Shown one piece after another: positions 1 to 64,000 of a stretch of 64,000 nt of DNA. The DNA is from Patescibacteria group bacterium. Lineage in GTDB: Bacteria; Patescibacteriota; Microgenomatia; 0-14-0-10-38-17. The stretch covers positions 25,992-89,991 of the forward strand of contig JBMNVW010000003.1 of the NCBI GenBank assembly GCA_050947035.1, written 5' to 3'. How positions within the stretch are numbered: the stretch's first letter is position 1; the number at the start of each line of letters is the position of its first letter. The position numbers were made by a program, and so were the translations under genes. Under the pieces are notes generated by a model. It was not told where the DNA came from. It did no database searches and saw only the letters and a program-made list of their open reading frames with translations.

Positions 1-169
1 TCGACTCTAAAAAGGTGGCCTCAATTTCTTCTTGAATATTGATTAAGTTTTCTCTGGCTTCTTCCTCTTCAAGTAAAAACTTGATTTTTTCCCAAGAATC
101 AGGGTTATTTTTTTCCAAGAAAAAAGATCGAGAAGGCAAGTTTTTTGTTTTTTTCTTTGGCTGAGTCAT
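1..169 (-). CDS. hypothetical protein, partial (N-terminus MTQPKKKTKNLPSRSFFLEKNNPDSWEK...), runs off the window start
   Basis: ATG at 169-167 on the minus strand is the first start after an in-frame stop and is preceded by AGGAA; the frame stays open to position 1. Truncated, so absent from the ORF track. Confidence 0.3.
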   Translation of the reverse strand, partial: MTQPKKKTKNLPSRSFFLEKNNPDSWEKIKFLLEEEEARENLINIQEEIEATFLES

Positions 170-251
170 TTCCTACCAAGGATTGTATCAATTTTATAAT
201 TTTCAAGCAAGAAAAAAAGTTGTGGGGTGATGATTTTTTGTTTCGGGCTTT

Positions 252-328
252 TGGTCGGGGATGCCGGACTCGAACCGGCGGCCTCACGCACCCCATGCGC
301 GCGCGCTAGCCATCTGCGCCAATCCCCG
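252..328 (-). tRNA. tRNA-Pro (anticodon GGG), CCA encoded
   Basis: Reverse complement folds as acceptor CGGGGAT/ATCCCCG, D-arm GCGC-AGATGGCTA-GCGC, anticodon stem CGCGC/GCGTG with loop AUGGGGU (U33, GGG, G37), T-arm GCCGG-TTCGAGT-CCGGC and ACCA tail. Close to the E. coli tRNA-Pro pattern CGGnGATTGGCGCAG. Confidence 0.85.
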
Positions 329-577
329 ATAATATTAACTTGCCAGACTCAATATCTTTATTAATCAAATCATGGCTTTTTTTATATTTTTTCTCAAATT
401 TAGCCGCTTCCTTGATTGTTTTAAACTTTCTATAGGCATATAGGACCGGGGGTCTTCGATATTTGGTTGAGAAAACCCGTCCATTATTGTGTTGTTTTAA
501 TCTCTTGCCAAGATTAATGGTTGAACCAATATATTTTTTGCTATCTTTCAGATTTTTAATATATAAGTATAGGACAT
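306..577 (-). CDS. GIY-YIG nuclease family protein (small COG2827/YhbQ-like type). Apparent 1-nt frameshift in an A5 run near the N-terminus, and the 3' end overlaps tRNA-Pro
   Basis: Frame A reads ATG(577) MSYTYILKI then stop. The +1 frame continues ...NLKDSKKYIGSTINLGKRLKQHNNGRVFSTKYRRPPVLYAYRKFKTIKEAAKFEKKYKKSHDLINKDI... to TAG at 306-308, which lies inside the tRNA D-loop. Motifs Y-YILK, YIGST-NL-RL--HN-G, RRP, E-F---EA and KK-S match GIY-YIG. No canonical in-frame start exists for the long frame, so it is not in the ORF track. Confidence 0.6.
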
Positions 578-590
578 ATTAAAAATTTCA

Positions 591-700
591 CACTCGCGCA
601 CCCCGTCGGGCAGAGCCGTCAGCTGAAAAGCCTTTAGCTGGTAGCCTTCTGGGCGGCGCCCATGCGCGCGCTAAGCTAAATAATTGCGCCACATCCCGTT
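591..700 (-). other. degenerate tRNA-Pro-like 5' half (pseudo-tRNA fragment) with a ~52-nt insertion at the anticodon-loop position; no T-arm or 3' acceptor
   Basis: Minus-strand GGGATGTGGCGCA..GCGCGCGCATGGG[52-nt insert]GGGGTGCGCGAGTG is collinear with tRNA-Pro CGGGGATTGGCGCA..GCGCGCGCGCATGGGGTGCGTGAGG. The GCGCGCGCATGGG and GGGGTGCG blocks are shared. Confidence 0.45.
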
Positions 701-759
701 TACTTTTTTTAGAGCAAGTTGTATTTTAGCAAAACTTATGTCACAATAAAAGACAAGAT

Positions 760-1779
760 ATGAGCAAGTCTAAAGGAAAAAAAGGGAAAAAATCCTCTTC
801 TTCTCCCCGATTGGAGGCGGTAAAATTGGCGATGGAGCAAATACAGAAGCAATATGGTCAGGGTTCGATTATGAAAATGGGGAAAAATGATGTTGTCAAA
901 GATGTTCCGGCTATTCCTACTGGCTGTTTATCTTTGGACCGGGCTTTGGGAATAGGGGGGATTCCTAAAGGACGAGTTACCGAAATTTATGGTCCTGAAG
1001 CCTCAGGCAAAACCACGCTTTGTTTGCATATTATTGCCGAAGCCCAAAAGCAGGGTGGAGTGGCGGCTTTTGTTGATGTTGAGCATGCTCTCGACCCAGC
1101 CAGAGCCAAAGAAATTGGCGTTGACATAGACGAATTATTAATTTCTCAACCAGATACGGGCGAACAAGCCTTGGAAATTGTTGAAACACTGGTTCGTTCT
1201 GGGGGAATAGATGTGGTGGTTTTAGATTCAGTGGCCGCTTTGGTCCCTCGGGCCGAAATTGAGGGCGAAATGGGCGATGCCCAAGTTGGTGTTCAAGCTC
1301 GATTGATGAGCCAGGCTTTGAGAAAGTTAACGGGGGCAATTTCTAAATCTCACACGGCAGTAATTTTTACCAATCAAATTCGACACAAAATTGGGGTCAT
1401 GTTTGGCAATCCGGAAACTACTTCCGGAGGTTTGGCGTTAAAGTTTTATTCTTCGGTTAGGATTGATATTAGAAAAATCGGCACGATTAAGGAAAAAGAT
1501 GAAATAATCGGCTCTCATCATCGAGCTAGGATTAAAAAAAATAAGGTTGCTCCACCATTTAAAGAAGCAGAGTTTGACATTATGAATAAAGGGGGAATTT
1601 CTTTGGCCGGTGATATTTTAGATTTAGCGGTTGACTTAGATTTGATAGAAAAGTCGGGCGCTTTTTATAAGCAAGACGGTGAAGTTTTGGCTCAAGGGAG
1701 AGAAGCAACCAAAAAATATTTAGAAGATAATCCTAAAGTGGCCAAAAAAATTGTTTCGGCGATCAAGAAAGCTTCTTAA
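760..1779 (+). CDS. recA: recombinase RecA
   Basis: Full-length RecA with Walker [10 protein letters not shown] and the conserved L2 region; 339 aa. Confidence 0.97.
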
Positions 1780-1791
1780 AAAAAGATTAAA

Positions 1792-2412
1792 GTGCCCCAA
1801 GTTACTGCTATAAAAACTCAAAAAAAGGACCCTAGTCGGGTTAGCCTTTATCTTGATGGTAAATTTGCTTTTGGTTTAGGCCGGGACCTATCAACTAAAG
1901 CGGGTTTAGTAGTGGGAAAAAAATTGTCCGAGGAGACCATCGAGAACCTCAAGGGGCAATCTGAAGAAGAAAAGTTTCTTAATTTGACCTATCGCTATCT
2001 TTCTTATCGGCCCCGATCAGAAAAAGAGGTAGTTAATCATTTAACCAAGAAAAAAGTTAATAAAAAAACTATTGCCAAAATTATTAGTCGATTAAAAAAG
2101 CAAGATTATTTAGATGATGAAGAATTTGCCCTTTGGTGGATCGATCAACGTCAACGTTTTCGTCCCAGAAGCCGGTATTTTTTAAAAAGCGAATTAATAA
2201 AAAAGGGCGTTGAAAGAAAAATAATTGATCAAGCTTTGACAAAAGTAGATGAGGAGGCTCTGGTGGATAAGATAATTCTTAAAAGAAAGTCACGATTAAA
2301 GAATCTTGAGCCGTTTCAAGCCAGAAAAAAATTAATTGGCTATTTACAGCGACGAGGCTTTTCTTGGGAGATAATTAAAAAGGGCTTGGGAAAAGCCAAA
2401 ATTTTTGACTAA
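1792..2412 (+). CDS. recX: recombination regulator RecX
   Basis: GTG start 13 nt after the recA stop. Basic helical-repeat protein of RecX size in the canonical position after recA. Confidence 0.75.
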   Translation: MPQVTAIKTQKKDPSRVSLYLDGKFAFGLGRDLSTKAGLVVGKKLSEETIENLKGQSEEEKFLNLTYRYLSYRPRSEKEVVNHLTKKKVNKKTIAKIISRLKKQDYLDDEEFALWWIDQRQRFRPRSRYFLKSELIKKGVERKIIDQALTKVDEEALVDKIILKRKSRLKNLEPFQARKKLIGYLQRRGFSWEIIKKGLGKAKIFD

Positions 2413-2576
2413 AAAAGCCCAAGGGGTTACAATAAGGTTTAGCAAAAGCGTTTTATGAAAACAAGAAAGAAAGACAGCCATCCTCTTAGGTGATAAGCTT
2501 TTTCTTGATTTTTTTAACTCTTCTTGTTTTTCTTTGATGTTTTTTGCTTTCTTAAAATAGATTATTATTATCCTTT

Positions 2577-3752
2577 ATGACTAAAAAAGATCCAAAAAAA
2601 TTAACAGAAAAAGTTAACCAACTAGAAAAAGAGAACAAGGCCCTTAAAGAAAAGCTTCTTTTAGAATTAGACCAAGAGCTAAAAGCCAAGGTTGCTAAAA
2701 AAATCGCTAAGGCCGAAGAAGAGATTAAGTTAACTTCCGAGGAGAAAGCTAAGCAAATTTTGGTTGAGGCGATGAAACACGGGGCAACTGATATTACCGC
2801 TGAATATACCGCTTCTTCAGTTAAGCTTCCTTCAGAAGATATTAAAGGGAAAATTATTGGCCGAGAAGGGCGAAATATTCGTGTTTTTGAACGGGTAACC
2901 GGAGTAGATCTAGACCTAGACGAAGAGGGAGAAATTCGCCTTTCTTCTTTTGATTCTCAAAGAAGAGAAGTAGCCAAAAGAGCCTTAAAAAAGCTAATTC
3001 GTGATGGGCGAATTCAACCTAATCGAATTGAAGAAGTAGTTGATCAGGTTAAAAAAGAGGTCGATAAAATTATTTTGGAAGAAGGCAATAAGCTCTGCCA
3101 AGCGGTGGGGGTTTATGATTTACCCTTAGAGTTAGTGAAGATGATTGGTAAGTTTAAGTTTCGCTTTTCTTACGGCCAAAACCTCCTGGTTCATACTTTA
3201 GAAGAAACTAAAATCGGCATGGAAATTGCCCGTCAATTAAAGGCGGATGTTGAAGTTGTTCGTTTGGGCTGTTTGCTTCACGATATTGGCAAAATAGCCA
3301 GTGACCGCAAAGGTTCTCATGTTGATTTGGGAGTGGAGATTGCCAGAAAACACGATATGCCAAAAAAGGTAATTGCCGCCATTGCCGAGCACCATGAGGA
3401 TAAACCCTTTTCCTCAATTGAATCGGCAATTATTTGGATTGCTGATGCTATTTCCGGCTCTCGACCGGCGGCTCGTTACGAACCCCATGAAGACTATGTT
3501 GAGCGTATGAGCAAGATTGAAGAAGTGGCCAAGTCGTTTTCTGGAGTAGTTGACGTGGCCGCTTATCAAGCAGGAAGAGAGGTTCGAGTGGTGGTTGAGC
3601 CGGATGAAATATCAGATGATGAAGTAACAATTTTAGCTCATGAGATTGCGGAGAAGCTAGAAGAAATGGCTCGTTGGGCCGGTCGAATTAGGGTAACCGT
3701 AATTAGAGAAATTAGGGCCCAAGAAACTGCCCCCTTAACAGAAGAAGACTAA
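2577..3752 (+). CDS. rny: ribonuclease Y (KH + HD domains; short form without a long N-terminal region)
   Basis: KGKIIGREGRNIRVFERVTGVDL (KH GxxG) and LLHDIGK..GSHVDLGVEIARKH..HH (HD) align closely with B. subtilis Rny. The C-terminus AGREVRVVVEP..VTVIRE is conserved. Confidence 0.9.
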   Translation: MTKKDPKKLTEKVNQLEKENKALKEKLLLELDQELKAKVAKKIAKAEEEIKLTSEEKAKQILVEAMKHGATDITAEYTASSVKLPSEDIKGKIIGREGRNIRVFERVTGVDLDLDEEGEIRLSSFDSQRREVAKRALKKLIRDGRIQPNRIEEVVDQVKKEVDKIILEEGNKLCQAVGVYDLPLELVKMIGKFKFRFSYGQNLLVHTLEETKIGMEIARQLKADVEVVRLGCLLHDIGKIASDRKGSHVDLGVEIARKHDMPKKVIAAIAEHHEDKPFSSIESAIIWIADAISGSRPAARYEPHEDYVERMSKIEEVAKSFSGVVDVAAYQAGREVRVVVEPDEISDDEVTILAHEIAEKLEEMARWAGRIRVTVIREIRAQETAPLTEED

Positions 3753-3869
3753 TCTTGACAGCTCGGCCTTAATCGGCTATTCTGTTTCTTGCTTGCCAAA
3801 AAAAACGATAATAATAACCCTTAATTTTAAGTAATATTTTAAATCCATTAAAGGGAGGTGGAAAAGAGA

Positions 3870-4145
3870 ATGATTAAAAGTCAAATTGTTGAAGAAGTCG
3901 CCAAAAAAGCCGACACTACTAAGAAAAATGCTCGAGAAGTGGTTGATATTTTTTTGGATGAAATTCAAAAAGCTTTAGCTCGAGGAGAGTCTAAAGTGGT
4001 AATTTCCGGGTTTGGCACTTTCCGAACCACCATGGTTAAGGAAAAAACAGTCACTGTTCCGGGAACTAACGAGACTGTTAAGGTTAAGGCTCATCGAGCC
4101 GCCCGCTTCAGTCCCGGAAAAGCTTTAAAAAGAGCGGTCAAATAA
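3870..4145 (+). CDS. hup: DNA-binding protein HU
   Basis: MIKSQIVEEVAKKADTTKKNAREVVD...GFGTF..R.AR.GRNP HU fold. The ATG at 3870 with GGGAGGTG 9 nt upstream is preferred over the track GTG at 3858. Confidence 0.85.
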   Translation: MIKSQIVEEVAKKADTTKKNAREVVDIFLDEIQKALARGESKVVISGFGTFRTTMVKEKTVTVPGTNETVKVKAHRAARFSPGKALKRAVK

Positions 4146-4170
4146 GGCCGTTTTTTTAAAGAAATAAAAA

Positions 4171-4196
4171 GCGCTCATTTTTTAGAGCGCTTTTTT
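4171..4196. terminator. bidirectional rho-independent terminator between hup (+) and tatD (-)
   Basis: GCGCTC-attttta-GAGCGC perfect 6-bp stem flanked by an A-run upstream and a T-run downstream. Confidence 0.6.
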
Positions 4197-4217
4197 ATTT
4201 TTGATCACCTTGGGGTA

Positions 4218-5045
4218 TTACACTTTTAAGGTGGAAACTGGAAGGTGTAAGGGGGAGAAAATTTGTTTGGCGTTGGTGGTGGTTTGTTTGGCTATTGTTC
4301 TTAGGGGAAGATTTTTTATTTTAGCCGCAAATTCGGCAATATATTTTAAATTCCTGGGTTCATTGGGAAAGGGTTTTTCTTTTTTGATTGGCTCTGGTGT
4401 TAGATAAGGGCTATCGGTTTCTAAAACCAGCATTTCCAGGGGAACAGTTTTGATAAAGCGAGCCTTTTTGTTCCAATAGGTGATATCACCGTCGACACCA
4501 ATAAAAATTTGGTGTTTTTGGGCAAAAGTTAACAGTTCTTCATCGGGTTCGCAACAATGAAAAACAGCCCGGCCCTCAAAGCCTTTGTGCCAATGTTTTT
4601 TTATTATTGCCAGCATATCTTCTTTGGCCTCACGGTTATGAAAGATGATTGGTTTTTGATATTTTTGGGCGAGTTTTATTTGTTTGATAAATAGGGCCTG
4701 TTGGTTTTTTTTAAATTGGCCATTAATTTGATAATTTTCGTATTTTGTGTTTTGGTATTGGTGGTAGTCAAGGCCGATTTCGCCTACGGCGGTTGTTTTT
4801 GTTTTTTTTATTAAATCTTCTAATTTTTCGAGGTCAATTTTACTTTGAGCGTGGTGAGGATGAATGCCGATAGCAGCAAAAACATTTTTATATTTTTTGG
4901 CTAATTGAAGAGCTTTTTGGGAAGTGGTCATATTTGATCCAGGAACCAAGAAATAATTAATTCCGGCCTTGGAGGCTCGATTAATAATTTCTCTTTCTTG
5001 GTTTTTGAAAACAGCAAAATTAAGGTGGCAATGAGTGTCGAACAT
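4218..5045 (-). CDS. tatD: TatD-family metal-dependent DNase/hydrolase
   Basis: N-terminal MFDTHCHL, internal HxH and D motifs typical of TatD/YcfH; 275 aa. Confidence 0.88.
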   Translation of the reverse strand: MFDTHCHLNFAVFKNQEREIINRASKAGINYFLVPGSNMTTSQKALQLAKKYKNVFAAIGIHPHHAQSKIDLEKLEDLIKKTKTTAVGEIGLDYHQYQNTKYENYQINGQFKKNQQALFIKQIKLAQKYQKPIIFHNREAKEDMLAIIKKHWHKGFEGRAVFHCCEPDEELLTFAQKHQIFIGVDGDITYWNKKARFIKTVPLEMLVLETDSPYLTPEPIKKEKPFPNEPRNLKYIAEFAAKIKNLPLRTIAKQTTTNAKQIFSPLHLPVSTLKV

Positions 5046-5138
5046 AAATTAATTATAACTGATTTACCAGGAGAAGAATTTTTACCAAAAGAAGCTCTTA
5101 CTTTTCAAAGTTTAATTTGCTAAACTGTTTGACAACTT

Positions 5139-6074
5139 ATGAAAAAGCCCAGTTGGGAAAAGCTGAAGAAGTATGATTGGTTTTTTTGTGCTATAGTTAT
5201 TGCCTTAGTAGTTTTGTTTTACAGCCTTCTCATTGGCTATGCGAAATATTCGTTTGAAAAAAAGCTTTCTGAGGCGACCGCTCTTCATCTAAATAGGATT
5301 GTTGCCCTAAGTCAGGTAGAACAAGAAAAACTTTTTAGTAAAGCGCATTTACTACTTGATTCTTTTGCTAAAGAAGATGAGGCGATTTTTTCTTCTCCCA
5401 AACAGTGTCAGGAGGTGGCCAAAAAGATTGTTCATTTTTCCCCGGATTTCTACACTTTGGGTGCTGCCTCGTTAGAGGGAAAAGTGATTTGTGATGCTCT
5501 TTCTTTTGAGGGCGAGATTGATGTTTCTGACCGGAGCTATATTCAGGAAGCAATAGAGAGCAAGGAATTTTCGATCGGCCAATATCAGATTGGTAAAGTT
5601 TCCCATAAGCCCTCCCTTAATTTTGGTTATCCGGTTTTGGATCAGCAAGGCCAGGTTAAGCGGGTTCTGGTTGCCTCTTTAAGCCTTGAGTGGCTGGACC
5701 CTTTTATTAAAGAATTAGATTTGCCAGTCGGCGCTGATGTTTTTGTTTTTGATCGTAAAGGGCGAATTTTATATCATTATTCTGATACAGGCCTAATTGG
5801 CGAATTTGGTTTAGAAACTTCTCTGTTTGCGGCTATTTTAGCTGAGCCCGACGGAACAGCCATGATTACTACCGATGACGGTATTGAAAAGATTTTTGCC
5901 TTTACTCCCATTAAGGGAGAGCAAATGTCTGACACTATCATTGCTCTTGGTGTTCCCAAAGAGGCAGTTTTTTCTAAGTATGGAGTATCTTGGCAGATGG
6001 TTTGGTTGGTTCATGTCGGTATTGCTCTATTTTTGCTAGGGGCCGTTTTTTACTCTCATTATCGTCACCAATAA
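5139..6074 (+). CDS. membrane protein with an extracytoplasmic sensor-like (Cache-like) domain between two TM helices; no output domain
   Basis: N-terminal TM (FFCAIVIALVVLFYSLLIGY), ~240-aa periplasmic region, C-terminal TM (MVWLVHVGIALFLLGAVFY). The domain call is by architecture only. Confidence 0.35.
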   Translation: MKKPSWEKLKKYDWFFCAIVIALVVLFYSLLIGYAKYSFEKKLSEATALHLNRIVALSQVEQEKLFSKAHLLLDSFAKEDEAIFSSPKQCQEVAKKIVHFSPDFYTLGAASLEGKVICDALSFEGEIDVSDRSYIQEAIESKEFSIGQYQIGKVSHKPSLNFGYPVLDQQGQVKRVLVASLSLEWLDPFIKELDLPVGADVFVFDRKGRILYHYSDTGLIGEFGLETSLFAAILAEPDGTAMITTDDGIEKIFAFTPIKGEQMSDTIIALGVPKEAVFSKYGVSWQMVWLVHVGIALFLLGAVFYSHYRHQ

Positions 6075-6129
6075 ACTTTCTTTAAAAGATAAAGCTTCTT
6101 GAAAAAACAGGGAGTGATAAAATAGGTTA

Positions 6130-7203
6130 ATGGCGCTTAAAGTCGGAATAGTGGGCTTGCCCAATGCTGGCAAATCAACTTTATTTAATGCCCTTTTGGG
6201 GCGACAGGTGGCTCGAGCCGAAAATTATCCTTTTTGTACTATTGAGCCCAATGTTGGTGTGGTAGAAGTCCCAGACAACAAATTACCTCTTTTGGCTAAA
6301 ATTGAAAAAAGTCAAAACATTGTCCCGGCAGTGGTGGAGTTTGTTGATATTGCCGGTTTAGTTAAAGGAGCGGCAAGGGGTGAGGGCTTAGGTAACAAAT
6401 TTTTGGCCCACGTTAGAGAAGTTGATCTGATTTGTTATGTTTTACGTGCTTTTGATGATGATAATGTTGATCGAGCTGGTTCGGTTAGTCCTCGGGAAGA
6501 CTTGGCGGTTTTAAGAACGGAAATGGCCTTAAAAGATTTGGAGACTTTAGAAAAAATTTTAACTAAGAATCCCAAGGATGAGGAAGAGGCGCTGCGTTTT
6601 CGAACAGCCCAAAAGGCAAAAGAGTTTCTAGAATTTGACCAGCGTCTTATTGATAAGGATTTTACCAAGGAAGAAAAAGAGGCTTTGGCTAGCTTTTTTT
6701 TGCTAACTGGTAGGCCAGAAATTATTACTCTGAATGTTGCCGAAGAAAATTTGACAGAACTTAGCAGTTGGTTGGATGATTTTTCTGATCTTAACCCGAT
6801 TATTATTTGTGCTAGGCTTGAAGAAGAGCTTTTTTCTCTTACCCCAAAAGAACAAAGAGAATATTTGGACAACTTAAAGATCAAACAGTCGGGACTAGAA
6901 AGGCTGATAAAGCAAGCATATAAAAAACTAGGGTTAGTTAGTTTTTATACTGCCGGTGAAAAAGAGGCTCGGGCTTGGACAGTTGAAAAAGGGACATCTG
7001 CTTCTCGAGCGGCTGGAGTAATTCATACTGATTTTGAAAAGAACTTTATCAAAGCAGAAGTGGTTGGTTTTGATGATTTTGTTCAATTTGGCGGTTGGAC
7101 CAAGTGTCGTTCTTTAGGGAAAACCAGGTTTGAAGGCCAAGACTATCAATTTGTAGGCGATGAAGTGGTAGAGTTTAAGGTGGGGAAGTCGGAAAAAAGC
7201 TAA
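6130..7203 (+). CDS. ychF: ribosome-binding ATPase YchF (Obg-like GTPase family)
   Basis: [22 protein letters not shown]...[11 protein letters not shown]...; C-terminal TGS domain. Confidence 0.95.
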
Positions 7204-7211
7204 ATTCTAAA

Positions 7212-7254
7212 GGTCCGAAGCTGTTTGACCCTAAGGGTCGGATAGCTTCGGACC
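7212..7254 (+). terminator. two-tier stem-loop downstream of ychF (terminator-like, lacks a clean U-tract)
   Basis: GGTCCGAAGC...GCTTCGGACC outer stem enclosing GACCC-TAA-GGGTC. Confidence 0.4.
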
Positions 7255-7290
7255 TTCGTTAAAGAGGCTTGTGCTATACTAAAAAAAGAG

Positions 7291-7812
7291 ATGAAGAAGA
7301 TTGCAGAGGCGATTAGAAAGCGGCGTAGTATTCGAGTTTTTCAAGATAGGCCGGTTGAGCAAGAAAAGATAGAGGCAATTTTAGGGGCGGCCCAGTTTGC
7401 TCCTTCGGCCAATCATAAAAATCCTTGGCAATTTTGGGTGGTAAGAGATGAAGAAGTTTTGGAAAAGCTGGCCCAAAGCACCCCTTGGGGATCATTTATT
7501 GCTCAAGCGCCGATCGCTATTGTTGTCGGGGCCGATCAGGGCTTGTCTTCGGAATGGCTAGAAGACGCCTCAATTGCTGGGGCCCATATTTATTTGGAAA
7601 CAACTAACCAAGGCTTGGGAACTTGTTGGGTTCAGAATAGAGGGGCAAAAACTCCTCATGGCGAGGACAGCGAAAATTATGTTAAAAATTTGCTTAATAT
7701 TTCTGAGGATCTTCGTATTGTGGCTACTTTCCCGATTGGCTATCCTAATGAAGAAAAAGCTCCTCATTCTGATCAGAATTATCAAAAAGACAAAGTTCAT
7801 CTTATTGACTGA
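7291..7812 (+). CDS. nitroreductase family protein
   Basis: RRSIRVF near the N-terminus and the overall NADH nitroreductase fold pattern. TGcTATACT extended -10 upstream. Confidence 0.75.
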   Translation: MKKIAEAIRKRRSIRVFQDRPVEQEKIEAILGAAQFAPSANHKNPWQFWVVRDEEVLEKLAQSTPWGSFIAQAPIAIVVGADQGLSSEWLEDASIAGAHIYLETTNQGLGTCWVQNRGAKTPHGEDSENYVKNLLNISEDLRIVATFPIGYPNEEKAPHSDQNYQKDKVHLID

Positions 7813-7882
7813 TCTTAATTTCTCCCCTGCCCTCTTCAATGATAAAATTTAGCCAGATTTATTTTGGATAAAAATATAAACA

Positions 7883-8977
7883 ATGATTCCTAGCCAAGCC
7901 AAAACCTATTATATTAAAACCTTTGGTTGCCAAGCCAATGTGGCCGATTCGGAAAAAATTGCCGGTTTTTTGGCCCAGGCTGGTCTAAAAAAAGCCAAAA
8001 CGATTGATAAGGCTGACATTATTGTTATTAATTCTTGCGCCGTTCGTCAATCGGCTGAAGATCGGGCCATTGGTTTAGCTCATAATTTAAGCCAAAAAAA
8101 GAGCTTGGGGCTAGTTATTGTTACCGGTTGTCTTCTCTATCATAAGAAAAAATATTTGCAAGAAAAGCTAAAAGAGAAGGTCGATCTGATGGTTAAAACA
8201 AAGGACTGGCCGAAATTTATTCTGGATAACTGGTCAATTAAAGTCAAAGATCAACCATTAAGAGACACTCAAGAAATAGCCCATATTCCTATTATGGAGG
8301 GGTGTAATAATTTTTGTACTTATTGTGTTGTCCCCCATGCTCGTGGTCGGGAGCGATCAGTTTTGCCAGAAGAAGTAGTTTGCCAAGTAAGTCGAGCAAT
8401 AAAGCTTGGTTATCGGGAGGTTTTACTTTTGGGTCAAAACGTTAACAGTTATGGCAAAGATCAAACCGCTAAGTCTTGGGAGAAATTAAAAAAGGAAACC
8501 GGCTTTGATACCCCCCTGGCTGGTTTATTAGTCAAGTTAAGCCGTTTTAATAAGCTTAAGAAAATTTCTTTTTTGACTTCTAATCCACAAGATTTGGATG
8601 ATGACATTATTCAAGCGATGAGGGGAGAAAAAATTGATCGTCAGCTTCACCTACCAGTTCAATCTGGTGATGATGAGATTTTGGCAGCTATGAATAGAAA
8701 ATATACTACTGTTCAATATATTGAACTAGTGAAAAAAATTAGAAAGAAAATTCCTGAGATCAAAATAAGCACCGATATTATTGTTGGTTTCCCCGGAGAA
8801 ACTAAAAAACAATTTCAAAAAACCGTCGACCTTTGTCAAAAAATTGGCTTTAATAAAGCTTATATAAATAAATATTCTCCCCGACCCCAAACTGCTGCTT
8901 CCAAATTGGTTGATAATGTTTCTCATTCAGAAAAAAAGCGCCGCTGGCGTATTTTGGACAAGATGATTAATAATTAG
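7883..8977 (+). CDS. MiaB-family radical-SAM methylthiotransferase (MTTase N domain + radical SAM; short C-terminus)
   Basis: FGCQAN...INSCAVR N-terminal MTTase cysteines, CxxxCxxC radical-SAM motif EGCNNFCTYCVVP. Confidence 0.8.
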   Translation: MIPSQAKTYYIKTFGCQANVADSEKIAGFLAQAGLKKAKTIDKADIIVINSCAVRQSAEDRAIGLAHNLSQKKSLGLVIVTGCLLYHKKKYLQEKLKEKVDLMVKTKDWPKFILDNWSIKVKDQPLRDTQEIAHIPIMEGCNNFCTYCVVPHARGRERSVLPEEVVCQVSRAIKLGYREVLLLGQNVNSYGKDQTAKSWEKLKKETGFDTPLAGLLVKLSRFNKLKKISFLTSNPQDLDDDIIQAMRGEKIDRQLHLPVQSGDDEILAAMNRKYTTVQYIELVKKIRKKIPEIKISTDIIVGFPGETKKQFQKTVDLCQKIGFNKAYINKYSPRPQTAASKLVDNVSHSEKKRRWRILDKMINN

Positions 8978-8998
8978 TTTTTATGATAAGGTTGTCTT

Positions 8999-10405
8999 AT
9001 GAGTGGATTGTTTGGGGTTGTTGCTGAGAAAAATTGTCCCGAGATTTTATTTTATGGTACTGATTACCATTCCCACTTGGGAGCAAAGCGGGCCGGTTTG
9101 GCTGTTTTAAATAATAAAATTGAGAGAAGTATTCATAATATTAGCACCTCTCAGTTTAAATCAAAATTTATTGACGAGTTACCCCAGCTAAAAGGTGGCG
9201 CTGGTATTGGTGTTATCAGCGATTCTGAGCCTCAGCCGATTATTATTAGTTCTTCTTTCGGAACTTTTGGGCTAGTTTTTAATGGTCTTTTGGCTAACAA
9301 AGACAAGTTGGCTAAGGACCTGATGAGGAAAGGAAAAAGCTTTTCGGAAATGTCCAATGGTCAGATTAATTCTGTCGAGGTAGCCGGCAAAATGATTGCC
9401 AGTCAAAAAAATATCTTGGCCGGAATTAATCATTTTTTTGATAAGATGACCGGTTCCGCCTCGATGCTTGTTTTGGCTAGGGAGGGTGTTTATGCCATTC
9501 GTGATAAATTGGGAAGAACCCCTTTAGTGGTTGCTAAAAATGCCCGTCAGTTAGCGGTGGCCTCCGAGAATAGTGCTTTTGCCAATTTAGGTTTTGAGTC
9601 GATCAAAGAGCTGCTTCCTGGAGAAGTGGTCTTGTTGACAAAAAAAGGGGTAAAAACAAAGATAGCGGGAAAAGAGAATGAGAAAATTTGTGCCCTTTTA
9701 TGGATTTATAATGGTTTTCCGACCTCTTCTTATGATGGCCAGTCGGTTGAATTGGTTCGAGAGCGATCTGGTAAAAATTTAGCCAAAAATGATCAAGTAG
9801 AGGCAGATTTAGTTTCTGGTGTGCCCGACTCCGGTATTGCCCATGCTCTAGGGTACGCTAGGGCATCGGGTATTCCTTATCGGCGGCCGCTGGTAAAATA
9901 TACTCCTGGTTACGGTCGAAGTTATACTCCTTTGAGGCAAGCAACCAGAGACCAAATCGCTAAAATGAAGCTAATTGCCAACAAAGAGGTTATTAAGGGG
10001 AAACGGATTATTATTTGTGACGACTCGATTGTCAGAGGAACCCAGCTTAAGAATCAAGGGGTCAAGAAGTTGTGGCAGGCTGGGGCAAAAGAAATTCACG
10101 GCCGAATTGCTTGTCCGCCCCTAATGTTTCCTTGTCAATATTGCCTAGCAACTAGAACAAGAAAAGAATTAATAACAAGACGGGTTTTGGCGCAATTGGT
10201 TGGAAAAAAAGTTGGTGACGATCAGGCTAAAAAATATAGCGACGATAAGAGCAAAGAACACCAAAAGATGGTTTCCCTGATTGGCAAAGAATTAGGATTG
10301 ACCTCATTAAAGTACCAAACGGTTGATGATATGGTTGCTGCGATTGGCTTACCCAGGGAAAGGCTTTGTTTGGAGTGCTGGCTGGGAAGGGGGGGACAAA
10401 AATGA
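8999..10405 (+). CDS. amidophosphoribosyltransferase-like protein (PurF family) with Ser in place of the N-terminal catalytic Cys
   Basis: N-terminal MSGLFGV (PurF has MCGI(V/F)G), PRTase motif RIIICDDSIVRGTQ, C-terminal Cys cluster CPPLMFPCQYC. Confidence 0.6.
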   Translation: MSGLFGVVAEKNCPEILFYGTDYHSHLGAKRAGLAVLNNKIERSIHNISTSQFKSKFIDELPQLKGGAGIGVISDSEPQPIIISSSFGTFGLVFNGLLANKDKLAKDLMRKGKSFSEMSNGQINSVEVAGKMIASQKNILAGINHFFDKMTGSASMLVLAREGVYAIRDKLGRTPLVVAKNARQLAVASENSAFANLGFESIKELLPGEVVLLTKKGVKTKIAGKENEKICALLWIYNGFPTSSYDGQSVELVRERSGKNLAKNDQVEADLVSGVPDSGIAHALGYARASGIPYRRPLVKYTPGYGRSYTPLRQATRDQIAKMKLIANKEVIKGKRIIICDDSIVRGTQLKNQGVKKLWQAGAKEIHGRIACPPLMFPCQYCLATRTRKELITRRVLAQLVGKKVGDDQAKKYSDDKSKEHQKMVSLIGKELGLTSLKYQTVDDMVAAIGLPRERLCLECWLGRGGQK

Positions 10406-11400
10406 AGAAGATTTTAGTAGTTTGCGGTCCGACCGCAACCGGGAAAACGGCCCTGGGCTTGAAGTTGGCAGAAAAGTTTAAGGGAGAGCTGGTGAACGCT
10501 GATTCCCGGCAGGTTTATCGGGGTATGGATATTGGGACCGGGAAGGAAGTTGACAAATTTTCAATTTTCAATTTTCAATTTTCAATTGGAGAGAAAAAAG
10601 TTGGCTATCGGCGTATTGCCGATATTCCGATTTGGCTATTGGATGTGGTTTGGCCCGATTATCGTTTTAGCGTGGCTGATTATATTAAGGTGGCAGTTCC
10701 AGTAATAAAGGACATTTGGCAAAGAAATAAGTTGCCCATTTTAGTTGGCGGAACAGGTTTTTATCTTCGAGCCTTGTTGGGGGGAATAGAAACGATTGGC
10801 GTTGCTCCTGATTGGGATTTACGAAGAGAATTGGGAAAATTAACTGTAATTAAATTACAGAAAAAGCTAAAAAAGATAAGTCCTGATCGATTTAATAGAA
10901 TGAATCATTCCGATCAAAACAACCCCAGGCGCCTGATTCGGGCAATTGAAATAGCCAGTGAAAATAATAAGGACAACCCGAATAAAATAGCGACTTTCAG
11001 TTTGACAAAAGAGGCTGTTTTTTGGTTAGGATTAAAGTTACCCCTCGAAAAACTAGATAAAAAAATTGCCCAAAGAGTAGAAAAAAGATTATCGGCGGGG
11101 GCAGAAAAGGAAATAGAAGAACTTTTAAAAAAGTTTAGTTTTGCTGACAGTGTTTTGGGGGAAACGATTGGTTATCAAGAATGGGAAAGATATTTTTCTT
11201 CTTCCCAAGAGGAAAGAGGGGAAATATTACCAGAAATAATCGACAATTGGCGAAGAGCTGAGCGTCAATACGCTAGACGCCAAATGGTTTGGTTTAAGAA
11301 AAATAAGCAAATTAATTGGTTCCTTGCTGATCAAAAAGATTTGTTTTCCAGGGTAGCCAAGAAGGTCGGGCAGTGGTATATTAAAAGCAACAATGATTAA
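10402..11400 (+). CDS. miaA: tRNA dimethylallyltransferase MiaA
   Basis: MKKILVVCGPTATGKT P-loop, DSRQVYRGMDIGTGK. The ATG at 10402 with a G-rich SD is preferred over the upstream track start. Confidence 0.88.
   Translation: MKKILVVCGPTATGKTALGLKLAEKFKGELVNADSRQVYRGMDIGTGKEVDKFSIFNFQFSIGEKKVGYRRIADIPIWLLDVVWPDYRFSVADYIKVAVPVIKDIWQRNKLPILVGGTGFYLRALLGGIETIGVAPDWDLRRELGKLTVIKLQKKLKKISPDRFNRMNHSDQNNPRRLIRAIEIASENNKDNPNKIATFSLTKEAVFWLGLKLPLEKLDKKIAQRVEKRLSAGAEKEIEELLKKFSFADSVLGETIGYQEWERYFSSSQEERGEILPEIIDNWRRAERQYARRQMVWFKKNKQINWFLADQKDLFSRVAKKVGQWYIKSNND
10557..10584 (+). repeat. (ATTTTCA)x4 perfect heptanucleotide tandem repeat inside miaA
   Basis: attttca attttca attttca attttca, encoding FSIFNFQFSI within an insertion relative to canonical MiaA. 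Confidence 0.9.
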
Positions 11401-12379
11401 GAAAGTAGAGGTTTCTCACAAAACGATTTTTTTTGCTTTAGCAGTTTTATTTATTTTATGGTTTGCTTATTTAATTTGTGATATTATTCTTCTTTTTTAT
11501 ATTGGCCTGTTGTTGATGTTGGCCCTGGATCCGGGAATTGATCGATTAGAGAGTTGGGGATTACCAAGGTTTTTGGCAATTTTATTAAATTATTTGGGCT
11601 TTTTTTCTTTAGTTGGCTTGTCTATTTTTCTTTTGGCTGGGCCCTTGTTGCAGCAAAGTGGTTTGCTTTTACAGCAAATTGTTAAATTGGCGGAAGCGGC
11701 TGGAGCTGGGGATTGGCTTTCCGAGATCCTTCGTGATCCACTAAAAAATATTTTACCTCTTTCTGGTAATATTTTTCGAGTAACTCAAACAATTTTCAAC
11801 AATCTGGTCCAAGTTTTTTCAGTTTTTGTTGTTAGTTTTTATTTAGTTTTAGATAGAAAAAAGCTACCCAATCGTTTAGAGCAGTTTTTCGGTAAAAAGA
11901 GAATAAGAAAAATAGAGCGAGTTATTGAGGGGGCGGAAAAAGAAGTTGGCCATTGGCTTTGGGGCCAAGTGTTATTAATGGTAATTGTGGCAATTTTAAC
12001 TTATTTAGTTTTATTGCTATTAAATCTTCCCTATGCCCTGCCCTTGGCTTTTTTAGCCGGATTATTGGAAATATTGCCTAATATTGGGCCGGTTTTGGCG
12101 GCCATTCCGGCCGTTATTATTGGTTTTACCATCAATCCGGCGATGGGGTTTTTGGTTGTTTTGGCTTTTGTTGTCGTTCAACAATTAGAAAGTAATTTTA
12201 TTACTCCGAAAGTAATGCAAGGAGTAACTGGAGTCAGCCCAATTGTTACTCTTTTGGGTTTAATGATTGGTTTTCGTTTAGCCGGAGCCGTGGGAGCAAT
12301 ATTTGCTTTACCGACAATTTTAATTATCAAGGTTTTGCTTGGCGAGTTGGTTTTACCCCGAATTAAAAGGATAAATTAG
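11393..12379 (+). CDS. AI-2E family transporter (PerM/YhhT-like permease)
   Basis: Eight predicted TM helices and the conserved LLEILPNIGPVLAAIP and ALPTILIIKVL regions typical of UPF0118/AI-2E. Confidence 0.75.
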   Translation: MIKKVEVSHKTIFFALAVLFILWFAYLICDIILLFYIGLLLMLALDPGIDRLESWGLPRFLAILLNYLGFFSLVGLSIFLLAGPLLQQSGLLLQQIVKLAEAAGAGDWLSEILRDPLKNILPLSGNIFRVTQTIFNNLVQVFSVFVVSFYLVLDRKKLPNRLEQFFGKKRIRKIERVIEGAEKEVGHWLWGQVLLMVIVAILTYLVLLLLNLPYALPLAFLAGLLEILPNIGPVLAAIPAVIIGFTINPAMGFLVVLAFVVVQQLESNFITPKVMQGVTGVSPIVTLLGLMIGFRLAGAVGAIFALPTILIIKVLLGELVLPRIKRIN

Positions 12380-12411
12380 TAATTTAATCCCCTTTTTGCT
12401 ATAATATCTTT

Positions 12412-12747
12412 GGCCCTTGAAAGAAGGATGGATACTGTAAACCAATATGGTTTTATAGAGGAAAGTCCAGGCAACAGGAAGCACGGTGCCCCAATTAAGG
12501 TTTGGGGGACCCGCCCGTTTTTGGGTGGGGACAGTGAGAGCCACAGAGACGAGTTCTTGCCTTTTTTAAATAAAAGGCAGAGGTGAAACGATCGCTAAAA
12601 AACGATACGCCCGCCCTTGGCGGACGGGGCAATCCTCCCGGTTGCAATCCAGAGTGAAGATGACCGCTTTCGTCATAATCTTCAAGTTTGGAGCGTTAGA
12701 TAGATTTCCATCAAAAACAGAACCTGGCTTATTTTCTTTTAAGGGCC
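12412..12747 (+). ncRNA. rnpB: RNase P RNA (bacterial type A, compact)
   Basis: GAGGAAAGTCCAGGC (CR-I/P4), AGGCAGAGGTGAAACG (GNRA/P14 region), ACAGAACCTGGCTTA (CR-V/P4') and a P1 pairing GGCCCTTGAAAGAA/TTCTTTTAAGGGCC. TGcTATAAT -10 at 12397-12405. Confidence 0.85.
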
Positions 12748-12803
12748 CTTTTTTTATCAAAACCTTGACGACCGGCTTTTTTTTAGAGTAATCTATCGTT
12801 AAT

Positions 12804-14321
12804 ATGTTGGCCAAGGTTACTTCGGCAGCAATTTTGGGTTTAGAGGCCGTTGGGGTCGATATTGAGGTTGATGTCTCTAATCGAGGTCTACCAAGCTTTA
12901 CCGTTGTTGGTTTAGCTGATAAGGCAGTAGAAGAAGCCAAAGAAAGAGTTAGAAGTGCTATCAAAAACTCTGGTTTTGATTTCCCCGGACACAAGACGAT
13001 TATTAATTTAGCCCCGGCCGATATTCCTAAAATGGGGACATTTTATGATTTACCAATTGCTTTGGGAATATTAAAGGCTTCTGGTCAACTAAAAGGAAAA
13101 TTATCCGGTCTTTTTTTAGGAGAATTATCTTTAAATGGTGATCTTCGTCAGGTTAAGGGTTGCTTGTCAACAGCCCTTTATGCCAGAGAAAGAAAAATAG
13201 AAAAGGTTTTTGTCCCCCACAATAATTATAATGAAGTGGCCATTATTAAAGGAATAGGAATTTTTCCAGTTAGAAACTTAAAAGATTTAATGCTTCATTT
13301 TAATAAAGTTAAGGAAATTAAACCAGGGAAAATTAATAAAAAATTAGCCGATCCTTCTTTTGAGCCAGAATTAGACTTTTCTGATATTAATGGTCAATCT
13401 CAGGCGAAGAGGGCCCTAGAAATTGCCGCTGCCGGTGGACACAATTTGTTTTTTTTCGGTCCGCCAGGATCTGGAAAGACACTTTTGGCTCGAGCCTTAC
13501 CGGGAATAATGCCGATTATGACTGAAGAGGAAGTTTTGGAGGTAACCAGGATTTATTCTGTCTCCGGTAATCTAAAGGGGAAGCTAGTTAATTATCGTCC
13601 GTTTAGAAGCCCTCACCATAGCGTCTCTCGAGTTGGATTAATTGGCGGGGGTAGCTTTCCCTTGCCAGGAGAAGTGTCATTGGCTCATCGGGGAACACTT
13701 TTTTTGGACGAGTTACCAGAATTCCCTCGTCATGTTTTAGAAGCTTTACGGCAGCCAATGGAAGACGGCTTTGTTACTATCGCTCGATCTCGGGGGCGTT
13801 TTTCATATCCGGCCCAATTTAATTTGGTGGCGGCCTCTAATCCTTGTCCTTGTGGTTTTTATGGTGATCCTAAAAACGCTTGTCGTTGTTCTTCGGCAGA
13901 GATTAATCGATACCAAAAACGGCTTTCCGGACCGCTAATGGATAGAATCGATATTCATGTCGAAGTGCCGGCAGTACCAGCCAAAAAATTGGTTCAAAAA
14001 ACTACCGGTCAATCTTCAAAACAAATTCGGGTTAGAGTAGAGGCGGCCAGGCGAAGGCAGCGTCGTCGCTTTAACGAAAGCCGGTTAACTTGTAACGCTG
14101 AAATGGGTAGTCGAGAGGTAAAAAAATATTGTCAAATGGAAAATTCTTCTTGGCAAAAACTGATTGATTCTTCGGAAAAGCTTGGTCTTTCAGCTCGAGG
14201 GTTCTATCGGGTGGTTAAAGTGGCCCAAACAGTGGCCGACCTTGCCGGCAAAGATAAGATTGACCAGGAACATCTTATTGAAGCTCTTAATTTTCGTTCA
14301 AAAGGCCTTTCTTATCATTAA
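12804..14321 (+). CDS. comM: Mg-chelatase-like AAA+ ATPase ComM/YifB
   Basis: N-terminal Lon-like domain, Walker A GPPGSGKT, and the typical ComM C-terminal zinc-finger region. Confidence 0.88.
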   Translation: MLAKVTSAAILGLEAVGVDIEVDVSNRGLPSFTVVGLADKAVEEAKERVRSAIKNSGFDFPGHKTIINLAPADIPKMGTFYDLPIALGILKASGQLKGKLSGLFLGELSLNGDLRQVKGCLSTALYARERKIEKVFVPHNNYNEVAIIKGIGIFPVRNLKDLMLHFNKVKEIKPGKINKKLADPSFEPELDFSDINGQSQAKRALEIAAAGGHNLFFFGPPGSGKTLLARALPGIMPIMTEEEVLEVTRIYSVSGNLKGKLVNYRPFRSPHHSVSRVGLIGGGSFPLPGEVSLAHRGTLFLDELPEFPRHVLEALRQPMEDGFVTIARSRGRFSYPAQFNLVAASNPCPCGFYGDPKNACRCSSAEINRYQKRLSGPLMDRIDIHVEVPAVPAKKLVQKTTGQSSKQIRVRVEAARRRQRRRFNESRLTCNAEMGSREVKKYCQMENSSWQKLIDSSEKLGLSARGFYRVVKVAQTVADLAGKDKIDQEHLIEALNFRSKGLSYH

Positions 14322-14340
14322 AAAAAATAATTAAACCTAA

Positions 14341-15330
14341 GTGAATATTTTTAAAAATAAAAATTTTTACTGGCTGATTTTTCTCTGGCTGATTTTGGGG
14401 TTTATTTTTTGGAGAAGTGATTTTATTGGTTCTTATTTTTCAATTAAGCCCCATGATCAAAGAGAAAATGATCGAACCACTTCTTCAGAAGAGCCGGCCC
14501 CCACTATTAAAATTCTCTTTGGTGGGGATCTGATGTTTGATCGTCATATTCGTTTTTTTGCCGACAAAGAAGGCGGCTATGATTTTGTTTTGGCCGATTT
14601 AAAAAATCTTTTTTTTGATTATGACCTAGTTATAGCTAATTTAGAAGGACCGATAACGAACAATAATTCTATTAGTTTAGGAACTGTACCCGGAACACCC
14701 AATAATTTTATTTTTACTTTTGATCCTCAAGTTGCTCAAGCCTTGTTCGATCATAATATTAGGTTAGTTAATTTAGGCAATAACCATATTTTAAACTTTG
14801 CCCAGTCAGGTCTGGTTTCAACTAGGCAATATTTACTTGACGCTGGAGTAGATTATTTTGGTTTTGCCGGTGATGATCAGAATCGAACCTTTAGCAGAAA
14901 AATAGACGGGGTAACCCTGGGTTTTGTTAATTACAATCAATTTATAGAAGGGGGTTTAGTGGCCGCCAAAGAAGATATTGACTCTCTTGCGGGCATGGTT
15001 GATTGGCTGATTCTTTACGCTCATTGGGGGAGTGAATATCAGCCTCAAGCGGGAGCCTCCCTTAAGGAGTTGGCTAAAAATTTTGTTGATCGGGGGGTAG
15101 ATTTGATTATTGGCTCTCACCCTCATGTTGTCGGAGAAAAAGAAACTTATCAGGGCCGGACCATTTATTATTCTTTGGGCAATTTTGTTTTTGATCAGTA
15201 TTTTTCTTCTGAGGTAATGACTGGGCTTTTGTTGGGAATAGAAATTGATAAGAAAACAAAAAAGATTGTTGATATCCAAGAATGGTCAATTAAAATGGTT
15301 TCTGATGGAAGGACAATTCTTGATTCTTAA
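14341..15330 (+). CDS. CapA/PgsA-family metallophosphatase (poly-gamma-glutamate synthesis-type)
   Basis: N-terminal TM, GGD.MFDR, NLEGP, GNNH, HWG.E, GSHPHV motifs of the CapA family. GTG start. Confidence 0.7.
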   Translation: MNIFKNKNFYWLIFLWLILGFIFWRSDFIGSYFSIKPHDQRENDRTTSSEEPAPTIKILFGGDLMFDRHIRFFADKEGGYDFVLADLKNLFFDYDLVIANLEGPITNNNSISLGTVPGTPNNFIFTFDPQVAQALFDHNIRLVNLGNNHILNFAQSGLVSTRQYLLDAGVDYFGFAGDDQNRTFSRKIDGVTLGFVNYNQFIEGGLVAAKEDIDSLAGMVDWLILYAHWGSEYQPQAGASLKELAKNFVDRGVDLIIGSHPHVVGEKETYQGRTIYYSLGNFVFDQYFSSEVMTGLLLGIEIDKKTKKIVDIQEWSIKMVSDGRTILDS

Positions 15331-15423
15331 TTTACTTCGGGGCTTTTTTTAATTTCAAAAGGGGACAAGACACCAAAAAACCCACCTGTCTTAACTTAAA
15401 AAAAAGTTCAAATTAAGCAAGTG

Positions 15424-15456
15424 AGTTGTTTTGGTTGTTTGAAAAGAAACAACTCG
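15424..15456 (-). terminator. stem-loop downstream of the minus-strand zinc-ribbon gene
   Basis: GAGTTGTTT...AAACAACTC perfect 9-bp stem. Confidence 0.45.
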
Positions 15457-15462
15457 AGCCGT

Positions 15463-15606
15463 TTATGCCATGGGCAAAACTCGGTACATACCAGTTCCAC
15501 AAGTGGGACAATTGGCTTTAGCGGCGCGGCGGCCGTTTTTCCAAGTAACGGTTTCGTAGTTGTCAACTTCTTTCTTTTCGCGACATTTAACGCAATAAAA
15601 GGTCAT
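15463..15606 (-). CDS. small zinc-ribbon protein (CxxC...CxxC; DUF5679-like), 47 aa from the internal Met
   Basis: MTFYCVKCREKK..ANCPTCGTGMYRV. AAGGAGGTG SD 6 nt upstream of the ATG at 15606. The track start at 15657 has no SD. Confidence 0.5.
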   Translation of the reverse strand: MTFYCVKCREKKEVDNYETVTWKNGRRAAKANCPTCGTGMYRVLPMA

Positions 15607-15670
15607 TCTTGTCACCTCCTTCCGGGCAGATTGATAAAAATTTAAATTAACTGACAAATTTTAGCCTTAT

Positions 15671-15877
15671 CTACAGTTGCCAGTATAGCACAAGCTGAAA
15701 GACAAGGACAAGTAAGGCTAAAAAAAGGCTTTTGGCTAAGTCTTTTTTTACCCATAAAGTTTCTGAGGAAATTAATTTAGTTTCTGACTGGTTTGCCGAG
15801 GAAGACAATTTAGAAGAAAATAGGGCTTTTTTTCTTAGATCGGAGGCTTGTTTTTCTTTTTTAGTTTTCTTAACCAT
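15671..15877 (-). CDS. possible small membrane-anchored protein (Lys-rich N-terminus, C-terminal TM); doubtful
   Basis: ORF only. Weak SD, and it lies in a repeat/structured intergenic zone. Confidence 0.2.
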   Translation of the reverse strand: MVKKTKKEKQASDLRKKALFSSKLSSSANQSETKLISSETLWVKKDLAKSLFLALLVLVFQLVLYWQL

Positions 15878-15956
15878 TAGCCTTATCTTAGCCTAAGTGT
15901 GGCTAGTTTGCAAGAAGCAAGAGAAAAAAAACTGTCTTGTTCCAACCGAGAAAAGA

Positions 15957-15995
15957 CGAGATCCTTCGGCCGCTTGAGGCGATCTCAGGATGAGG
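15957..15995 (+). repeat. half copy (3' arm) of the GTCATCCTGA..CGAAGGATC hairpin repeat family
   Basis: GAGATCCTTCGgccgcttgaggcgaTCTCAGGATGAGgg aligns with the 3' halves of the copies at 25381 and 55888. Confidence 0.4.
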
Positions 15996-16175
15996 GAAAA
16001 GAAAGGTGCCAAGTCAGACCTGACTACTTTGAACAATGGAATAGCGAACTTGTGCCGTGTACCCTTTGTGGCACTGCGGTTAGTTCGTGCTAGTTATATA
16101 ACCATATAACCATCTAGCCATTATTCTTTTTTTTTATTGACATTATCATCATGAGAAAGTTATTATAAGGTTGAG

Positions 16176-16646
16176 ATGATTGAGGAGAATTTTTTATCTA
16201 GCCTTAATTTTGTTTGGCTGGTGGTTTTTATTTGGTTGTCAATAATAACCATTTTATTAATTTTGGCCATCAAGCGCTATCGAAAGCTAACCAAAGGAGT
16301 CAAATCAGGAAGCCTGGATAAGATTATTCAAAAATTAATCGCCGATCAAGAAAAAAATCAAAAAGATTTTACCGCCACACAAGAAGAACTCTCCCAGCTG
16401 CAAGAAAAAATCCAGTTTCATTTTCAAAAAAAAGCTTTAGTAAGATATAATCCCTTTAACCAAACTGGCGGTAATCAGAGTTTCTCTTTGGCCTTGTTAG
16501 ATGGAAAAAACAATGGTATAGTTATTTCTAGTTTTCATAGCCGAGAAGGAACAAGACTTTATGCTAAAACCGTGGTGTTAGGAAAGGCAGACAATTCCTT
16601 TTCCAAGGAAGAAAAGTCGGCAATAAAAGAAGCGGTTAAAAAATAA
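16176..16646 (+). CDS. membrane-anchored hypothetical protein (single N-terminal TM; DUF4446-like)
   Basis: ORF with an N-terminal hydrophobic helix. Putative TTGACA promoter at 16135. Confidence 0.4.
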   Translation: MIEENFLSSLNFVWLVVFIWLSIITILLILAIKRYRKLTKGVKSGSLDKIIQKLIADQEKNQKDFTATQEELSQLQEKIQFHFQKKALVRYNPFNQTGGNQSFSLALLDGKNNGIVISSFHSREGTRLYAKTVVLGKADNSFSKEEKSAIKEAVKK

Positions 16647-16649
16647 TTT

Positions 16650-17840
16650 ATGAGTAAAGCAAAGAAAATCCTTATCATTGGGGGAGTAGGCTTATATTTG
16701 ATTGCTACTAGTATTTCTTGGGCAGTTTTTGCTTATTTTAATCAAGACACGGTGGTAATATCCCCTGATAACAGGGATGATTTAGAAACAGTTGAGGCCT
16801 TGGGGCCGCGAGACCAGGAATGTCCGATTAATGGAGCTTATTTTACTAAAACGGAGAGAGAAATTTGGGAAACTCGTCGTCCTCTGACAATAACAGTAGA
16901 AAATCATCTTGACTCTCGACCGCAATCTGGTCTGTCTCGAGCAGATGTTGTTTATGAGGCTGTCGCTGAGGGAGGAATTACTCGGTTTTTGGCGGTTTTT
17001 TATTGTGGGGCCGCTCTTCCTGGGGAGCAAAAATATGATATCGGTCCGGTTCGTTCCGCCCGGACTTATTTCTTAGATTGGGTTTCTGAATACGGTGATT
17101 ATCCTCTTTATGTTCATGTTGGCGGAGCCGGTGAATGCGCTGATCCGACTGTTTATGAGGAGGCTAAGGCTCTATGCCAAATTCGCCAGTATGGCTGGAT
17201 GAATGAGGGCACCTGGGGTGATTTAAATCAATTCTCTCTTTCTTATGAAGAATGTCGTCGGGATACGCGCTTGGGAACCAATGTGGCGACGGAGCATACA
17301 ATGTATTGCGATACAGTTACTCTTTGGGAAAAAGTAGCAGAAAATCGGGGCCTAACAGCCAAAACAGCGGCTTCAGGGGATAGTTGGGACAAGAATTTCC
17401 GTTCTTGGCTATTTAAAGAAGAGGCCAAGTTGGCTGATCGTGGCGAAACTGACGAGATTGGTCTTTACTTTTGGAAAAACCAACCCAATTATAATGTTAC
17501 TTGGCGGTATGATCGAGAAAATAATATTTATCAGCGTTATCAGGGTGAAGTTGCTCATAAAGATCTGGTAGCTGATGATATTTTAGCGGCCAAAACGGTA
17601 ATTGTCCAATTCGTTAAAGAAAGAGGTCCGGTTGATGAAAAAAAGCACCTTCTCTATGAGACGATTGGCTCTGGTCGGGTTTTAATTTTCCAGGATGGTC
17701 AAGTTGAAGAAGGGGTTTGGGAAAAAGAGGCTCGCACCAGCCGAACTCGTTTTTATGACAGTTCAGGAGCAGAAATTCGTCTAAATCGGGGATTAATTTG
17801 GGTGGAGATTGTTCCAGCCGGCAACCAAATCGATTTTTAA
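16650..17840 (+). CDS. secreted/membrane-anchored DUF3048-like protein (YerB-like)
   Basis: N-terminal signal anchor and the long conserved extracytoplasmic domain RP.SGLS.ADVVYEA.AEGGITRF. Confidence 0.5.
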   Translation: MSKAKKILIIGGVGLYLIATSISWAVFAYFNQDTVVISPDNRDDLETVEALGPRDQECPINGAYFTKTEREIWETRRPLTITVENHLDSRPQSGLSRADVVYEAVAEGGITRFLAVFYCGAALPGEQKYDIGPVRSARTYFLDWVSEYGDYPLYVHVGGAGECADPTVYEEAKALCQIRQYGWMNEGTWGDLNQFSLSYEECRRDTRLGTNVATEHTMYCDTVTLWEKVAENRGLTAKTAASGDSWDKNFRSWLFKEEAKLADRGETDEIGLYFWKNQPNYNVTWRYDRENNIYQRYQGEVAHKDLVADDILAAKTVIVQFVKERGPVDEKKHLLYETIGSGRVLIFQDGQVEEGVWEKEARTSRTRFYDSSGAEIRLNRGLIWVEIVPAGNQIDF

Positions 17841-17844
17841 TTTT

Positions 17845-18420
17845 ATGCTTCGCCAACTTTTTGTTTCTAAGGTAAGGGTTAAACTGCTAAAAACCTATTT
17901 TGCCAATCCTGACAAGCCTCACTATGGTCGACAGTTGTCTCGCCAGTTAGAGGAACAAATTAACGCTATCCGTCGAGAACTAGACAACTTGAAAACGATT
18001 GGGTTGTTAGAAAGTGAAAAAAGAGGCAACAGAATTTATTTTTATTTAAACCACGATTTTATTCACTACGAGGCCCTGTTATTATTATTTTTAAAATCTA
18101 CTGATTTAGGTGGGGCAATAATTAAAAATCGGTCTCGTTTGGGAAAATTAAAATGGGTCTTTTTTTCAAAAAGTTTTGCCGAAGGCAAAGCCAGTCAAAA
18201 AGAGGCGATTGATATTTTTGTGGTTGGGGAAGTTATTTTGCCAGAATTATCGGCTCTTGTAGCTCAAGAAGAGAAGAAAAGAGGCCAAGAAATTAATTAC
18301 TCAGTTATGGATGAGGCTGAGTTTCGTTTTCGTTATTCAGGCAAAGACCCCTTTTTAACCCGCCTGCTCATGTTGCCCCGATTTACAATTTTGGGAAATG
18401 AAGACCACCTTTTAAATTAA
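17845..18420 (+). CDS. putative winged-helix transcriptional regulator
   Basis: The N-terminal ~70 aa look like a wHTH (KLLKTYFANPDKPHYGRQLSRQL..IRRELDNLKTIGLL). Start moved to the ATG at 17845. Confidence 0.35.
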   Translation: MLRQLFVSKVRVKLLKTYFANPDKPHYGRQLSRQLEEQINAIRRELDNLKTIGLLESEKRGNRIYFYLNHDFIHYEALLLLFLKSTDLGGAIIKNRSRLGKLKWVFFSKSFAEGKASQKEAIDIFVVGEVILPELSALVAQEEKKRGQEINYSVMDEAEFRFRYSGKDPFLTRLLMLPRFTILGNEDHLLN

Positions 18421-18430
18421 GTTTTTTTAA

Positions 18431-19762
18431 ATGAAACCAGTTAAAAATTTTCTTATTATTCTTTTTTTAACCCTTTTTTGCCTTTATCTTAATTTACCCG
18501 ATCAACTGTCTTGGCCGAAAAATTTTTTGGGTCAAAATTTTGATGGGCAGATTAACATCCCTCATCCAACCCTATCTTTGGCCGGATGGCAAATTCCTAC
18601 CCGCTACCCTTTGCGTTTAGGTCTAGATTTGGCCGGCGGCAGTCATTTAGTTTTTGAAGCTCAAACTCAAGATTTACCGGAGGAGGAAAAAAGCCGCCTA
18701 TCGGAATCGTTGATAGAAAATATTAGAAGAAGAATTGATATTTATGGTGTTTCTGAAAGCCTGGTTCAATCAGCCTGGGAGGAGGAGTCTTTAAGGGTTA
18801 TTGTTGAATTACCGGGGGTTGAGGATACCCAAGAGGCAATTAATTTAGTTGGTCAAACTGCCCAACTTGATTTTCGTCGTCAAATTGATGAGGCCTCTGC
18901 CTCCGCCGGTTTTGTATCTACTGATTTGACCGGGGCGGATTTAGAATCGTCGGGGGTTGATTTTAATCCTAACACTAATCAGCCGGTAGTAACCTTAGAG
19001 TTTACTAGTCAGGGAAAAGATAAATTTGCTCAAATTACCCAAGAGGTTAGGGGCCAAATTTTGGCTATTTTTTTGGATGAAGTGCCCTTGTCTTTTCCAG
19101 TGGTAGAAGAACCAATTACTCAGGGCCAGGCCTTAATTAGTGGCGACTTTAGCCTTGAAGAGGCAAAAAAACTTTCGGCCCAACTTAACGCTGGGGCTTT
19201 GCCAGTTTCTTTGGATTTAATTAGTCAAAAAACCGTTGAGGCAACCTTGGGTAACCAGGCGATTCAAAAAAGCATTCGGGCCGGTATGGTTGGCTTGGCG
19301 GCGGTGCTAATTTTTATTTTAGCCTTTTACGGTAAATTGGGCCTTTTGACTTGTTTTTCTTTATTTATTTATACCTTAGTTTCTTTTTTCTTGTATCGGG
19401 CTATTCCCATTACTCTGACTTTACCGGGAATTGCTGGTTTTGTTCTTTCGGTGGGAATGGCGGTTGACTCTAATATTGTTATTTTCGAAAGAATAAGGGC
19501 CCAAAAACGGTCTGGCAAAAGCGGTCGAGTTGCCCAAGAGCTGGCTTTTGGCAAGGCCTGGGAGTCTATTAAAGATGCCAATATTTGCACCCTTATTGTT
19601 GGTTTTGTCTTGTTTAATCCTTTTGATTGGTCTTTTTTACCCCTAGCTGGAATGGTTCGCGGCTTTGCTTTAACCCTAAGCTTGGGGGTAATTGTTTCTT
19701 TATTTACGGGGATTATTGTTACTAGGAATTTAATGAGAGTATTTTCGAGGAACACGAATTGA
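18431..19762 (+). CDS. secD: protein translocase subunit SecD
   Basis: LGLDLAGGSHLVFEA, six C-terminal TM helices. Confidence 0.9.
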   Translation: MKPVKNFLIILFLTLFCLYLNLPDQLSWPKNFLGQNFDGQINIPHPTLSLAGWQIPTRYPLRLGLDLAGGSHLVFEAQTQDLPEEEKSRLSESLIENIRRRIDIYGVSESLVQSAWEEESLRVIVELPGVEDTQEAINLVGQTAQLDFRRQIDEASASAGFVSTDLTGADLESSGVDFNPNTNQPVVTLEFTSQGKDKFAQITQEVRGQILAIFLDEVPLSFPVVEEPITQGQALISGDFSLEEAKKLSAQLNAGALPVSLDLISQKTVEATLGNQAIQKSIRAGMVGLAAVLIFILAFYGKLGLLTCFSLFIYTLVSFFLYRAIPITLTLPGIAGFVLSVGMAVDSNIVIFERIRAQKRSGKSGRVAQELAFGKAWESIKDANICTLIVGFVLFNPFDWSFLPLAGMVRGFALTLSLGVIVSLFTGIIVTRNLMRVFSRNTN

Positions 19763-19796
19763 ACGAATTTAATCACTAATTAAACGAATAAATAGA

Positions 19797-20654
19797 ATGA
19801 ATTTTATCAGATATCGATTTGTTAGTTTTATTTTTTCGGGTTTGTTAATTTTGGCCTCAATTTATGGTTTGGCCCGTTTTGGTCTACTTTTAGGAGTGGA
19901 TTTTACTGGTGGCTCATTAGTGGAGGTTTTGTCAGAGGAAGACAAGGATCAACTTAAAAAGGAGCTTGAGGAAGTTGGCCTAGTTGTTGATCAAATTCAA
20001 GAAACAGGTAGTGGCAGCTTGCTGATTCGCCTTGAAGGGGCCTGGCAGGAAAAAGATGACTTGATTTCTTTTTTTGAAAATAGAGAGGCTCAGATTTTAC
20101 GTTTTGAGACCGTGGGGCCTACTTTTGGCCAAGAATTATTCAAAAAAGCCCTAACCGCAATTGGTTTGACAATAGTTCTGATTCTTGCTTTTATTGCCTG
20201 GCGATTTGGCGATTTTAATTTTGGTTTAGTGGCAATTATTGCCATGATTCATGATAATCTGGTTCTTTTGGGGGCTTTTTCTTTTTTGGGCCAATTTTTG
20301 CTGGCCCCGGTGGACTCTTTGTTTATTACCGCTGCCCTAACCACCTTGGCCACTTCAGTTTATGATACGGTAGTTACTTTTGGTTATATTGGTGATCAAT
20401 TAAAGCATTCTTTTTCCTCGACCAATATTGAAGAAGCGGCCAATGAAGCTATTAATGCTACGGTGGTAAGAAATATTAATAACTCCTGGACAATTATTTT
20501 TATGTTAATAGCAATTTTGCTTTTAGGGGGAGAGACAGTAAGCTGGTTTGCCGCCGCTTTATTGATAGGGACAATTTTAGGGACTTATTCCTCAACTTTT
20601 TTGGCTGTGCCCCTTTTGGTAGTTTGGCAAAAGGCAAGGGCGAAAGAAAAATAA
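19797..20654 (+). CDS. secF: protein translocase subunit SecF
   Basis: GVDFTGGSLVEV, SecF TM bundle, immediately after secD. Confidence 0.9.
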   Translation: MNFIRYRFVSFIFSGLLILASIYGLARFGLLLGVDFTGGSLVEVLSEEDKDQLKKELEEVGLVVDQIQETGSGSLLIRLEGAWQEKDDLISFFENREAQILRFETVGPTFGQELFKKALTAIGLTIVLILAFIAWRFGDFNFGLVAIIAMIHDNLVLLGAFSFLGQFLLAPVDSLFITAALTTLATSVYDTVVTFGYIGDQLKHSFSSTNIEEAANEAINATVVRNINNSWTIIFMLIAILLLGGETVSWFAAALLIGTILGTYSSTFLAVPLLVVWQKARAKEK

Positions 20655-20659
20655 ATAGC

Positions 20660-22051
20660 CTATTCTTGGGTCTTAGAGGAAGAAGAGAACTGCTTTTCCA
20701 GCTTCTCTAATAAGGCTTTTTTATTGTTGGGGATTTGACCTTCTTCAACTTGATTAAAAAGAGCCGATAGAATTTCCCCCACTCGAGGGCCAGGAGGAAT
20801 ATTTAATTTTTCCATAACGTCATGACCGTTAATTTTTAGGTCTTTAATTGAAAAGGGTTCTTTTTGGACCTCAACTAATCTTTTTTTGAATAATTCCGTT
20901 CGCCAGGAAGTTTGTTTGGCGCCACTGCCTAGGCGATCGCCAGTACGAAGGGAAAGCATATCAGGGACATCCTTTTTGCCGACTCGACGAATAAATCTTT
21001 TAATGGCTTTATCAGTTTGTTTTTCAGAAACAGAAAATTGATGGTGGCGGACCAATTTTGTTAGACGATCTTGATCTTTTTTGGACAGCTTTAGTCTTTT
21101 ACCAATTTGACGAGCCAGCGAAGCCCCGACCACCTCGTGATTATGGAAAGTTCTTTGGCCATTTTTATCTTCAACAACAATGGGTTTACCGACATCATGA
21201 ATGAGGGCGGCTAGTTTAACAACAGGGTCTTGGCTGGGGCAGTATTGGGCGGATAAAAGAGAGTGTTTCCAAACTCCCCAAATATGATGGCCTTTTTGCT
21301 CCATTTGATAGCCCTTAATTAACTCTGGTAAAAGATAATTAATTAGGTCAGTTTTTCTTAGAGTTTCGAAAGCTGATTCAATCTGATCAGTAAGAAGAAT
21401 TTTGAATAATTCTTGGCGAATTCTTTCCCAAGAAACATTTTTAATTAATGAGGCTTGGTTTTTAATGGCCGATAAGGTTTTTTTTTCGATTTTAAAATTA
21501 AGTTGGGCTGATAGACGAACGGCTCGCAATAATCGCAAGGCATCTTCAGCAAAGCGCTTTTGAGGTTCACCCACGGTCCTGATTAGGCCGGCTTGTAAAT
21601 CTTTTTGACTAGAAAATTCATCGACTAGTTTTGGCTGAAAAGATTTTTGTTTAGCCCAAACCCCCAAAGCCAGAGCGTTGATAGTAAAGTCCCGTCGGGA
21701 GAGATCTTCCTCAATGCTTTTTCCCCAGGTAATTTGGTTGGGGTGGCGGTGGTCTTGATAGCCAGATTCGGATCGGAAAGTGGTAATTTCGATTTGTCTT
21801 TTTTTTTGGGCAATTTTAACCGTACCATAGGTATTATCATAAAAGCTTTTCGGGAAAAGTTCTTGAGTTTTTTCTGGTGGGGCTGATGTGGCCAGGTCCA
21901 AATCTTCTATCGGCCGATCAAGCAAAAGATCTCGAACTGCCCCGCCGACCAAAAAAATATCAAAACCGGCTTGATAGAATATTTTTAATATGGGCAGTAT
22001 TTCTTTGGGAAGTTTTTTAAGTAGGTTTTTGGTAATTGTGTCTTTTTTCAT
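20660..22051 (-). CDS. cca: CCA-adding tRNA nucleotidyltransferase with C-terminal HD domain
   Basis: FLVGGAVRDLLLDRPIEDLDLAT head domain motif. HD domain HDVGKP. Confidence 0.9.
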   Translation of the reverse strand: MKKDTITKNLLKKLPKEILPILKIFYQAGFDIFLVGGAVRDLLLDRPIEDLDLATSAPPEKTQELFPKSFYDNTYGTVKIAQKKRQIEITTFRSESGYQDHRHPNQITWGKSIEEDLSRRDFTINALALGVWAKQKSFQPKLVDEFSSQKDLQAGLIRTVGEPQKRFAEDALRLLRAVRLSAQLNFKIEKKTLSAIKNQASLIKNVSWERIRQELFKILLTDQIESAFETLRKTDLINYLLPELIKGYQMEQKGHHIWGVWKHSLLSAQYCPSQDPVVKLAALIHDVGKPIVVEDKNGQRTFHNHEVVGASLARQIGKRLKLSKKDQDRLTKLVRHHQFSVSEKQTDKAIKRFIRRVGKKDVPDMLSLRTGDRLGSGAKQTSWRTELFKKRLVEVQKEPFSIKDLKINGHDVMEKLNIPPGPRVGEILSALFNQVEEGQIPNNKKALLEKLEKQFSSSSKTQE

Positions 22052-22099
22052 TATAATAAAAAAAAGAATTACTGTTTATATTAACAAACTCATTCTATC

Positions 22100-23782
22100 A
22101 TGAAAGACTGGCAAGTTAAGTTTAGGCCTCTTGGTCAAACGACCAAAAAGCGTCAAAAAGAAATAATTGATTTTTTGTTAGCTGATCGAGGAATTATGAA
22201 GGAAAAGGATTTTTTTTCTCCTCCTCGTCCGACTAATATTTTGCCCCAAGATGTGGGTATCAATCCTAAGAAGATTGATCAGGCGATTAAAATAATTTTA
22301 GCGACTAAAAAATCGGGTCAGAAAGTTCTAATTTGGGGAGATTATGATGCTGACGGCATTGTCGGCACCAGTCTTCTCTGGGAGGCTTTGTGGAAATCAG
22401 GAATTGAAGCAATTCCTTTTATTCCCGACCGATCGGAGGGTTATGGTCTTAGTTTTTCCTCTTTTAAAAAAATTTATCAAGAAAATCCCGATATTAATTT
22501 AGTAATTACGGTTGACAATGGTATCGTTGCCCACAGTGAGGTTGATAAGATTGCCTCTTTGGGACCAAAAGTTATTATCACTGATCATCATACCAAGGGA
22601 AAAAAACTTCCTTTGGCCAAGACCATTGTTTGGAGTGACCAGGTTTGTGGAGCGACAGTGGCTTGGTTTTTAGCGCGAAAAATAGTCGACCAGGATGATT
22701 ATGGCTTAGATTTAGTTGCCTTAGCGACAGTGGCCGATATGATGCCCCTTTTGGGGCCAAATCGAAGTCTAGTTAAGTTCGGTCTAGACTATTTGGCTAA
22801 AACTGATCGGCCAGGCCTAAAGGCTTTGATGAAGCAAGCCGGAATTGATAGTCGCCAAGGCCTATCAGTCTATCATTTAGGATTTTTGCTTGGGCCCCGG
22901 CTTAATGCCATGGGTCGGCTTTATAATGCTTTGGATTCGGTTCGCCTTCTTTGTACCATCGATTCAGATCGAGCCCAGAAATTAGCCGAAAAATTAGATT
23001 TAGCTAATCGTAAGCGGCAAACCATGACCACCAAGGCCCTAGAGATTGCCAAAAAATCTTTGCCGGAAAAGATTGATCAAGAAAAACTAATTTTTGTTCA
23101 TCATCCCTCTTTTCATCCTGGAATTATTGGCTTAGTGGCTGGAAAGTTAACCGAAAGTTTTTATCGGCCCAGCGTAGTTTTGGCCGAAGAAGATGGCTTT
23201 TGTCGGGCCTCTTGTCGATCGGTTAAGGGTTTTAATATTATCAAGGCCCTAAAAGATCTCGATGGACTAATTGATGTTGGCGGTCACCCTTTGGCCGCCG
23301 GATTTACTATTAAAAAGAAGGATTTGGCTAAAGTAAAGAAACAACTTTTATCTTTGGCCCAAAAAAGGATTAAGGCCAAAGCACTTCAACCAGCCTTGAC
23401 TATTGACGCTAAGGTTAATTTTCCCGATCTTAATTATGGTTTTTGGAAAAAATTGAATCGTTTTGCCCCTTTTGGTCTTGGTAACCCGGAACCGGTTTTT
23501 TACACCTCCCAAGCTATTATTAAAAGTCTAAGGCGGGTGGGGCGAAACGGTGATCATTTGAAATTAATTCTTGATGATAGCCAAACCAAGAAGGTAGAGA
23601 AAACTCCGGCCCAATTTGATATTGGCCAACAATTATTGCCAGGAATTGGTTTTGGTTTAGGTCAGGAAGATCTACAGGTTGGTGATCAGGTTGATTTGGC
23701 CTTTAACCTAATTCTTAATCGCTATCGAGGTCAGGAAAACTTAGAATTGAAAATAAAAGGAATAAAAAAATATGAAGGCTGA
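22100..23782 (+). CDS. recJ: single-stranded-DNA-specific exonuclease RecJ
   Basis: DHH motifs (GDYDADGI, ITDHH), DHHA1 domain GGHPLAAG. Confidence 0.9.
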   Translation: MKDWQVKFRPLGQTTKKRQKEIIDFLLADRGIMKEKDFFSPPRPTNILPQDVGINPKKIDQAIKIILATKKSGQKVLIWGDYDADGIVGTSLLWEALWKSGIEAIPFIPDRSEGYGLSFSSFKKIYQENPDINLVITVDNGIVAHSEVDKIASLGPKVIITDHHTKGKKLPLAKTIVWSDQVCGATVAWFLARKIVDQDDYGLDLVALATVADMMPLLGPNRSLVKFGLDYLAKTDRPGLKALMKQAGIDSRQGLSVYHLGFLLGPRLNAMGRLYNALDSVRLLCTIDSDRAQKLAEKLDLANRKRQTMTTKALEIAKKSLPEKIDQEKLIFVHHPSFHPGIIGLVAGKLTESFYRPSVVLAEEDGFCRASCRSVKGFNIIKALKDLDGLIDVGGHPLAAGFTIKKKDLAKVKKQLLSLAQKRIKAKALQPALTIDAKVNFPDLNYGFWKKLNRFAPFGLGNPEPVFYTSQAIIKSLRRVGRNGDHLKLILDDSQTKKVEKTPAQFDIGQQLLPGIGFGLGQEDLQVGDQVDLAFNLILNRYRGQENLELKIKGIKKYEG

Positions 23783-25277
23783 TAAACAAAAAGAAATTAC
23801 CATTGACCAATTGGTTGAAAAAATAGCCGGTTATCATCCCAAGTCAAATAAGAAGCTAATCGAGCGGGCTTATGATTTTGCCAATCGTTATCATCAGGGC
23901 CAAAAAAGACTTTCTGGTGAACCAGTAATCAACCATAGCTTATCAGTTGCCGATATTGTGGTTGATTGGCGGTTAGATTCGGCCTCAGTCGCGGCCGCCT
24001 TACTACATGACGTGGTCGAAGATACTCCAGCCAAGATCGAGACTATCAAGAAAAAATTTGGTCGAGAAATGGCTAATTTGGTAGATGGTCTAACTAGAGT
24101 TAGTCGGGTAAGATTGCGCGGCTCTAACAATGAACAATTTATCGAAAACTTAAGAAAGATGTTTTTAGCCATGTCACGGGATTTGCGAGTGGTGTTTGTT
24201 AAATTGGCTGATCGTTATCATAATATGCAAACTTTGGAGCATCTTCCGCCCGATAAACAGTTTGGCATTGCCGAAGAGACTTTAGAGGTTTATGCCCCTT
24301 TGGCGGAGCGGTTAGGGATGGGTCGGGCTAAGGGAGTCTTAGAGGACTTGGCCTTTATGTATTGTCACCCGGCCGACTATGAGTGGCTGATTGATTATTC
24401 AGCCTCCTATTATAAGAAAGCGGAGAAGAGAATTAAAAAGTTAAAGAGAACTATTCTTAAAGAGTTGGCTCAAGAAGGGGTTCGAGTCAAGGTCGATGGT
24501 CGAGCCAAACACCTTTACAGCCTGTGGCGGAAGTTATTGCGGCCGGAAAACGAGAAAGATATTAATAATATTCACGACTTAATGGCCCTAAGAATTATAA
24601 CTTCTGATATTAATGAATGTTATTTGGCTCTAGGTTTGGTTCATAAGTTGTGGCGCCCGGTGCCCCATTTGGGAGTTCGAGACTGGATTGCCCAGCCCAA
24701 ACCCAACGGTTATCGATCAATTCATACCAATGTTTTTTTGGGTGATGGTCAAATTATTGAGATTCAAATTAGGACGGAGGAAATGCACGAACAGGCCGAA
24801 CACGGAGCAGCGGCCCATTGGCATTTGGCAGAAATTAAATCTAAAAATAAAATAGACTCTCAAGGAATTGATCAAGGAAAATTTTTTTCTCCAACTCAAA
24901 AAATGGCTTGGGTTAAACAGCTGGCGGCCTGGCAAGATGAAATTATTGATTCGGGTGATTTTATTGCCTCAGTTAAATTTGATGCTCTAAAGCATCGGAT
25001 TTTTGTTTTTTCTCCCAAGGGCGATGCCTTTGATTTGCCTGATGGGGCCACTCCGGTTGATTTTGCCTACAAGATTCACACCAAAATGGGTCATCAGGCT
25101 TGTGGGGCCAAGGTTAATGGTCGGATGGCGAGCTTAGACTATCAGCTTAAAAATGGAGAAATTGTGGAGATTTTACTTGACCGTAACCGAAAAGGACCGG
25201 CTTCTTCTTGGTTGGATTTTGTCAAAACCCGCTTGGCAAAGAGGAAAATTAAATCGGCCCTGAGAACTAGCATCTAG
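23772..25277 (+). CDS. rel: bifunctional (p)ppGpp synthetase/hydrolase, RelA/SpoT family (short form)
   Basis: HD hydrolase domain (HSLSVA..HDVVEDT), synthetase domain (RAKHLYSLWRK, YRSIHT), TGS region. Confidence 0.9.
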   Translation: MKADKQKEITIDQLVEKIAGYHPKSNKKLIERAYDFANRYHQGQKRLSGEPVINHSLSVADIVVDWRLDSASVAAALLHDVVEDTPAKIETIKKKFGREMANLVDGLTRVSRVRLRGSNNEQFIENLRKMFLAMSRDLRVVFVKLADRYHNMQTLEHLPPDKQFGIAEETLEVYAPLAERLGMGRAKGVLEDLAFMYCHPADYEWLIDYSASYYKKAEKRIKKLKRTILKELAQEGVRVKVDGRAKHLYSLWRKLLRPENEKDINNIHDLMALRIITSDINECYLALGLVHKLWRPVPHLGVRDWIAQPKPNGYRSIHTNVFLGDGQIIEIQIRTEEMHEQAEHGAAAHWHLAEIKSKNKIDSQGIDQGKFFSPTQKMAWVKQLAAWQDEIIDSGDFIASVKFDALKHRIFVFSPKGDAFDLPDGATPVDFAYKIHTKMGHQACGAKVNGRMASLDYQLKNGEIVEILLDRNRKGPASSWLDFVKTRLAKRKIKSALRTSI

Positions 25278-25380
25278 TATTTAACATTCAGTATTTAGTA
25301 TCTGGTATTTAGGTTAAAGGTTTAACAGGGGAAAAACTAGATCTTTTTATTTCTTGTCTTGAGATTGCTTTTTTTACTTT

Positions 25381-25508
25381 GTCATCCTGAGCCCTTAGGC
25401 GAAGGATCCCGTGCTTGGCTGCCTTTTCGGTTGGGATTCTTCTGTCGCCTGAGGCGGCCTCAGAATGACGGGGGAAAGACCCCTTAGAATAAAAAACAAT
25501 TTAACAAT
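25381..25508 (+). repeat. full copy of a ~90-nt nested inverted-repeat (hairpin) element plus the conserved downstream AAAAACAATTTAACAAT box
   Basis: GTCATCCTGAG..CGAAGGATCC..GGGATTCTTC..CTCAGAATGAC. The same architecture recurs at 55888. Confidence 0.7.
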
Positions 25509-25534
25509 TTAGCCATTGAATAATTTTTCCTTAT

Positions 25535-25610
25535 TTGGAATTTAGAAAATTGGAATTTGTTTGGAAATTGGGTTAATTGGAAATTGAAAATTTTCTTGAG
25601 GTGTTATAAT
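25535..25610 (+). promoter_or_regulatory. four direct repeats TTGGAA(A)TT(T)G followed by TTGAAA -35-like and a TGtTATAAT extended -10 immediately upstream of aspS
   Basis: Repeats at 25535, 25550, 25561 and 25577. TATAAT at 25605-25610. Confidence 0.4.
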
Positions 25611-25616
25611 TTAACT

Positions 25617-26999
25617 ATGTTGGCAGAACGAACCCTAATCGGCGAAACAGTGGATAAGGTTGGTCAGGAAGTAACTCTTTATGGCTGGGTTAACAGCGTT
25701 CGTGATCATGGCAAATTGGTTTTTTTTGATCTTCGCGATCGATCCGGCCTAATTCAGGTGGTAGGGGATAAAGAGCTTTTTGGTGAGGTCAAGAATGAGT
25801 TTGTTTTAGTTGTTAGGGGAGAAGTAAAAAAACGACCCGAACGCTTGGTTAATGACAAAATTGCCACCGGCAAGGTCGAAATAGAGGCCAAAAAGGTGAC
25901 CGTTTTGGCCAAAGCCAAAGATTTACCCTTTGATATTTACGGTTCAGGCAAAAAAATAAACGATGATCTTCGTTTGCGTTATCGATATCTTGATCTAAGA
26001 CGACCCAGACTGAAGAAGAACTTAGAGTTTCGTCACCGATTAATGCAGGCGGTGCGTCAATCATTATCAAATCGTGGTTTTTGGGAAATAGATACTCCTA
26101 ATTTATCTAAATCAACCCCGGAGGGGGCGCGGGATTTTTTAGTTCCCTCTCGCCTTCATCAGGGTAAGTTTTATGCCTTGCCTCAATCACCCCAGCAATA
26201 CAAACAATTGTTAATGGTGGCGGGAATAGAAAAATATTTTCAGATTGCCACCTGTTTTCGCGATGAGGATTTACGGGCTGATCGAGGCTTGGAGTTTAAA
26301 CAAATTGATATAGAGATGTCATTTGTTTCTCGAGACGAAATGTTAACTTTGGTTGAGGAGATTATTATTGAAGTAGTGGAGAAGGCCTTGGGTAAAAAAA
26401 TAAGCCAAAAACCCTTTCCAAAAATTTCTTATCAAGAGGCAAGAGAAAAGTATCAAACCGATAAGCCGGATTTAAGAAAAGACTCTAGTGATCCCCAGGA
26501 GCTGGCTTTTGCTTGGATTGTTGATTTCCCTCTTTTTGAAAAAACAGCCACTCGCCAAATTAATCCGATGCACCACCCTTTTACCAGCCCCAATCCGGAA
26601 GATTTAGATAAATTAACTACCGAGCCGCTAGCTGTTCGATCTTGGCAATACGATTTAGTTCTTAATGGTCAGGAAATTGCTGGTGGCAGTATTAGGATTA
26701 CTGATCCAGTTGTTCAAAAACAGGTTTTTAAAGTTTTGGGCCACAAGGACAAAGAAATAGCAGACCGGTTTGGCCATCTTTTGGAAGCTTTTACTTATGG
26801 GGTGCCGCCTCATGGGGGAATTGCTTTTGGGTTTGATCGTTTGGCGGCAATTTTATCAGGAGAAGACAGCATTCGGGAAGTAATTGCTTTTCCGGTTAAT
26901 TCTTCTGGTCGAACTTCGGTTATGGCGGCTCCTTCTGGGGTTAGCCCCTCTCAGCTGAAGGAGTTGGGTTTAGAAATTATTGATGAAGATACGGATTAA
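25617..26999 (+). CDS. aspS: aspartate--tRNA ligase (compact form)
   Basis: Class II motifs FRDEDLRADR, GGSIR, GFDRL. The ATG at 25617 directly after the -10 is preferred. Confidence 0.9.
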   Translation: MLAERTLIGETVDKVGQEVTLYGWVNSVRDHGKLVFFDLRDRSGLIQVVGDKELFGEVKNEFVLVVRGEVKKRPERLVNDKIATGKVEIEAKKVTVLAKAKDLPFDIYGSGKKINDDLRLRYRYLDLRRPRLKKNLEFRHRLMQAVRQSLSNRGFWEIDTPNLSKSTPEGARDFLVPSRLHQGKFYALPQSPQQYKQLLMVAGIEKYFQIATCFRDEDLRADRGLEFKQIDIEMSFVSRDEMLTLVEEIIIEVVEKALGKKISQKPFPKISYQEAREKYQTDKPDLRKDSSDPQELAFAWIVDFPLFEKTATRQINPMHHPFTSPNPEDLDKLTTEPLAVRSWQYDLVLNGQEIAGGSIRITDPVVQKQVFKVLGHKDKEIADRFGHLLEAFTYGVPPHGGIAFGFDRLAAILSGEDSIREVIAFPVNSSGRTSVMAAPSGVSPSQLKELGLEIIDEDTD

Positions 27000-27963
27000 A
27001 CTGCCCAGGATTTCTTTAAAAAAAGAAAAGATTAAAAAGGTTTTTTCTTGGCCCTTTTGGCCCCTTTTTATTGCCCTGTCTTTTTTGTTTTTGCCGGGAA
27101 ATTCTTTTTATGAGACCCTAGATCTTTCTTCTGGTGTTGTCGCCCTAGATGAGAAAAATAAAAGCTTACCTTCTTTACCCGATCTCCAGGTTAAGGTTCT
27201 TTCCGGTGAGCCCCAAATTGCCGCCCGATCAGCTCTTTTGGCTGATTATGATTCCGGCCAAGTTTTATACCAAAAAAATATTAATCAGGCTTTACCTATG
27301 GCCTCGTTAACTAAAATTATGACTGCCTTAATTATTTTGGAGGAGATTCCCGAAGAAGAAATTATTACTGTTGGTCAAGTTTGGACAGAGGGAAAAAGTG
27401 TCGGCCTATCAGCCGGTGAACAGTTTTTGGTTTCTGATCTTGTTTATGCTCTTTTAGTCATGTCAGGAAACGACGTGGCCGAAGTTTTAGCTCAAAACTA
27501 TCCTGGTGGTCGAATTGCTTTTATGGCCCGGATGAACGAAAAAGCTAGGCAGTTGGGTCTTGTTGATACTTCTTTTGTTAATCCTCATGGCCTGGACCAG
27601 GTGGGTCATTATAGCAGCGCCCGAGACCTGTTTGCTTTAACTAACTATGCCCTAAAAAATGATCTTTTTAGGGAAATTATCAAGAAAGATAATGGTTTGA
27701 TTTGCGATTTGACAGGAAATAGTTGTTATCAGATCGAAGCCACTAACGAATTAATTAATTTTCCTGGTGTTTTGGGGGTAAAAACTGGTTATACCGATCA
27801 GGCGGGAGGGTGTTTTGTTGGTTTTTGGGAACAAGAAGACCGGCGATTTTTAAGTGTTGTTTTGGGGTCAAACAATCGATTTTGGGAAACCCAAAACTTA
27901 TTAGGTTGGGGCATGGTTAGCTTTTTACCAGAAGAGGTTAATTTGCTTGATTTTCTTGACTAA
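26983..27963 (+). CDS. D-alanyl-D-alanine carboxypeptidase (peptidase S11, PBP5-like)
   Basis: SxxK (ASLTKIM), SGN, KTG motifs. N-terminal TM/signal. Confidence 0.8.
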   Translation: MKIRIKLPRISLKKEKIKKVFSWPFWPLFIALSFLFLPGNSFYETLDLSSGVVALDEKNKSLPSLPDLQVKVLSGEPQIAARSALLADYDSGQVLYQKNINQALPMASLTKIMTALIILEEIPEEEIITVGQVWTEGKSVGLSAGEQFLVSDLVYALLVMSGNDVAEVLAQNYPGGRIAFMARMNEKARQLGLVDTSFVNPHGLDQVGHYSSARDLFALTNYALKNDLFREIIKKDNGLICDLTGNSCYQIEATNELINFPGVLGVKTGYTDQAGGCFVGFWEQEDRRFLSVVLGSNNRFWETQNLLGWGMVSFLPEEVNLLDFLD

Positions 27964-29011
27964 CCGCGGAAGGGTCAAGAGCTGGCAGATAAGCTAAAAA
28001 ATTATTTAAGCCCTCAAAAACAAAAATAGGTTGTAAAAAACTTTGCGGCACTTCAGGATCAAAGTAGGCCAGGTAAATATTTCGGATAGTAATTGATTTA
28101 TCCTGGTCATTATCACCTAATCGAGCAATAAAACCTTGGCCAGAGTTTAATTCTTCCCAGGCGGTGACGGAAGATTTGATTGGATAGGTGCCAAAACGGT
28201 CATAGTTAATTGGATAGCGAAGATATTTACCAAAAATAAATTGCTGATAGCCGGACGAGGAAGTAACAATAAAAGAAATGTTGGCTTCATTAGGGTTGGG
28301 AGGCATGATGGGTCGATCATCGAGATCGGCTCGTCTTAAGTTAATTTTTAATAATTGACTTTCCGAAAGAGAAACAGTCTGGATTAATTGTTGTTTTTTA
28401 GAATCGTATTTTAAAAATAAATAGGTGGTTTTTTGGGGATCGATATCCTCAGGCCACATTTTGGCTTTGCCGAGAAGATTTTGGACAGCCCTAAGGGCTT
28501 GGGCCTGGCCTGGCCCTTGAGAGTTTACAAAAAAAGGTTTATTTTCCCAGGGGTAGTTAATCTCAAAATTATTATTAATAGTGTCAATTTTTAGAGTGGC
28601 CCCCGTTTCTTTGTTGCTAAAAGCAAACCGGGTTGAACTGATTTTTCCCAGTTCTCTACTAAAACCAAGGGCGGCAGCAGTTTCCCTGGTTTTATCTTCA
28701 TCGAAAAACTTTGGTCCTAAAATAGGAATAAAATAAACTCTTGCTTGAGTGCCGAGGTTGGGCAAATTACCATCAATAGTTTGCAATGAAAAAGAAAGAT
28801 CGTCCTTTTGATATTTTTCTGATCCAAAATTAAGGGAGGGAATTTTGCCTAAGGCTAAGTTGGGAGGCGGAGGTGGTTGGGGGTGACGCTCTTCCCAATA
28901 AGAACGAAAAGCTCTAGTGGCAGGAACAAGAATAATAATCGCCGCCAGACCAATAAGAGAAAATTTAATGAACTTTCGGGCATAGTGGGCAGTTTGGCTT
29001 AGTTGACTCAT
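27938..29011 (-). CDS. membrane-anchored hypothetical protein with a proline-rich segment
   Basis: ORF with N-terminal TM and a PQPPPPPN linker. No recognised domain. Confidence 0.3.
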   Translation of the reverse strand: MSQLSQTAHYARKFIKFSLIGLAAIIILVPATRAFRSYWEERHPQPPPPPNLALGKIPSLNFGSEKYQKDDLSFSLQTIDGNLPNLGTQARVYFIPILGPKFFDEDKTRETAAALGFSRELGKISSTRFAFSNKETGATLKIDTINNNFEINYPWENKPFFVNSQGPGQAQALRAVQNLLGKAKMWPEDIDPQKTTYLFLKYDSKKQQLIQTVSLSESQLLKINLRRADLDDRPIMPPNPNEANISFIVTSSSGYQQFIFGKYLRYPINYDRFGTYPIKSSVTAWEELNSGQGFIARLGDNDQDKSITIRNIYLAYFDPEVPQSFLQPIFVFEGLNNFLAYLPALDPSAVSQENQAN

Positions 29012-29076
29012 TTATTCGGCAGTGGATGATTTTCATGTTTGAGTATAGCATTGGCAAGTGATAAAATTCAAACCAA

Positions 29077-30493
29077 GATGAAACCTGTTCGTGTTCGTTT
29101 TGCCCCCTCACCCACTGGTGTTCCTCATATTGGCAATACCAGAACGGCTCTTTTTGCCTGGCTACTAGCTCGTCAAACCGGCGGCCAATTTATTGTTAGA
29201 GTGGAGGACACTGACCAAAAAAGATACCAAGAAAAATCTTTAGAAAAAATTTTAGCGATTTTAGAATTTTTAGATCTTTTCTGGGATGAGGGGCCAAAGG
29301 TTGGCGGTCCCCACCAACCCTACTTTCAGTCTCAGCGTCTAAAGCGCTACCAAGAAGTGGCTCAAAAACTGGTTGATAAGGGGGTTGCTTATTATTGTTT
29401 CTGTTCTTCGGCTCGGTTAAAAAATCTTCGCCAAGAACAAAAAGCCACTGGTAAAATTCCCAAATATGATCGCCATTGTTTGTCCTTATCAAAGTCAGAA
29501 ATTGAAAAGAAGAAAAAAACTACCCCCTATGTTATTAGATTGAAGATGCCCGATAATCAGGATTTTACCTGGAAGGATTTAGTCCAGGGTGAAATTACCA
29601 TTAATTCTAAAGATTTAGATGATCAGGTCTTGCTAAAATCAGACGGTTTTCCCACCTATCACTTAGGTGTAGTTGTTGATGATCACGATATGGAAATTAC
29701 CCACATTATTAGGGGAGTAGAATGGATTTCCTCGACTCCCAAACACCTCTTGCTGTATCAAGCTTTGGGTTGGGAGGTGCCCCAGATTATGCACCTGCCG
29801 CTTATTTTGGGGCCAGATAAGAGCAAATTGTCCAAAAGGCATGGAGCTAAGTCAATTCTTGATTATCGGGATGAGGGTTATTTAAAAGAAGCTCTGATTA
29901 ATTTTATGGCTTATCTTGGCTGGTCTTATCAAGATAACTCCCAACTGCTTTCCCTAGAAGAATTAGTAGGGGTTTTTGATTATAAAAAGATCCAAAAACA
30001 AAATGCTGTTTTTGATATTAAAAAACTAGATTGGTTTAATGCTCAATATATTAGAATGAAGAGCGATAAAGAATTAACTAAATTATTAAAACCCTTTGCT
30101 CCCGAAGAGGCGGATAAAGAGTTATTGATTAAAATTGTCCCTCTAGTTAAGGATCGGATGACGAAATTATCAGAATTTAGAAATTTAGCCGGGTTCTTTT
30201 TTGAGACTCCAAAAGTAGAAGAGACCCTTTTAGTCGAGAATGTTAAGGGGGATTATAAGAATTATTTGGCTAAAGCCATTGAGGCTCTTCAACCTATTAA
30301 AGAATGGCAGGAAAAAGAAATAACCCCAAGGTTAATGGATTTGATTGAAGAAAATGATTGGCCAACGGGCGATTTTTTTATGAGTTTGCGGATTGCTATT
30401 GCTGGTTCTCGTTATACCCCGCCGATTAACGAGTCAATGGAAATTTTAGGTAAGGAGGAAGCCTTAAAGAGAATAAAAAAACTACTTGACTGA
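29077..30493 (+). CDS. gltX: glutamate--tRNA ligase
   Basis: RFAPSPTGVPHIGN (HIGH), KLSKR (KMSKS). The ATG at 29077 is preferred. Confidence 0.9.
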
Positions 30494-30543
30494 TTTTTTT
30501 CCCCTCTTTTGATAAAATAGCATTGTTTATTGTTTTATTCTAT

Positions 30544-30615
30544 TGCCGGGTGGAGTAATGGTAGTCTCATCGCGCTCTGAACGCGAAGATCTAGGTTCGA
30601 GTCCTAGCCCGGCAA
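30544..30615 (+). tRNA. tRNA-Gln (anticodon CUG), CCA not encoded
   Basis: U1-A72 acceptor TGCCGGG/CCCGGCA, 3-bp D-stem, anticodon stem TCGCG/CGCGA with loop CUCUGAA, T-arm CTAGG-TTCGAGT-CCTAG. Confidence 0.8.
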
Positions 30616-30845
30616 CATTAGTTGCTGGGCTTAGACGAGAACCTAGTAAAGGCTCTGATTAACAAGACGAAAAAGCCGGTCGAGCTGTTGTTATATTAAT
30701 TAACAAGGCAAGAATACGGTCCTTGTCGTCTTCGAGTCCTAGCCGGGCAACATTAGTTGCTGGGTTTAGACGAGAACCTAGTAAAGGCTCTGATTAACAA
30801 GACGAAAAAGACAATCGTGTTGTTGTTATCTCAACCAAGCTATCA
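30597..30845 (+). repeat. ~134-nt tandem direct duplication (about 1.9 copies) beginning inside the tRNA-Gln T-loop
   Basis: TTCGAGTCCTAGCCCGGCAACATTAGTTGCTGGGCTTAGACGAGAACCTAGTAAAGGCTCTGATTAACAAGACGAAAAAG at 30597-30675 is repeated at 30731-30810 with 2 substitutions. The following ~30 nt are also similar. Confidence 0.75.
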
Positions 30846-30920
30846 CCTCAGGGTTTCCACCTTAAAGGTGTCAAAAGGGTTTTTTTTGAATAATAGAGGA
30901 CAAGGGGTTAAAATATAGCT

Positions 30921-31904
30921 ATGGTCAGAAAAGATATTCGTCAAGGACTTGGCCAAATCTCAAAAGAAACGGGGGCGCCAGTAAAGAAAATTTTGGACTT
31001 GTTGTTTATTTTAAAAGACGGCAAGGCGATTGAGAATAATCAACTGGTTTGCAAAATTGGCCTGTCTAGAAATGTTTTGAACCAGATAAAAGAAAGGTTG
31101 ACCTCAATCTTAGAGCCGGTATCAAAAAACACCCAGCTTAATGTTAATCAAACTAAACCAGTGCAAGCGCTTTTTGAGGCTAATTATAAACCCGAAGAGG
31201 TTCTTTGGGATGTTTTTGAGGGAGAGGCCTATAAGGGATTGGTCGCCTTTTTAAAAACTGTTGACAAGAAAAGACCATCGCCGGAAAGAAAATACGACCA
31301 ATTTGGGGCCACCATAGAAACAATTGCTCGTCGAGCCTGTTTACTTCAGTTTTTTGGTGATATTCAAAATAAAAGGCTCTTGTTTATTGGCGATGATGAT
31401 TTTGTTTCGGTTGCCGTTGCTAAAATGGGAGGGGCAGAAAATATAACCGTTGTCGATATCGACAAGCGAATTTTGGGCAGAATAAATTTTCTTTCAGATG
31501 AGAAGGGTTTAGGGATTAAGACCTTCCATTATGATGCTAGAAAAAAACTACCCGCCGACCTTGAGAAAAAATTTGACGTTGTTTTTACTGATCCTCCATA
31601 TACCCCGGAGGGTATTAGACTTTTTATTTCTCGAGCGATAGAGTCCTTGGACGGGGATAATAGGGCGGCCAGAATATACTTTTGCTATGGTAATAGCGAC
31701 AAAGCCAAAGAAAGATTTTTACCGATTTATGAAATTTTAATCAATTCGGGCCTGATGGCCAGATGGATATTTGATAAATTTAATCGATATCAAGGGGCAG
31801 AATCAATCGGCAGCGCCAGCTCTTTATTTATTGCCGAAACCACCCCTCAAACAAAATTATTAATTAAGGGAAATTATGACAAACTCATCTACACCAATAA
31901 TTAA
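30921..31904 (+). CDS. DUF43/BpsA-like aminopropyltransferase (branched-chain polyamine synthase family) with an N-terminal winged-helix-like domain
   Basis: GDDDF and DPPYT motifs, and translational coupling to a SAM decarboxylase gene. Assignment from motif memory, not a search. Confidence 0.5.
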   Translation: MVRKDIRQGLGQISKETGAPVKKILDLLFILKDGKAIENNQLVCKIGLSRNVLNQIKERLTSILEPVSKNTQLNVNQTKPVQALFEANYKPEEVLWDVFEGEAYKGLVAFLKTVDKKRPSPERKYDQFGATIETIARRACLLQFFGDIQNKRLLFIGDDDFVSVAVAKMGGAENITVVDIDKRILGRINFLSDEKGLGIKTFHYDARKKLPADLEKKFDVVFTDPPYTPEGIRLFISRAIESLDGDNRAARIYFCYGNSDKAKERFLPIYEILINSGLMARWIFDKFNRYQGAESIGSASSLFIAETTPQTKLLIKGNYDKLIYTNN

Positions 31905-32229
31905 TCAATACGTTGCCCTAGTCAAGCTTGATTCCGAAGTTGCTTTGTGGGATCAAGTCGAGAGGGTTGCTAAAGATTTAATTATTGGCCTTAATCTTAA
32001 TGTTGTTAAAAAAACAGGCTATTCGTTTCATCCTGAGGGAATTACTCTTGCCTATATTTTGTCTGAATCTCATCTTTTAATCCACACTTGGCCGGAATCA
32101 GGGCTAATTCATATTGACCTGGTCACTTGTAGTTATCGTAGTAAAGAAGAATTTAAAAAATCTTTGGAAAAAGCCTTTTCCGAATACAATGTGGTTTCAA
32201 TTAAGATAAAAGAGGTTGTCTTTGACTAG
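31876..32229 (+). CDS. speH: S-adenosylmethionine decarboxylase proenzyme (small pyruvoyl-dependent SpeH type)
   Basis: ILSESHLLIHTWPE self-cleavage (ES) motif, ~117 aa, HIDLVTC. Confidence 0.8.
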   Translation: MTNSSTPIINQYVALVKLDSEVALWDQVERVAKDLIIGLNLNVVKKTGYSFHPEGITLAYILSESHLLIHTWPESGLIHIDLVTCSYRSKEEFKKSLEKAFSEYNVVSIKIKEVVFD

Positions 32230-32263
32230 TAAGAAGGTTATTTATTTACCTAAAAGATTAGCT

Positions 32264-33061
32264 CTAAATAGCAAAAATTGGGTCTTGGCCGCATTCTTCT
32301 CGATATAAACCCCAGTTTTTTAATTGGCTTAAAATTATCCCCAAAGAAAAATAAACATCATTTATTTTCAAAGAAGATAGGGTTTCTTGAGCCCTTCCTC
32401 CTTGGCCGACAAGAGCACCAAAGCGGAGACGATGATATTCGGATAGTCTTTGGGCGCCGAAGGCAAGCTCTTGGTGGTATTGGCTGTTTTCTTGGGGCGG
32501 GACAATTGCTTCAGTATCGTATTTAATTTTTAGAGCCTCAGCACTAAGAGTGCGCCAATCAACTCGATGGTCATTTTCTGAAGAAGAAAAGCTTATTGGC
32601 TGGGGAATAATTTCTGGCGGCTCAATAGGAAGGCTGATTTGGGGAGTTTTTTTAAATAATTTAAGAAAATCCAAACCCAAATTTCCGGCCTGGGATTGAT
32701 ATAGTTTTGGAGATTCTGACAAATCCTTTTCTTTTGGCAAAATAAGGGGGATAACTAGCCGGGAGACTTTATTTAAGGAGTTTCCTCTTAGACCGTTCAT
32801 TTTTTTAATTGAAGCGGTGGTGGCTCCTAAAATTGACCATCTTTGGCTAATTTCTTCCAAGGTATCTTGAGGATAAACGGAGATAAAAACACGGGATTTT
32901 CTAAGACCTTCTTGATTGGGCGGCCTCTCTTTGGATAAAGAAAGGCCTGATTCTTTTAAACTGGCCCCCGCGGCGATTAGGGCTAATTTATAGGAAAAAG
33001 ATAAAAACTTTCTTCGATTAATTTTATTTTGAAAATTTTTACCAGTTTCGGCGCCAACCAT
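32264..33061 (-). CDS. secreted LysM-domain protein with a twin-arginine-like signal
   Basis: RRKFLSFSYKLALIAAGA N-terminus. LysM-like YPQDTLEEISQRW...NSLNKVSRLVIP. Confidence 0.45.
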   Translation of the reverse strand: MVGAETGKNFQNKINRRKFLSFSYKLALIAAGASLKESGLSLSKERPPNQEGLRKSRVFISVYPQDTLEEISQRWSILGATTASIKKMNGLRGNSLNKVSRLVIPLILPKEKDLSESPKLYQSQAGNLGLDFLKLFKKTPQISLPIEPPEIIPQPISFSSSENDHRVDWRTLSAEALKIKYDTEAIVPPQENSQYHQELAFGAQRLSEYHRLRFGALVGQGGRAQETLSSLKINDVYFSLGIILSQLKNWGLYREECGQDPIFAI

Positions 33062-33232
33062 TTGTTAATATTATACCCATAATAATTGAATTTGTTAAAG
33101 ACAATTCTAAAGCGTTTAGGATGAGAAAGTTAACTGTAAAGATAGAAGTATGGTCTTATTTTTGCGGTTATATTGGCCAAATTGCATTAAAGGATCTAGT
33201 AGTTAATGATATAATAAGATTAAGTTAGCTTT

Positions 33233-33442
33233 ATGAATAAAGAATCTCGCCCTTTTGACCAGGAGAAAGACTTCAATCGAGTCATGTCAGAGTTGGAGGA
33301 GTTAAGAAGAGAAGGGCGAAATGTTGCTTCGGTTGAAAAAGATATTTGGCAAAAACGTCAAAAGCAAATTAACGATTTTCATTCGGAGAAGAATAAAGCT
33401 CCTTCTGTTTTTGAGGAAAATAACCAAGGAAAAATAAAATAA
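33233..33442 (+). CDS. small charged hypothetical protein
   Basis: ORF only. Confidence 0.2.
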   Translation: MNKESRPFDQEKDFNRVMSELEELRREGRNVASVEKDIWQKRQKQINDFHSEKNKAPSVFEENNQGKIK

Positions 33443-33526
33443 GAAGAAAGCTGGGAAATTATTAATTTTTTACTTGGTTTTTTCTTTTCTGATAGTTAAT
33501 TAGGAATATAATAATAAGTATTAATT

Positions 33527-34396
33527 ATGCCCGATCGTTATAGCGCTGTTTGGTTGTCCCATTCGGCAATTGCTGATTTTCAAAACTGTCCTCGAGCTTA
33601 TTTTTTGAAACATGTTTACCGGGATCCCAAAACTGGTCATAAAATAAAGTTAGTTTCTGCCCCCTTAACCTTAGGCCAAGTAGTTCACGAAACAATCGAG
33701 GAGATTTCTATTCTTCCTAAAGAGAAAAGATTTAACCAGCCCTTGATGAGTCGCTTTGAAGAAATTTGGCAAAAATTTTCTGGCCTCCGGGGTGGATTTG
33801 CTAACCTAGAAATAGAAAATCGTTATCAGCAGCGAGGCAGGGAGATGATTGCTCGTTTGACCAAACACCCTGGCCCCCTAAAAGAGTTGGCCGTAAAAAT
33901 TGATTTGGATTTACCCCACTTTTGGCTTTCTAAAGAAGACAATTTAATGCTTTGTGGCAAGATTGACTGGTTAGAGTATTTACCGGATGATGATGCCGTT
34001 GGCATTATTGATTTTAAAACTGGCAAAGGAACAGAAGAGGGCGACTCATTACAGTTGCCGATTTATCAATTAATTGCTCAAAAGTGTCAAGAAAGACCAG
34101 TAAAGCGAGCCGCGTTTTGGTATTTAGAACGGCAAGATTATCCTCAAGAGGTGGAGTTGCCAGACGAGAAAGAAACGAAAAAAAGGTTAATAAAAATCGG
34201 CAAGAAAATTCGCCTTGGTCGGCAAATGGATCGTTTTCCTTGTCCCAAAGGCGAGGCTGGTTGTCGGTATTGTTCTTCTCTTGAAGCCGTGGTTGCCGGT
34301 CAGGGAAAACTGGTCGGAACGGATGACTTTGGGGCTGATCTTTATTTTCTAGAAGAAAGCAGAACAAAAAAAACTCCCCAAAGCCGGATTCTTTAA
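33527..34396 (+). CDS. PD-(D/E)XK nuclease with a Cas4/RecB-like four-Cys cluster
   Basis: N-terminal Cys (FQNCPRAYFL), motifs GIIDFKTGK and QLPIYQL, C-terminal C..C.YC..L cysteines. Confidence 0.6.
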   Translation: MPDRYSAVWLSHSAIADFQNCPRAYFLKHVYRDPKTGHKIKLVSAPLTLGQVVHETIEEISILPKEKRFNQPLMSRFEEIWQKFSGLRGGFANLEIENRYQQRGREMIARLTKHPGPLKELAVKIDLDLPHFWLSKEDNLMLCGKIDWLEYLPDDDAVGIIDFKTGKGTEEGDSLQLPIYQLIAQKCQERPVKRAAFWYLERQDYPQEVELPDEKETKKRLIKIGKKIRLGRQMDRFPCPKGEAGCRYCSSLEAVVAGQGKLVGTDDFGADLYFLEESRTKKTPQSRIL

Positions 34397-34450
34397 TAAC
34401 TGTCTTCTTCCCCTTGACTAAACAAGGGGAGTTTTTGTATAGTTTTACCC

Positions 34451-34855
34451 ATGGCCCAACAAGACAATAAAGATCAGACTTCCGCCTTGGCTTTAGAGAA
34501 AAAAATTAGACGAACCCACAATTTAATTAAAGATGCCAAAGATAAACTAAAGGAGCAAAGAGACATGTTCAAAGATGCTTTTGAAAATGACTCTGTTTAT
34601 CAAGACCATCAGACCAAGTATGACGAAGCTAGGAATATTCTTTCGGCAACTAAAAAACAAATTTTAAAAGATCCGGCGGTGGGGGCTATGGATGAAAGGG
34701 TCAAAGAAATGCGCTTGGCCATAAGACAGCTGCAAGATTCTTTGTCTTCTGATTTGCAACAATATCAAAGTTTAACTGGTGAAAAAGTTATCGAAACAGA
34801 CGAGGGGCGATTAATGGAGATTGTTAGTAAGGCAAAGTTAGTTCGACGTTCCTGA
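34451..34855 (+). CDS. hypothetical coiled-coil protein
   Basis: ORF only. Confidence 0.25.
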   Translation: MAQQDNKDQTSALALEKKIRRTHNLIKDAKDKLKEQRDMFKDAFENDSVYQDHQTKYDEARNILSATKKQILKDPAVGAMDERVKEMRLAIRQLQDSLSSDLQQYQSLTGEKVIETDEGRLMEIVSKAKLVRRS

Positions 34856-34859
34856 TTTT

Positions 34860-35600
34860 ATGAAAAAGCAAAGTTTGGCTTTGGGAGTTATTATTTTGTT
34901 GATTTTGGCTGGAGCGGGCTTTGCTTTGCGGCCTCAGGGTGAAAAAATTCCTGGCCAAGGTGATTTTTTAACCGATGAGCTTGGTCTTGAGGAGAACAAC
35001 ACTACTGATGACAATCTAAATTTAGCCAAGAATAATTCTTATCAAGAGAAGCAAGAAACGGAAATGGAGAATAAGCAAAAACAAACTAGCTGGTCTTCCC
35101 CACCATCCCAGATTATTGATCCAGGCCGGAACTATCAGGCGGTTTTGACCACCTCGGTTGGTCAGATCACTATTGATCTGCTGGAAAAAGAGACTCCAAT
35201 AACGGTTAATAATTTTGTTTTTTTGGCTAATGAGGATTTTTATGAAGGAGTTATTTTTCATCGAGCAATCGAGGGCTTTATGATTCAGGGGGGTTGCCCT
35301 AAAGGCGATGGCACCGGTGGTCCGGGTTATCAGTTTGCTGATGAACCGTTTGAGGGTCAATATACTCGAGGAACGGTGGCCATGGCCAATTCCGGCCCCA
35401 ACACCAATGGCAGTCAATTTTTTATTATGCATCAGGATTATCAGCTTCCTCCTGATTATGTTATTTTTGGTCAGGTAGTTTCCGGAATGGAAACGGTTGA
35501 CAAGATTGCCTCAAGCCCGGTTAAGAGCAGCCCCAACGGCGAGGCTTCATTGCCGGTTGATCCGGTTACGATCACTAATATAGAAATTATTACCCGCTAA
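34860..35600 (+). CDS. ppiB: secreted cyclophilin-type peptidyl-prolyl cis-trans isomerase
   Basis: FHRAIEGFMIQGG, GPNTNGSQFFI. N-terminal signal/TM. Confidence 0.9.
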   Translation: MKKQSLALGVIILLILAGAGFALRPQGEKIPGQGDFLTDELGLEENNTTDDNLNLAKNNSYQEKQETEMENKQKQTSWSSPPSQIIDPGRNYQAVLTTSVGQITIDLLEKETPITVNNFVFLANEDFYEGVIFHRAIEGFMIQGGCPKGDGTGGPGYQFADEPFEGQYTRGTVAMANSGPNTNGSQFFIMHQDYQLPPDYVIFGQVVSGMETVDKIASSPVKSSPNGEASLPVDPVTITNIEIITR

Positions 35601-35611
35601 TCTATTTTTTA

Positions 35612-35659
35612 TTTACACCCCGGGGGTGTCGTGCCTAAAACACCCCCGGGGTGTAAAAG
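35612..35659 (+). terminator. long perfect hairpin after ppiB
   Basis: TTTACACCCCGGGGGTGT..ACACCCCCGGGGTGTAAAA, an 18-bp stem. Confidence 0.6.
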
Positions 35660-35695
35660 GGCCTTTGGGTATTATTTGCTATACTAATAAGTATT

Positions 35696-36169
35696 ATGGT
35701 TTTGGGTATTGATCCGGGTTTGGCTTCTTGTGGTTGGGCGATTTTGCCTGATAGTAAAACCCTTTCTTATTGCGGTTGTTTAGAAACAAAAAAAGCTGAT
35801 AGCTTGGCTAATCGCTTGGGTCAAATTTATGATCAAGTTATTGACCTTTGCCAAAAACACCAGGTTGAGGAACTAGCCATTGAGTCGCTTTTTTTTGCCA
35901 AAAACACCAAAACAGCTCTTTTAGTGGCCCAAGCCATGGGAGCAATTAAAGCGGCTGCTTATAAAAAGGGAGTAAGGGTTTTTGAATATACCCCCTTGCA
36001 AATTAAAATTGCCATTACCGGTTATGGTCGAGCCGAAAAAGATCAAGTTATTAGTATGATTAAGGAGGAGTTGGGGAATAACCAGCAGTTAAATAATAAT
36101 CATGCCGCCGATGCGGTAGCTGCCGCCCTGACCCATTTTTTTACCCTTAAAAAGGAGGTCTTGTCATGA
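35696..36169 (+). CDS. ruvC: Holliday junction resolvase RuvC
   Basis: MVLGIDPGL..GWAI, catalytic D/E pattern. Confidence 0.9.
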   Translation: MVLGIDPGLASCGWAILPDSKTLSYCGCLETKKADSLANRLGQIYDQVIDLCQKHQVEELAIESLFFAKNTKTALLVAQAMGAIKAAAYKKGVRVFEYTPLQIKIAITGYGRAEKDQVISMIKEELGNNQQLNNNHAADAVAAALTHFFTLKKEVLS

Positions 36170-36741
36170 TTAGTGCTTTAAACGGAACAATAAGTTTTAA
36201 AAATTTATCAGGAGTAGAGGTTCGAGCCGGCCAGGTTGGTTATTGGGTTTTGGTCCCAGCCGGACTATTGGCTGATTTGGCCCTTGGGGAAAAGGTAACT
36301 CTTTATACCAATTTAATAGTTAGCGAGAAGATGGTAGAAATTTATGGCTTTTCCTCTAGAAATGAAGTGAGAATTTTTAAAATGTTAACTTCTGTTTCTG
36401 GCGTTGGCCCCAAAACCGCTTTGCAAATTTTTAATAACCATCAAGGGGAAGAAGTTGAGCAAGCAATTGATAAGGCCGATGTCGCCTTTTTTCAATCGAT
36501 TAAGGGGATTGGTAAAAAAACCGCCCAAAGATTAATTGTTGACCTGAGATCAGTTTTAGACCAGGATCGGGTTCGAGAGGAAAAAGAAGCGGAAAGTAAA
36601 GAGCCAACTGTTTATCAGGCCTTAACCCAACTTGGTTTTAGTAAAGAAGAGATTCGTTTGGTAATTGATAAGATTAATCCCGACCAAAAAGAAGAAGAGA
36701 AAATTTCTCAAGCCTTAAGGTTTTTATCTGCTGATGACTAA
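36166..36741 (+). CDS. ruvA: Holliday junction helicase subunit RuvA
   Basis: Overlaps ruvC (ATGA). HhH motifs [19 protein letters not shown]. Confidence 0.9.
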
Positions 36742-37741
36742 AAAAAAGAGTCTCGACCAGGACCGATCAGAAAAAGACCTTCTTAATAGTCTGCGTCCTA
36801 AAAATTTGTCTGGTTTTATTGGCCAAAATTCATTAAAAAAACAATTAAAAATTTTTATTAAGGCGGCTAAGCAAAGAGAGGACCCCTTGGAGCATGTTTT
36901 GTTTTATGGTCCGCCCGGTTTAGGCAAAACTACCTTGGCTTGTATTTTGGCTCACGAAATGGCCACTGATATTAAAATTATTTCCGGACCAACCCTTTCT
37001 CGAGCTGGTGATTTGGCTTCGATTTTAACCAACCTTAAAGAAGGAGATATCTTGTTTATTGATGAGGTTCATCGTCTTAACAAGATAGTCGAGGAGACTC
37101 TTTATCCGGCCATGGAAGATTATGCTCTAGATATTATTGTTGGCAAAGGCCCATCAGCCCGGTCAATTAGACTAAAACTAAAACGTTTTACTGTGGTGGG
37201 GGCGACCACCCGAATTGGTCTTATCTCTTCGCCGATGAGGGATCGTTTTGGCCTGGTTCACAAATTAGGCTTTTATCAGTCGGAGAGCTTAATGGAGATT
37301 ATTACCAATTCGGCCAAAGTTTTATCAATTGATATTGATTCTAGTGGGGCCTTAGAAATTGCTCGTCGCTCTCGAGGGACGCCCAGAATTGCTAATCGTC
37401 TATTAAAAAGGGTTCGTGATTTTGCTCAAGTTAAAGGTAATGGCAAAATTGATAAAAAGACCGCCAAAAAAGCCCTTTCCGATTTGGGTATTGATAAAAT
37501 TGGCTTAACCGGTGTTGATCGAAAATTATTACGCTTGATTATTAAGAATTATCAAGGTGGTCCGGTGGGAATTGATAATTTAGGGGCGGGATTAATTGAA
37601 GATACGGGGACGATTGTTGATGTTTATGAGCCGTATTTAATGAAATTGGGTTTTTTGAAAAGAACTCCTCGAGGACGAATAGCCACCGATCGGGCTCGAG
37701 AACATTTGGGTCTATCGGTCGATCAAAAAAAGCTTGTTTAG
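36734..37741 (+). CDS. ruvB: Holliday junction helicase subunit RuvB
   Basis: [24 protein letters not shown], sensor motifs. Confidence 0.95.
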
Positions 37742-37786
37742 ATTTTTTCCTCTTCTTGTTGGGGGAGTGGTACAATAGCCAAAAAC

Positions 37787-38821
37787 ATGTCTTTCTGGAA
37801 AAACCCCACCCCCATTATTGGTCTTGCCCCAATGGATGGGATAACCGATGCGCCAATGCGGCAAATTACCGCTCATTACGGCCAGCCGGAGGTTATTTTT
37901 ACTGAGTTTATTAACGTTGAATATGCCGCCGCTCGGCCAAAGAAGCTTTTTTGTCGTTTTTGGTATTCTTCTGATCAACGACCCATCGTTGCCCAACTTT
38001 CTGGAGTTAATACCGACCTTTTTTATCAATTTGCCCTAATTGCCGCTGAATTAGGTTTTGATGGGGTTGATATTAATATGGGTTGTCCGGCCAAAAGTGT
38101 TACCGCTCGAGGTGGTGGAGCCAAATTGATTGGTAATAAGAAATTGGCCGAAGAGTTGGTTTTATCGGTTAAAAAAGGCCTTGACGATTGGCAGAAAGGA
38201 AAAGGCCTTGACGATTTAGATAAGAGCTTGCTCTTGGGTTTAGAAAAAACCAAACAAACAAATCGGCAGTGGGGAGGGGTAAAAAAGGCTAAAAAGTCCC
38301 CCCCGGCTTTATCGATAAAAACAAGACTAGGGGTTGATCGGCCTCTAATTAAAGATTGGTTGGAATTTTTATTCTCTTTACCGATTGAGGCCTTAATCGT
38401 TCATGGTCGTCTGGTAAGCCAAGGCCATTCTGGGCCGGTGGATTGGGCTAGTTTGGGTAAGGTGGCTGACCTTGCTGGTCAGAAAAACAAGGTGTTGATT
38501 GGTAATGGCGGGATTGGTTCTTTTGAGGAAGCCAAAGAAACTTGCCAAAAATATAATCTGGGGGGGGTTTTGATTGGACAAAGAGCCTTGGGTAACCCTT
38601 GGGTTTTTACCGACCAGGCAGTAACGAAGGAGAAAAAGCTTTTAGTGATGATGGAGCATGCTCGTTGTTTTGTTGATTTATTTGGTGAGGAGAATTTTAT
38701 TGTTTTGCGCAAACACCTAGCTTGGTATGCGGCTGGTTTTCCGGGAGCTAAAAAATTAAGAATCAAACTGGTTAGAGCTAGCCGCTTGTCTGAGGTAGAG
38801 GAAATAATAAATAATTTCTAA
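37787..38821 (+). CDS. dus: tRNA-dihydrouridine synthase
   Basis: LAPMDGITD, GVDINMGCP, catalytic region of the Dus family. Confidence 0.85.
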   Translation: MSFWKNPTPIIGLAPMDGITDAPMRQITAHYGQPEVIFTEFINVEYAAARPKKLFCRFWYSSDQRPIVAQLSGVNTDLFYQFALIAAELGFDGVDINMGCPAKSVTARGGGAKLIGNKKLAEELVLSVKKGLDDWQKGKGLDDLDKSLLLGLEKTKQTNRQWGGVKKAKKSPPALSIKTRLGVDRPLIKDWLEFLFSLPIEALIVHGRLVSQGHSGPVDWASLGKVADLAGQKNKVLIGNGGIGSFEEAKETCQKYNLGGVLIGQRALGNPWVFTDQAVTKEKKLLVMMEHARCFVDLFGEENFIVLRKHLAWYAAGFPGAKKLRIKLVRASRLSEVEEIINNF

Positions 38822-38912
38822 TGAAGATCATTTATAATGAAACAAAACAACAAATTTTATCGTTAGCTTCTTCTTGAATACTAATGCCTGAAGGGTTATT
38901 ATTAGACTCGTT

Positions 38913-39491
38913 ATGGCCAAACTTTCTATTGCCGATTTTAAACCCGGAGAAGTCCTAATCTTTCGTGGTGAACCCTTTGTGATTTTGTCGATTAGATCCA
39001 AACATTTGGGTCGGGGTGGAGCAATTTATCGCACTAAGATGAAAGGTTTAAAAAGTGGGACAGTTTTGGAAGAAGCTTTTCGGCCAACCGATAAATTTGC
39101 TACAGTTGATCTGTCTTTGGAAACCATGAATTTCATGTATCGGGCCGGCGATGAGGCTTTTTTTATGCACCCTCGCACCTATGAGCAAATTAATTTGTCG
39201 ATAAAAAAGATTGGTGATTTTTCTCGATTTTTGAAAGAAGGGGAAAAATATCGTTTGCAGTTTGTGGCCGATGAGCTAGTGGGAATTCTGCCTCCGGCTA
39301 AGGTTAAGCGTCGAGTTGTCCGAGCGCCTGAGGCGGTGGCGGGCAATACGGCCGTTTCGGCCACCAAGAAGGTGATGGTTGAGGGTAATATTGAAGTGGA
39401 GACACCTCTTTTTATTAAAACCGGCGATACTATTATTATCAGAACCGAAGACGAAACTTATGTTAGCAAAGCCCAAGAGGAGAAAAAATAA
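38913..39491 (+). CDS. efp: elongation factor P (Arg-type loop: SKHLGRGGA)
   Basis: EF-P three-domain pattern. The loop carries Arg where Lys34 sits in E. coli. Confidence 0.88.
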   Translation: MAKLSIADFKPGEVLIFRGEPFVILSIRSKHLGRGGAIYRTKMKGLKSGTVLEEAFRPTDKFATVDLSLETMNFMYRAGDEAFFMHPRTYEQINLSIKKIGDFSRFLKEGEKYRLQFVADELVGILPPAKVKRRVVRAPEAVAGNTAVSATKKVMVEGNIEVETPLFIKTGDTIIIRTEDETYVSKAQEEKK

Positions 39492-39502
39492 CCCCATCTA
39501 TT

Positions 39503-40717
39503 ATGGATTATAAAGACTTAACCGGTCAGGTTTTATCAGTTGCCCAATTTAACAAATTAATTAATGAGATTATTTCTCCTCTTCAGGTTGTTGTTGAGGG
39601 AGAACTGGCTCAAATTAATACTAGCTCTGGTCGTTGGTTTTTTGCCACCCTAAAAGACGATCAGGCCAGTGTTAATCTTTTTTCTCCCCAAGATCGTCTT
39701 CCCAACTGGCAAGTATTACAAGAGGGAATGAGGGTTAGGGTAGATGGCTGGCCAAGACTTTATCAAAAAAATGGCCGTTTTTCTTTATTTGCTCGATCAA
39801 TCCAGCCGGCCGGAAAAGGAGCCCTGAAAGAAGCTTATGAGAAATTAAAAAAGGAATTGGCGCTTTTGGGATATTTTGATCCGGCCAGAAAAAGAAAGCC
39901 CCCTCGTTTTATTAGAAAAATTGGCTTAATTACTGCCCCTGATTCTCGAGCCTATTCTGATTTTGTTACCGTTTTAGCCAACCAGCCGGCCGGGATAGAA
40001 GTTAATTTTTATCCTGTTTTAGTTCAAGGAGATAAGGCGATTGATCAAATTAGGCAGGCCCTGACCTTTTTTAATAATCACAAGCCCTTAGAGTATGATC
40101 TTTTAATTTTGACTCGAGGTGGTGGTAGTCTGGAAGATTTATTACCCTTTAACAGTCGGGCCCTAGTTGAGGCCATTTATGGGAGCAGGATTCCTGTTTT
40201 AGCGGCGATTGGCCATGAGGCTGATGACTGTTTAGTTGATTTGGTGGCCGATTTACGGGCCCCGACGCCAACGGCCGCCGCTGAGATAATCAACCAGTAT
40301 AATAAAGAAAATCTTTTAGAAATTGACAACTTGTCCTCTTCCTTAGTTGATTCTTACCAGGAGATAATTTTTTTACAAAAAAATAATTTGATAAGATTGG
40401 TTAATTCTCTAAATCTTTTTTATCAAACCCAATTTCAAGAAACAGCTTTATTGTTAAGTCGTTTTGCTAATGGCATTGGTTCTTTTTTGAGCCAAATCCA
40501 ATATCAAAAAAAGGCTCTTTATTCGCTAGAGAAGTTGCTATTAAGTTTTGATCACCAAGCCATTTTAAAGCGAGGGTTTAGCCTGACCCTAAACAATCGT
40601 GCTAAAATAATTAAGAGTTCTGATCAGGTTTCTTTAGGGGAAGAAATTATTACTCGGTTTTGGCAAGGACAGATAACCTCAGAAATTAAGAAAAAAAATG
40701 ACAACCAAGAAAGTTAA
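39503..40717 (+). CDS. xseA: exodeoxyribonuclease VII large subunit
   Basis: OB-fold N-terminus, catalytic core GLITAPDS..RGGGS. Confidence 0.88.
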   Translation: MDYKDLTGQVLSVAQFNKLINEIISPLQVVVEGELAQINTSSGRWFFATLKDDQASVNLFSPQDRLPNWQVLQEGMRVRVDGWPRLYQKNGRFSLFARSIQPAGKGALKEAYEKLKKELALLGYFDPARKRKPPRFIRKIGLITAPDSRAYSDFVTVLANQPAGIEVNFYPVLVQGDKAIDQIRQALTFFNNHKPLEYDLLILTRGGGSLEDLLPFNSRALVEAIYGSRIPVLAAIGHEADDCLVDLVADLRAPTPTAAAEIINQYNKENLLEIDNLSSSLVDSYQEIIFLQKNNLIRLVNSLNLFYQTQFQETALLLSRFANGIGSFLSQIQYQKKALYSLEKLLLSFDHQAILKRGFSLTLNNRAKIIKSSDQVSLGEEIITRFWQGQITSEIKKKNDNQES

Positions 40718-40916
40718 CCAGCAAGACTTATCAGAAGCCTTTGGCAAATTAGAAAAAATTGCCGAGGAGTTTGAGAAAGGGGAAGTTGATCTAGAAGAGG
40801 GGATTGCCAAACTTGAGACAGGCTTGGAGCTGGCCGCCTTTTTGAAAAAACAATTGTCTAAGATGGAAAATAAAGTGACTAAGATTAAAGAAAAATACCA
40901 GGAAATTGACGATTAG
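40698..40916 (+). CDS. xseB: exodeoxyribonuclease VII small subunit
   Basis: 72-aa helical protein overlapping the xseA end. LEE.I..LE.G.L.LEE. Confidence 0.8.
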   Translation: MTTKKVNQQDLSEAFGKLEKIAEEFEKGEVDLEEGIAKLETGLELAAFLKKQLSKMENKVTKIKEKYQEIDD

Positions 40917-41025
40917 CAGTTTTTATGTTAGACTGCTAAATAACTCATTAAATTAGCCTCTTTTGTCTTAATCTTCTAAAAAAGAGAGCAAATTTTAAAA
41001 CGAATTTTTATAAAATAATTTTTTT

Positions 41026-43410
41026 ATGTCTCTGATTTTAAAACCAGAAAAGAAAAACCAAGAACAAAAAGAAATGACCGTTGTTGCTCTTAGAGATACG
41101 GTTATTTTCCCTCGTACCGAGGCAACGCTTACCTTTGGCCGACCTCAATCAGTAGCGGCAGTTAATCAGGCTTATAAAGAGAAAAAGGCTGTTTTGTTAG
41201 TTTGCCAAAAAAACCCTCGAGTTAATAATCCCGACCAAGACGACCTTTATCAAATTGGCACTATTGCTAAAATTGATAATATCTTAAAGTCTGGTAAGGC
41301 TATTTATGTTATTGTCAGAGGGGAAAGTCGGGCTCGTCTAGAAAGTCTTTCTCAGAAAAAACCCTTTTTAGCCGGACAAATTAGCTCCTTACCAAAAGGG
41401 AAAATTGCCTCTGGAAAAGATATTAATGTTTTGGCTGGGCTTTTAATTGAGCAGTTAAAGAAAGCGATGAGTTTGGGTAAACCGGTTGATCCTCAAGCTT
41501 TGGGTAATTTGTCTTCAGATGACCCTCAGGAACTGGTTAATCGAATTGCCATGGTGGTGGAGATTTCTGGTAAAGACAAACAGTCTTTATTGGAAATTGA
41601 TGATTTGGCCAAGCGAGCCAAAAAAGTGGTTGAATATTTGGTCCAAGAGATTAAAATTTTGGAGCTTGATCAAAAGATTAGTTCTAAGGCCCAAGACAAG
41701 TTTGATAAGTCAATGAGGGAGGCAATTTTAAAACAGCGTCGAGAGATGATTGATCGGGAATTAGGGAAAATAGGCTCTAAGTCCGGTAACCCCGAAATTG
41801 AAAAATTAAGAAAAAAAATCTCGGCCAGTAAGATGCCCAAAAAAATTGCCAAAAAAGCCAAATCGGAGCTGTCTCGATTGGCCAAAATGTCGCCCATGAA
41901 CCCGGAAAGTGGCTATATTCATTCTTATTTAGAGTGGTTAACCGACATTCCTTGGGTTAAAAAATCTAAAAGCAACCTTGATATTAAAAAGGCCAAAAAA
42001 ATTCTTGATCAAGACCATTATGGTTTAAAAAAAATTAAAGAGAGAATTTTAGAGCACTTGGCGGTAATTCAGTTGCAAAATAAACAAAAAGAAGAAGCTT
42101 GTTCACCGACCATTCTTTGTTTTATTGGCCCCCCCGGAGTAGGAAAAACTTCGGTTGGTAAGTCAATCGCTCGAGCAATGGGAAGAGAGTTTGTTCGTAT
42201 TTCTTTGGGGGGCTTGCGAGATGAAGCCGAAATTAGAGGTCATAGAAGGACTTATGTTGGTGCTTTGCCGGGGCGCTTGATTCAGGGCATGAAAGAGGCG
42301 GGGACAATTAATCCGGTTTTTATGTTGGATGAGATCGACAAGGTGGGCAATGATTTTCGTGGCGACCCGTCGGCGGCCCTATTGGAAGCTTTGGATCCAG
42401 AGCAAAACAAGGAGTTTTCCGATCATTATTTGGGAGTGCCCTATGATTTGTCCCAAGTCTTTTTTATTACTACCGGCAATGTTTTAGACACTATTCCGCC
42501 GGCTCTTCGAGATCGAATGGAAATAATTCGTTTTCCCGGCTATACCGGTGAAGAAAAATACCATATTGCCAAAGACTATCTTTGGTCCAAAGAGACCCAA
42601 AACCGTGGGTTAGGCAAAAATAAATTTAAATTAACAACAAAAGCCTATTACGAAATTATCGATCGTTATACTAAAGAAGCTGGAGTTCGTCAGTTGCAAA
42701 GAGAGATGGCTCGTTTAGCTAGAAAATTGGCTAGAGAAATTGCTGAAGGAAAAAAGATGGAGGAAAAGATTGGCGTTAATCGGGTCCGTTCTTTGTTCGG
42801 GCCAGCCCAATTTTCTAAAACTGCTGCCGATAGTCAGGATGAGATTGGTAAGGCCACTGGTTTGGCTTGGACTCAGGCAGGAGGAGAAATTTTGTTTATC
42901 GAAGTGGCTCTAATGCCCGGCAAAGGGAAAGTTTTATTAACGGGGAAATTGGGCGATGTGATGAAGGAATCTTGTCGAGCGGCTATTTCTTACGTCCGCT
43001 CCCATTGGCAGATCTATAAGCTAAAGAAGGATTTTGCCGAAAAAATTGATATTCATGTTCACGTGCCAGAGGGGGCGGTTTCTAAGGATGGTCCCTCAGC
43101 TGGTGTGGCTATTGCCTCGGCGGTTGTTTCGGCTTTAACCAAAAAACCCCTAAAGCACGAAATCGGCATGACCGGAGAGATCACCCTTCGCGGACGAGTT
43201 TTGGAGATTGGTGGGGTAAAGGAAAAGGTTTTAGCTGCCCACAGAGCTGGTCTAAAAACAATAATTTTGCCCAAGAGTAATAAAAAGGACCTGGAAGATA
43301 TTCCTTCTCGAATCAAGAAAGAGTTAGAGTTTATTTTTGCTGAACATCTAAGTCAGGTTCTTGATCAAGCTTTGGTAAAGAAAAAACCTGACAAAACAAA
43401 GTCTTCTTAA
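41026..43410 (+). CDS. lon: ATP-dependent protease Lon
   Basis: LON N domain, GPPGVGKTS, catalytic PKDGPSAG..KEK dyad region. Confidence 0.95.
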   Translation: MSLILKPEKKNQEQKEMTVVALRDTVIFPRTEATLTFGRPQSVAAVNQAYKEKKAVLLVCQKNPRVNNPDQDDLYQIGTIAKIDNILKSGKAIYVIVRGESRARLESLSQKKPFLAGQISSLPKGKIASGKDINVLAGLLIEQLKKAMSLGKPVDPQALGNLSSDDPQELVNRIAMVVEISGKDKQSLLEIDDLAKRAKKVVEYLVQEIKILELDQKISSKAQDKFDKSMREAILKQRREMIDRELGKIGSKSGNPEIEKLRKKISASKMPKKIAKKAKSELSRLAKMSPMNPESGYIHSYLEWLTDIPWVKKSKSNLDIKKAKKILDQDHYGLKKIKERILEHLAVIQLQNKQKEEACSPTILCFIGPPGVGKTSVGKSIARAMGREFVRISLGGLRDEAEIRGHRRTYVGALPGRLIQGMKEAGTINPVFMLDEIDKVGNDFRGDPSAALLEALDPEQNKEFSDHYLGVPYDLSQVFFITTGNVLDTIPPALRDRMEIIRFPGYTGEEKYHIAKDYLWSKETQNRGLGKNKFKLTTKAYYEIIDRYTKEAGVRQLQREMARLARKLAREIAEGKKMEEKIGVNRVRSLFGPAQFSKTAADSQDEIGKATGLAWTQAGGEILFIEVALMPGKGKVLLTGKLGDVMKESCRAAISYVRSHWQIYKLKKDFAEKIDIHVHVPEGAVSKDGPSAGVAIASAVVSALTKKPLKHEIGMTGEITLRGRVLEIGGVKEKVLAAHRAGLKTIILPKSNKKDLEDIPSRIKKELEFIFAEHLSQVLDQALVKKKPDKTKSS

Positions 43411-43416
43411 AGCAAA

Positions 43417-43445
43417 TTGATTAATGTTAACTTCCGAGGTATAAT
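43417..43445 (+). promoter_or_regulatory. near-consensus sigma70-type promoter (TTGATT-17-TATAAT) immediately after the lon stop
   Basis: TTGATT 43417-43422, 17-nt spacer, TATAAT 43440-43445. Confidence 0.4.
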
Positions 43446-43579
43446 ATTAGCTATAGGTCTTATTTCAAGAGACCGTTTTCATTCTTAAAAACAAAAAACC
43501 AAGCTGATAAGCCAGCGACTGTTTTTTTGTTTTGAACTTTTATAAACAGGCGGTAGGAAGTTTCTTCTAGGAGGAAAAA

Positions 43580-43957
43580 ATGAAGAAAAGAGGAAGAACC
43601 GGGTGTTGGTTTGTTTTTTTGATTTTGTTATTTATTGTTTGCTACGTGTTTATTAACACCTTTTGGCAACCCCTCTCGGAAGGAACGAGGGTAAAAATTA
43701 ACGGCAAGGGTTATTTTAATCCCCTTTGCTGCGGCGATTATCCGTTCGAGAACTGGAGTGGAAGCCAGCGCCGGCAGTGGTGTTGGAACAGAGCCACTCT
43801 AGTGGAAGAAACCATTGGAGTGATTGAGGCCGGAGGGGATTATGAAACCCACTACAGTAGCCGGGGAGGATCGGCCTATAGAGTGGTTTTCACCACTACT
43901 TTAGGTAATCAGAGAACCTTGTGGTTCTCGGTTGATTCTCTAGAAAAGATTGACTAG
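43580..43957 (+). CDS. Cys/Trp-rich membrane-anchored hypothetical protein
   Basis: AGGAGG SD. N-terminal TM. Confidence 0.35.
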   Translation: MKKRGRTGCWFVFLILLFIVCYVFINTFWQPLSEGTRVKINGKGYFNPLCCGDYPFENWSGSQRRQWCWNRATLVEETIGVIEAGGDYETHYSSRGGSAYRVVFTTTLGNQRTLWFSVDSLEKID

Positions 43958-43964
43958 GCTTGTA

Positions 43965-44004
43965 GGGGGTCGTGTTCAAAATTTTGCGTTTTAACGCGAC
44001 CCCC
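43965..44004 (+). terminator. GC-rich hairpin terminator
   Basis: GGGGGTCGTG..CGCGACCCCC, a 10-bp stem, then ATTTTT. Confidence 0.5.
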
Positions 44005-44062
44005 CCAGCCATTTTTCAATTCTTCCTACCGCCCCTTTTCTTTCCCCAAAGCCTTCTTTTGG

Positions 44063-44080
44063 AGAGATCCTGGATCTATC
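44063..44080. repeat. copy of the GATAGATCCTGGATCTATC palindrome family (imperfect left arm)
   Basis: agAGATCCTGGATCTATC. Confidence 0.7.
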
Positions 44081-44202
44081 ACGGCTTATTGTGAGGGTTA
44101 TTTTTGAGGTTCTGGTAAACTCGGCCCAGTTTCAAGCGATCCGGTTTCTTTAGAAATTGATTTTTGTTTCACCAGGATATTTTTTTAGGCTATGGGACTA
44201 AG

Positions 44203-44290
44203 GATAAATACGACACCGTATTTATTAATAAAAGAATAAAAATATTATTTATCGCTTTATCCTGACAAGTAAATACTTTACCGTATTTAG
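44203..44290. promoter_or_regulatory. bipartite palindrome pair: GATAAATACGACACCGTATTTATT, then TAAATACTTTACCGTATTTA 65 nt downstream
   Basis: Same two-site arrangement and spacing as at 61163-61249 and 61800-61887. Confidence 0.6.
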
Positions 44291-44350
44291 AAAGAAGAGT
44301 TTACAAATATCCGCTAACAATTTTCTATCGGAATTTTATTTAATGGTTTT

Positions 44351-44373
44351 AAGTAGCCCCAACCAGATTCGAA
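44351..44373 (-). repeat. 23-bp direct repeat of the tRNA-Glu 3' end (T-loop + acceptor 3' strand + 3 nt), 110 nt downstream of the tRNA
   Basis: AAGTAGCCCCAACCAGATTCGAA is identical at 44351-44373 and 44481-44503. Confidence 0.8.
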
Positions 44374-44483
44374 GATGACACGGACCATTTTCTTGCCGTG
44401 AGGGTTGGTGTAATGACAGCGCGGTTGTTTTTCTTGTTTTGATTGTCAGAATTCTTGACCAGTTCGGATCCGATTGGGCCAAG

Positions 44484-44555
44484 TAGCCCCAACCAGATTC
44501 GAACTGGTATTACTAGGATGAGAACCTAGCGTCCTAACCATTAGACGATGGGGCC
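44484..44555 (-). tRNA. tRNA-Glu (anticodon CUC), CCA not encoded
   Basis: Reverse complement: GGCCCCA-TC-GTC-TAATGGTTAG-GAC-G-CTAGG-TTCTCAT-CCTAG-TAAT-ACCAG-TTCGAAT-CTGGT-TGGGGCT-A. G1-U72 wobble. Confidence 0.8.
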
Positions 44556-44720
44556 TTGAGAAAAATTCCTAATTTTTAATGATTTAAATGGCCTAATTAC
44601 TTTTTTTGAAATTTGGGACTTGGGATTTATTTAGAATAATTAAAAACTATTTTCTTAATTATACTAAACCAGCCCCAATTTTACCAAAAAATCGATTTTT
44701 GACTAATCCCAGATTTTAAT

Positions 44721-44749
44721 TTGACAATTGTCAATAAGAATAATATAAT
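44721..44749 (+). promoter_or_regulatory. perfect consensus sigma70 promoter (TTGACA-17-TATAAT); its -35 lies in the 14-bp palindrome TTGACAATTGTCAA
   Basis: TTGACA 44721-44726, spacer 17, TATAAT 44744-44749, ~110 nt upstream of greA. Confidence 0.5.
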
Positions 44750-44860
44750 TTTCTTCACTGTTTTGTGACGCACCCCCTAAAAGGGTCCATTTAATCGGGA
44801 TTTTTCCTTACCTCTTTTTAGTGTTTTTAACAAAAAGATTATTTAATTAAAAATTATTGT

Positions 44861-45322
44861 ATGAATCAAAAAAAGCTAATTACCAAACAAGGACTAGCCG
44901 ATCTTAAGGACAAGCTGGCTAAGCTTGAGGCTCGGCGACCCAAGGTGGTTGATCGAGTAGAAACGGCCAGACAAATGGGCGATTTAAGAGAAAATAGCGA
45001 ATATCATGCCGCCAGAGAGGATTTGGTTCTTTTAGATACTCAAGTTAATGAGCTAAAAGAAATTTTACTTAATGCTAAGGTTGTTGATAAAAATAACGGA
45101 TCATCTTTTGTTTCTTTGGAGAGTCTGGTTACCGTTAAGAACGGTCAAAACAAGAAAATAGATTATCGTGTTGTTGGCGAGCACGAATCTGATCCACTAA
45201 AGGGCAAGATTTCTTATACTTCTCCCTTGGGCCAGGCTCTGATGAATAAAAAAGTTGGTGAAAAGGTGGCTGTTAAAACCCCCAAGGGTAAGAGTAAATA
45301 TGAAATTGTGGCCATTAAATAA
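44861..45322 (+). CDS. greA: transcription elongation factor GreA
   Basis: Coiled-coil N-terminus with ARQMGDLRENSEYHAARE. FKBP-like C-terminus. Confidence 0.9.
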   Translation: MNQKKLITKQGLADLKDKLAKLEARRPKVVDRVETARQMGDLRENSEYHAAREDLVLLDTQVNELKEILLNAKVVDKNNGSSFVSLESLVTVKNGQNKKIDYRVVGEHESDPLKGKISYTSPLGQALMNKKVGEKVAVKTPKGKSKYEIVAIK

Positions 45323-45352
45323 GTCTTCTTTGTATGATAAACTAATAGCCAA

Positions 45353-46798
45353 ATGGCTGGTCGTTTAGAAAACATTAAAGAAGAAAGGATTGCCAAACTT
45401 AAAAGGCTTCGTTCTTTAGGAATTGATCCTTATCCTCCCCGCTCTCCAAAACATGATTTAATTATTAAGGCCCGGAAAAAAACCGGTCAAAAAACGACCG
45501 TAGTAGGAAGAGCGATGGCCTGGCGGGCTCATGGTGGGATGACCTTTGCCGATTTAAAAGATAGTTCAGGCCAGATTCAGCTGGCTTTTTTTTCTGATGA
45601 TTTGCCAGAAAAAGCCTATCAACAACTCGAGTTGTTGGATATTGGTGATTTTTTGGCCGTTTCCGGTTTGGTTTTTAAGACTAAACGAGGCGAAATAACC
45701 GTGCGAGTCTCCTCTTGGCAAATTTTGGCCAAATCGCTAAGGCCGCTGCCCAATAAGTGGGAGGGGCTGCAAGATGTTGAAACTCGTTCGCGTAAAAGAT
45801 ATTTAGATCTTCTTGTTAACGAACAGTCACGAAAAACCTTTATTTTAAGAAGCCAAATCGTTAGGGCAATGAGAGAAATTCTAGACGATGAGGGCTTTAT
45901 GGAAGTAGAAACTCCCACTCTTCAACCAATTTATGGTGGCGCCTCGGCCCAGCCTTTTGTTACTCACCACAATACCCTTGACGCCGATCTTTATTTAAAA
46001 ATTTCTGACGAGCTTTATTTGAAACGCTTGATTATTGGTGGCTTAGATAAAGTTTATGAAATTGATCATAATTTTAGAAATGAGGGGGTTGATAAAAGTC
46101 ATAATCCGGAATTTACTCTGATGGAATGCTATTGGGCTTATGCTGATTACAACGATATGATGGATTTGACGGAAAAGATTTATTCTCAAATTGCCCAAAA
46201 AGTTTTAGGAACAACAAAAATTGTTTTTGGGAAACAAAAAATTGATCTTAAAACCCCTTGGCCCAGGCTGTCGATGTTTGCGGCGATCGAAAAATATTTG
46301 GGTTGGAATCCAGAAGAAATCTCTGACCAGGAACTAAAAGAAAAGCTGGCCCAGAAAGGAGAAGAGCTGGTTAATGGTTATAATCGGGGCTTGGCGATAG
46401 CCAAAATTTTTGAGGAAGTTGAACCCCAATTAAAGGGGCCAATTTTTATTACCGATTTTCCTAAAGAGACCACTTCTCTTTGCAAGCTAAAACCGGATAA
46501 CCCGGATTTAGTTGAGCGTTTTGAACCTTACATCGCCGGTTTTGAGATTGGCAATGCTTATTCAGAGCTAAATGATCCGCTTTTACAACGTCAGTTTTTT
46601 GAGGAGCAAGTAAAAATGCGAGAAGCCGGCGATAAAGAAGCCTCACCCATGGATGAAGATTTTTTGGAAGCGATGGAGCATGGTATGCCTCCAACTGGAG
46701 GCTTGGGCCTGGGCGTTGATCGATTAGTGATGCTTTTGACCGGTCAGGAAAATATTCGCGATGTAATTCTTTTTCCCACTCTTAAGCCAAAAAAATGA
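45353..46798 (+). CDS. lysS: lysine--tRNA ligase (class II)
   Basis: OB anticodon-binding domain, motifs 1-3 (FRNEG, GGLGLGVDRL). Confidence 0.95.
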   Translation: MAGRLENIKEERIAKLKRLRSLGIDPYPPRSPKHDLIIKARKKTGQKTTVVGRAMAWRAHGGMTFADLKDSSGQIQLAFFSDDLPEKAYQQLELLDIGDFLAVSGLVFKTKRGEITVRVSSWQILAKSLRPLPNKWEGLQDVETRSRKRYLDLLVNEQSRKTFILRSQIVRAMREILDDEGFMEVETPTLQPIYGGASAQPFVTHHNTLDADLYLKISDELYLKRLIIGGLDKVYEIDHNFRNEGVDKSHNPEFTLMECYWAYADYNDMMDLTEKIYSQIAQKVLGTTKIVFGKQKIDLKTPWPRLSMFAAIEKYLGWNPEEISDQELKEKLAQKGEELVNGYNRGLAIAKIFEEVEPQLKGPIFITDFPKETTSLCKLKPDNPDLVERFEPYIAGFEIGNAYSELNDPLLQRQFFEEQVKMREAGDKEASPMDEDFLEAMEHGMPPTGGLGLGVDRLVMLLTGQENIRDVILFPTLKPKK

Positions 46799-47355
46799 AC
46801 AGAGACCAAATTTTAGCGATTATTAAGCGTCGAGTTGATAACGAAAATATTATTAAGCACATGTTGGCCATGGAGGCTTTTATGAGAGGTTTGGCCCGGC
46901 ATTTGGACAAGGATGAGAAAGCTTGGGGTTTGGCCGGTCTAGTTCATGATATAGACTATAATGACCAAACTTCCCCCCAAGAACATGGCTTAAAAACAAG
47001 AGAAATTTTAGCTGAAGAAAAAATAGATTTGTCAGGCGATATTCTTCAAGCCGTTGCGGCCCATAATTGGCACAATAATGGAGTTAAACCAAAGACCCTA
47101 ATGGATTGGGCCTTGTTTTGTGGCGACTCATTAACAGGCTTGGTTGTTGCTTGTGCTCTGGTAAGACCGGATAAAAAATTATCCTCGGTTACGGTGGAAT
47201 CAGTTTTAAAAAAATTTCCTCAAAAGCGTTTTGCCGCTGGCACCAGAAGAGAAGACATTAAAATGTGCCAGGATAAATTAGGGATTTCTTTGAAAGAATT
47301 TGTTAAAATTGCTCTTGAATCAATGCAAGAAATAAGTGAAGAGTTAGGTTTATAA
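46795..47355 (+). CDS. HD-domain phosphohydrolase
   Basis: HMLAMEAFMRGLA...LVHDIDY...AHNWH. HD superfamily. Confidence 0.6.
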   Translation: MNRDQILAIIKRRVDNENIIKHMLAMEAFMRGLARHLDKDEKAWGLAGLVHDIDYNDQTSPQEHGLKTREILAEEKIDLSGDILQAVAAHNWHNNGVKPKTLMDWALFCGDSLTGLVVACALVRPDKKLSSVTVESVLKKFPQKRFAAGTRREDIKMCQDKLGISLKEFVKIALESMQEISEELGL

Positions 47356-47388
47356 AAAACTATAGGAAATTCAGCCTAAGATTATTAA

Positions 47389-47407
47389 TAGATCCTGGAT
47401 CTCTATC
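47389..47407. repeat. copy of the GATAGATCCTGGATCTATC palindrome family, 7 nt upstream of the serS start
   Basis: TAGATCCTGGATCTCTATC. Confidence 0.7.
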
Positions 47408-47413
47408 AATATT

Positions 47414-48685
47414 ATGCTCGATATTAATTTCATCCGCCGGAATCAAGAGCTAGTTAAGAAGGCGGCTCGTGACAAACAAATGAACGAGGGGATAGTTGAT
47501 AAGCTTATTATTGTTGATGATAAACGTCGAGAGCTTATTAAAGCCATAGATGACCTGCGGGCCAAAAGAAACGAGGCGGCCAAGAACAAAGACATTCCTT
47601 TGGGAAAAGAGGTTAAGGTTAAGCTTAAAAAGCTAGAACCGCAGCTAAGAGAAGTTCAAGACCAGTATCGACAGTTAATGCTTCAAGTTCCCAACTTGCC
47701 ATCCGATGACACCCCAATTGGTAAAACTAGTGAAGATAATCAAGAGATTGAGACATGGGGGAAAATACCCGAATTTGATTTTCCTGTTCAGGACCATATT
47801 GCTTTGGGAGAAAAATTAGATTTAATTGATTTGGAAAAGGGGGCGCAAACAGCCGGTTTTAGAGGCTATTATTTAAAAAATGCCGCGGCCAAACTTCATT
47901 TTGCTGTTCTTTTTTACGCTTGGCAAAAGATAATTGAGGCTGGTTTTACTCCCATGGTGCCGCCAACAATTTTACGAGAATTTGCCCTGGTCGGTAGTGG
48001 CCATTTTCCTTTTGGCAAAGAAGACGTTTATCAAATTGCCAACCCCTCTCGTCTTGCTTCAGGTGAAGAATCAGGAGAACCAGAATATTTGGCCGGGACG
48101 GCTGAACCATCCCTATTGGCTTATTTTGCCAATACCACCTTGGAAGAAAAGGATTTACCAGTTATGGTCGCCGGCTGGACCCCCTGTTATCGGTCAGAGG
48201 CGGGTAGTTACGGTAAGGACACCCAAGGGATTTATCGGATTCACGAATTTTCTAAGGTCGAACAGGTGGTTCTTTGTCAGGCCGATAATCAAGTTTCTGA
48301 TCAGTGGTTAGAAAAGATGAAAGATGTTTCGGTTGGGATTTTACAAGATTTTGGGCTTCCCTATCGAGTGGTTAAGGTTTGTACCGGTGATATGGGAGCA
48401 GGAAAGCGGAAAATGTATGATGTTGAGACCTGGATGCCGTCTCGAAAAGGCTATGGTGAAACCCACTCAGACTCAAACCTGACCGATTGGCAATCGCGGC
48501 GGTTAAATATTTCCTATAAAAACAAAAAAGGTCGAAAAACACTTGTTCACGCTTTAAATAATACCGTTTTGGCTAGCCCCAGGATTTTAATTGCTATTTT
48601 AGAAAACAATCAACAAAAGGATGGTTCTGTTATTATCCCCAAAGTATTAAGAAGCTTGGTTGGCCTTAACAAAATTACCCCATAA
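47414..48685 (+). CDS. serS: serine--tRNA ligase
   Basis: N-terminal coiled-coil. Class II motifs including TPCYRSEAGSYGKDT. Confidence 0.95.
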   Translation: MLDINFIRRNQELVKKAARDKQMNEGIVDKLIIVDDKRRELIKAIDDLRAKRNEAAKNKDIPLGKEVKVKLKKLEPQLREVQDQYRQLMLQVPNLPSDDTPIGKTSEDNQEIETWGKIPEFDFPVQDHIALGEKLDLIDLEKGAQTAGFRGYYLKNAAAKLHFAVLFYAWQKIIEAGFTPMVPPTILREFALVGSGHFPFGKEDVYQIANPSRLASGEESGEPEYLAGTAEPSLLAYFANTTLEEKDLPVMVAGWTPCYRSEAGSYGKDTQGIYRIHEFSKVEQVVLCQADNQVSDQWLEKMKDVSVGILQDFGLPYRVVKVCTGDMGAGKRKMYDVETWMPSRKGYGETHSDSNLTDWQSRRLNISYKNKKGRKTLVHALNNTVLASPRILIAILENNQQKDGSVIIPKVLRSLVGLNKITP

Positions 48686-49990
48686 AAACTTGTCTTCAGA
48701 ATCGATTATTTTAACAGGAAGGATTTCACCGATTAAATCTTTTTTCTTGTTTTCTTTAGTCTTGATTTTGGTTGGCCAATAGTTATCAGAAAGCCCCCAC
48801 CAACCGTAAGAAGTAGGTTTTAAAATTAATATTTTTCTGGTTGTGCCAAGCAAAAAGTTTCTTTCTTTTTTTCGATTTTTCTTGATGAGGGTAAGAAGTT
48901 TATTTCTTCGTTTCTTTTTGATTTGATCAGAAATTTTGGACCAGGCTTTATTTTTAACCATTTTTTTAGCTTTAGTTTGCGGACGAGGAGAATAAGAAAA
49001 AAGATGGCCAAAGGAAAATCGGTTTTTTTTAATAAATTCTTGAGTTTGGTCAAATTCTTGATCGGTTTCGCCGGGAAAACCAATCATAATGTCGGCCCGA
49101 AGAGTAAAATAAGGAAGAATTTCTTTAATATAATGTAGCGATTGGCTCAATTGTTTTAAATTGGTCTGGCGGTTCATGCGCTCTAAAACCGTTTCTGATC
49201 CGGACTGAAGGGCCAAATGCCAATATGAAGATAAGCGTTGATTTTTTTCTTGATCGGTAATAAAAATATTGATTAGTTTTTGATCGATTAATTTGGGGGT
49301 TAGTGAGCTTAGTGACAATCGGGGGATTTTAGTTTTTTTTAAGATTTCCTCAATTAAATCGGCAAAAGTAGTCGGCGAATCAAGATCCTGACCAAAAAGA
49401 GAAAGATTGATACCACAAATAATAGCCTCTTTTGCTCCGGCCTGATGAGCCTGATTAATTTCTTTGACGATTTGTTTTGGTTTTTTACTAGTTTGCTTTG
49501 TTCTTAAATAGGGAACAATACAATAAGAACAAAAATGGTTACAACCATCCTGAATTTTAACAAAAGCTCGCTTGATAGATCCTGGATCTATCAGAGCCTT
49601 TTGTATAGGGAGATCCTGGATCTGGCAAGAAAAAGCGAAGTGTTTGGTAATAATTTTAGGGATGGTTGATTTTTTTTCGTTGGTAATGAATAAATCAGCC
49701 GGTGGTAATTGCTTTTTTTTAGAAACTTTGAGCCAGAGGTTGGCCGCACAACCGGTAGCGATTAAGAAACAATTAGGGTAAATTTTTTTAAAATGGCGAA
49801 TGGCTTTAGCGCTTTCTCGTTCTCCTTTTTGGGTAATAACGCAGGTATTGATAATAACAATATCGGGTGACTGGCCATCTTTGGCCTTCTGATAACCAAG
49901 GTTGATAAGCTGATTACTGATTTTTTTAGTTTCGGCTTGGTTAACTCGGCAACCTAAGGTTTGGGTTAAAAAAGTAGCTTTGGCGGACAT
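48647..49990 (-). CDS. MiaB-family radical-SAM methylthiotransferase (MtaB/RimO-like, with a C-terminal TRAM-like region)
   Basis: TLGCRVNQAE..INTCVIT, IQDGCNHFCSYCIVP radical-SAM motif. Confidence 0.8.
   Translation of the reverse strand: MSAKATFLTQTLGCRVNQAETKKISNQLINLGYQKAKDGQSPDIVIINTCVITQKGERESAKAIRHFKKIYPNCFLIATGCAANLWLKVSKKKQLPPADLFITNEKKSTIPKIITKHFAFSCQIQDLPIQKALIDPGSIKRAFVKIQDGCNHFCSYCIVPYLRTKQTSKKPKQIVKEINQAHQAGAKEAIICGINLSLFGQDLDSPTTFADLIEEILKKTKIPRLSLSSLTPKLIDQKLINIFITDQEKNQRLSSYWHLALQSGSETVLERMNRQTNLKQLSQSLHYIKEILPYFTLRADIMIGFPGETDQEFDQTQEFIKKNRFSFGHLFSYSPRPQTKAKKMVKNKAWSKISDQIKKKRRNKLLTLIKKNRKKERNFLLGTTRKILILKPTSYGWWGLSDNYWPTKIKTKENKKKDLIGEILPVKIIDSEDKFLWGNFVKANQAS
49574..49623. 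repeat. two copies of the GATAGATCCTGGATCTATC-family palindrome inside the MTTase CDS (perfect 19-mer at 49574-49592, AGATCCTGGATCT at 49611-49623)
   Basis: These encode ..CQIQDLPIQKALIDPGSIKRAF.. in the minus-strand protein linker. Confidence 0.8.
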
Positions 49991-50049
49991 GGATTAATTA
50001 TATAATATGATTTTTGATTTTTAGTATGGATTGCTATAATTAGAAAGAC

Positions 50050-52791
50050 ATGAAAAATATTTTGACGAAATTGTTTTCTTCTCAAAAACGAGAACTGGCT
50101 CGTCTTCAGGACTTGGTAGATAAGATTAACGGTTGGGAAAAAAATTTAGAGAAATTAACCAATAAACAGATTGAAAAAAAGAGCCGAGAGTTAAAAAAAA
50201 GATTAAAAAAAGAAAAGCCGGAGGCTCTTTTGCCAGAAGCCTTTGCTTTGGTTAGGGAAGCGGCCAAAAGAACTATTGGCCAGCGGCACTTTGATGTTCA
50301 AATGATAGCCGCCATTGCTCTTTTTGAGGGTAAGGCGATTGAACAAAAAACCGGCGAGGGTAAAACCCTGGCAGCTACTCCGGCTCTTTTTTTACGGGCC
50401 CTAGAGGGTAGGGGAGTTCATTTGGTGACGGTCAATGATTATTTGGCCAGGCGAGATGCCGGTTGGATGGGACAAATTTTTAATCTTTTGGGTTTGTCAA
50501 CAGGCGGCATAATTCATGACCAGGCCTTTATTTACGATCCTGAATTTAGTCAGAAAGCCGATGATGATCGTTTGCGCCACCTGCGGCCAGTAGAGAGAAG
50601 GGCAGCCTATCAGGCTGATATTACTTACGGGACCAATAATGAATTTGGTTTTGATTATCTTCGTGATAATATGGCTCATAATTTGGCCGATAAAGTTCAG
50701 CGGCCCCATTATTTTGCCATTGTTGATGAAGTTGATTTTGCCTTAATCGACGAGGCTCGGACCCCGTTGATTATTTCTTCTCCCGAAGCCGAACCAACGG
50801 AAAAATATTATCAATTTGCTCGCCTAATCCGTTCACTTTCTTCTCAAACCGATTATTCGATTGATGAGGAATCGCGAAGCGTTTCCTTAACCGATCACGG
50901 TATTACCAAGATAGAAAAATCTTTGGGGGTGGATAATCTTTACGAAAAGGATTTCGAAACCATTCACCATATTGAAAATGCCCTAAAAGCCAAAGAGCTT
51001 TTTCGTTTAGATAGAGATTATGTTGTTAAAGAGGGGGAAATTGTTATTGTTGACGAGTTTACTGGCCGGTTAATGTTTGGTCGGCGTTGGTCCGGGGGCT
51101 TGCATCAAGCCGTAGAAGCCAAGGAGGGAGTCGAAATAAAGCAAGAGTCTAAGACTTTGGCCACTATTTCTTTTCAAAATTATTTTCGTCTTTATCAACA
51201 TCTTTCGGGTATGACCGGGACGGCCATGACCTCGGCGGAGGAATTTCGAAAAATTTATCATTTAGAAACTTTGGCCATCCCCACCAATCGGCCGGTAATT
51301 AGAAAAGATTATGAAGACGCTATTTTTAAAAATCAACGAGCCAAATATACGGCTGTTGCCAATGAGGTGGCTCAATACCACCAAAAAGGTCAACCGGTTT
51401 TGGTGGGGACTACCTCAATTGAAAAAAACGAAATTGTTTCCCGGCTGTTAAAACATAAAAAAATTCCTCATCAGGTTCTTAATGCCAAAAATCATGAAAA
51501 AGAAGCTTCAGTTTTGGCCCAAGCCGGAGCCAAGGGGGCAGTGACCGTGGCTACCAACATGGCCGGGCGGGGGGTGGACATTGTTTTAGGGGGAGAAGAG
51601 CCGAAACAAGCTCGAAGTTCAAAGTCCAAAAATCAAAGTAATTATGAAAAAGTCCGCCAGGCCTGGCAAAAGAAACATGATGAGGTGGTCGCCCTGGGGG
51701 GTTTGCATGTTATCGGAACCGAAAGGCATGAGGCCAGAAGGATTGATGACCAACTTCGGGGTCGGGCTGGCCGTCAAGGCGATCCTGGTTCTAGTCGATT
51801 TTTTATCGCCCTAGATGACGATATGATGCGGGTATTTGGCGGCCAACAAATTGCTTCTTTGATGAATCGATTTAATTTTCCTGATGATGTCCCGATAGAA
51901 AACCGATTTATTTCTCGCTCGATTGAGCAAATTCAGTCTAAGGTAGAAGGAGTTCATTTTGATGCTCGAAAGCGGTTGGTGGAATATGATGATGTGGCCA
52001 ACAAACAAAGAGAAATTGTCTATCGACTTCGTGACCAAATTTTAACTTTAGCCGATCAAGAAAAATTCGAAAGCTTGAAAAATAATTTATTAGGCCGGAT
52101 TAATGAAGAAGTTGATAGTTTGGTTGAGGCTAATTTTATTACTGTTCCTAATTCTGAAGCGGATGAAAAAAAGGTTAATTTTGAGGCCTTGATTCGTGAA
52201 TTTGCCGAGATTTTACCCCTTGACAACGATTCCCAGCAAAAGTTAATAAAAACCCTAGCCGGAAAGGAAAAGGCGGGTGTAAGGGAATATCTTAAAAATA
52301 TGGCCAAGAAATTTTTTCAAGAACTGACCGAAAAGTTGGGTGAGCGAAGAATGATTGAGGTTGGCAAGTTGGTTTTGTTGGGGACTATTGATCGTCTTTG
52401 GGTTGATCATTTAGACCAAATGGAAGAATTAAGAGAGGGGGTAGCCGTCCGTTCTTATGGCCAACAAGACCCCTTATCAATTTATCGTCATGAGGCTTTT
52501 GATCAATTTGAGCAGTTAATGGGCCAGATCGATTATCAGGTGGCGAGAAAAATTTTCCGGGTTCAGTTTGCTGGTTCGGCTCGGCCATCATTTTTCCAAA
52601 GTGCCCAAACCAACGTTGACAGTCAAGACGGGATGGGTTTGGTTGGCAATCAAAACCTTCTCGGTCAGGAAAGAAAAAAAACCAAAGTTAAAACCGTGGT
52701 TAACAAAGTGAAGTCGCCGGGTCGCAATGATCCCTGCCCCTGTGGGAGCGGAAAAAAATATAAGAAATGTTGCTACCCAAAATATGGTTGA
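50050..52791 (+). CDS. secA: preprotein translocase ATPase SecA
   Basis: DEAD motor motifs, PPXD, C-terminal zinc finger CPCGSGKKYKKCC. Confidence 0.97.
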   Translation: MKNILTKLFSSQKRELARLQDLVDKINGWEKNLEKLTNKQIEKKSRELKKRLKKEKPEALLPEAFALVREAAKRTIGQRHFDVQMIAAIALFEGKAIEQKTGEGKTLAATPALFLRALEGRGVHLVTVNDYLARRDAGWMGQIFNLLGLSTGGIIHDQAFIYDPEFSQKADDDRLRHLRPVERRAAYQADITYGTNNEFGFDYLRDNMAHNLADKVQRPHYFAIVDEVDFALIDEARTPLIISSPEAEPTEKYYQFARLIRSLSSQTDYSIDEESRSVSLTDHGITKIEKSLGVDNLYEKDFETIHHIENALKAKELFRLDRDYVVKEGEIVIVDEFTGRLMFGRRWSGGLHQAVEAKEGVEIKQESKTLATISFQNYFRLYQHLSGMTGTAMTSAEEFRKIYHLETLAIPTNRPVIRKDYEDAIFKNQRAKYTAVANEVAQYHQKGQPVLVGTTSIEKNEIVSRLLKHKKIPHQVLNAKNHEKEASVLAQAGAKGAVTVATNMAGRGVDIVLGGEEPKQARSSKSKNQSNYEKVRQAWQKKHDEVVALGGLHVIGTERHEARRIDDQLRGRAGRQGDPGSSRFFIALDDDMMRVFGGQQIASLMNRFNFPDDVPIENRFISRSIEQIQSKVEGVHFDARKRLVEYDDVANKQREIVYRLRDQILTLADQEKFESLKNNLLGRINEEVDSLVEANFITVPNSEADEKKVNFEALIREFAEILPLDNDSQQKLIKTLAGKEKAGVREYLKNMAKKFFQELTEKLGERRMIEVGKLVLLGTIDRLWVDHLDQMEELREGVAVRSYGQQDPLSIYRHEAFDQFEQLMGQIDYQVARKIFRVQFAGSARPSFFQSAQTNVDSQDGMGLVGNQNLLGQERKKTKVKTVVNKVKSPGRNDPCPCGSGKKYKKCCYPKYG

Positions 52792-53578
52792 CGAAGATCT
52801 AACCGTTTTTTCTTTTAATTTTGCCGGCTTGCCGTTAATAACCAAAAACTATCGGAGCCGGTTAAAATATTTACTTGATCTTTTGCCTAAAGTTGGTGCC
52901 GATGTTTTTTGTTTTCAAGAAGTTTGGTCAAAAAGAGCCCAGAAGAAAATAATTGCCTGCCTTGAAGATAATAATTTTCCCTATCATTATCGGGTTTCCG
53001 GTTTTTGTTTTAACGGTCTATTGATAGTTTCTCGTTATCCGATAAAAAAAGGCCAGTTTTATCCAATTAAGGGCTATTTTTATGATCTTAAGCGGTTTAT
53101 TATGGAGCTGCCTCTTTTTTCTAAAGGCTATCAGGTGGTGGATTTGGTTTTGCCCAAAACAGAAATTAAATTGTTTAATATTCACCTTCGAATTGACTGG
53201 AGTCAGGAGTTATGGCGAGAAAGTAAGCCTAAAGTTGTCAATCGTCAGGCAGTTGCCAACCTGATTAATCATGTTAATCTTTTGGGGAGAAAAAAGGTTG
53301 TTTTGGCCGGAGATTTTAATATTCGACCTGGGGATGAGCTTTATAAACAGCTTGTTGATTTGGCTGGACTTGGACCCGTTAGTCCTGTTGAGGGCCAAAT
53401 AGTTTTGCCGCTTATTTTCCGTTGGCCAATTGCTTCCGGGGTGGGAATTAGTGATCATATTTTCGCCAAAAACTTTTTTGATCTTAGCTATCAGGCGCAA
53501 ATTGTTGCCAATCAGCCAATTAAAAATGGGGTTTATTTATCAGACCACGCGGCTATTTTAACCAAAATATCTTGGTGA
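52784..53578 (+). CDS. endonuclease/exonuclease/phosphatase (EEP) family protein
   Basis: FSFNFAGL, CFQEVW, GDFN and SDH motifs. The ATG at 52784 overlaps the secA stop (ATGGTTGA). Confidence 0.6.
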   Translation: MVDEDLTVFSFNFAGLPLITKNYRSRLKYLLDLLPKVGADVFCFQEVWSKRAQKKIIACLEDNNFPYHYRVSGFCFNGLLIVSRYPIKKGQFYPIKGYFYDLKRFIMELPLFSKGYQVVDLVLPKTEIKLFNIHLRIDWSQELWRESKPKVVNRQAVANLINHVNLLGRKKVVLAGDFNIRPGDELYKQLVDLAGLGPVSPVEGQIVLPLIFRWPIASGVGISDHIFAKNFFDLSYQAQIVANQPIKNGVYLSDHAAILTKISW

Positions 53579-53691
53579 AAATAGTCATTTTTCTTGGCTA
53601 GATTGAAGGCATGTTATAATTTACTAGGGTAAAACTTCTTTTAGATAGAAGCTCTTTTTGGGGCCCTTCTTTTAATTTAGCAAAGTTTTTT

Positions 53692-55428
53692 ATGAGAATT
53701 TTTTCTTTATTTTTCCAGTTCCTGTGGCGCTATAAAAAGCGTTTTATTTTTTTTATTTTTGTTTTGCTGGCTGGCTCGGTTTTAACGGCCATTCAACCTT
53801 ATTTTTACAAAATTTTTGTTGATAATTTACCCTCGTTAGATTATTCGTTTCTTTTGAAAACTTTGGCCGCTTATATTGGTATTAGGCTGTTGGACAATTT
53901 GGTTTCAGTGGTGACTCACTTTTTAGCAGACAAAGTTTTAATTCCTGTTGCCCGTGATGCTCGATTAAAAGTTTTTGCTCAGGTTCAAGACCTCGACTTT
54001 GCTTATCATACCGAGAAAAACACCGGCTCATTAATCAGTGCCTTTAAAAGAGGCGACAACGCTCTTTTTGACATCTTTCATAACGGCATGAGCCTTTTTC
54101 GAATTATGGTTATTTTTATTGTCATGTTGTTCTTTTTTGTTGATGTTGACTATTGGGTAACTTTGCCCTTGGTTTTAGTGGTTATTATTAATCTTCTTTT
54201 AATTTATCGATTGATTTTGATAAACATGGATAGGCGCAAAGAGTTTAATGATGCCGAAGACAAGGTTTCGGCAATTATTACTGACAACTTGATTAATTTT
54301 GAAACAGTTAAGTATTTTGCTAAAGAAAACTGGGAGCGTTGGCGTTTGAAAAAAACTTTTCGATCCTGGTCTGATAAGCTTTGGCGGTTTTCCAACTCTT
54401 TTCGCTTAATGGACATTTCTTTAGGAAGTGTTTCTAATTTGGGGGTGGGGATAATTTTGTTGATCGCCCTAAGGCGTTTAGTGGCTGGTCAAATTGGCCC
54501 GGGCGATTTTGTTTTAGTGTTGGGTTTTATCAATAGCTTTTTTCCGCGCCTTTTTGAAATCTTTTTTAATTTGAGAAGTTTAACTTCTCGTCATGTTGAC
54601 CTAAGGCGTTATTTTGAAGTTTTAACCAAGCCGGTTTTAGTCAAAGATCCGGTTAAGCCAGCCTCTCTTAAAAATGTTAAGGGAGAAATTGTTTTTTCTG
54701 ATGTTGATTTTTCTTATCCAGGCGGCAAAGAGGGGGCGGTGGCTGATCTTGACTTAACCATTAGGCCGGGGGAAACAATTGCCTTTGTGGGGGCTTCCGG
54801 GGCTGGTAAATCAACAATAGTCAAGCTCTTGATGCGTTTTTATGATGTTGATCAGGGAAAAATTTTGATTGACGGGATTAATATTAAAAAAATTACCAAG
54901 AGCGATTTACGTTCTTTGATTGGCATTGTCCCTCAAGAGCCAATTCTTTTTAACGATACCATTGCTTACAACATTGGTTATGGCTTAGAAAAAGAAGATT
55001 TAGAAAAAATTAAAAAGGCGGCAAAAATGGCCAATTTGGCTGAATTTATTAATTTATTACCTAAAAAATATCAAACAATGGTTGGGGAAAGAGGGGTAAA
55101 ATTATCCGGTGGTCAAAAACAGCGATTAGCTATTGCTCGAATGATTTTAACCAATCCCCAAATTATTGTTTTTGATGAAGCCACTTCTCAATTAGATTCG
55201 GACTCGGAAAAATTGATTCAAAAATCTTTTTGGCAGGCAAAAAGAGGCAAAACGGCCATTATTATTGCTCATCGCCTTTCGACGGTAAGGCGGGCCGATA
55301 GAATAGTGGTTTTAAAAAATGGCCGGATCGTGGAAACCGGCAGTCATAAAAACTTACTTCGTCGACAAAAAGGTATTTATCGACGGCTTTGGCAAATTCA
55401 AACCCAAGCAGAAGAGGGCCATAAGTAA
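53692..55428 (+). CDS. ABC exporter, fused permease/ATP-binding protein (MsbA-like)
   Basis: Six-TM domain followed by Walker A GASGAGKST, LSGGQKQR, Walker B and H-loop. Confidence 0.9.
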   Translation: MRIFSLFFQFLWRYKKRFIFFIFVLLAGSVLTAIQPYFYKIFVDNLPSLDYSFLLKTLAAYIGIRLLDNLVSVVTHFLADKVLIPVARDARLKVFAQVQDLDFAYHTEKNTGSLISAFKRGDNALFDIFHNGMSLFRIMVIFIVMLFFFVDVDYWVTLPLVLVVIINLLLIYRLILINMDRRKEFNDAEDKVSAIITDNLINFETVKYFAKENWERWRLKKTFRSWSDKLWRFSNSFRLMDISLGSVSNLGVGIILLIALRRLVAGQIGPGDFVLVLGFINSFFPRLFEIFFNLRSLTSRHVDLRRYFEVLTKPVLVKDPVKPASLKNVKGEIVFSDVDFSYPGGKEGAVADLDLTIRPGETIAFVGASGAGKSTIVKLLMRFYDVDQGKILIDGINIKKITKSDLRSLIGIVPQEPILFNDTIAYNIGYGLEKEDLEKIKKAAKMANLAEFINLLPKKYQTMVGERGVKLSGGQKQRLAIARMILTNPQIIVFDEATSQLDSDSEKLIQKSFWQAKRGKTAIIIAHRLSTVRRADRIVVLKNGRIVETGSHKNLLRRQKGIYRRLWQIQTQAEEGHK

Positions 55429-55467
55429 AATTAGACCGGTCTTAATCGATTGTATTATAATGGGCCT

Positions 55468-55863
55468 ATGGCGAAGTCTTGGTTTTTTAAGCTTCTTATT
55501 TTAGTTATTTTGATAGGCGCTTTAGCCTATTTTTTTGATTCCAATTTGGTTAAAAATTGGTTTGGCTATTCTCAGGTGTTAGGAGAGGAGGCCGGCCCGA
55601 TTTTTGAAGAAAAATTATTATCACCGGCCAAAGATGTTGTCAATCGTCATTTTCGTTGGCCTCAAAAAGAAGACCTGGAACCCCTGCCAAGGTTAGTTGT
55701 CGAAGAAAAAAACCAAGAATCTCCCCCCAGTCAGGCTGAGTTTGATCAGTCTTTGGAAACCCTAACCGAAGAAATTAAGAAACTGCCCCAACAACAGTTA
55801 ATAAAAGTTAAAGAACAGTTAATTAAGGAAATTTTTCCCGATTGTCATTGTGTGTGCGAATAG
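55468..55863 (+). CDS. membrane-anchored hypothetical protein
   Basis: ORF with N-terminal TM. TATTATAAT box ends 7 nt before this ATG, so the start is uncertain (track start 55450 is TTG). Confidence 0.3.
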   Translation: MAKSWFFKLLILVILIGALAYFFDSNLVKNWFGYSQVLGEEAGPIFEEKLLSPAKDVVNRHFRWPQKEDLEPLPRLVVEEKNQESPPSQAEFDQSLETLTEEIKKLPQQQLIKVKEQLIKEIFPDCHCVCE

Positions 55864-55887
55864 GAAAGAAGCTTGTTCTTTTTTTTC

Positions 55888-56022
55888 GTCATCCTGAAGG
55901 AGCGGCAAACGACCGAAGGATCTCTTTTTTGAGCAAAAGGATGGGATCCTTCGCCTAAAGGCTCAGGATGACAGGGGTAGAGGTTGGTCTAAAAACAACA
56001 TTTAAAAAAACAATTTAACAAT
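55888..56022 (+). repeat. full copy of the ~90-nt nested hairpin element plus the downstream AAAAACAA..TTTAACAAT box, upstream of prfB
   Basis: GTCATCCTGA..CGAAGGATC..GGATCCTTCG..TCAGGATGAC. The outer 10-bp and inner 9-10-bp stems are both perfect. Confidence 0.75.
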
Positions 56023-56042
56023 ATAGTAATTAGATTTTATTT

Positions 56043-57059
56043 ATGGACAAGCAAGAACTAGAGAAAAAACTAGCGGTTATTTTTCAAAAATTAGCGATTG
56101 AGGAGAAAACCAAGAAATTGGCGAAACTAAAAGAAAAAATTAAAGATCAATCTTTTTGGGATGATCACAGGGCGGCCAGCCAGGTTATGCAAGAAATTTC
56201 CACTTTGGAAGCCCTTATTGATCGGGTGACCATGGCCCAACTTTTAGTTGAAGAGGAGAATTGGCCAAAGGCTCGGAAAATAATTAAAACTCTAGAGAGA
56301 GAGCTTTATTTTTCTGGCAAGTATGATTCGGGTCCGGCCATTATGACAATTCAGGCTGGTCAAGGAGGAACCGAGGCGATGGATTGGGCCTCGATGTTAG
56401 TAAGAATGTACCAACGCTTTTTTGAAAGAAAGGGCTGGCAGTATCGAATTTTGGATCGTTCTGCCGGAGATGAGGCTGGTATTAAAAACCTTACTATGAA
56501 GATTGATGGCCCCAACGCTTATGGTTTGTTAAAATTTGAACAAGGAGCTCATCGTTTGGTTCGTCAGTCCCCTTTTAACGCCGATAATCTAAGACAGACC
56601 TCTTTTGCTCGAGTTGAAGTGTTACCGGTTTTACCGGAAGCCGATTTTACTCTAAACGAAGACGAGATTGAGTTTGAGGCCTTTCGAGCTGGTGGTCATG
56701 GCGGTCAAAACGTTAACAAGGTGGCCACAGCGGTTCGTTTGCGTCATAAACCAAGCGGAATCGTGGTTACTTCTCAATCAGAAAGACGGCAATTGCAAAA
56801 TCGCAAAATTGCCCTTGATCTATTAAGAAACAAGCTTTGGGCGCTGGCTGAAGAAGAAAGAGAAAAAACTGCCGCTCAGGTTCGCGGAGAGTATCGCCCC
56901 GCTTCCTGGGGAAATCAGATTCGTTCTTATGTTTTACATCCTTATAAAATGATTAAAGACTTACGAACCAATCAAGAAACCTCGGATGTTGAGAGTTTTT
57001 TAGATGGTGATTTAGAAACTTTTCTTGAGGCTAACCTTAGGCTCTTGGCAACAGTTTAG
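56043..57059 (+). CDS. prfB: peptide chain release factor 2 (no programmed frameshift)
   Basis: SPF and GGQ motifs. Continuous ORF from M1. Confidence 0.9.
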   Translation: MDKQELEKKLAVIFQKLAIEEKTKKLAKLKEKIKDQSFWDDHRAASQVMQEISTLEALIDRVTMAQLLVEEENWPKARKIIKTLERELYFSGKYDSGPAIMTIQAGQGGTEAMDWASMLVRMYQRFFERKGWQYRILDRSAGDEAGIKNLTMKIDGPNAYGLLKFEQGAHRLVRQSPFNADNLRQTSFARVEVLPVLPEADFTLNEDEIEFEAFRAGGHGGQNVNKVATAVRLRHKPSGIVVTSQSERRQLQNRKIALDLLRNKLWALAEEEREKTAAQVRGEYRPASWGNQIRSYVLHPYKMIKDLRTNQETSDVESFLDGDLETFLEANLRLLATV

Positions 57060-57092
57060 GGTTTATGATATAGTGAATAAAGTCTTACCTAT

Positions 57093-57590
57093 ATGATTGA
57101 AGAAATTAATCTTGACAACCAGACCTCAAAAGACAAAAATTTAGCCAATAAGCCCGGCAAATCTTTTAGTTGGCCCTCTTTTTTATCAAAGAAAAATTTA
57201 ACGATTGGTTTAGGTAGTTTAGCCATAGTTGGCTTGGGGGTTTTCTCTGGCTGGTTTTTATCTGGGGCTGGTTCCTTAGGTCAGGGGAGACCAATTCAAA
57301 CTGAAGTGAGTCAAGGCGAAAAACCCGAAAAAGGGGAAGAATTTGGTGTTCAGGACAAGGACACTTTTTCTGATCATGCCGTTGGCGAAGTGGCCGAGGG
57401 GGGGGTCAACGGTGAGGGCACCCATCATCTTTTAAGAGAAGGCGGGCCATCACAAACAGTTTTTTTGTTTTCCTCTGTTTTGAATCTTGATGATTTTGTC
57501 GGTCGTAAAGTCGAGGTTTGGGGAGAAACCTTTAGTGCCGAAAAAGCCGGTTGGTTAATGGATGTTGGTAAATTAAAAGTCCTAGATTAG
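57093..57590 (+). CDS. membrane-anchored hypothetical protein
   Basis: ORF with one TM. Confidence 0.3.
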   Translation: MIEEINLDNQTSKDKNLANKPGKSFSWPSFLSKKNLTIGLGSLAIVGLGVFSGWFLSGAGSLGQGRPIQTEVSQGEKPEKGEEFGVQDKDTFSDHAVGEVAEGGVNGEGTHHLLREGGPSQTVFLFSSVLNLDDFVGRKVEVWGETFSAEKAGWLMDVGKLKVLD

Positions 57591-57607
57591 AAAAATGAAA
57601 TTTTTTT

Positions 57608-58324
57608 ATGGCAAAAAAGACGCCTATACTCTCTCTAAAAGAAGTTACTAAAAAGTTTGGTCAAGAAACAATTTTAGACTCAGTTAGTTTTGATTTGACC
57701 CCAAAAGAGACTGTTTTTTTGGTTGGACCCTCAGGAGCGGGCAAAACGACCCTATTTCGCCTTTTGTCTTGCGAATTTCTCCCAACTTCAGGAGAAATTC
57801 ATTTTTTAGAAGAAAAAATTTCTGATCGTTTGTCCAACCGGCGAATAGTCTGGCTACGACGACAAATTGGCCGAGTTTTTCAAGATTTAAAATTAATTGC
57901 TGACCGGACCATTAAAGAGAACATCGAGATTTCTTTTGATATTTTTGCTACCCCTCACCAGACCTTAGAAGAGGTTTTGGCCTTAGTTGGTTTAGAAAAT
58001 AAGGCCAACCTTTTTCCGGCTCAACTGTCAGAAGGAGAAAAGCAACGAGTCGGAATTGCCCGGGCCTTAATTTATCAACCCAAAATTTTATTAGTTGATG
58101 AGCCAACCAGCAATTTGGATCCAGCCAATTCTTGGCAAATAATTAAACTATTAAAGAAAGTTAACCAAGAAGGAACAACGTTGATGATTGCCACCCATGA
58201 TGAAGATGTGGTTAACTCTTTACAAGCCCGAGTGATTGAAATTGATCAAGGGAAAGTTGTTCGAGATGAGGCCGAATCAAAATATCAAAAAACCCCTTCC
58301 CAGGAAGATAAAAAAGACCAATGA
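57608..58324 (+). CDS. ftsE: cell-division ABC ATPase FtsE
   Basis: GPSGAGKTT, LSEGEKQRV, overlaps ftsX. Confidence 0.85.
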   Translation: MAKKTPILSLKEVTKKFGQETILDSVSFDLTPKETVFLVGPSGAGKTTLFRLLSCEFLPTSGEIHFLEEKISDRLSNRRIVWLRRQIGRVFQDLKLIADRTIKENIEISFDIFATPHQTLEEVLALVGLENKANLFPAQLSEGEKQRVGIARALIYQPKILLVDEPTSNLDPANSWQIIKLLKKVNQEGTTLMIATHDEDVVNSLQARVIEIDQGKVVRDEAESKYQKTPSQEDKKDQ

Positions 58325-59214
58325 AAACGATAAAAGTTGCCCTAAGCCATATTAGACGATCTCCCTACCAATCGTTGTTGGTGGTAATGGTTTTGTCTTT
58401 TGCCTTTTTCTTAATTTCCTCTTTTGCTACCCTGTCTTTTATTTCTCAGCGGGTATTAACCTTTTTTGAAAGCCGGCCCCAAGTTATTGCTTATTTAAAA
58501 GATTCAGCCGAAAAGGAAGAAATTGATAATTTAATTTCTCGCTTGGAGGCAACCGGCAAAATTGACGAAGTAACTTATATTTCCAAAGAAGAAGCGTTAG
58601 AAATTTATCAAGAGGCCAATAAAGATAATCCTCTGCTTTTGGAAATGGTTAGCGCCGAAATTTTACCAGCCAGTATTGAAATTTCAACTTTAAAAATTGA
58701 TTATTTGAGAGAAGTGGCGGATATTTTAGAAGAAGAGGCGATTATTTCCGTTTCTGAGGGGGGTAGAAAAGAGATTGATTTTGCCGAAAGCATTGCCGAT
58801 TCTCTAAGAGATTGGACGCAAGCAATCAGACGGGTGGGTTTGGGGGGAGGAGCATTGTTGGTGGTTCAAACCTTATTATTAATGATTGTGGTTACCTCAA
58901 TGAAAATTGCTTTAAGAAAAGACGAGGTGGAAATTTTAAAGCTTTTAGGCGCTTCGTCTTGGCAGACTCGTTCGCCGTTTTTGGTGGAGGGAATAATTTA
59001 TGGTCTTTGGGGAGCAGTTCTTGGTTTTGGCGGGATGTATTTGGCTCTGACTCAATTGGGCCAGGCCCTAATTGGCTTTTCTTTTTTTGCCGATATTGGT
59101 GTTTTCCCGGTTGATCAAAACTTCTTGTTGCTTCTTTTAGGAGGTGTGGCCTTCTTTTCTTCTTTTATTTGTGGTTTAGGCAGCTACATTGCCACTCGTC
59201 GCTATTTGCGATAA
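58321..59214 (+). CDS. ftsX: cell-division ABC permease-like protein FtsX
   Basis: One N-terminal TM, extracellular domain, three C-terminal TMs. Directly after ftsE. Confidence 0.85.
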   Translation: MKTIKVALSHIRRSPYQSLLVVMVLSFAFFLISSFATLSFISQRVLTFFESRPQVIAYLKDSAEKEEIDNLISRLEATGKIDEVTYISKEEALEIYQEANKDNPLLLEMVSAEILPASIEISTLKIDYLREVADILEEEAIISVSEGGRKEIDFAESIADSLRDWTQAIRRVGLGGGALLVVQTLLLMIVVTSMKIALRKDEVEILKLLGASSWQTRSPFLVEGIIYGLWGAVLGFGGMYLALTQLGQALIGFSFFADIGVFPVDQNFLLLLLGGVAFFSSFICGLGSYIATRRYLR

Positions 59215-59234
59215 TCTAGAAAGGGGAAGCTTTT

Positions 59235-60428
59235 ATGAGAAAAAAAATATTTTGGGGACTAATTGTCTTGGGTTTTTTAGCTAGTTTATTGTGGCGGCCC
59301 CTAACTTGGGCGGTCTCCTCGGATGATTTAGAAAAAATTCAGCAGGAAATAAAAGAGCTAGAAGAAAAGGTGGCCCAAACCAGGGAACAAAAACAAACCC
59401 TATCTTCGCAAATTGCCCAAATGAATCAACAGATTCAGCTGGCGACTTTAAGAATTGCCCAAACCGAGACCAGTATTGTCGTTTTGGAAGAAGAAATTGC
59501 TTCATTATCAGAAAAAATCGATAAGCTTGATCTTTCTTTGGATAAAATTTCCCAGGTTTTGCTGCGGCGAATTGTGGCTACTTATAAAGGCTCCCAGATT
59601 GACCCGGCTTTTTATTGGTTGACAACGGATAGCGCTGAGGATTTTATCAGGAATCAACAGTATCTGAAAGTGGCCCAAAAGCATGACAAGATGTTGATGA
59701 TGGCCGTTGAGGAAGCCAAGCAAGATTTTGATCGCCAAAAGAGCCTAAAGGAGGAAAAACAGGCCGCTCTGGAAGGCTTAAGGGTCCAACTGAAAGAACA
59801 AAATATTGCTCTTGATTTACAGAAAAAAGAAAAAGAACGACTTCTGGAGGTGACTAAAAATAATGAGGTTCGCTACCAGCAGTTATTAGCTCAGGCCCAA
59901 AGAGAGCTGACTAGCCTTCTTTCTTTTACCAGGACCAGGGTTGGAATAGCTGGCTCAACTTGTGCTGGCGAATTTTCCTCTGGAAATACGGGGTGGTTTT
60001 TTAGTCAGCGAGATTCTCGTTGGTGTAATAGTTTAATTGGTCATTCTGATATGACAATTGGCCAGGTGGGTTGTCTTATCAATAGTGTGGCCATGGTTAA
60101 TAAAAGTAAAGGGGTCGATATTACCCCTCTTGGAATAGCCAATAACTCTTCTTTCTTTTTTTTAAACACCGCCTATATGCTTCTTCCTTTTCCTTCTTTT
60201 GTTGACCAAAATTTTGTGGAGATATCAAAGGCCTCTATCGATGGTGAATTAGCCAAAGACAATCCGGTTATTGTTCATCTTGGTTTGGGCGGTGATGGCC
60301 ATTGGGTCGTTTTAGTTAAAAAAGATGGTGATGATTATATTATTAACGATCCCTGGTACGGTCCGGATAAAAAATTAACCGATTACTATAGTTGGGGGCT
60401 AGTAGGAAGGCCATATGTTTTAAAGTAG
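59235..60428 (+). CDS. secreted coiled-coil protein with a C-terminal papain-like cysteine-peptidase domain (C39-like/CHAP-like); candidate FtsEX-controlled cell-wall hydrolase
   Basis: Signal/TM, ~200 aa of heptad-rich coiled coil, C-terminal Cys (GQVGCLINS), His (GHWVVL) and Asp (NDPWYG). Confidence 0.5.
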   Translation: MRKKIFWGLIVLGFLASLLWRPLTWAVSSDDLEKIQQEIKELEEKVAQTREQKQTLSSQIAQMNQQIQLATLRIAQTETSIVVLEEEIASLSEKIDKLDLSLDKISQVLLRRIVATYKGSQIDPAFYWLTTDSAEDFIRNQQYLKVAQKHDKMLMMAVEEAKQDFDRQKSLKEEKQAALEGLRVQLKEQNIALDLQKKEKERLLEVTKNNEVRYQQLLAQAQRELTSLLSFTRTRVGIAGSTCAGEFSSGNTGWFFSQRDSRWCNSLIGHSDMTIGQVGCLINSVAMVNKSKGVDITPLGIANNSSFFFLNTAYMLLPFPSFVDQNFVEISKASIDGELAKDNPVIVHLGLGGDGHWVVLVKKDGDDYIINDPWYGPDKKLTDYYSWGLVGRPYVLK

Positions 60429-60445
60429 TTATGATAAAGAGGTTT

Positions 60446-60466
60446 TTTACACCTTAAAGGTGTAAA
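60446..60466. terminator. perfect 21-bp palindrome between convergent genes
   Basis: TTTACACCTTAAAGGTGTAAA. A related CACCTTAAAGGTG core occurs at 30860. Confidence 0.45.
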
Positions 60467-60533
60467 TCGGAAGGTGTCAGAAAGGTCTTAGGGAAAAACA
60501 CCGGACGAACAAGAATTTTAAACTTTAATTAAA

Positions 60534-61046
60534 CTATTTTTTAGAGTCAGGCTCTATTTTTTCTTGCCAATATTTTTGCCAGCGGCGAAATTCGGTTTTA
60601 GACAGAAAGTAGCTTTTTAAAGGGTCATTATTTTTTTGTCGGGAATCATTAAAACAGTTAACTCGGGCGCTGAAATCATTGACAGCCTGGTAAAGAGTTT
60701 GGATTCTTGGCCCGGATAAGGGCTCATTGTTGATAATTTTTTCGTTTCTATTTTCAAAAAATTGGCAGACTTGGCTGGTCAATTCCCTGCTATTGGCTAA
60801 TGTTTCTATTAGGCCTCTAAGAGAAGCCCTCTTCCAAAAACCAACCTGCCCTTTTCGATAATAACGATTGGCCTTAGCAATTCTTTCAGCCAAAAAGGAA
60901 CAAGCTGCCCCCATTTCCTTTTCTTCAAGATTAAGATGTTTTTTAAGGTTTATTGTTTTGGCGATTTTTTTAGAGTGAGCAAGAATATAGTCGGCATAAA
61001 TTTCGAGAAAGGGATTAGACCAGGTTTCTCTTTCTTTTTTAACCAT
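60534..61046 (-). CDS. hypothetical protein
   Basis: ORF only. Divergent from the TrpR-like gene across an operator-bearing intergenic region. Confidence 0.3.
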   Translation of the reverse strand: MVKKERETWSNPFLEIYADYILAHSKKIAKTINLKKHLNLEEKEMGAACSFLAERIAKANRYYRKGQVGFWKRASLRGLIETLANSRELTSQVCQFFENRNEKIINNEPLSGPRIQTLYQAVNDFSARVNCFNDSRQKNNDPLKSYFLSKTEFRRWQKYWQEKIEPDSKK

Positions 61047-61162
61047 CTTAATCTAATTATACAATAGCCTATATTTATTTTTTTCAACTTATTTTATTAA
61101 GTTTTATCAGAACAAAGCATTTTTTTTGAAAAAAATGATAAAAAAAAGACTGATTTCAAGCC

Positions 61163-61249
61163 TTAAATACGGTACCGTATTTAAAAAATTAGGTATCTTT
61201 TTTAAAAAAATGCCGAGATATTAGTATTTAAATACTTTACCGTATTTAA
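61163..61249. promoter_or_regulatory. bipartite palindrome pair: perfect 22-bp palindrome TTAAATACGGTACCGTATTTAA, then variant TTAAATACTTTACCGTATTTAA 65 nt downstream
   Basis: Lies in the divergent promoter region between the 60534 (-) and 61337 (+) genes. Confidence 0.65.
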
Positions 61250-61336
61250 ATAGCAAATGGGGTTGAAAAACTATTTCAGTTTGGGGTAGGATTAAGTTAT
61301 TAATTTTTAGTTTGCCAAATTGGCCAATCTGCCCAA

Positions 61337-61780
61337 GTGACCAAGTTACCCAAAAAACCGTTATCGATAAAAAAGGAAAAAGAAATCTTGGCTAATTTTG
61401 ATCAGTTTTTAGGGGCGATTGATAAAAAAGACGATTGGCAAATAATTTGTGAAAGTCTCTTAACCCCCACCGAAAGGTTAGTTTTGGCCAAAAGACTGCA
61501 AATGGGAATTTTGCTTCTTAAAGGCTATTCTTATCAAAAAATTGAACAAGAACTAGACACCAGCTCTACCACCATTGCCAAAATTGCCAATATTTTTTCT
61601 CGCCAGACCCGATTAGCGGACCTAGTTCATTTCATTTTTCTTTATCCAGAAGAAAATAAACCGCCGAAAGAAAAACTTTCCCCTCATCCTAAAGTAAACC
61701 GGGCCCTAAAAATGATGGGTTTTAAAGAAAAAACTTTTTATGAAAAGTTAGGCCAAAAAGAGAAAGAAAAAAGGGGCTAA
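61337..61780 (+). CDS. TrpR-like/YerC-YecD-family DNA-binding protein
   Basis: LLTPTERLVLAKRLQMGILLLKGYSYQKIEQELDTSSTTIAKIAN HTH region. Confidence 0.5.
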   Translation: MTKLPKKPLSIKKEKEILANFDQFLGAIDKKDDWQIICESLLTPTERLVLAKRLQMGILLLKGYSYQKIEQELDTSSTTIAKIANIFSRQTRLADLVHFIFLYPEENKPPKEKLSPHPKVNRALKMMGFKEKTFYEKLGQKEKEKRG

Positions 61781-61799
61781 ATTTTTAAGAGGAGTTGAA

Positions 61800-61887
61800 G
61801 ATAAATACGGTACCGTATTTATCAGAAAAATAAATGATTTTAAAAAAAGGGCTATGTTTAGGCTTTTAAATACTTTACCGTATTTAA
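61800..61887. promoter_or_regulatory. bipartite palindrome pair: perfect 24-bp palindrome GATAAATACGGTACCGTATTTATC, then TTAAATACTTTACCGTATTTAA 66 nt downstream
   Basis: Immediately upstream of the 61915 gene. Confidence 0.65.
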
Positions 61888-61914
61888 AATTTGGTAAAAA
61901 ATTAAGATTTTTTT

Positions 61915-63213
61915 ATGAAAAAGCTTTTTTACTTTTTGGTTAGTTTAGGAATATTTTTCTTTGGGGGTGGGGTTTATTGGCCGGTTCGGGCGATTACCTT
62001 ATCGTTGACAAATGTTCCGGAAACAATTACCTTTGATCAAGAGTTTTTGGTCCAAGTTTATTTTGAAATTAATGCCCAAAATACCACCTATTATCTCCGG
62101 CCTTGTTTTTATCCTCAGGGAAGCACAAGATATTTTGGTTGTATTAAGGTGGGGGGAAACTTTATTTGTGACAGCCAGGGGGATAAAACCGCCTATTTAC
62201 CCATCACCACTGATGATCAGGGTATTTGGCAGGGGGAAATACTAGTTCTGGTTGGTCGTGAGGAGACAGGAGAGTTTAATTTTAAAGTTCGCCGCTATAC
62301 GGCTGGAGGCAGTGTTTTTGACTCTGAGTCGGTAGTGGTTAATTTGGTTGCTCCTGTTTTGGAAACAACACCAACACCTTCATCGATCCTCAGTCCAAGC
62401 CCCGTACCAGTTCCGACTGTATCCGGTTCGACGATAACACCAATCGTCTCACCAACACCGGTCCCCACTCCCACTCTGACCTCTTTACCGACCCCGACAC
62501 CGACTCCAACTCCAACATCGCAAAACTCTACTCCTACCAACCCGCCCCAAGATTATAACAACATTTTTCTTAATGAGGTGATGGCTAACCCCAGCGAGGG
62601 GCCAGAATGGGTGGAATTTTATAATGCTAATAGTTTTACTGTTGATTTAGAAAACTGGTTTTTAGATGATTTGGTTGATGGCGGCAGTGCTTGGCAGGAG
62701 TTTTCTCTAAGAATAGCCCCCTACGGTTACGGGGTTGTTAATTTGAGTAAAAATATTTTTAATAATACCGGCGATGAGGTTCGGTTGGTTAACCCCCCTG
62801 GAGAGGAAAAAGACATCTTTTCTTACTCTAAAACGGTGTCTGGTCAAAGCTGGGGCAAGGACGAGGATGGTAGTTGGTGTTTGCAGGAGCCCACCCCTCA
62901 GAAAATTAATTTGACTTGTTTTCCCCCTAACCCAACCATAATGCCGACACCAATAGTTGAAAACCAGACAACTGATCAAGAAGATCAAGAAAAAAGTAAA
63001 ATTTTAGGAAATTATCAACACTATCAAATTAACCAAACCCCTCCGTCTCTTGAAACTTATTTAATAGCAGAAGATCACCCTAAGGAAAAGTTAAGAAAAG
63101 AGCAGACCCCTTTACCTAGGAAAAATTGGCTACCGGACTGGCTATTATTATCCGGTGGGTTGTTAAATTTTGGGGTGGGACTATTAAGGGTTTTTAAAAG
63201 AATGACACCTTAG
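61915..63213 (+). CDS. secreted protein: N-terminal beta-rich domain, Pro/Thr/Ser-rich linker, lamin-tail domain (LTD), C-terminal TM anchor
   Basis: Signal anchor, PTP(S/T) repeats, LTD-like NEVMANPSEGPEWVEFYNANSFTVDLENWFLDD...GDEVRLVN, C-terminal hydrophobic segment plus basic tail. Confidence 0.55.
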   Translation: MKKLFYFLVSLGIFFFGGGVYWPVRAITLSLTNVPETITFDQEFLVQVYFEINAQNTTYYLRPCFYPQGSTRYFGCIKVGGNFICDSQGDKTAYLPITTDDQGIWQGEILVLVGREETGEFNFKVRRYTAGGSVFDSESVVVNLVAPVLETTPTPSSILSPSPVPVPTVSGSTITPIVSPTPVPTPTLTSLPTPTPTPTPTSQNSTPTNPPQDYNNIFLNEVMANPSEGPEWVEFYNANSFTVDLENWFLDDLVDGGSAWQEFSLRIAPYGYGVVNLSKNIFNNTGDEVRLVNPPGEEKDIFSYSKTVSGQSWGKDEDGSWCLQEPTPQKINLTCFPPNPTIMPTPIVENQTTDQEDQEKSKILGNYQHYQINQTPPSLETYLIAEDHPKEKLRKEQTPLPRKNWLPDWLLLSGGLLNFGVGLLRVFKRMTP

Positions 63214-63270
63214 GTTTTTCCACCCCCGAGGTGGGTTAGGAATATGCAGGAGGAAGGATGATACGCTATA

Positions 63271-63696
63271 ATGACTGTTATGAAAAAAGCCTTAAGGGTA
63301 ATTATTTTTTGGCTGCCGCCCCTAGCTCTAATGGGGTTAATTTTTTACCTTTCTTCTCAACCCGCTTTTGCCGTTAGTCCCAAAGATTGGCTTAATTTTC
63401 TTGTTTTTAAAAGTTTACACTTTCTAGAATATGCTCTGCTTTTTATTCTTTGGCATCGAGCCCTTAAGAACACTATTGATAAACCCTCTTCTTTTTTGTG
63501 GTCGGCCCTAATAGCTTTTACTTGGGCGGTAATTGATGAAATTCATCAGCTTTATGTTCCCACCAGACAAGGAAGTCTAAGGGATATTATAATTGATTCT
63601 TTGGGAATTTTGTTTGGCGTACTTTGCTTATGGATTATCTTACCCAAAGCGCCCAAGAGACTAAAACTCTGGGCCGAAAAATTGGCACTAATTTAA
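63271..63696 (+). CDS. VanZ-like family membrane protein
   Basis: Four TM helices. DEIHQLYVPTRQGSLRDIIIDSLGILFG motif. Confidence 0.6.
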   Translation: MTVMKKALRVIIFWLPPLALMGLIFYLSSQPAFAVSPKDWLNFLVFKSLHFLEYALLFILWHRALKNTIDKPSSFLWSALIAFTWAVIDEIHQLYVPTRQGSLRDIIIDSLGILFGVLCLWIILPKAPKRLKLWAEKLALI

Positions 63697-64000
63697 AACC
63701 CGGCACCACGATCGCTTTATACGGAGATTTGGGTGGAGGCAAAACCACCTTTTTACAAGGACTGGCTGAAGGGTTGGGGATAAAGGAGCCAATTTTGAGC
63801 CCCACTTTTATTATTGCTCGTGATTATCCCCTAAAGAACGGCGGCCGTTTTTATCATTTTGACTGGTACCGAATTGATAATGAGAAACAGGCCCGAGCCT
63901 TAGGCATGGAGGAGCTTTTTGATAATGATAACATTGTGGCCATTGAGTGGGCTGATCAAGCTCCCAAAATATTGCCTAAAAAAAGGCTTGATATATACTT
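63630..64000 (+). CDS. tsaE: tRNA threonylcarbamoyladenosine biosynthesis protein TsaE (YjeE), partial, runs off the window end
   Basis: ATG at 63630 in the +2 frame inside the vanZ-like 3' end. LGRKIGTNLKPGTTIALYGDLGGGKTTF P-loop. Confidence 0.7.
   Translation, partial: MDYLTQSAQETKTLGRKIGTNLKPGTTIALYGDLGGGKTTFLQGLAEGLGIKEPILSPTFIIARDYPLKNGGRFYHFDWYRIDNEKQARALGMEELFDNDNIVAIEWADQAPKILPKKRLDIY

What the first reader, a model, noticed from the sequence alone, without database searches (positions are those of the whole stretch)
44063..49623. A 19-bp palindrome GATAGATCCTGGATCTATC occurs four times within 5.6 kb
Copies lie at 44063-44080 (intergenic), at 47389-47407 (7 nt before the serS start), and at 49574-49592 and 49611-49623. 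The motif combines two GATC sites around a CCTGG core. Its clustering, with one copy abutting a start codon, suggests a protein-binding or methylation-related site. The alternative is a short mobile palindromic element.
Basis: seen in the sequence. Interest (0 to 1): 0.55.

Follow-up and report, generated by a model that had tools for sequence, protein, structure and literature searches.

The report
REP-like palindromes of a RAYT transposase system
The repeated palindrome is a copy of a small hairpin-forming repeat (REP-like element) that, in this group of ultra-small CPR bacteria, is scattered between genes and brackets a single domesticated transposase gene; this is a known kind of system seen here in an unreported lineage.

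Summary
The repeat is real, but it is a 13-mer, AGATCC-N-GGATCT, not the 19-mer. It occurs exactly four times in the window (44065, 47390, 49577, 49611), and the 19-mer occurs once. In relatives (MtaB 66-94% identical) all four copies sit at orthologous positions. The central base varies A/T/G/C, so this is not a Dcm CCWGG site.

Two copies lie inside mtaB in different reading frames, and synonymous positions within them are invariant. That points to a constraint on the nucleic acid, not the protein.

A metagenome scan found the core in about 25 other genomic contexts of the same Shapirobacteria-like clade. 36 of 44 sites are intergenic or at gene edges, often just after stop codons. Some are doublets or long perfect hairpins.

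In five lineages the core, or a 2-nt variant, brackets both ends of one syntenic 225-231-aa gene. That protein has an HUH motif and a conserved Tyr. Its AlphaFold model (pLDDT 92.9) best matches E. coli REP-associated tyrosine transposase bound to a REP hairpin (4ER8).

Verdict: these are REP/REPIN-like elements of a RAYT system, a new member of a known kind in CPR bacteria. The methylation idea is not supported.

The parts
44065..44077 (.). Site D: a single core, AGATCCTGGATCT. The imperfect 19-bp palindrome spans 44062-44080. It is intergenic, 107 nt after the stop of a small membrane-protein ORF (43580-43957) and downstream of tRNA-Glu on the other strand.
   Evidence: The site is at the orthologous position in L003 (exact) and L007 (1 mismatch), inside a conserved noncoding block of about 150 nt. 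As ssDNA it forms only a weak hairpin, -3.2 kcal/mol.
47360..47402 (+). Site C: the 'long form', CTATAGGAAATTCAGCCTAAGATTATTAAT followed by the core (47390-47402). It lies between the HD-domain gene stop (47355) and the serS ATG (47414).
   Evidence: The block is conserved in L003, L007, L009, L010, L014 and L015, while the distance from the core to the ATG varies from 5 to 37 nt. The same module lies directly upstream of the RAYT-like gene in L216 and L098, and upstream of an acylphosphatase gene in L156.
49577..49589 (.). Site B: a core inside mtaB, read as A GAT CCA GGA TCT = DPGS on the minus strand. With its flanks it forms a 23-nt hairpin, TTGATAGATCC-T-GGATCTATCAG.
   Evidence: It is conserved in L003, L004, L007 and L009, and L010 carries the symmetric variant GGATCCGGGATCC. 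As ssDNA the hairpin is -7.8 kcal/mol, z = -3.6.
49611..49623 (.). Site A: a core inside mtaB in a different reading frame, read as C AG ATC CAG GAT CT = QIQDL on the minus strand.
   Evidence: The central base is codon position 2 and varies (Q, R or P), while the synonymous positions inside the core are invariant. 12 of 13 columns are invariant in 6 orthologues, which only 14 of 1338 windows of the gene reach.
49571..49629 (.). The A+B doublet, REPIN-like: two cores 34 nt apart start to start, with a 21-nt spacer. It can fold as one long hairpin in which core B pairs with core A.
   Evidence: As ssDNA the fold is -12.4 kcal/mol, z = -3.2. Doublets with the same architecture occur in L141 and L172 (36 nt apart), L216 (33 nt) and L215 (33 nt).
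48647..49990 (-). mtaB (radical-SAM methylthiotransferase), the host gene of the A+B doublet. The doublet sits in the hypervariable linker between the UPF0004 and radical-SAM domains.
   Evidence: Pfam hits to PF00919 and PF04055. Linker alignment.
47414..48685 (+). serS, the gene immediately downstream of site C.
   Evidence: Pfam hits to PF02403 and PF00587.

Best explanation
The four copies belong to a lineage-specific family of short hairpin-forming palindromes. These are REP-like elements, often arranged as REPIN-like doublets, and they go with a REP-associated tyrosine transposase (RAYT).

The RAYT is a Y1/HUH enzyme, seen once per lineage in a fixed genomic neighbourhood. In the closest relative it lies about 63 kb from serS. 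The window itself does not contain it.

Proposed mechanism. On single-stranded DNA, for example the lagging-strand template, the core AGATCC-N-GGATCT with variably extended complementary flanks folds into a hairpin. The RAYT dimer recognises the hairpin, cleaves next to it and religates, which spreads copies into intergenic gaps.

The window holds three old insertions:
- a singlet (site D);
- a 'long form' identical in layout to the left flank of the RAYT gene (site C, in the serS 5' region);
- a doublet tolerated in frame in the variable linker of mtaB (sites A and B).

Shown here: the repeat family, its dispersal, its extragenic bias, its positional conservation with a nucleic-acid-level constraint, its bracketing of the RAYT-like gene in five lineages, and the fold and catalytic residues of that protein.

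Inferred: binding, cleavage, past mobility, and any present effect on serS or mtaB expression.
For: 1. The core is conserved at all four orthologous positions in relatives down to 66% MtaB identity. The centre is free, and synonymous sites inside the core are invariant in two reading frames.

2. It is absent from 76 more distant CPR loci totalling about 1.3 Mb.

3. The metagenome scan found the core in about 25 further contexts on low-GC CPR contigs. One 29-kb contig carries at least 6 copies.

4. 36 of 44 sites are intergenic or at gene edges, although about 90% of the sequence is ORF. Many sit 0-15 nt after a stop codon.

5. Some copies are long perfect hairpins with non-consensus complementary flanks, and there are REPIN-like doublets.

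6. The ORF at L098 10548-11243 matches Pfam Y1_Tnp (E = 8.8e-5) and NCBIfam REP_Tyr_transpos (E = 3.9e-9). Core copies lie 14 nt upstream of its ATG, over its stop codon and 62 nt beyond.

7. Single-sequence homologues of that ORF occur almost only in the motif clade. They include the genomes of L003 (same 467-kb contig) and L004. JGI names cluster members 'REP element-mobilizing transposase RayT'.

8. In L216 and L218 the gene is bracketed by canonical cores. In L215 and L220 it is bracketed by doublets of the 2-nt variant AGTACCGGGATCT. The synteny TPR protein, RAYT, 168-aa ORF, glycosyltransferases is conserved throughout.

9. H90, H92 and Y150 are invariant across 120 relatives.

10. The AlphaFold2 model has pLDDT 92.9. 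Its best PDB match is 4ER8, RAYT bound to a REP hairpin (E = 5.6e-6, probability 1.00), followed by the IS608, ISDra2 and IS200 TnpA structures.

11. Site C aligns along its whole length with the flanks of the RAYT gene.

12. These features match the published definition of RAYT/REP systems (PMC2817692, PMC5581495, PMC3116915).
Against: - No RAYT gene lies in the window, and I could not show one in this exact genome. The evidence comes from its 94%-identical relative and four other lineages.
- In that closest relative the RAYT is flanked by a 2-nt variant of the core, not the canonical core.
- The NCBIfam score (36.5 bits) is below the curated cut-off of 80. The Pfam score sits at its threshold.
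- The window copies lack the GTAG or CGTC 'head' typical of classical REPs.
- Single cores are weak hairpins, -1.8 to -3.2 kcal/mol.
- The copy number per genome is unknown.
- Strict conservation of 12 bases at fixed positions over deep divergence is more than a passive remnant needs, so host-level function may be layered on top.
- The excess of flank complementarity over cross-instance controls is modest (4.7 versus 3.8 of 10 positions) and is biased by the search pattern.
Confidence: 0.8

Rival explanations
1. The sites are operators for a dimeric double-stranded-DNA-binding regulator, local or global, that controls serS and other genes. The 13-bp palindrome would be its recognition site.
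For: The sequence is a perfect 6-N-6 palindrome with a free centre and a semi-conserved outer palindrome, CTTGAT...ATCAAG. Site C lies in the conserved 5' region of serS. Several other copies lie 12-50 nt upstream of start codons, for example before groES, smpB and the RAYT gene.
Against: - Many copies sit directly after stop codons, between convergent genes, or inside mtaB.
- None overlaps the strong sigma-70-like promoters that this genome clearly has, such as the 12/12 match at 44721-44749.
- No DNA-binding regulator gene adjoins the four sites. The only HTH-type candidate in the window is a Trp-repressor-like ORF about 12 kb away, which was not followed up.
- Some copies extend as long perfect hairpins with non-consensus flanks.
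- Copies bracket both ends of a Y1 transposase gene in five lineages.
Confidence: 0.07
2. The element acts at the RNA level. It would be an intercistronic or 5'-UTR hairpin that stabilises, processes or translationally controls mRNAs, and is maintained for that role. This may hold whether or not it was seeded by a RAYT.
For: Copies lie in short gaps between co-directional genes and right after stop codons. Site C lies 5-37 nt before the serS start codon with no obvious Shine-Dalgarno sequence in between. Classical REPs are known to affect mRNA 3' ends and decay (abstracts listed). Positional conservation suggests selection.
Against: - The 13-nt core alone gives only a 5-bp stem with a 3-nt loop, -1.8 to -3.2 kcal/mol.
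- The stem sequence is invariant rather than covarying, with only one symmetric double change seen.
- No Rfam family matches, even at E <= 1.
- This reading does not explain why copies bracket the transposase gene.
Confidence: 0.08
3. The four sites form a centromere-like (parS-type) or nucleoid-organising cluster bound by a partition or condensin-loading protein.
For: There are four palindromes within 5.6 kb, some inside genes, conserved in position across species. This is the typical look of a parS cluster.
Against: - The family is dispersed over many unrelated contigs and contexts, and is not a single cluster.
- There is no ParB gene and no change in GC skew in the window.
Confidence: 0.01
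4. The site is a Dam/Dcm-type methylation or restriction-modification target.
For: In this genome the site contains two GATC and one CCTGG.
Against: - The central base is G or C at orthologous sites, which destroys CCWGG.
- GATC shows no depletion or enrichment, observed/expected 1.05.
- R-M targets are not conserved in position, and they do not bracket a transposase gene.
Confidence: 0.02

Closest known systems
REP / REPIN - RAYT systems (E. coli REP/BIME with TnpA_REP/YafM; Pseudomonas REPINs; Stenotrophomonas REPs)
   Same: - Short palindromic hairpin repeats, dispersed and mostly extragenic, often right after stop codons.
- Frequently arranged as inverted doublets with a spacer.
- Copies bracket a Y1/HUH transposase gene that sits in conserved synteny.
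- The 3' copy overlaps or abuts the stop codon of that gene.
- The best structural match of the protein is 4ER8, RAYT bound to a REP hairpin.
   Different: - The host is a CPR/Patescibacteria lineage (Microgenomates, Shapirobacteria-like) with a very small genome.
- The conserved unit is a tiny 13-nt perfect palindrome with a 1-nt centre, not a 20-40-nt GC-rich imperfect palindrome.
- The window copies have no GTAG or CGTC head.
- The protein is about 230 aa with a long C-terminal helix, and it scores below the NCBIfam RAYT cut-off.
- One doublet is carried in frame inside a conserved gene (mtaB).
- Copy number appears modest, roughly one per 5-16 kb in the stretches seen.
IS200/IS605 insertion sequences (IS608, ISDra2) and their non-autonomous derivatives (PATEs/MITEs)
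   Same: The transposase has the Y1 HUH fold. These elements recognise subterminal DNA hairpins on single-stranded DNA.
   Different: The gene sits at the same syntenic place in five lineages, so it does not behave as a multi-copy mobile IS. Its ends are inverted copies of the dispersed repeat, not asymmetric LE/RE hairpins.
parS2 of Vibrio chromosome 2 / KorB operators (6-N-6 palindromes bound by ParB-family proteins)
   Same: The site has the same geometry, a 13-15-bp palindrome with a free central base (recalled from memory, not tested here).
   Different: Those sites cluster on one replicon region and need a ParB protein. Here the copies are dispersed and are associated with a transposase.

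Membership tests
RAYT (REP-associated tyrosine transposase) | Y1/HUH nuclease fold with an HUH motif and a catalytic tyrosine | tested here: met
   H90-F-H92 and Y150 are invariant in 120 relatives. The AlphaFold2 model has pLDDT 92.9 and its best PDB match is 4ER8 (E = 5.6e-6), followed by the IS608, ISDra2 and IS200 TnpA structures. Pfam PF01797 matches at E = 8.8e-5. NCBIfam NF047646 matches at E = 3.9e-9 but scores 36.5 bits against a cut-off of 80. All of this was tested on relatives' proteins, not on a window gene.
RAYT (REP-associated tyrosine transposase) | Gene flanked on both sides by copies of the dispersed repeat in inverted orientation, with the 3' copy at or over the stop codon | tested here: met
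   L098, L216 and L218 have canonical cores 13-16 nt before the ATG and at the stop codon. L215 and L220 have doublets of the 2-nt variant AGTACCGGGATCT on both sides.
RAYT (REP-associated tyrosine transposase) | Single copy per genome, vertically inherited (conserved neighbourhood) | tested here: inconclusive
   The synteny TPR protein, RAYT, 168-aa ORF, glycosyltransferases is the same in five lineages. Each protein cluster is seen on few contigs. Single copy could not be verified without complete genomes.
RAYT (REP-associated tyrosine transposase) | Present in the same genome as the repeats of this window | not testable with these tools
   tblastn of P0128 against the window finds nothing. 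The 94%-identical relative carries the gene on the same 467-kb contig, about 63 kb from serS.
REP / REPIN | Short palindromic, hairpin-forming repeat, with doublets that fold as one long hairpin | tested here: met
   Site B folds at -7.8 kcal/mol. The A+B doublet folds at -12.4 (z = -3.2). The RAYT-flanking doublet in L215 folds at -21.8 (z = -6.6). L152 and L199 carry perfect 35- and 31-nt palindromes. Single cores D, C and A fold only weakly.
REP / REPIN | Dispersed through the genome and strongly biased to extragenic space | tested here: met
   The core occurs in about 25 independent contexts on CPR-like contigs. 36 of 44 sites are intergenic or at gene edges, against about 10% non-ORF sequence. 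The mtaB doublet is the main exception.
REP / REPIN | High copy number per genome (tens to hundreds) and over-representation of the flanking 16-mers | not testable with these tools
   Only partial sequence was available: 4 copies in 64 kb (window), 2 canonical plus 4 variant copies in 20.7 kb (L215), 4 in 20.7 kb (L218), and at least 6 in a 29-kb contig. No whole genome could be read.
GTAG-/CGTC-tagged REP superfamilies | Conserved tetranucleotide head (GTAG or CGTC) at the foot of the hairpin | tested here: not met
   The flank consensus of the window-type copies is cTTGAY-core-RTCAAg. Only the L218 lineage has CTAC...GTAG next to the core.
Dcm/Dam methylation or R-M target | Invariant CCWGG (Dcm) centre, with genome-wide avoidance or enrichment of the subwords | tested here: not met
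   The centre is A, T, G or C at orthologous sites. GATC has observed/expected 1.05.
parS-type centromere | A single cluster near the origin, with a ParB-family gene | tested here: not met
   Copies occur on many unrelated contigs and contexts. The window has no ParB gene and no change in GC skew.

The most novel reading that the evidence does not exclude
The repeats are not just transposase debris. They may form a domesticated nucleic-acid-level control layer in a minimal genome. In this reading the single RAYT-like protein, or a host factor, binds the conserved hairpins on ssDNA or mRNA at fixed positions: the serS 5' module, the mtaB linker, and sites upstream of groES, smpB and hisS-rpmE. 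The system would be kept for regulation or for genome maintenance. That would explain why 12 bases stay invariant at orthologous sites, including inside a coding sequence, across deep divergence.
Probability: 0.12. Interest if true: 0.7.

Novelty: new member of a known kind. Interest (0 to 1): 0.45.

Why it matters
REP/REPIN-RAYT systems have been characterised mainly in Proteobacteria with large genomes. Here the same architecture appears in a clade of CPR/Patescibacteria, organisms with genomes under about 1 Mb that are usually thought to carry very little repetitive DNA.

A profile search found 2747 relatives of the transposase, many from Patescibacteria. Two unrelated CPR loci, from Daviesbacteria and Peribacteria, also show the gene bracketed by their own palindromes. 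I found no paper in the searchable library that links REP, REPIN or RAYT with CPR bacteria.

Practical consequences:
- These repeats can break metagenome assemblies.
- They can mislead motif or operator hunts.
- They can sit in frame inside genes.

Their long positional persistence in a streamlined genome bears on the open question of whether REPIN-RAYT systems are selfish or beneficial.

Tried and rejected
- **Dcm/Dam reading:** rejected because the centre varies and GATC statistics are normal.
- **parS-like centromere:** attractive at first, with 4 sites in 5.6 kb and some inside genes. Rejected after the metagenome scan showed dispersal.
- **Local regulator:** I annotated 56 of 60 window ORFs. 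The only DNA-binding proteins are HU, a Trp-repressor-like ORF 12 kb away, RecX and RuvA. None adjoins the sites.
- **Known RNA family:** Rfam gave only the tRNA, at both the gathering threshold and E <= 1.
- **Literature search for the motif string:** only two irrelevant eukaryotic primer hits.
- **Viral contigs:** one chance-level hit.
- **High-GC metagenome hits:** many are chance. One low-GC group encodes LEDPGSFT... and looks like a eukaryotic retrotransposon gag/pol (my judgement from the translated sequence, not a database match). I set it aside as unrelated.
- **First AlphaFold2 run:** with a 9-sequence alignment it gave pLDDT 44.5 and was discarded. A 120-sequence alignment fixed this.
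- **Sequence-only PDB searches:** nothing, or a marginal ISDra2 HUH match at E about 0.09.
- **Flank complementarity test:** the instance-specific excess over the control is small and is biased by the TG..CA search pattern, so I give it little weight.
- **Clean insertion test for the mtaB doublet:** inconclusive, because that linker varies in length across CPR.

Full report
**Observation.** The other three 'copies' differ from it by 1, 3 and 4 bases. What truly recurs is the 13-mer AGATCCTGGATCT, exact at 44065, 47390, 49577 and 49611. No other site in the 64 kb comes within 1 mismatch, and none of 100 dinucleotide-preserving shuffles reached the observed count. The naive expectation for an exact 13-mer is about 0.002. 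GATC is at its expected frequency, observed/expected 1.05.

**Gene map.**
- lon, 41026-43410
- a small membrane ORF, 43580-43957
- site D, 44065
- tRNA-Glu, 44483-44555, minus strand
- greA, lysS and an HD-domain gene
- site C, 47390, with the core ending 11 nt before the serS ATG at 47414
- serS
- mtaB, 48647-49990, minus strand, containing sites B and A
- secA

Sites A and B lie in the linker between the UPF0004 and radical-SAM domains of MtaB. They are read in two different frames, QIQDL and DPGS.

**Comparative check.** MtaB homologues place the window in CPR Microgenomates, Shapirobacteria-like. I fetched syntenic loci from relatives whose MtaB is 94, 84, 74, 70, 66 and 61% identical.
- The motif sits at the orthologous positions in every relative down to 66% identity.
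- The central base is A, T, G or C, so the real motif is AGATCC-N-GGATCT and not a CCWGG site.
- In site A the centre is codon position 2 and changes the amino acid (Q, R or P). In site B it is codon position 3. The synonymous positions inside the core never vary.
- Only 26% of third positions are invariant across the whole gene. Site A has 12 of 13 invariant columns, a level reached by 14 of 1338 windows.

The constraint is therefore on the nucleic acid, not the protein. The 61% relative lacks the motif. Among 80 SerS-anchored loci from GTDB genomes (1.32 Mb), only the two closest carry it. The motif is specific to this lineage.

**Noncoding context.** Upstream of serS the core is the 3' end of a conserved block of about 43 nt, CTATAGGAAATTYAGCCTAARATTATTRAY plus the core. 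The sequence between the core and the ATG is free in content and length, 5-37 nt. Site D lies in a conserved noncoding block after a GC-rich hairpin. Rfam finds nothing here, even at E <= 1. The sites do not overlap the clear sigma-70-type promoters of this genome.

- About half of the hits are high-GC chance matches.
- One low-GC group looks like eukaryotic retrotransposon coding sequence and was set aside.
- About 25 low-GC CPR-like loci carry the core in new contexts.
- One 29-kb contig has at least 6 copies.
- L141 and L172 have doublets 36 nt apart.
- L152 and L199 are perfect 35- and 31-nt palindromes whose flanks differ from the consensus but remain complementary.

Neighbouring genes are ordinary housekeeping genes: glycosyltransferases, groES/EL, smpB, hisS-rpmE, leuS, trmD and clpB-gatA. 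36 of 44 sites are intergenic or at gene edges, against about 10% non-ORF sequence, and many are 0-15 nt after a stop codon. This rules out a single centromere-like cluster and points to a dispersed extragenic repeat.

**The associated gene.** In L098 a 231-aa ORF is bracketed by the motif. The long-form module and core lie 14 nt upstream of its ATG. A core overlaps its stop codon, so the C-terminal residues VRSRI* are encoded by the core. A further core lies 62 nt beyond.
- The ORF matches Pfam Y1_Tnp (PF01797, E = 8.8e-5) and NCBIfam REP_Tyr_transpos (NF047646, E = 3.9e-9, below the curated cut-off).
- A single-sequence search of 5.8 billion proteins returned only nine homologues, eight of them from the motif clade. 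They include Microgenomates bacterium 39_6 (the genome of L004) and the same 467-kb contig as L003, about 63 kb from serS.
- JGI names cluster members 'REP element-mobilizing transposase RayT'.
- The gene sits in the same neighbourhood in five lineages: TPR protein, RAYT, 168-aa ORF, glycosyltransferases.
- It is bracketed by canonical cores in L098, L216 and L218. In L215 and L220 it is bracketed by doublets of a 2-nt variant, AGTACCGGGATCT-N20-AGATCCCGGTACT, which fold at -21.8 kcal/mol.
- Site C of the window aligns along its whole length with the RAYT-flanking module of L216 and L098.

**The protein.** A profile search found 2747 relatives, mostly PF01797 and many from Patescibacteria. H90, H92 (the HUH motif) and Y150 are invariant in 120 of them. 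With that alignment AlphaFold2 gave pLDDT 92.9; a first run with 9 sequences had failed. Foldseek against the PDB ranks 4ER8 first, 'REP-associated tyrosine transposase bound to a REP hairpin' (E = 5.6e-6, probability 1.00). The IS608, ISDra2 and IS200 TnpA structures follow.

**Comparison with what is known.** Published RAYT/REP features are as follows (PMC2817692, PMC5581495, PMC3116915, PMC6006769):
- a single-copy, vertically inherited Y1 transposase;
- REPs very close to, or immediately downstream of, the stop codon;
- REPs dispersed, extragenic, and often present as inverted doublets (REPINs).

All of these that I could test are met.

Three points are not met or not testable:
- The window-type copies have no GTAG or CGTC head.
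- The copy number per genome is unknown.
- No RAYT lies in the window itself.

I therefore file the finding as a REP/REPIN-like family with a RAYT-type transposase, a new member of a known kind. The hairpin recognition, cleavage and mobility steps are inferred, not shown.

**Rivals.** These are a dsDNA operator, an RNA-level hairpin role, a parS-type centromere and a methylation target. They are weighed in the rival section. Only an RNA- or host-level function layered on top of the REP identity remains plausible.

**Extension.** Two unrelated CPR loci fetched by chance also carry RAYT-like genes bracketed by their own palindromes. In Daviesbacteria (L029) the palindrome is CAATCC-N-GGATTG, which shares the ATCC-N-GGAT apex. 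In Peribacteria (L031) it is CAGGGTTWAACCCTG. I found no paper in the searchable library that links REP, REPIN or RAYT with CPR/Patescibacteria.

Noticed in passing
window 44351-44373 and 44481-44503: There is an exact 23-bp duplicate of the 3' end of tRNA-Glu (gene at 44483-44555, minus strand), 130 bp downstream of the tRNA. The stretch between the two copies starts like a second acceptor stem. The duplicate is conserved with changes in L003 and absent in L007. It could be a relic attachment site or a decayed second tRNA.
   Followed up: partly
window 44205-44224 and 44270-44289: Two copies of a 20-bp palindrome, TAAATAC-N6-GTATTTA, lie 65 bp apart in the long intergenic region next to site D. 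Both are conserved in L003. Their function is unknown, and they are unrelated in sequence to the REP-like core.
   Followed up: partly
window 1-64000: The + strand has a strong, uniform G-over-C excess (G 14476, C 10952; GC skew about +0.14 in nearly every 2-kb bin), and nearly all genes are on the + strand. This recalls the strand composition disparity reported for a Microgenomates genome (PMC7143001, title seen).
   Followed up: no
window 43958-44110: A conserved noncoding block of about 150 nt follows the small membrane ORF. It includes a GC-rich hairpin (43967-44006) and site D, and is conserved in L003 and L007. No Rfam match. It could be an unannotated small RNA or a 3' UTR.
   Followed up: partly
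window 44721-44749: A perfect sigma-70 consensus promoter (TTGACA, 17 nt, TATAAT; 12/12 matches) lies upstream of greA in a block that is nearly identical in L003 and L007. This lineage therefore uses canonical promoters.
   Followed up: no
window 48647-48685: serS and mtaB are convergent, and their 3' ends overlap by 39 nt. The overlap is kept in all relatives examined.
   Followed up: no
L029 3231-3243 and 3912-3924; L031 68-877: RAYT-like genes in two unrelated CPR lineages are also bracketed by lineage-specific palindromes. In Daviesbacteria it is CAATCC-N-GGATTG, which shares the ATCC-N-GGAT apex with the window motif. In Peribacteria it is CAGGGTTWAACCCTG, with 5 copies around the gene.
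   Followed up: partly
L215 9941-9986 and 10679-10724: In the closest relative of the window organism, the RAYT gene is flanked by doublets of a 2-nt variant of the core (AGTACCGGGATCT ... AGATCCCGGTACT). Both halves changed in a compensatory way (GATC to GTAC), which preserves a 15-bp stem.
   Followed up: yes
L109, L113, L122, L127, L148, L153, L158, L177, L181, L187, L192, L211, L213: These metagenome hits carry the same 13-mer inside a conserved coding sequence (...LEDPGSFT.PCSIG...) that looks like a eukaryotic LTR-retrotransposon gag/pol. They are unrelated coincidental matches and would contaminate any naive motif census.
   Followed up: partly
window 7883-8977: The window holds a second MiaB/RimO-type radical-SAM methylthiotransferase, next to miaA. 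It has no copy of the motif.
   Followed up: no

Follow-up and report, generated by a model that had tools for sequence, protein, structure and literature searches.

The 23-nt repeat at the tRNA-Glu(CUC) gene belongs to a conserved, miniature, gene-less and tRNA-retargeted module family in CPR bacteria, which is absent from Rfam and from the phage, plasmid and viral collections that we searched. We document the architecture of the module, its recurrence at three tRNA species, its unit-wise presence and absence between relatives, the constraint on its core and a history that is incongruent with that of the host. We see about an even chance that the repeat marks a non-autonomous site-specific insertion module that carries no genes, targets the T-loop of tRNA genes and rebuilds the tRNA 3' end. 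All coordinates refer to the window, i.e., the whole stretch of 64,000 nt that was analyzed.

The earlier note on this DNA had described a 23-mer, AAGTAGCCCCAACCAGATTCGAA, duplicated exactly at 44351-44373 and 44481-44503, and we find the same. These are the only two copies in the 64-kb window, with no further match even when 3 mismatches are allowed, and the expectation from shuffled sequence is 0.00 matches. The 23-mer is thus not a generic repeat with many unrelated copies. Read in the sense of the tRNA, it consists of TTCGAAT (T-loop), CTGGT (3' strand of the T-stem), TGGGGCT (3' strand of the acceptor stem), A (discriminator) and CTT, i.e., it spans from T54 to the 3' end of tRNA-Glu and continues for three nucleotides. 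The note had given the same composition. A block of identity that begins at T54 and ends shortly beyond the tRNA agrees with the anatomy of an att duplication, as for an integrase whose crossover lies in the T-loop. The second copy lies 3' of tRNA-Glu in the same orientation as the tRNA, with a gap of 107 nt between the copies and 130 nt from start to start. The locus contains the following features:

44658-44687, minus strand: promoter-like site TTGGTA-18-TATAAT, about 100 nt upstream of tRNA-Glu (consensus scan only)
44483-44555, minus strand: tRNA-Glu(CUC), 73 nt, without encoded CCA (ARAGORN; Rfam tRNA, 63.8 bits)
44481-44503, minus strand: B1, the first copy of the 23-mer, comprising the 3' part of the working tRNA-Glu and CTT (repeat search)
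44458-44478, minus strand: A, an imperfect inverted copy of tRNA positions ~49-69 (inverted-repeat search, folds)
44374-44457, minus strand: conserved core of ~84 nt (alignments; nhmmer profile match at 44374-44456, E=3e-19)
44351-44373, minus strand: B2, the second exact copy of the 23-mer (repeat search)

One unit consists of B, a short spacer, A and the ~84-nt core, and measures about 130-135 nt altogether. The 107-nt insert between the two copies contains no ORF. A is located 9 nt from B1 and is 86% complementary over 21 nt to 44488-44508; in predicted folds its partner in a long hairpin is either B1 or B2. The Glu core contains, in this order, the blocks AAGAATTCTGA ... CCGCGCTGTCATTACACCAAC ... 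GGCAAGAAA-N9-TGTCATC, and terminates in GGCAAGAAAATGGTCCGTGTCATC, which abuts T54 of B2. B2 comes without the 5' strand of the T-stem, and we take it to be the original 3' end of the tRNA, displaced. At the proximal junction the T-stem provides its natural symmetry, and the distal junction, where GTCRTC is followed by the T-loop and the 3' strand of the T-stem, is non-symmetric. No transposon-type terminal inverted repeats were found between the two module ends. A small peptide encoded in the core was rejected on the grounds that the ATG of the Glu copy is missing from the Gln copy. Likewise, the idea of an antisense pseudo-tRNA, with the core as the reverse complement of the remaining tRNA, was dismissed, since the similarity stops at A and that strand gave no ARAGORN prediction.

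The earlier note held that all three tRNA genes in the window carry self-duplications. This stands for tRNA-Glu and tRNA-Gln and fails for tRNA-Pro(GGG), which has no module and whose 3' end is not repeated within the 251 nt of downstream sequence that the window offers. What tRNA-Pro does have, ~370 nt upstream of the gene, is a degenerate second version of its 5' half. At tRNA-Gln, two units follow one another:

30544-30616, plus strand: tRNA-Gln(CUG), directly after the GluRS gene (ARAGORN, Rfam)
30617-30751, plus strand: Gln module M1, whole (alignments, profile)
30617-30647, plus strand: spacer and inverted copy A1 of M1
30648-30730, plus strand: core of M1
30731-30751, plus strand: B2 of M1, identical to the tRNA-Gln 3' end at 20 of 21 positions
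30752-30875, plus strand: Gln module M2, an older truncated unit (alignments, profile)
30752-30782, plus strand: spacer and A2 of M2
30783-30837, plus strand: core of M2, left part only

The layout is the same as at tRNA-Glu, with an inverted copy of the T-arm and acceptor, a homologous core ending in GGCAAGAATACGGTCCTTGTCGTC, and the tRNA's own 3' end from T54. The repeat period is 135 nt. M2 carries a tail hairpin (CACCT..AAGGTG) and no third copy of B, and its ortholog is the sole unit after tRNA-Gln in the related locus L038. Relative to the uniform GC skew of the window, the Glu and Gln modules are oppositely oriented.

Syntenic loci were gathered via GreA and GluRS homologs, supplemented by one pattern scan of a metagenome collection. 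At tRNA-Glu, the module is present in L005 (98% GreA identity) and L006/7 (87%), it is expanded with extra hairpin-bounded inserts of ~80 nt in L008/9/28 (75%), and the Shapirobacteria loci L034/35 (65%) contain a full unit together with a decayed one. It is absent from L010 (66%) and L032/33 (69%). At tRNA-Gln, the module is present in L024 and L025, reduced to the truncated unit in L038, vestigial in L036 and absent from L037 and L040. A third target, tRNA-Met(CAU), carries the module in L014. A candidate deletion remnant at the 'empty' L032 site (AGACAACCGC) was discarded as too weak, with its 10-mer match reached in 9 of 300 shuffles. The modules recur in independent assemblies from NCBI, JGI, ENA and Logan.

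Across these copies the geometry is strict. The onset of B2 lies 108-120 nt past the tRNA in every simple copy, the direct repeat measures 21-25 nt, and B2 starts at T54 and is preceded by a conserved TGTYRTC at the Glu, Gln and Met sites alike. The ~84-nt core is common to the sites, whereas A and B2 match the resident tRNA. At the Glu site A and B2 follow the local T-stem even in lineages where GCGAG/CTCGC takes the place of ACCAG/CTGGT. Tandem units with decayed distal copies are found at tRNA-Gln (window and L024), tRNA-Glu (L034) and tRNA-Met (L014). Two further rearrangements were observed at tRNA-Glu: in the L008 lineage an insertion of ~75 nt splits B2, and in L006 a fossil distal unit is of the old T-stem type while B2 is of the new type. 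No copy carries cargo, neither among the 7 real metagenome matches nor at any of the syntenic loci examined. The earlier note had concluded from the short interval between the repeats that any cargo was gone. This claim is unsupported, since independent random deletions would not yield a conserved module of constant length common to Glu, Gln and Met sites, and the 107 nt between the copies are such a module.

To compare the divergence of the modules with that of their surroundings, third codon positions of neighboring genes were used as a near-neutral yardstick. The Gln M1 cores of the window and L024 agree at 79 of 83 positions (95%), against 76% for GluRS third positions (p=7e-6), and those of the truncated M2 are about neutral (73% against 76%). 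The Glu cores of L005 and L006 are 94% identical, against a yardstick of 72% (p=4e-7), and distant pairs of Glu cores reach 67-78%, against 54-61%. The Glu core of the window is 79% identical to that of L005, against a yardstick of 89% (p=0.004), and 79% identical to that of L006, against 71%, which is not significant (p=0.15). The values for the Gln M1 core and for the distant Glu cores indicate that the core is under constraint. The genes flanking the Glu site give the tree ((window, L005), L006), and the core identities depart from that tree. Nor are the cores grouped by tRNA type, as the Gln core of L025 is 78% identical to Glu cores and 67-72% to other Gln cores.

Whole units also differ between close relatives. 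From GluRS to the end of the tRNA, L038 and L039 share 99.6% identity, and divergence begins exactly at the tRNA 3' end. After tRNA-Gln, L038 has the truncated unit alone, and the window and L024 add one complete 135-nt unit. Together with the core identities, these comparisons indicate that units are gained, lost and replaced, and that their history is incongruent with the host tree. The presence and absence of units between relatives is compatible with excision and re-integration, and is not proof of it. Within each genome, derived bases are common to A1 and A2 in the Gln arrays of the window and L024, which points to gene conversion between adjacent copies. The flank that follows B2 at the Glu site (L006: GGGGTCATTAAAGAAAAAT) resembles the flank directly after the module-less tRNA-Gln in L040 and L036, and B2 with its flank therefore looks like an original tRNA end. 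Collectively, these results indicate that the module is an insertion, and that B2 and its flank are the displaced original end of the tRNA.

By its GreA and GluRS homologs, the window belongs to the CPR Microgenomates, in the neighborhood of 'Microgenomates bacterium 39_6' and of Candidatus Shapirobacteria. Its genes are all housekeeping genes and include RecA, RuvABC, SecA/DF, several aminoacyl-tRNA synthetases, the CCA-adding enzyme, Lon and GreA, and Rfam also identifies RNase P RNA. No integrase, transposase, reverse transcriptase or TnpB-like protein was found in the 64-kb window, and no window ORF of at least 150 aa matched an integrase Pfam. HUH transposases, TnpB and integron integrases were likewise not seen in the window, and the precomputed Pfam matches of called genes gave no recombinase beside any of ~20 related loci. 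ORF125 (43580-43957) was considered as a partner protein and rejected; it is small and conserved with a hydrophobic N-terminus, and has no nucleic-acid-related match. The suggestion in the earlier note that tRNA-targeting elements are active in this lineage is thus borne out in one respect, as relatives differ by entire units and there is turnover of modules, but not in another, as an integrase is found neither in the window nor at the related loci.

The note had also envisaged an episomal or integrated carrier of the same core, and none was found in viral contigs, phage and plasmid records, metagenome contigs or genome representatives. BLAST of the module against annotated phages and plasmids gave no match, and pattern scans and BLAST for a full-length ICE/IME or prophage with the same arms gave only cargo-less copies or chance matches. 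The strict right-end pattern GGCAAGAANNNGGTCCNTGTCNNNTTC had 4 matches in the genome representatives, all in high-GC Actinobacteria or Alphaproteobacteria with no tRNA nearby, and these were attributed to chance. Three patterns run on viral contigs had 0, 0 and 1 match, and the single one, in a giant-virus MAG, was likewise a chance match (E=1 against the core profile). The metagenome pattern had 15 matches, of which 7 were real, all of them cargo-less and directly after a tRNA, and 8 were unrelated coding DNA. When Rfam 15 was searched on the window to E<=10, only tRNAs and RNase P RNA matched, and the next best hits had E-values of at least 0.9, far below the threshold. A literature search for a described equivalent of the module found none.

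In the explanation we favor, a unit would enter a tRNA gene where the T-loop begins (53|54), and the unit's own B would complete the working tRNA. The original 3' end would thereby be shifted downstream to become B2, with its native flank still attached. Repeated insertion at one tRNA would stack units, the older distal ones of which would decay. The module would be moved, now or formerly, in trans by a recombinase that is presumably encoded elsewhere, the likeliest candidate being a tyrosine integrase of the T-loop-targeting kind. The conserved core and A may then represent cis-acting sites of this integrase (arm-type or accessory), and gene conversion between the close repeats would maintain the identity of B2 and B1.

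Several observations argue for such a site-specific insertion. The TGTYRTC|T54 junction is exact at Glu, Gln and Met sites, and one core occurs everywhere with ends specific to the local tRNA. The module has a constant size, never carries cargo and lies directly after the tRNA in all 7 real metagenome matches, and its tandem units have decayed distal copies, as in site-specific accretion. Relatives differ by whole units, with empty sites both at tRNA-Gln (L037, L040) and at tRNA-Glu (L010, L032/33), and a native flank follows B2. Constraint on the core, incongruence and turnover point in the same direction, as does the gene conversion visible between adjacent copies. There is also a precedent in class II integrases (Ms6; PMC1762012), both for a block of identity that starts in the T-loop and extends to the tRNA 3' end and for retargeting by a change of this block. 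Against the insertion stand the missing recombinase, both in the 64-kb window and beside the ~20 related loci, and the missing cargo-bearing or episomal relative in the viral, phage, plasmid, metagenome and genome-representative searches. At 130 bp, a double-stranded circle is too short for an integrase to use plausibly, so this explanation gives no account of the mobile form. Moreover, a symmetric core-type site would require the T-stem 3' strand to recur in inverted form to the left of the T-loop, and GTCRTC, which stands there at B2, does not match it. Simple integration does not predict the old-type fossil unit with a new-type B2 in L006, and gene conversion is therefore needed for this mismatch of T-stems. 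Lastly, the genomes are streamlined, and yet the module persists at the Glu site across relatives with GreA identities as low as 65%, which would fit a host function equally well.

Such a host function could be that of an RNA. We regard it as possible, though with considerably less confidence, that the module is a functional 3' trailer of the tRNA, serving as a maturation switch or as a mimic of the top half of a tRNA that is processed by tRNA enzymes. Tentatively, the antisense A would trap the precursor in a hairpin of ~21 bp, with B2 as a decoy that pairs with A or with the 5' acceptor strand. The core between A and B2 would bind a factor, and a three-way switch over tRNA maturation, or else the mimic, would result. 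A trailer presupposes transcription with the tRNA. The promoter-like site lies before the tRNA, and we found neither a promoter inside the module nor a terminator that would separate it from the tRNA. Transcription of the module as a trailer is therefore probable, and co-transcription of tRNA-Glu and module is plausible. When both are folded together, the T-arm/acceptor strand of the tRNA pairs with A in the ~21-bp hairpin and the 5' acceptor strand pairs with B2, and the energies of these folds are well under those of shuffled controls (z=-3.9 for Glu and -5.4 for Gln), in favor of the trailer. The A:B2 helix is also the outer closing stem in 7 of 8 module-alone folds, with L025 as the exception, but the z-scores of single modules are modest and similar on both strands, which speaks against it. 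The interior of the core offers little more, as only two short invariant hairpins are predicted from 8-9 sequences. Compensatory changes in these sequences are confined to the A:B2 helix, where covariation is expected by construction, and the internal helices are invariant save one pair. This pair varies between G.U and A-U, which is compatible with the sense strand only and thus favors an RNA. The hairpin loop of A has its own consensus, NNRAGAA, unlike a decaying copy. Constraint on the core, the way in which A and B2 track the local T-stem type, and retention in streamlined CPR genomes over deep divergence also fit a functional RNA. Conversely, Rfam gives no match even at E<=10, and concerted evolution explains the identity of B2 and B1 without selection. 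The split of B2 by the ~75-nt insertion in the L008 lineage likewise counts against a trailer, and stacked decayed units, gain and loss of units, patchiness and incongruence with the host tree are unexpected for a vertically inherited host RNA. A hammerhead-like reading of the conserved UCUGA was rejected by eye, as the CUGANGA/GAAA core is not conserved and L034 is without CUGA. Overall, the RNA evidence is suggestive but not decisive.

The remaining explanations concern how the DNA was formed, and we consider all of them unlikely. Movement as single-stranded DNA is doubtful. Here, the A:B2 hairpin would imitate the duplex tRNA gene and would undergo recombination with that gene, through either a recombinase of the host or an enzyme of the HUH type. 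This would give A a role, which ordinary att models lack, and a 130-nt circle is feasible as a single strand and not as a duplex. About 85 nt separate A from B2, with which it forms an imperfect inverted repeat; the complementarity of A to B2 and to B1 is ~80-86%, with mismatches concentrated as a bubble in the T-loop part. At the ends of the module there is the B1:A hairpin on the left and a second hairpin, GRCA...TGYC, 3 nt from the right end. Such a pair of hairpins suits this idea, although the right one is invariant and therefore uninformative as a sign of the subterminal hairpins of IS200/IS605-derived elements. On the other hand, no HUH transposase, TnpB or integron integrase was seen in the window, the two window copies are oppositely oriented relative to the uniform GC skew, and the 21-25-nt repeat is present, whereas IS200/IS605 elements insert without target duplication. 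We find it improbable that the repeat is a plain scar, as the earlier note took it to be, i.e., that a prophage or island with an integrase entered the T-loop and its interior was later deleted. Direct repeats from the T-loop to the 3' end are typical of att sites of class II integrases (PMC1762012), and integration commonly leaves partial copies of tRNA 3' ends. However, independent deletions would not leave collinear, equally long and homologous residues at Glu, Gln and Met in several lineages. The residue is moreover constrained, no full-length relative with the same arms was found, and the module is old and common to relatives rather than recent. Both the plain scar with lost cargo and chance duplication are largely excluded. 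Local tandem duplication, replication slippage or an assembly artefact is hardly credible. Slippage can generate direct repeats with a spacing of 130 nt, and unequal crossing-over between B1 and B2 could add or remove units, but the same TGTYRTC|T54 junction and core are found at three different tRNAs, the copies recur in the NCBI, JGI, ENA and Logan assemblies, an inverted copy is also present, and the chance expectation of the 23-mer is 0.

The closest described systems to the site-specific insertion that we favor are integrase att sites in tRNA genes. Class II integrases target the tRNA T-loop, and mycobacteriophage Ms6 has a 26-base attP core that reaches from the T-loop to the tRNA 3' end, sets the specificity and can redirect it (PMC1762012). 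The module resembles Ms6-type att sites in having a block of identity from the 7-nt T-loop to past the 3' end (26 bases in Ms6, 21-25 in the module). As in these sites, the inserted DNA restores the tRNA, the displaced 3' end stays behind as a direct repeat, and a change of the block can switch the specificity from one tRNA to another. Unlike them, the module has no integrase gene or cargo and ~110 nt of non-coding sequence, contains an inverted copy of the target and a non-symmetric distal TGTCRTC motif, and belongs to a family that spans Glu, Gln and Met tRNAs.

According to a review (PMC5704250) that covers Pavlovic et al. (2004), CIMEs are cis-mobilizable, att-flanked elements without recombination or transfer genes that undergo tandem accretion at att. 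The module is similar in that it is flanked by att-like repeats, has no recombination genes and forms tandem arrays with decayed members at the 3' end of its target gene. CIMEs are decayed remnants of ICEs or IMEs, are much larger and have identifiable full-length relatives. In contrast, the module is a uniform unit of 130-135 nt that is conserved over tRNA targets, and no parent element was found. With no integrase, cargo or full-length parent, and with its extra inverted copy of the target and its non-symmetric distal junction, it is neither a class II element nor a CIME as defined.

Other parallels concern the folded form. The attP(+) hairpin of the CTX phage and the attC sites of integrons are att sites that fold from a single strand and are recombined by XerCD or IntI with dif or attI targets. 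Like these, the module has two imperfect inverted repeats, ~60-140 nt apart, which when folded would mimic the duplex target and have central mismatches. It differs in that it targets a tRNA gene, makes a long direct repeat and gives no sign of XerCD or IntI action. IS200/IS605 elements make no target duplication, and the 21-25-nt direct repeat accordingly sets the module apart from the palindromic miniature elements derived from them. Among RNAs, the 3'ETS-leuZ sRNA sponge of E. coli and the tRNA-like domains of tmRNA and YrlA are functional trailers or tRNA-like RNAs. The module is also non-coding and tRNA-linked and could be freed by tRNA-processing enzymes, and its A:B2 helix partly imitates the acceptor/T-stem stack. 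Unlike tRNA-like RNAs, however, it has no similarity to Rfam families, and its mimicry of the acceptor stem is imperfect, with one register shift and mismatches. To our knowledge, neither 3'ETS-leuZ nor tmRNA or YrlA has both an antisense and a sense copy of the 3' part of the upstream tRNA. The module might, quite tentatively, represent an undescribed CPR-specific and protein-less class in which specificity resides in the nucleic acid, with an antisense A and a sense B2 around a conserved scaffold. Such a class would comprise either a folded, retargetable mini-element or an RNA switch between tRNA:A and A:B2 pairing.

Partial tRNA copies are usually read as footprints of prophages or islands, and here the footprint is a defined, gene-less unit found on several tRNA genes. 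In practical terms, the modules cause false positives for tRNA fragments and confusion in assembly and annotation near tRNA genes in CPR MAGs. Both the mobile elements and the non-coding RNAs of CPR bacteria are poorly known. Should the module prove to be a miniature site-specific element, a parasite of only ~130 nt would be enough for recombination at tRNA genes, and there would have to be a recombinase with easily rewritten specificity, which is of interest for targeted integration. As an RNA device, in contrast, it would constitute a new control of tRNA maturation.

In several loci of related Microgenomates/Shapirobacteria, the gene-less unit of about 110 nt found 3' of tRNA-Glu (the module) has an expanded form, with the same form in L008, L009, L015, L018 and L028:

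L008:3350-3625, minus strand, expanded Glu module

In L008, a hairpin-bounded segment of about 86 nt separates the tRNA end from A, the imperfect inverted copy of the T-arm and acceptor 3' strand, and an insert of about 75 nt bounded by CCCACC...GGTGGG lies inside the T-loop of B2, the distal copy of the tRNA 3' end (TTCG|...|GATT). Both inserts contain CGCC(C)ACCA, CATGAG and GGCGAATG; the expanded form may reflect either expansion of an RNA or a second small element that seeks out T-loops. The adjacent tRNA-Glu (3626-3698) has a CUC anticodon in L008 and UUC in L009, while the flanks and module are identical and the tRNAs differ in the anticodon stem-loop. Therefore, the anticodon arm has been swapped inside an otherwise identical tRNA-Glu gene.

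In window coordinates, a conserved gene lies before the Glu module, between Lon and tRNA-Glu:

window 43580-43957, plus strand, ORF125, conserved protein of 119-125 aa with a hydrophobic N-terminus

The ORF125 protein matched no Pfam family, and its homologues in L006 and L008 are 61-64% identical. ORF125 is located between Lon and tRNA-Glu in the module-bearing relatives, and is absent or replaced in L010, L032 and L034. Between ORF125 and the module, an AT-rich hairpin motif occurs twice (window 44205-44245 and 44270-44310; AAATACGG-N4-6-CGTATTT / AAATACGGTAAAGTATTT). Both copies are conserved in L005, L006 and L036, and they could act as a bidirectional terminator or belong to a further family of small repeats.

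At the tRNA-Gln site, close relatives have a homing-endonuclease-like gene that is wedged between the GluRS stop codon and tRNA-Gln and overlaps the first bases of the tRNA gene:

L024:2127-3077, plus strand, LAGLIDADG homing-endonuclease-like gene, 316 aa (Pfam LAGLIDADG_3, E=4.5e-7)
L038:2532-3143, LAGLIDADG homing-endonuclease-like gene, 203 aa
L039:3954-4565, LAGLIDADG homing-endonuclease-like gene, 203 aa

The window lacks this gene between GluRS and tRNA-Gln, where the gap is 50 nt. Module turnover at tRNA-Gln may be linked to the LAGLIDADG-like gene.

The L039 and L038 strains are 99.6% identical as far as tRNA-Gln, and both differences within tRNA-Gln lie 3' of the anticodon. Directly after tRNA-Gln, L039 has an encoded CCA and unrelated DNA in place of the L038 sequence (L039:4626-4822). 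This unrelated DNA includes a T-arm-like fragment, CCCCGTTCGAATCCGAC, and the contig stops 197 nt beyond the replacement point. The L039 sequence may mark the boundary of a larger element that has integrated there. Directly 3' of module-less tRNA-Gln genes lies a strong hairpin motif, GGTYATTAAAGAAAAATCGGGG...ACCCCGATTTCTT (L040:4064-4130 and L036:5211-5280), the first part of which is also found directly 3' of B2 at the Glu site in L006. In this lineage, the motif probably serves as the tRNA's native trailer or terminator.

The self-similarity at tRNA-Pro differs in kind from the Glu and Gln cases:

window 252-328, minus strand, tRNA-Pro(GGG)
window 585-712, minus strand, degenerate copy of the tRNA-Pro(GGG) 5' half, some 370 nt 5' of the gene

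The copy spans the acceptor strand, D-arm and anticodon stem as far as CATGGG, shares an exact 13-mer with the gene (292-304 = 659-671), and contains no module core.

Window positions 28365-30498 and 40869-49320 were compared at synonymous sites with a single relative (contig NPIE01000344.1). Identity was 76% in GluRS and about 90% around GreA, LysRS and Lon; thus, divergence from this relative is strongly mosaic along the genome, which suggests recombination between lineages.

Follow-up and report, generated by a model that had tools for sequence, protein, structure and literature searches.

Nested hairpins upstream of aspS and prfB in a Shapirobacteria-like bacterium as probable inverted doublets of an Ssn-related DNA hairpin repeat

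Introduction

Here we report on two nested-hairpin elements in the genome of a Shapirobacteria-like CPR bacterium. The window, by which we mean the whole stretch of 64,000 nucleotides that was analysed, has a G+C content of 39.7%. The element designated copy A lies between a RelA/SpoT-like gene and aspS, and copy B lies between an open reading frame of 137 amino acids and prfB, the gene for RF2. Both are situated 3' of co-directional genes, 25 and 103 nt past the stop codons. Loci and proteins from other genomes are given below under our own labels, which begin with L and P, respectively. The genes and repeat elements of the window are as follows.

15960..15995, minus strand: solo unit, tag CCTC, sequence CTCATCCTGAGATCGCCTCAAGCGGCCGAAGGATC, flanked by genes for PGA_cap and DUF4446 proteins
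23772-25277: RelA/SpoT-like gene, upstream of copy A
25380-25470: copy A doublet, between the RelA/SpoT-like gene and aspS
25380..25408, plus strand: left unit of copy A, tag TGTC, short form GTCATCCTGAGCCCTTAGGCGAAGGATC (from sequence, pattern match and fold)
25409..25434, no strand: spacer of copy A, 26 nt (from sequence)
25435..25470, minus strand: right unit of copy A, tag CGTC, long insert, compensatory stem ATTCT/AGAAT (from sequence and fold)
25617: start of aspS, downstream of copy A
55450-55863: open reading frame of 137 aa, upstream of copy B
55887-55973: copy B doublet, between the 137-aa open reading frame and prfB
55887..55922, plus strand: left unit of copy B, tag CGTC, stem ATCCT/AGGAT, long insert AGGAGCGGCAAACGACC (from sequence, exact pattern match and fold)
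55923..55944, no strand: spacer of copy B, 22 nt, the apical stem-loop in the long-hairpin fold
55945..55973, minus strand: right unit of copy B, tag TGTC, short form GTCATCCTGAGCCTTTAGGCGAAGGATC (from sequence, pattern match and fold)
56043-57059: prfB (RF2), downstream of copy B

A preliminary description of this DNA had reported the two nested hairpins, their position between the end of one gene and aspS or prfB, and a half copy near 15957-15995. All of these were recovered: the stem arms were located in the sequence, the flanking genes are those that had been named, and the half copy corresponds to the minus-strand unit at 15960-15995.

Anatomy of the elements

In copy B the outer stem is formed by GTCATCCTGA (55888-55897) and TCAGGATGAC (55963-55972), and the inner stem by GAAGGATC and GATCCTTC; copy A shows these same arms. 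Both elements fold into long hairpins that are more stable than shuffled controls, with z scores of -4.3 and -2.6 when folded as DNA and of -5.0 and -3.6 when folded as RNA, and the folding energy as RNA is about -40 kcal/mol. A single arm also folds alone: the 5-bp stem ATYCT/AGRAT is followed by a tandem G·A and an inner stem of 2-3 bp.

Each full copy consists of two units in inverted orientation with the GTC tags facing outward, separated by 26 nt in copy A and 22 nt in copy B. A unit is 28-36 nt long and has the form (C/T)GTCATYCTGAG, mini-hairpin, GAAGRATC. The window holds five units, namely the two inverted pairs and the solo unit, with tags CGTC (two), TGTC (two) and CCTC (one). Copy A is a short (plus) and long (minus) pair and copy B a long (plus) and short (minus) pair, and the right unit of copy B is 92% complementary to the left unit of copy A over 37 nt. 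What evolves as the repeat is a single arm, about 28-36 nt in length, and not the whole 90-nt structure. A search of the window with TCATYCTGA-N5-32-GAAGRATC gave five exact matches, compared with 0 in 300 first-order Markov simulations.

The stems of copy A had been described beforehand as carrying G-U changes. The change itself is present, but it is a compensatory pair within the right unit (ATTCT..AGAAT instead of ATCCT..AGGAT), which takes on the appearance of G-U pairing when this within-arm change is viewed in the long-hairpin fold. The elements had no match in Rfam at the gathering threshold, nor in two local permissive scans, and literature searches with the raw sequence strings or the encoded peptides returned primer coincidences only.

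Two further repeats were observed in the window. Several copies of a palindrome TAAATAC-N4-GTATTTA occur at 44205-44310 and 61135-61888 (repeat families D3 and D5), some of them around a gene that matches a Trp_repressor-family gene in L202; these are candidate operator sites. A tandem duplication of 104 nt (30596-30699 and 30731-30834, 91% identity) starts inside the 3' end of a tRNA gene at 30544-30615.

Occurrence and covariation of the unit

A set of 185,579 species genomes was scanned with the pattern TCATYCTGAG-N4-30-GAAGRATC, which returned at least 120 loci. The matches come from at least 120 species, which represent most bacterial phyla, and lie in unrelated contexts. Among the matches listed are Acidobacteriota, Chloroflexota, Nitrospirota, Bacteroidota, Firmicutes, Proteobacteria, Omnitrophota and Melainabacteria, and, within the CPR, Paceibacterota, Saccharibacteria and Gracilibacteria. 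The preliminary description had put forward a copy count over the whole genome or bin; the window holds five units, and the unit occurs in at least 120 species.

The covariation proposed there as a second check was found as well. Among the matches listed, 183 exact units were compared, and the free stem position was C..G in 97 and T..A in 83 of them, with C..A in 3 and T..G in 0. A third state of this stem, ATGCT/AGCAT, occurs in L216. Pairing in the inner stem exceeds that of shuffled controls; the most frequent insert in these 183 units forms the mini-hairpin GCGNAGC, and GTGAAAC, the inner stem found in L238, is a compensatory form of GCGAAGC. The strict Watson-Crick covariation, with zero wobble pairs, suggests a repeat that acts as a DNA hairpin, which fits better than an RNA hairpin.

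The sequence next to the unit is also constrained. Of the same 183 units, 180 have G at position -1, while 139 have T and 31 have C at position -2; the 5' flank reads YG, with pyrimidines farther upstream. Neighbouring units have the tags-outward order in 71 of 102 pairs among the matches listed, with gaps of 2-95 nt. According to crude gene calls, solo units lie in convergent intergenic regions more often than in divergent ones (19 versus 6), and those between co-directional genes have no clear strand bias (12 versus 7). When translated, the unit encodes the peptide VILSEAKDL.

Comparison with related lineages

The gene order around prfB is conserved in relatives. The closest relative at this locus, L201, has an RF2 that is 91% identical; its intergenic region of 28 nt, TAGaatagAAACAATTTAACAATttctgtttATG, holds the downstream box treated in the next section and no doublet. 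Three relatives at 82% (L202-L204) have neither box nor doublet upstream of prfB, and two others at 82% (L205 and L206) have a doublet there, with contigs that start inside it. At the other locus, relatives with an AspS identity of 83% (L226-L228) have an intergenic region of 83 nt upstream of aspS without a doublet, and L229 (88%) carries other hairpin repeats in its place. The doublets thus have empty sites in close relatives at both loci.

No target-site duplication is visible at either copy, and at the empty sites the intergenic regions are too diverged for a duplication or a clean insertion boundary to be read. The MITE-like mobile repeat was the nearest of the three explanations offered in the preliminary description: dispersed inverted pairs that are present or absent among close relatives agree with it, and the target-site duplication expected of it is not visible.

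To this comparison 80 aspS loci from metagenomes were added, which are distant relatives (about 50% identity) together with one partial close relative, so that they bear on conservation and not on empty sites. A unit lies upstream of aspS in two of the 80, L183 and L198, in both about 105 nt upstream; the two are related and count as one independent case.

The replacements in L229 lie at L229:1240-1375 and consist of three other hairpin repeats, of the CCACGGC-N4-GCCGTGG type and of the form CACCCGCC-TGT-GGCGGGTG. The spot upstream of aspS collects different repeats in different lineages. A separate observation concerns L205, in which positions 1-200 align with window positions 55944-56143 at 98% identity over the right arm of the doublet and the box and at 93% over the first 100 nt of prfB, while its prfB region overall is about 77% identical; the contig ends inside the element and its left edge is unseen. 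This stretch of high identity could reflect recombination, with a tract that begins at the repeat.

The likely aspS promoter and the downstream box

Three further features lie between the doublets and the translation genes.

25485..25508, plus strand: extended box TAGAATAAAAAACAATTTAACAAT to the right of copy A, resembling TAGAATAGAAACAATTTAACAAT of L201
25602..25619, plus strand: likely aspS promoter with extended -10 TGTTATAAT, 6 nt before the ATG
56005..56022, plus strand: box AAAAAACAATTTAACAAT upstream of prfB, adjoining copy B; also present in L201 without a doublet

The motif TGTTATAAT stands 6 nt before the aspS ATG both in the window and in L226 (L226:3985-4003), and the related GTGCTATAAT precedes the aspS ATG in L229 (L229:1375-1402). 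The AspS start is backed by an identical protein of 460 amino acids, P0241. Judged by its sequence and position, the extended -10 is likely the aspS promoter; a simple consensus scan gave no -35/-10 pair there. Since this -10 adjoins the ATG, copy A, which is about 135 nt upstream of it, would lie upstream of the likely transcription start and not in a leader, and the aspS mRNA is probably leaderless.

A box downstream of the hairpins had been described beforehand as common to both copies, and AACAATTTAACAAT does have exactly two occurrences in the 64 kb, one at 25495 and one at 56009, both on the right-hand side of a doublet at a distance of 20-35 nt. About 100 nt from the solo unit there is a weaker relative. 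In L201 the box upstream of prfB extends to TAGAATAGAAACAATTTAACAAT, which is close to the right flank of copy A. The doublet is flipped relative to the box between the two copies, because copy A has the short/long and copy B the long/short arrangement, and the side of the box stays constant. The flipped doublets and the box without a doublet in L201 indicate that the box is not part of the repeat unit. As read from these alignments, the box is real but separable: its adjacency to the element stood, and its standing as an integral part of the element did not. It could be a piece of a promoter or leader, a preferred insertion neighbourhood, or a remnant. The consensus scan gave no sigma-70-like promoter at the box.

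Association with GIY-YIG genes

The open reading frames that flank units among the matches listed (213 in total) were clustered, and the sole family present in more than two loci was a small GIY-YIG protein of 93-109 amino acids that matches Pfam PF01541. Eight independent loci carry this gene (L006, L024, L051, L207, L216, L230, L231 and L238), and units flank the gene (about 94 aa) on both sides in all eight. The distance from unit to gene is at most 131 nt in the seven loci that were measured, which are all but L238; in L238 too there are units on both sides of the ssn homologue. In L006, L024, L051 and L207, or four of the eight, the open reading frame lies directly between a plus and a minus unit, which is the geometry of the doublet with the gene replacing the spacer. 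The other four have whole doublets or same-sense units after the gene. Homologues of the protein that are 67-100% identical occur across Saccharibacteria, Chloroflexota, Nitrospirae, Syntrophales and Cyanobacteria.

The protein is homologous to the enzyme SsnA of Neisseria. A tblastn search gave an N. gonorrhoeae SsnA homologue that is 46% identical to P0137 (E = 3e-27), has canonical NTS repeats on both flanks of its gene and possesses Y6, Y17 and E64, the residues mutated in the published work (PMC11893778). The association of the repeat with GIY-YIG genes was also considered as an undescribed one, and this was rejected because it is already published (PMC11893778), although literature searches that combined GIY-YIG with REP or MITE terms gave no result. 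For two proteins that were checked over several samples, the identical protein was always found in one genomic context, which suggests that the ssn gene is single copy per genome in these two cases.

An ssn homologue was found neither in the 64-kb window nor in about 96 kb from relatives, with the exception of a distant, frameshifted GIY-YIG reading frame at 369-575 of the window; the copies in the window could be relics. This reading frame is on the minus strand, together with 590-690 (minus) and 252-328 (minus), matches PF01541 with E = 1.7e-12 and is interrupted by a frameshift within an A-run. On one side of it is a duplicated 5' half of tRNA-Pro(GGG) and on the other the intact tRNA-Pro gene, an arrangement that resembles a scar left by a mobile element inserted at a tRNA gene. 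It is unlikely to be the cognate enzyme, because it is only 33% identical to the Ssn family and has no flanking units.

Some observations were made on individual members of the family. In L238, a plasmid of Planktothrix agardhii (NZ_LR882964.1, 18847-19131), the Ssn homologue is 77% identical to P0137 and has many units around it; the gene lies in a defence-island context, between an MmeI-type restriction-modification gene and drmA of DISARM. L231 and L234 encode an identical Ssn protein, but the block of units upstream of the gene has an indel of about 280 nt between them, which points to recent turnover of the repeat.

Peptides encoded by the unit are found at the protein ends in 18 of the best 120 homologues, and 15 of these 18 end inside the tag, at residues 97-104, for instance with ...DSSLRSE. 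P0129, P0142, P0150 and others have such repeat-translated tails or heads (...DSSLRSE, CHSERSEES..., MLSEAKHL...). These are gene-calling artefacts, and they could mislead domain analyses.

Comparison with known systems

SsnA of Neisseria is a site-specific single-stranded DNA nuclease, a single-domain GIY-YIG protein of 94 amino acids assigned to cd10448 (Chenal et al. 2025, Nat Commun, PMC11893778). The hairpin repeat to which it binds, NTS (CGTCATTCCCGCGMAVGCGGGAATCYRG, a subset of dRS3), is recognised only in single-stranded form and on the tagged strand alone; the cut falls a few nucleotides upstream of this hairpin, and double-stranded DNA, RNA and the reverse strand are not acted on (PMC11893778). 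Repeats of the SRM type are found in the flanks of 71% of ssnA homologues, the NTS-ssnA-NTS layout resembles an insertion sequence, and the Neisseria Ssn system reduces the integration of transforming DNA that bears NTS (PMC11893778). The degenerate SRM pattern, HGTCWYN(0-2)YYVSBRHN(0-5)WNVSBRGN(0-2)RNCYNB, was derived from 29 genomes as a search tool and not as a definition (PMC11893778). In our hands it matched the Neisseria NTS and gave 0 hits in the window and 0 of the 5 units; nor does it match the pan-bacterial consensus of the unit, because of the tandem G·A.

The units of the window share with SRM/NTS an oriented hairpin semi-palindrome of about 20-50 nt, a conserved 5' (C/T)GTCAT head whose non-palindromic tag gives the orientation, and an intergenic, dispersed and often paired occurrence. 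The unit family also flanks GIY-YIG genes of about 94 amino acids, in the repeat-ssn-repeat layout that resembles an insertion sequence; such flanked genes were observed in other genomes, and they bear on the family and not on this genome. The differences lie in the stem, which is ATYCT-GA-mini-hairpin-GA-AGRAT and thus has a tandem G·A and an insert that varies, where SRM/NTS have the perfect ATTCCCGC stem, and in the host, a CPR bacterium with no ssn gene in the window.

The CGTC-tagged REPs have tags CGTC, TGTC and CCTC and stems that begin A-T then T-A; they are mostly inverted dimers, and no dedicated transposase is known for them (Di Nocera, De Gregorio & Rocco 2013, PMC3733652). CGTC-1 is the dRS3 repeat of Neisseria, RPE-4 and RPE-6 of Rickettsia also belong to these REPs, and neither a RAYT flanked by CGTC repeats nor an associated enzyme was found (PMC3733652). 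All three tag variants are present in the window, where the units likewise have the A-T then T-A stem, a short unpaired tail, an arrangement as inverted dimers, often long/short heterodimers, and a position between co-directional or convergent genes. CGTC-1 to CGTC-4 differ in having perfect stems of 8-9 bp and loops of 4-5 nt, compared with 5 bp, G·A/A·G, 2-3 bp and a 3-nt GNA loop or larger insert in the window unit. The peptides encoded by the CGTC families are VIPAKAGI, VIAGLDPAI and VIPWLDHGI, compared with VILSEAKDL for the window-type unit.

REPIN-RAYT systems and the REP/BIME elements of E. coli are also alike in that doublets of hairpin units form a long hairpin that is recognised as single-stranded DNA, and in a linked gene that is flanked by its own repeats and, for the two ssn cases checked, suggestively single copy. 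They differ in the tag, which is GTAG instead of (C/T)GTC, and in the enzyme, which is an HUH Y1 transposase with a covalent intermediate, as opposed to the hydrolytic GIY-YIG nuclease Ssn. For RAYTs a copying mechanism is plausible. With regard to MITEs, the inverted units act as terminal inverted repeats; neither copy is flanked by a direct repeat, and the empty sites are too diverged for boundaries to be seen.

Interpretation

The reading we prefer, to which we give a probability of roughly 0.78, is that the nested hairpins are tags-outward doublets of an Ssn-related DNA hairpin repeat of the SRM/NTS, CGTC-tagged REP class, and that their adjacency to aspS and prfB is incidental. The repeat is of a known kind, an Ssn-related CGTC-tagged repeat, in a sequence variant and a host group outside the published survey pattern.

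The preliminary description had also proposed a cis-regulatory RNA common to the two translation genes, that is, a structured 5' leader or attenuator. Both full copies are indeed upstream of translation genes, the RNA fold is strong (about -40 kcal/mol, z from -3.6 to -5), and in the unrelated lineage of L183 and L198 a unit stands upstream of aspS at a distance of about 105 nt. We nevertheless hold this explanation to be very improbable: the orthologous intergenic regions of the closest relatives lack the element, as do 78 of the 80 aspS loci, the likely aspS -10 is about 135 nt downstream of the hairpin and 6 nt from the ATG, there are zero G-U pairs in the 183 units among the matches listed, Rfam gives no match, and the unit occurs in unrelated contexts in at least 120 species. 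An RNA-level role, be it termination, insulation or 3'-end stabilisation for the relA-like gene and the 137-aa open reading frame, would be compatible with a DNA-level identity of the repeat, and such roles have been proposed for E. coli REPs. It would accord with strong hairpins situated 25 and 103 nt past the stops of co-directional genes and with the excess of solo units in convergent over divergent regions (19 to 6). It is unlikely all the same, given that no U-tract follows either hairpin, which also speaks against the shared terminator suggested earlier, and that a T-run stands before them instead. No scanned terminator spans a whole pair, the lone terminator-like hit being at 25414-25435 in the spacer of pair A, with none in pair B; the strand bias of solo units is not clear (12 versus 7), SsnA does not bind RNA (PMC11893778), and an RNA-level role leaves the conserved tag and the link to ssn unexplained.

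Mobilisation as a REP/REPIN by a RAYT (IS200/IS605-type Y1), or as a MITE with terminal inverted repeats by an ordinary transposase, would agree with inverted intergenic hairpin doublets that are polymorphic for presence and absence, as in REPINs and BIMEs (PMC3116915). This seems quite improbable when the tag is (C/T)GTC and not GTAG, no RAYT is flanked by CGTC repeats (Di Nocera et al., PMC3733652), the only recurrent family among the 213 flanking reading frames from the matches listed is the Ssn-type GIY-YIG protein, and no target-site duplication is visible at either copy. Chance palindromes without common origin had been named beforehand as the outcome that would undo the proposal; the moderate A+T richness of the window (39.7% G+C) is the one point in favour of this explanation. 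Five units against 0 in 300 simulations, a stretch of 37 nt that is 92% matched between copies A and B, and the presence of the unit in at least 120 species leave it a negligible probability.

A unit is made up of a pyrimidine-rich flank, the (C/T)GTC tag, the 5-bp ATYCT/AGRAT stem and the tandem G·A, which enclose an inner hairpin that is small and varies. Under the preferred reading, of an Ssn-related DNA hairpin repeat, the doublets of the window would be derivatives of a unit-ssn-unit element without the reading frame, or targets of such an element, and their gain or loss in intergenic DNA would be recent. As the two units of a doublet face opposite ways, each DNA strand would carry one unit in the cleavable orientation. 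A single strand exposed during DNA uptake, replication or repair may then be recognised by the cognate Ssn, if one is encoded.

A bolder proposal, which we regard as doubtful, is that the tandem-G·A repeat and its conserved Ssn partner form a distinct selfish module, which is transferred horizontally between phyla as unit-ssn-unit and leaves doublets without the reading frame, those in CPR marking sites at which incoming or replicating single-stranded DNA is cut. CPR bacteria rely on DNA uptake, and in them the doublets would set the ends of recombination tracts. The 98% tract of L205, which begins at the doublet upstream of prfB, would be one trace of this process, and the empty sites of sister lineages another. 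If the proposal is true, a hydrolytic GIY-YIG nuclease is what spreads these repeats, a family outside the reach of the published SRM pattern.

Conclusions

The elements upstream of aspS and prfB call for a correction of annotation, to dispersed Ssn-type repeats and not regulators of translation genes. The sequence variant described here has a very wide distribution that extends into the CPR, and the published SRM pattern does not detect it; surveys that use this pattern therefore understate the number of ssn genes with cognate repeats. Gene callers often translate the unit, which gives rise to spurious tails on Ssn proteins and probably also to small 'hypothetical proteins'. The Watson-Crick covariation and the tags-outward layout provide concrete substrates on which new Ssn enzymes can be tested; the interest of such enzymes lies in their use as site-specific single-stranded DNA nucleases.
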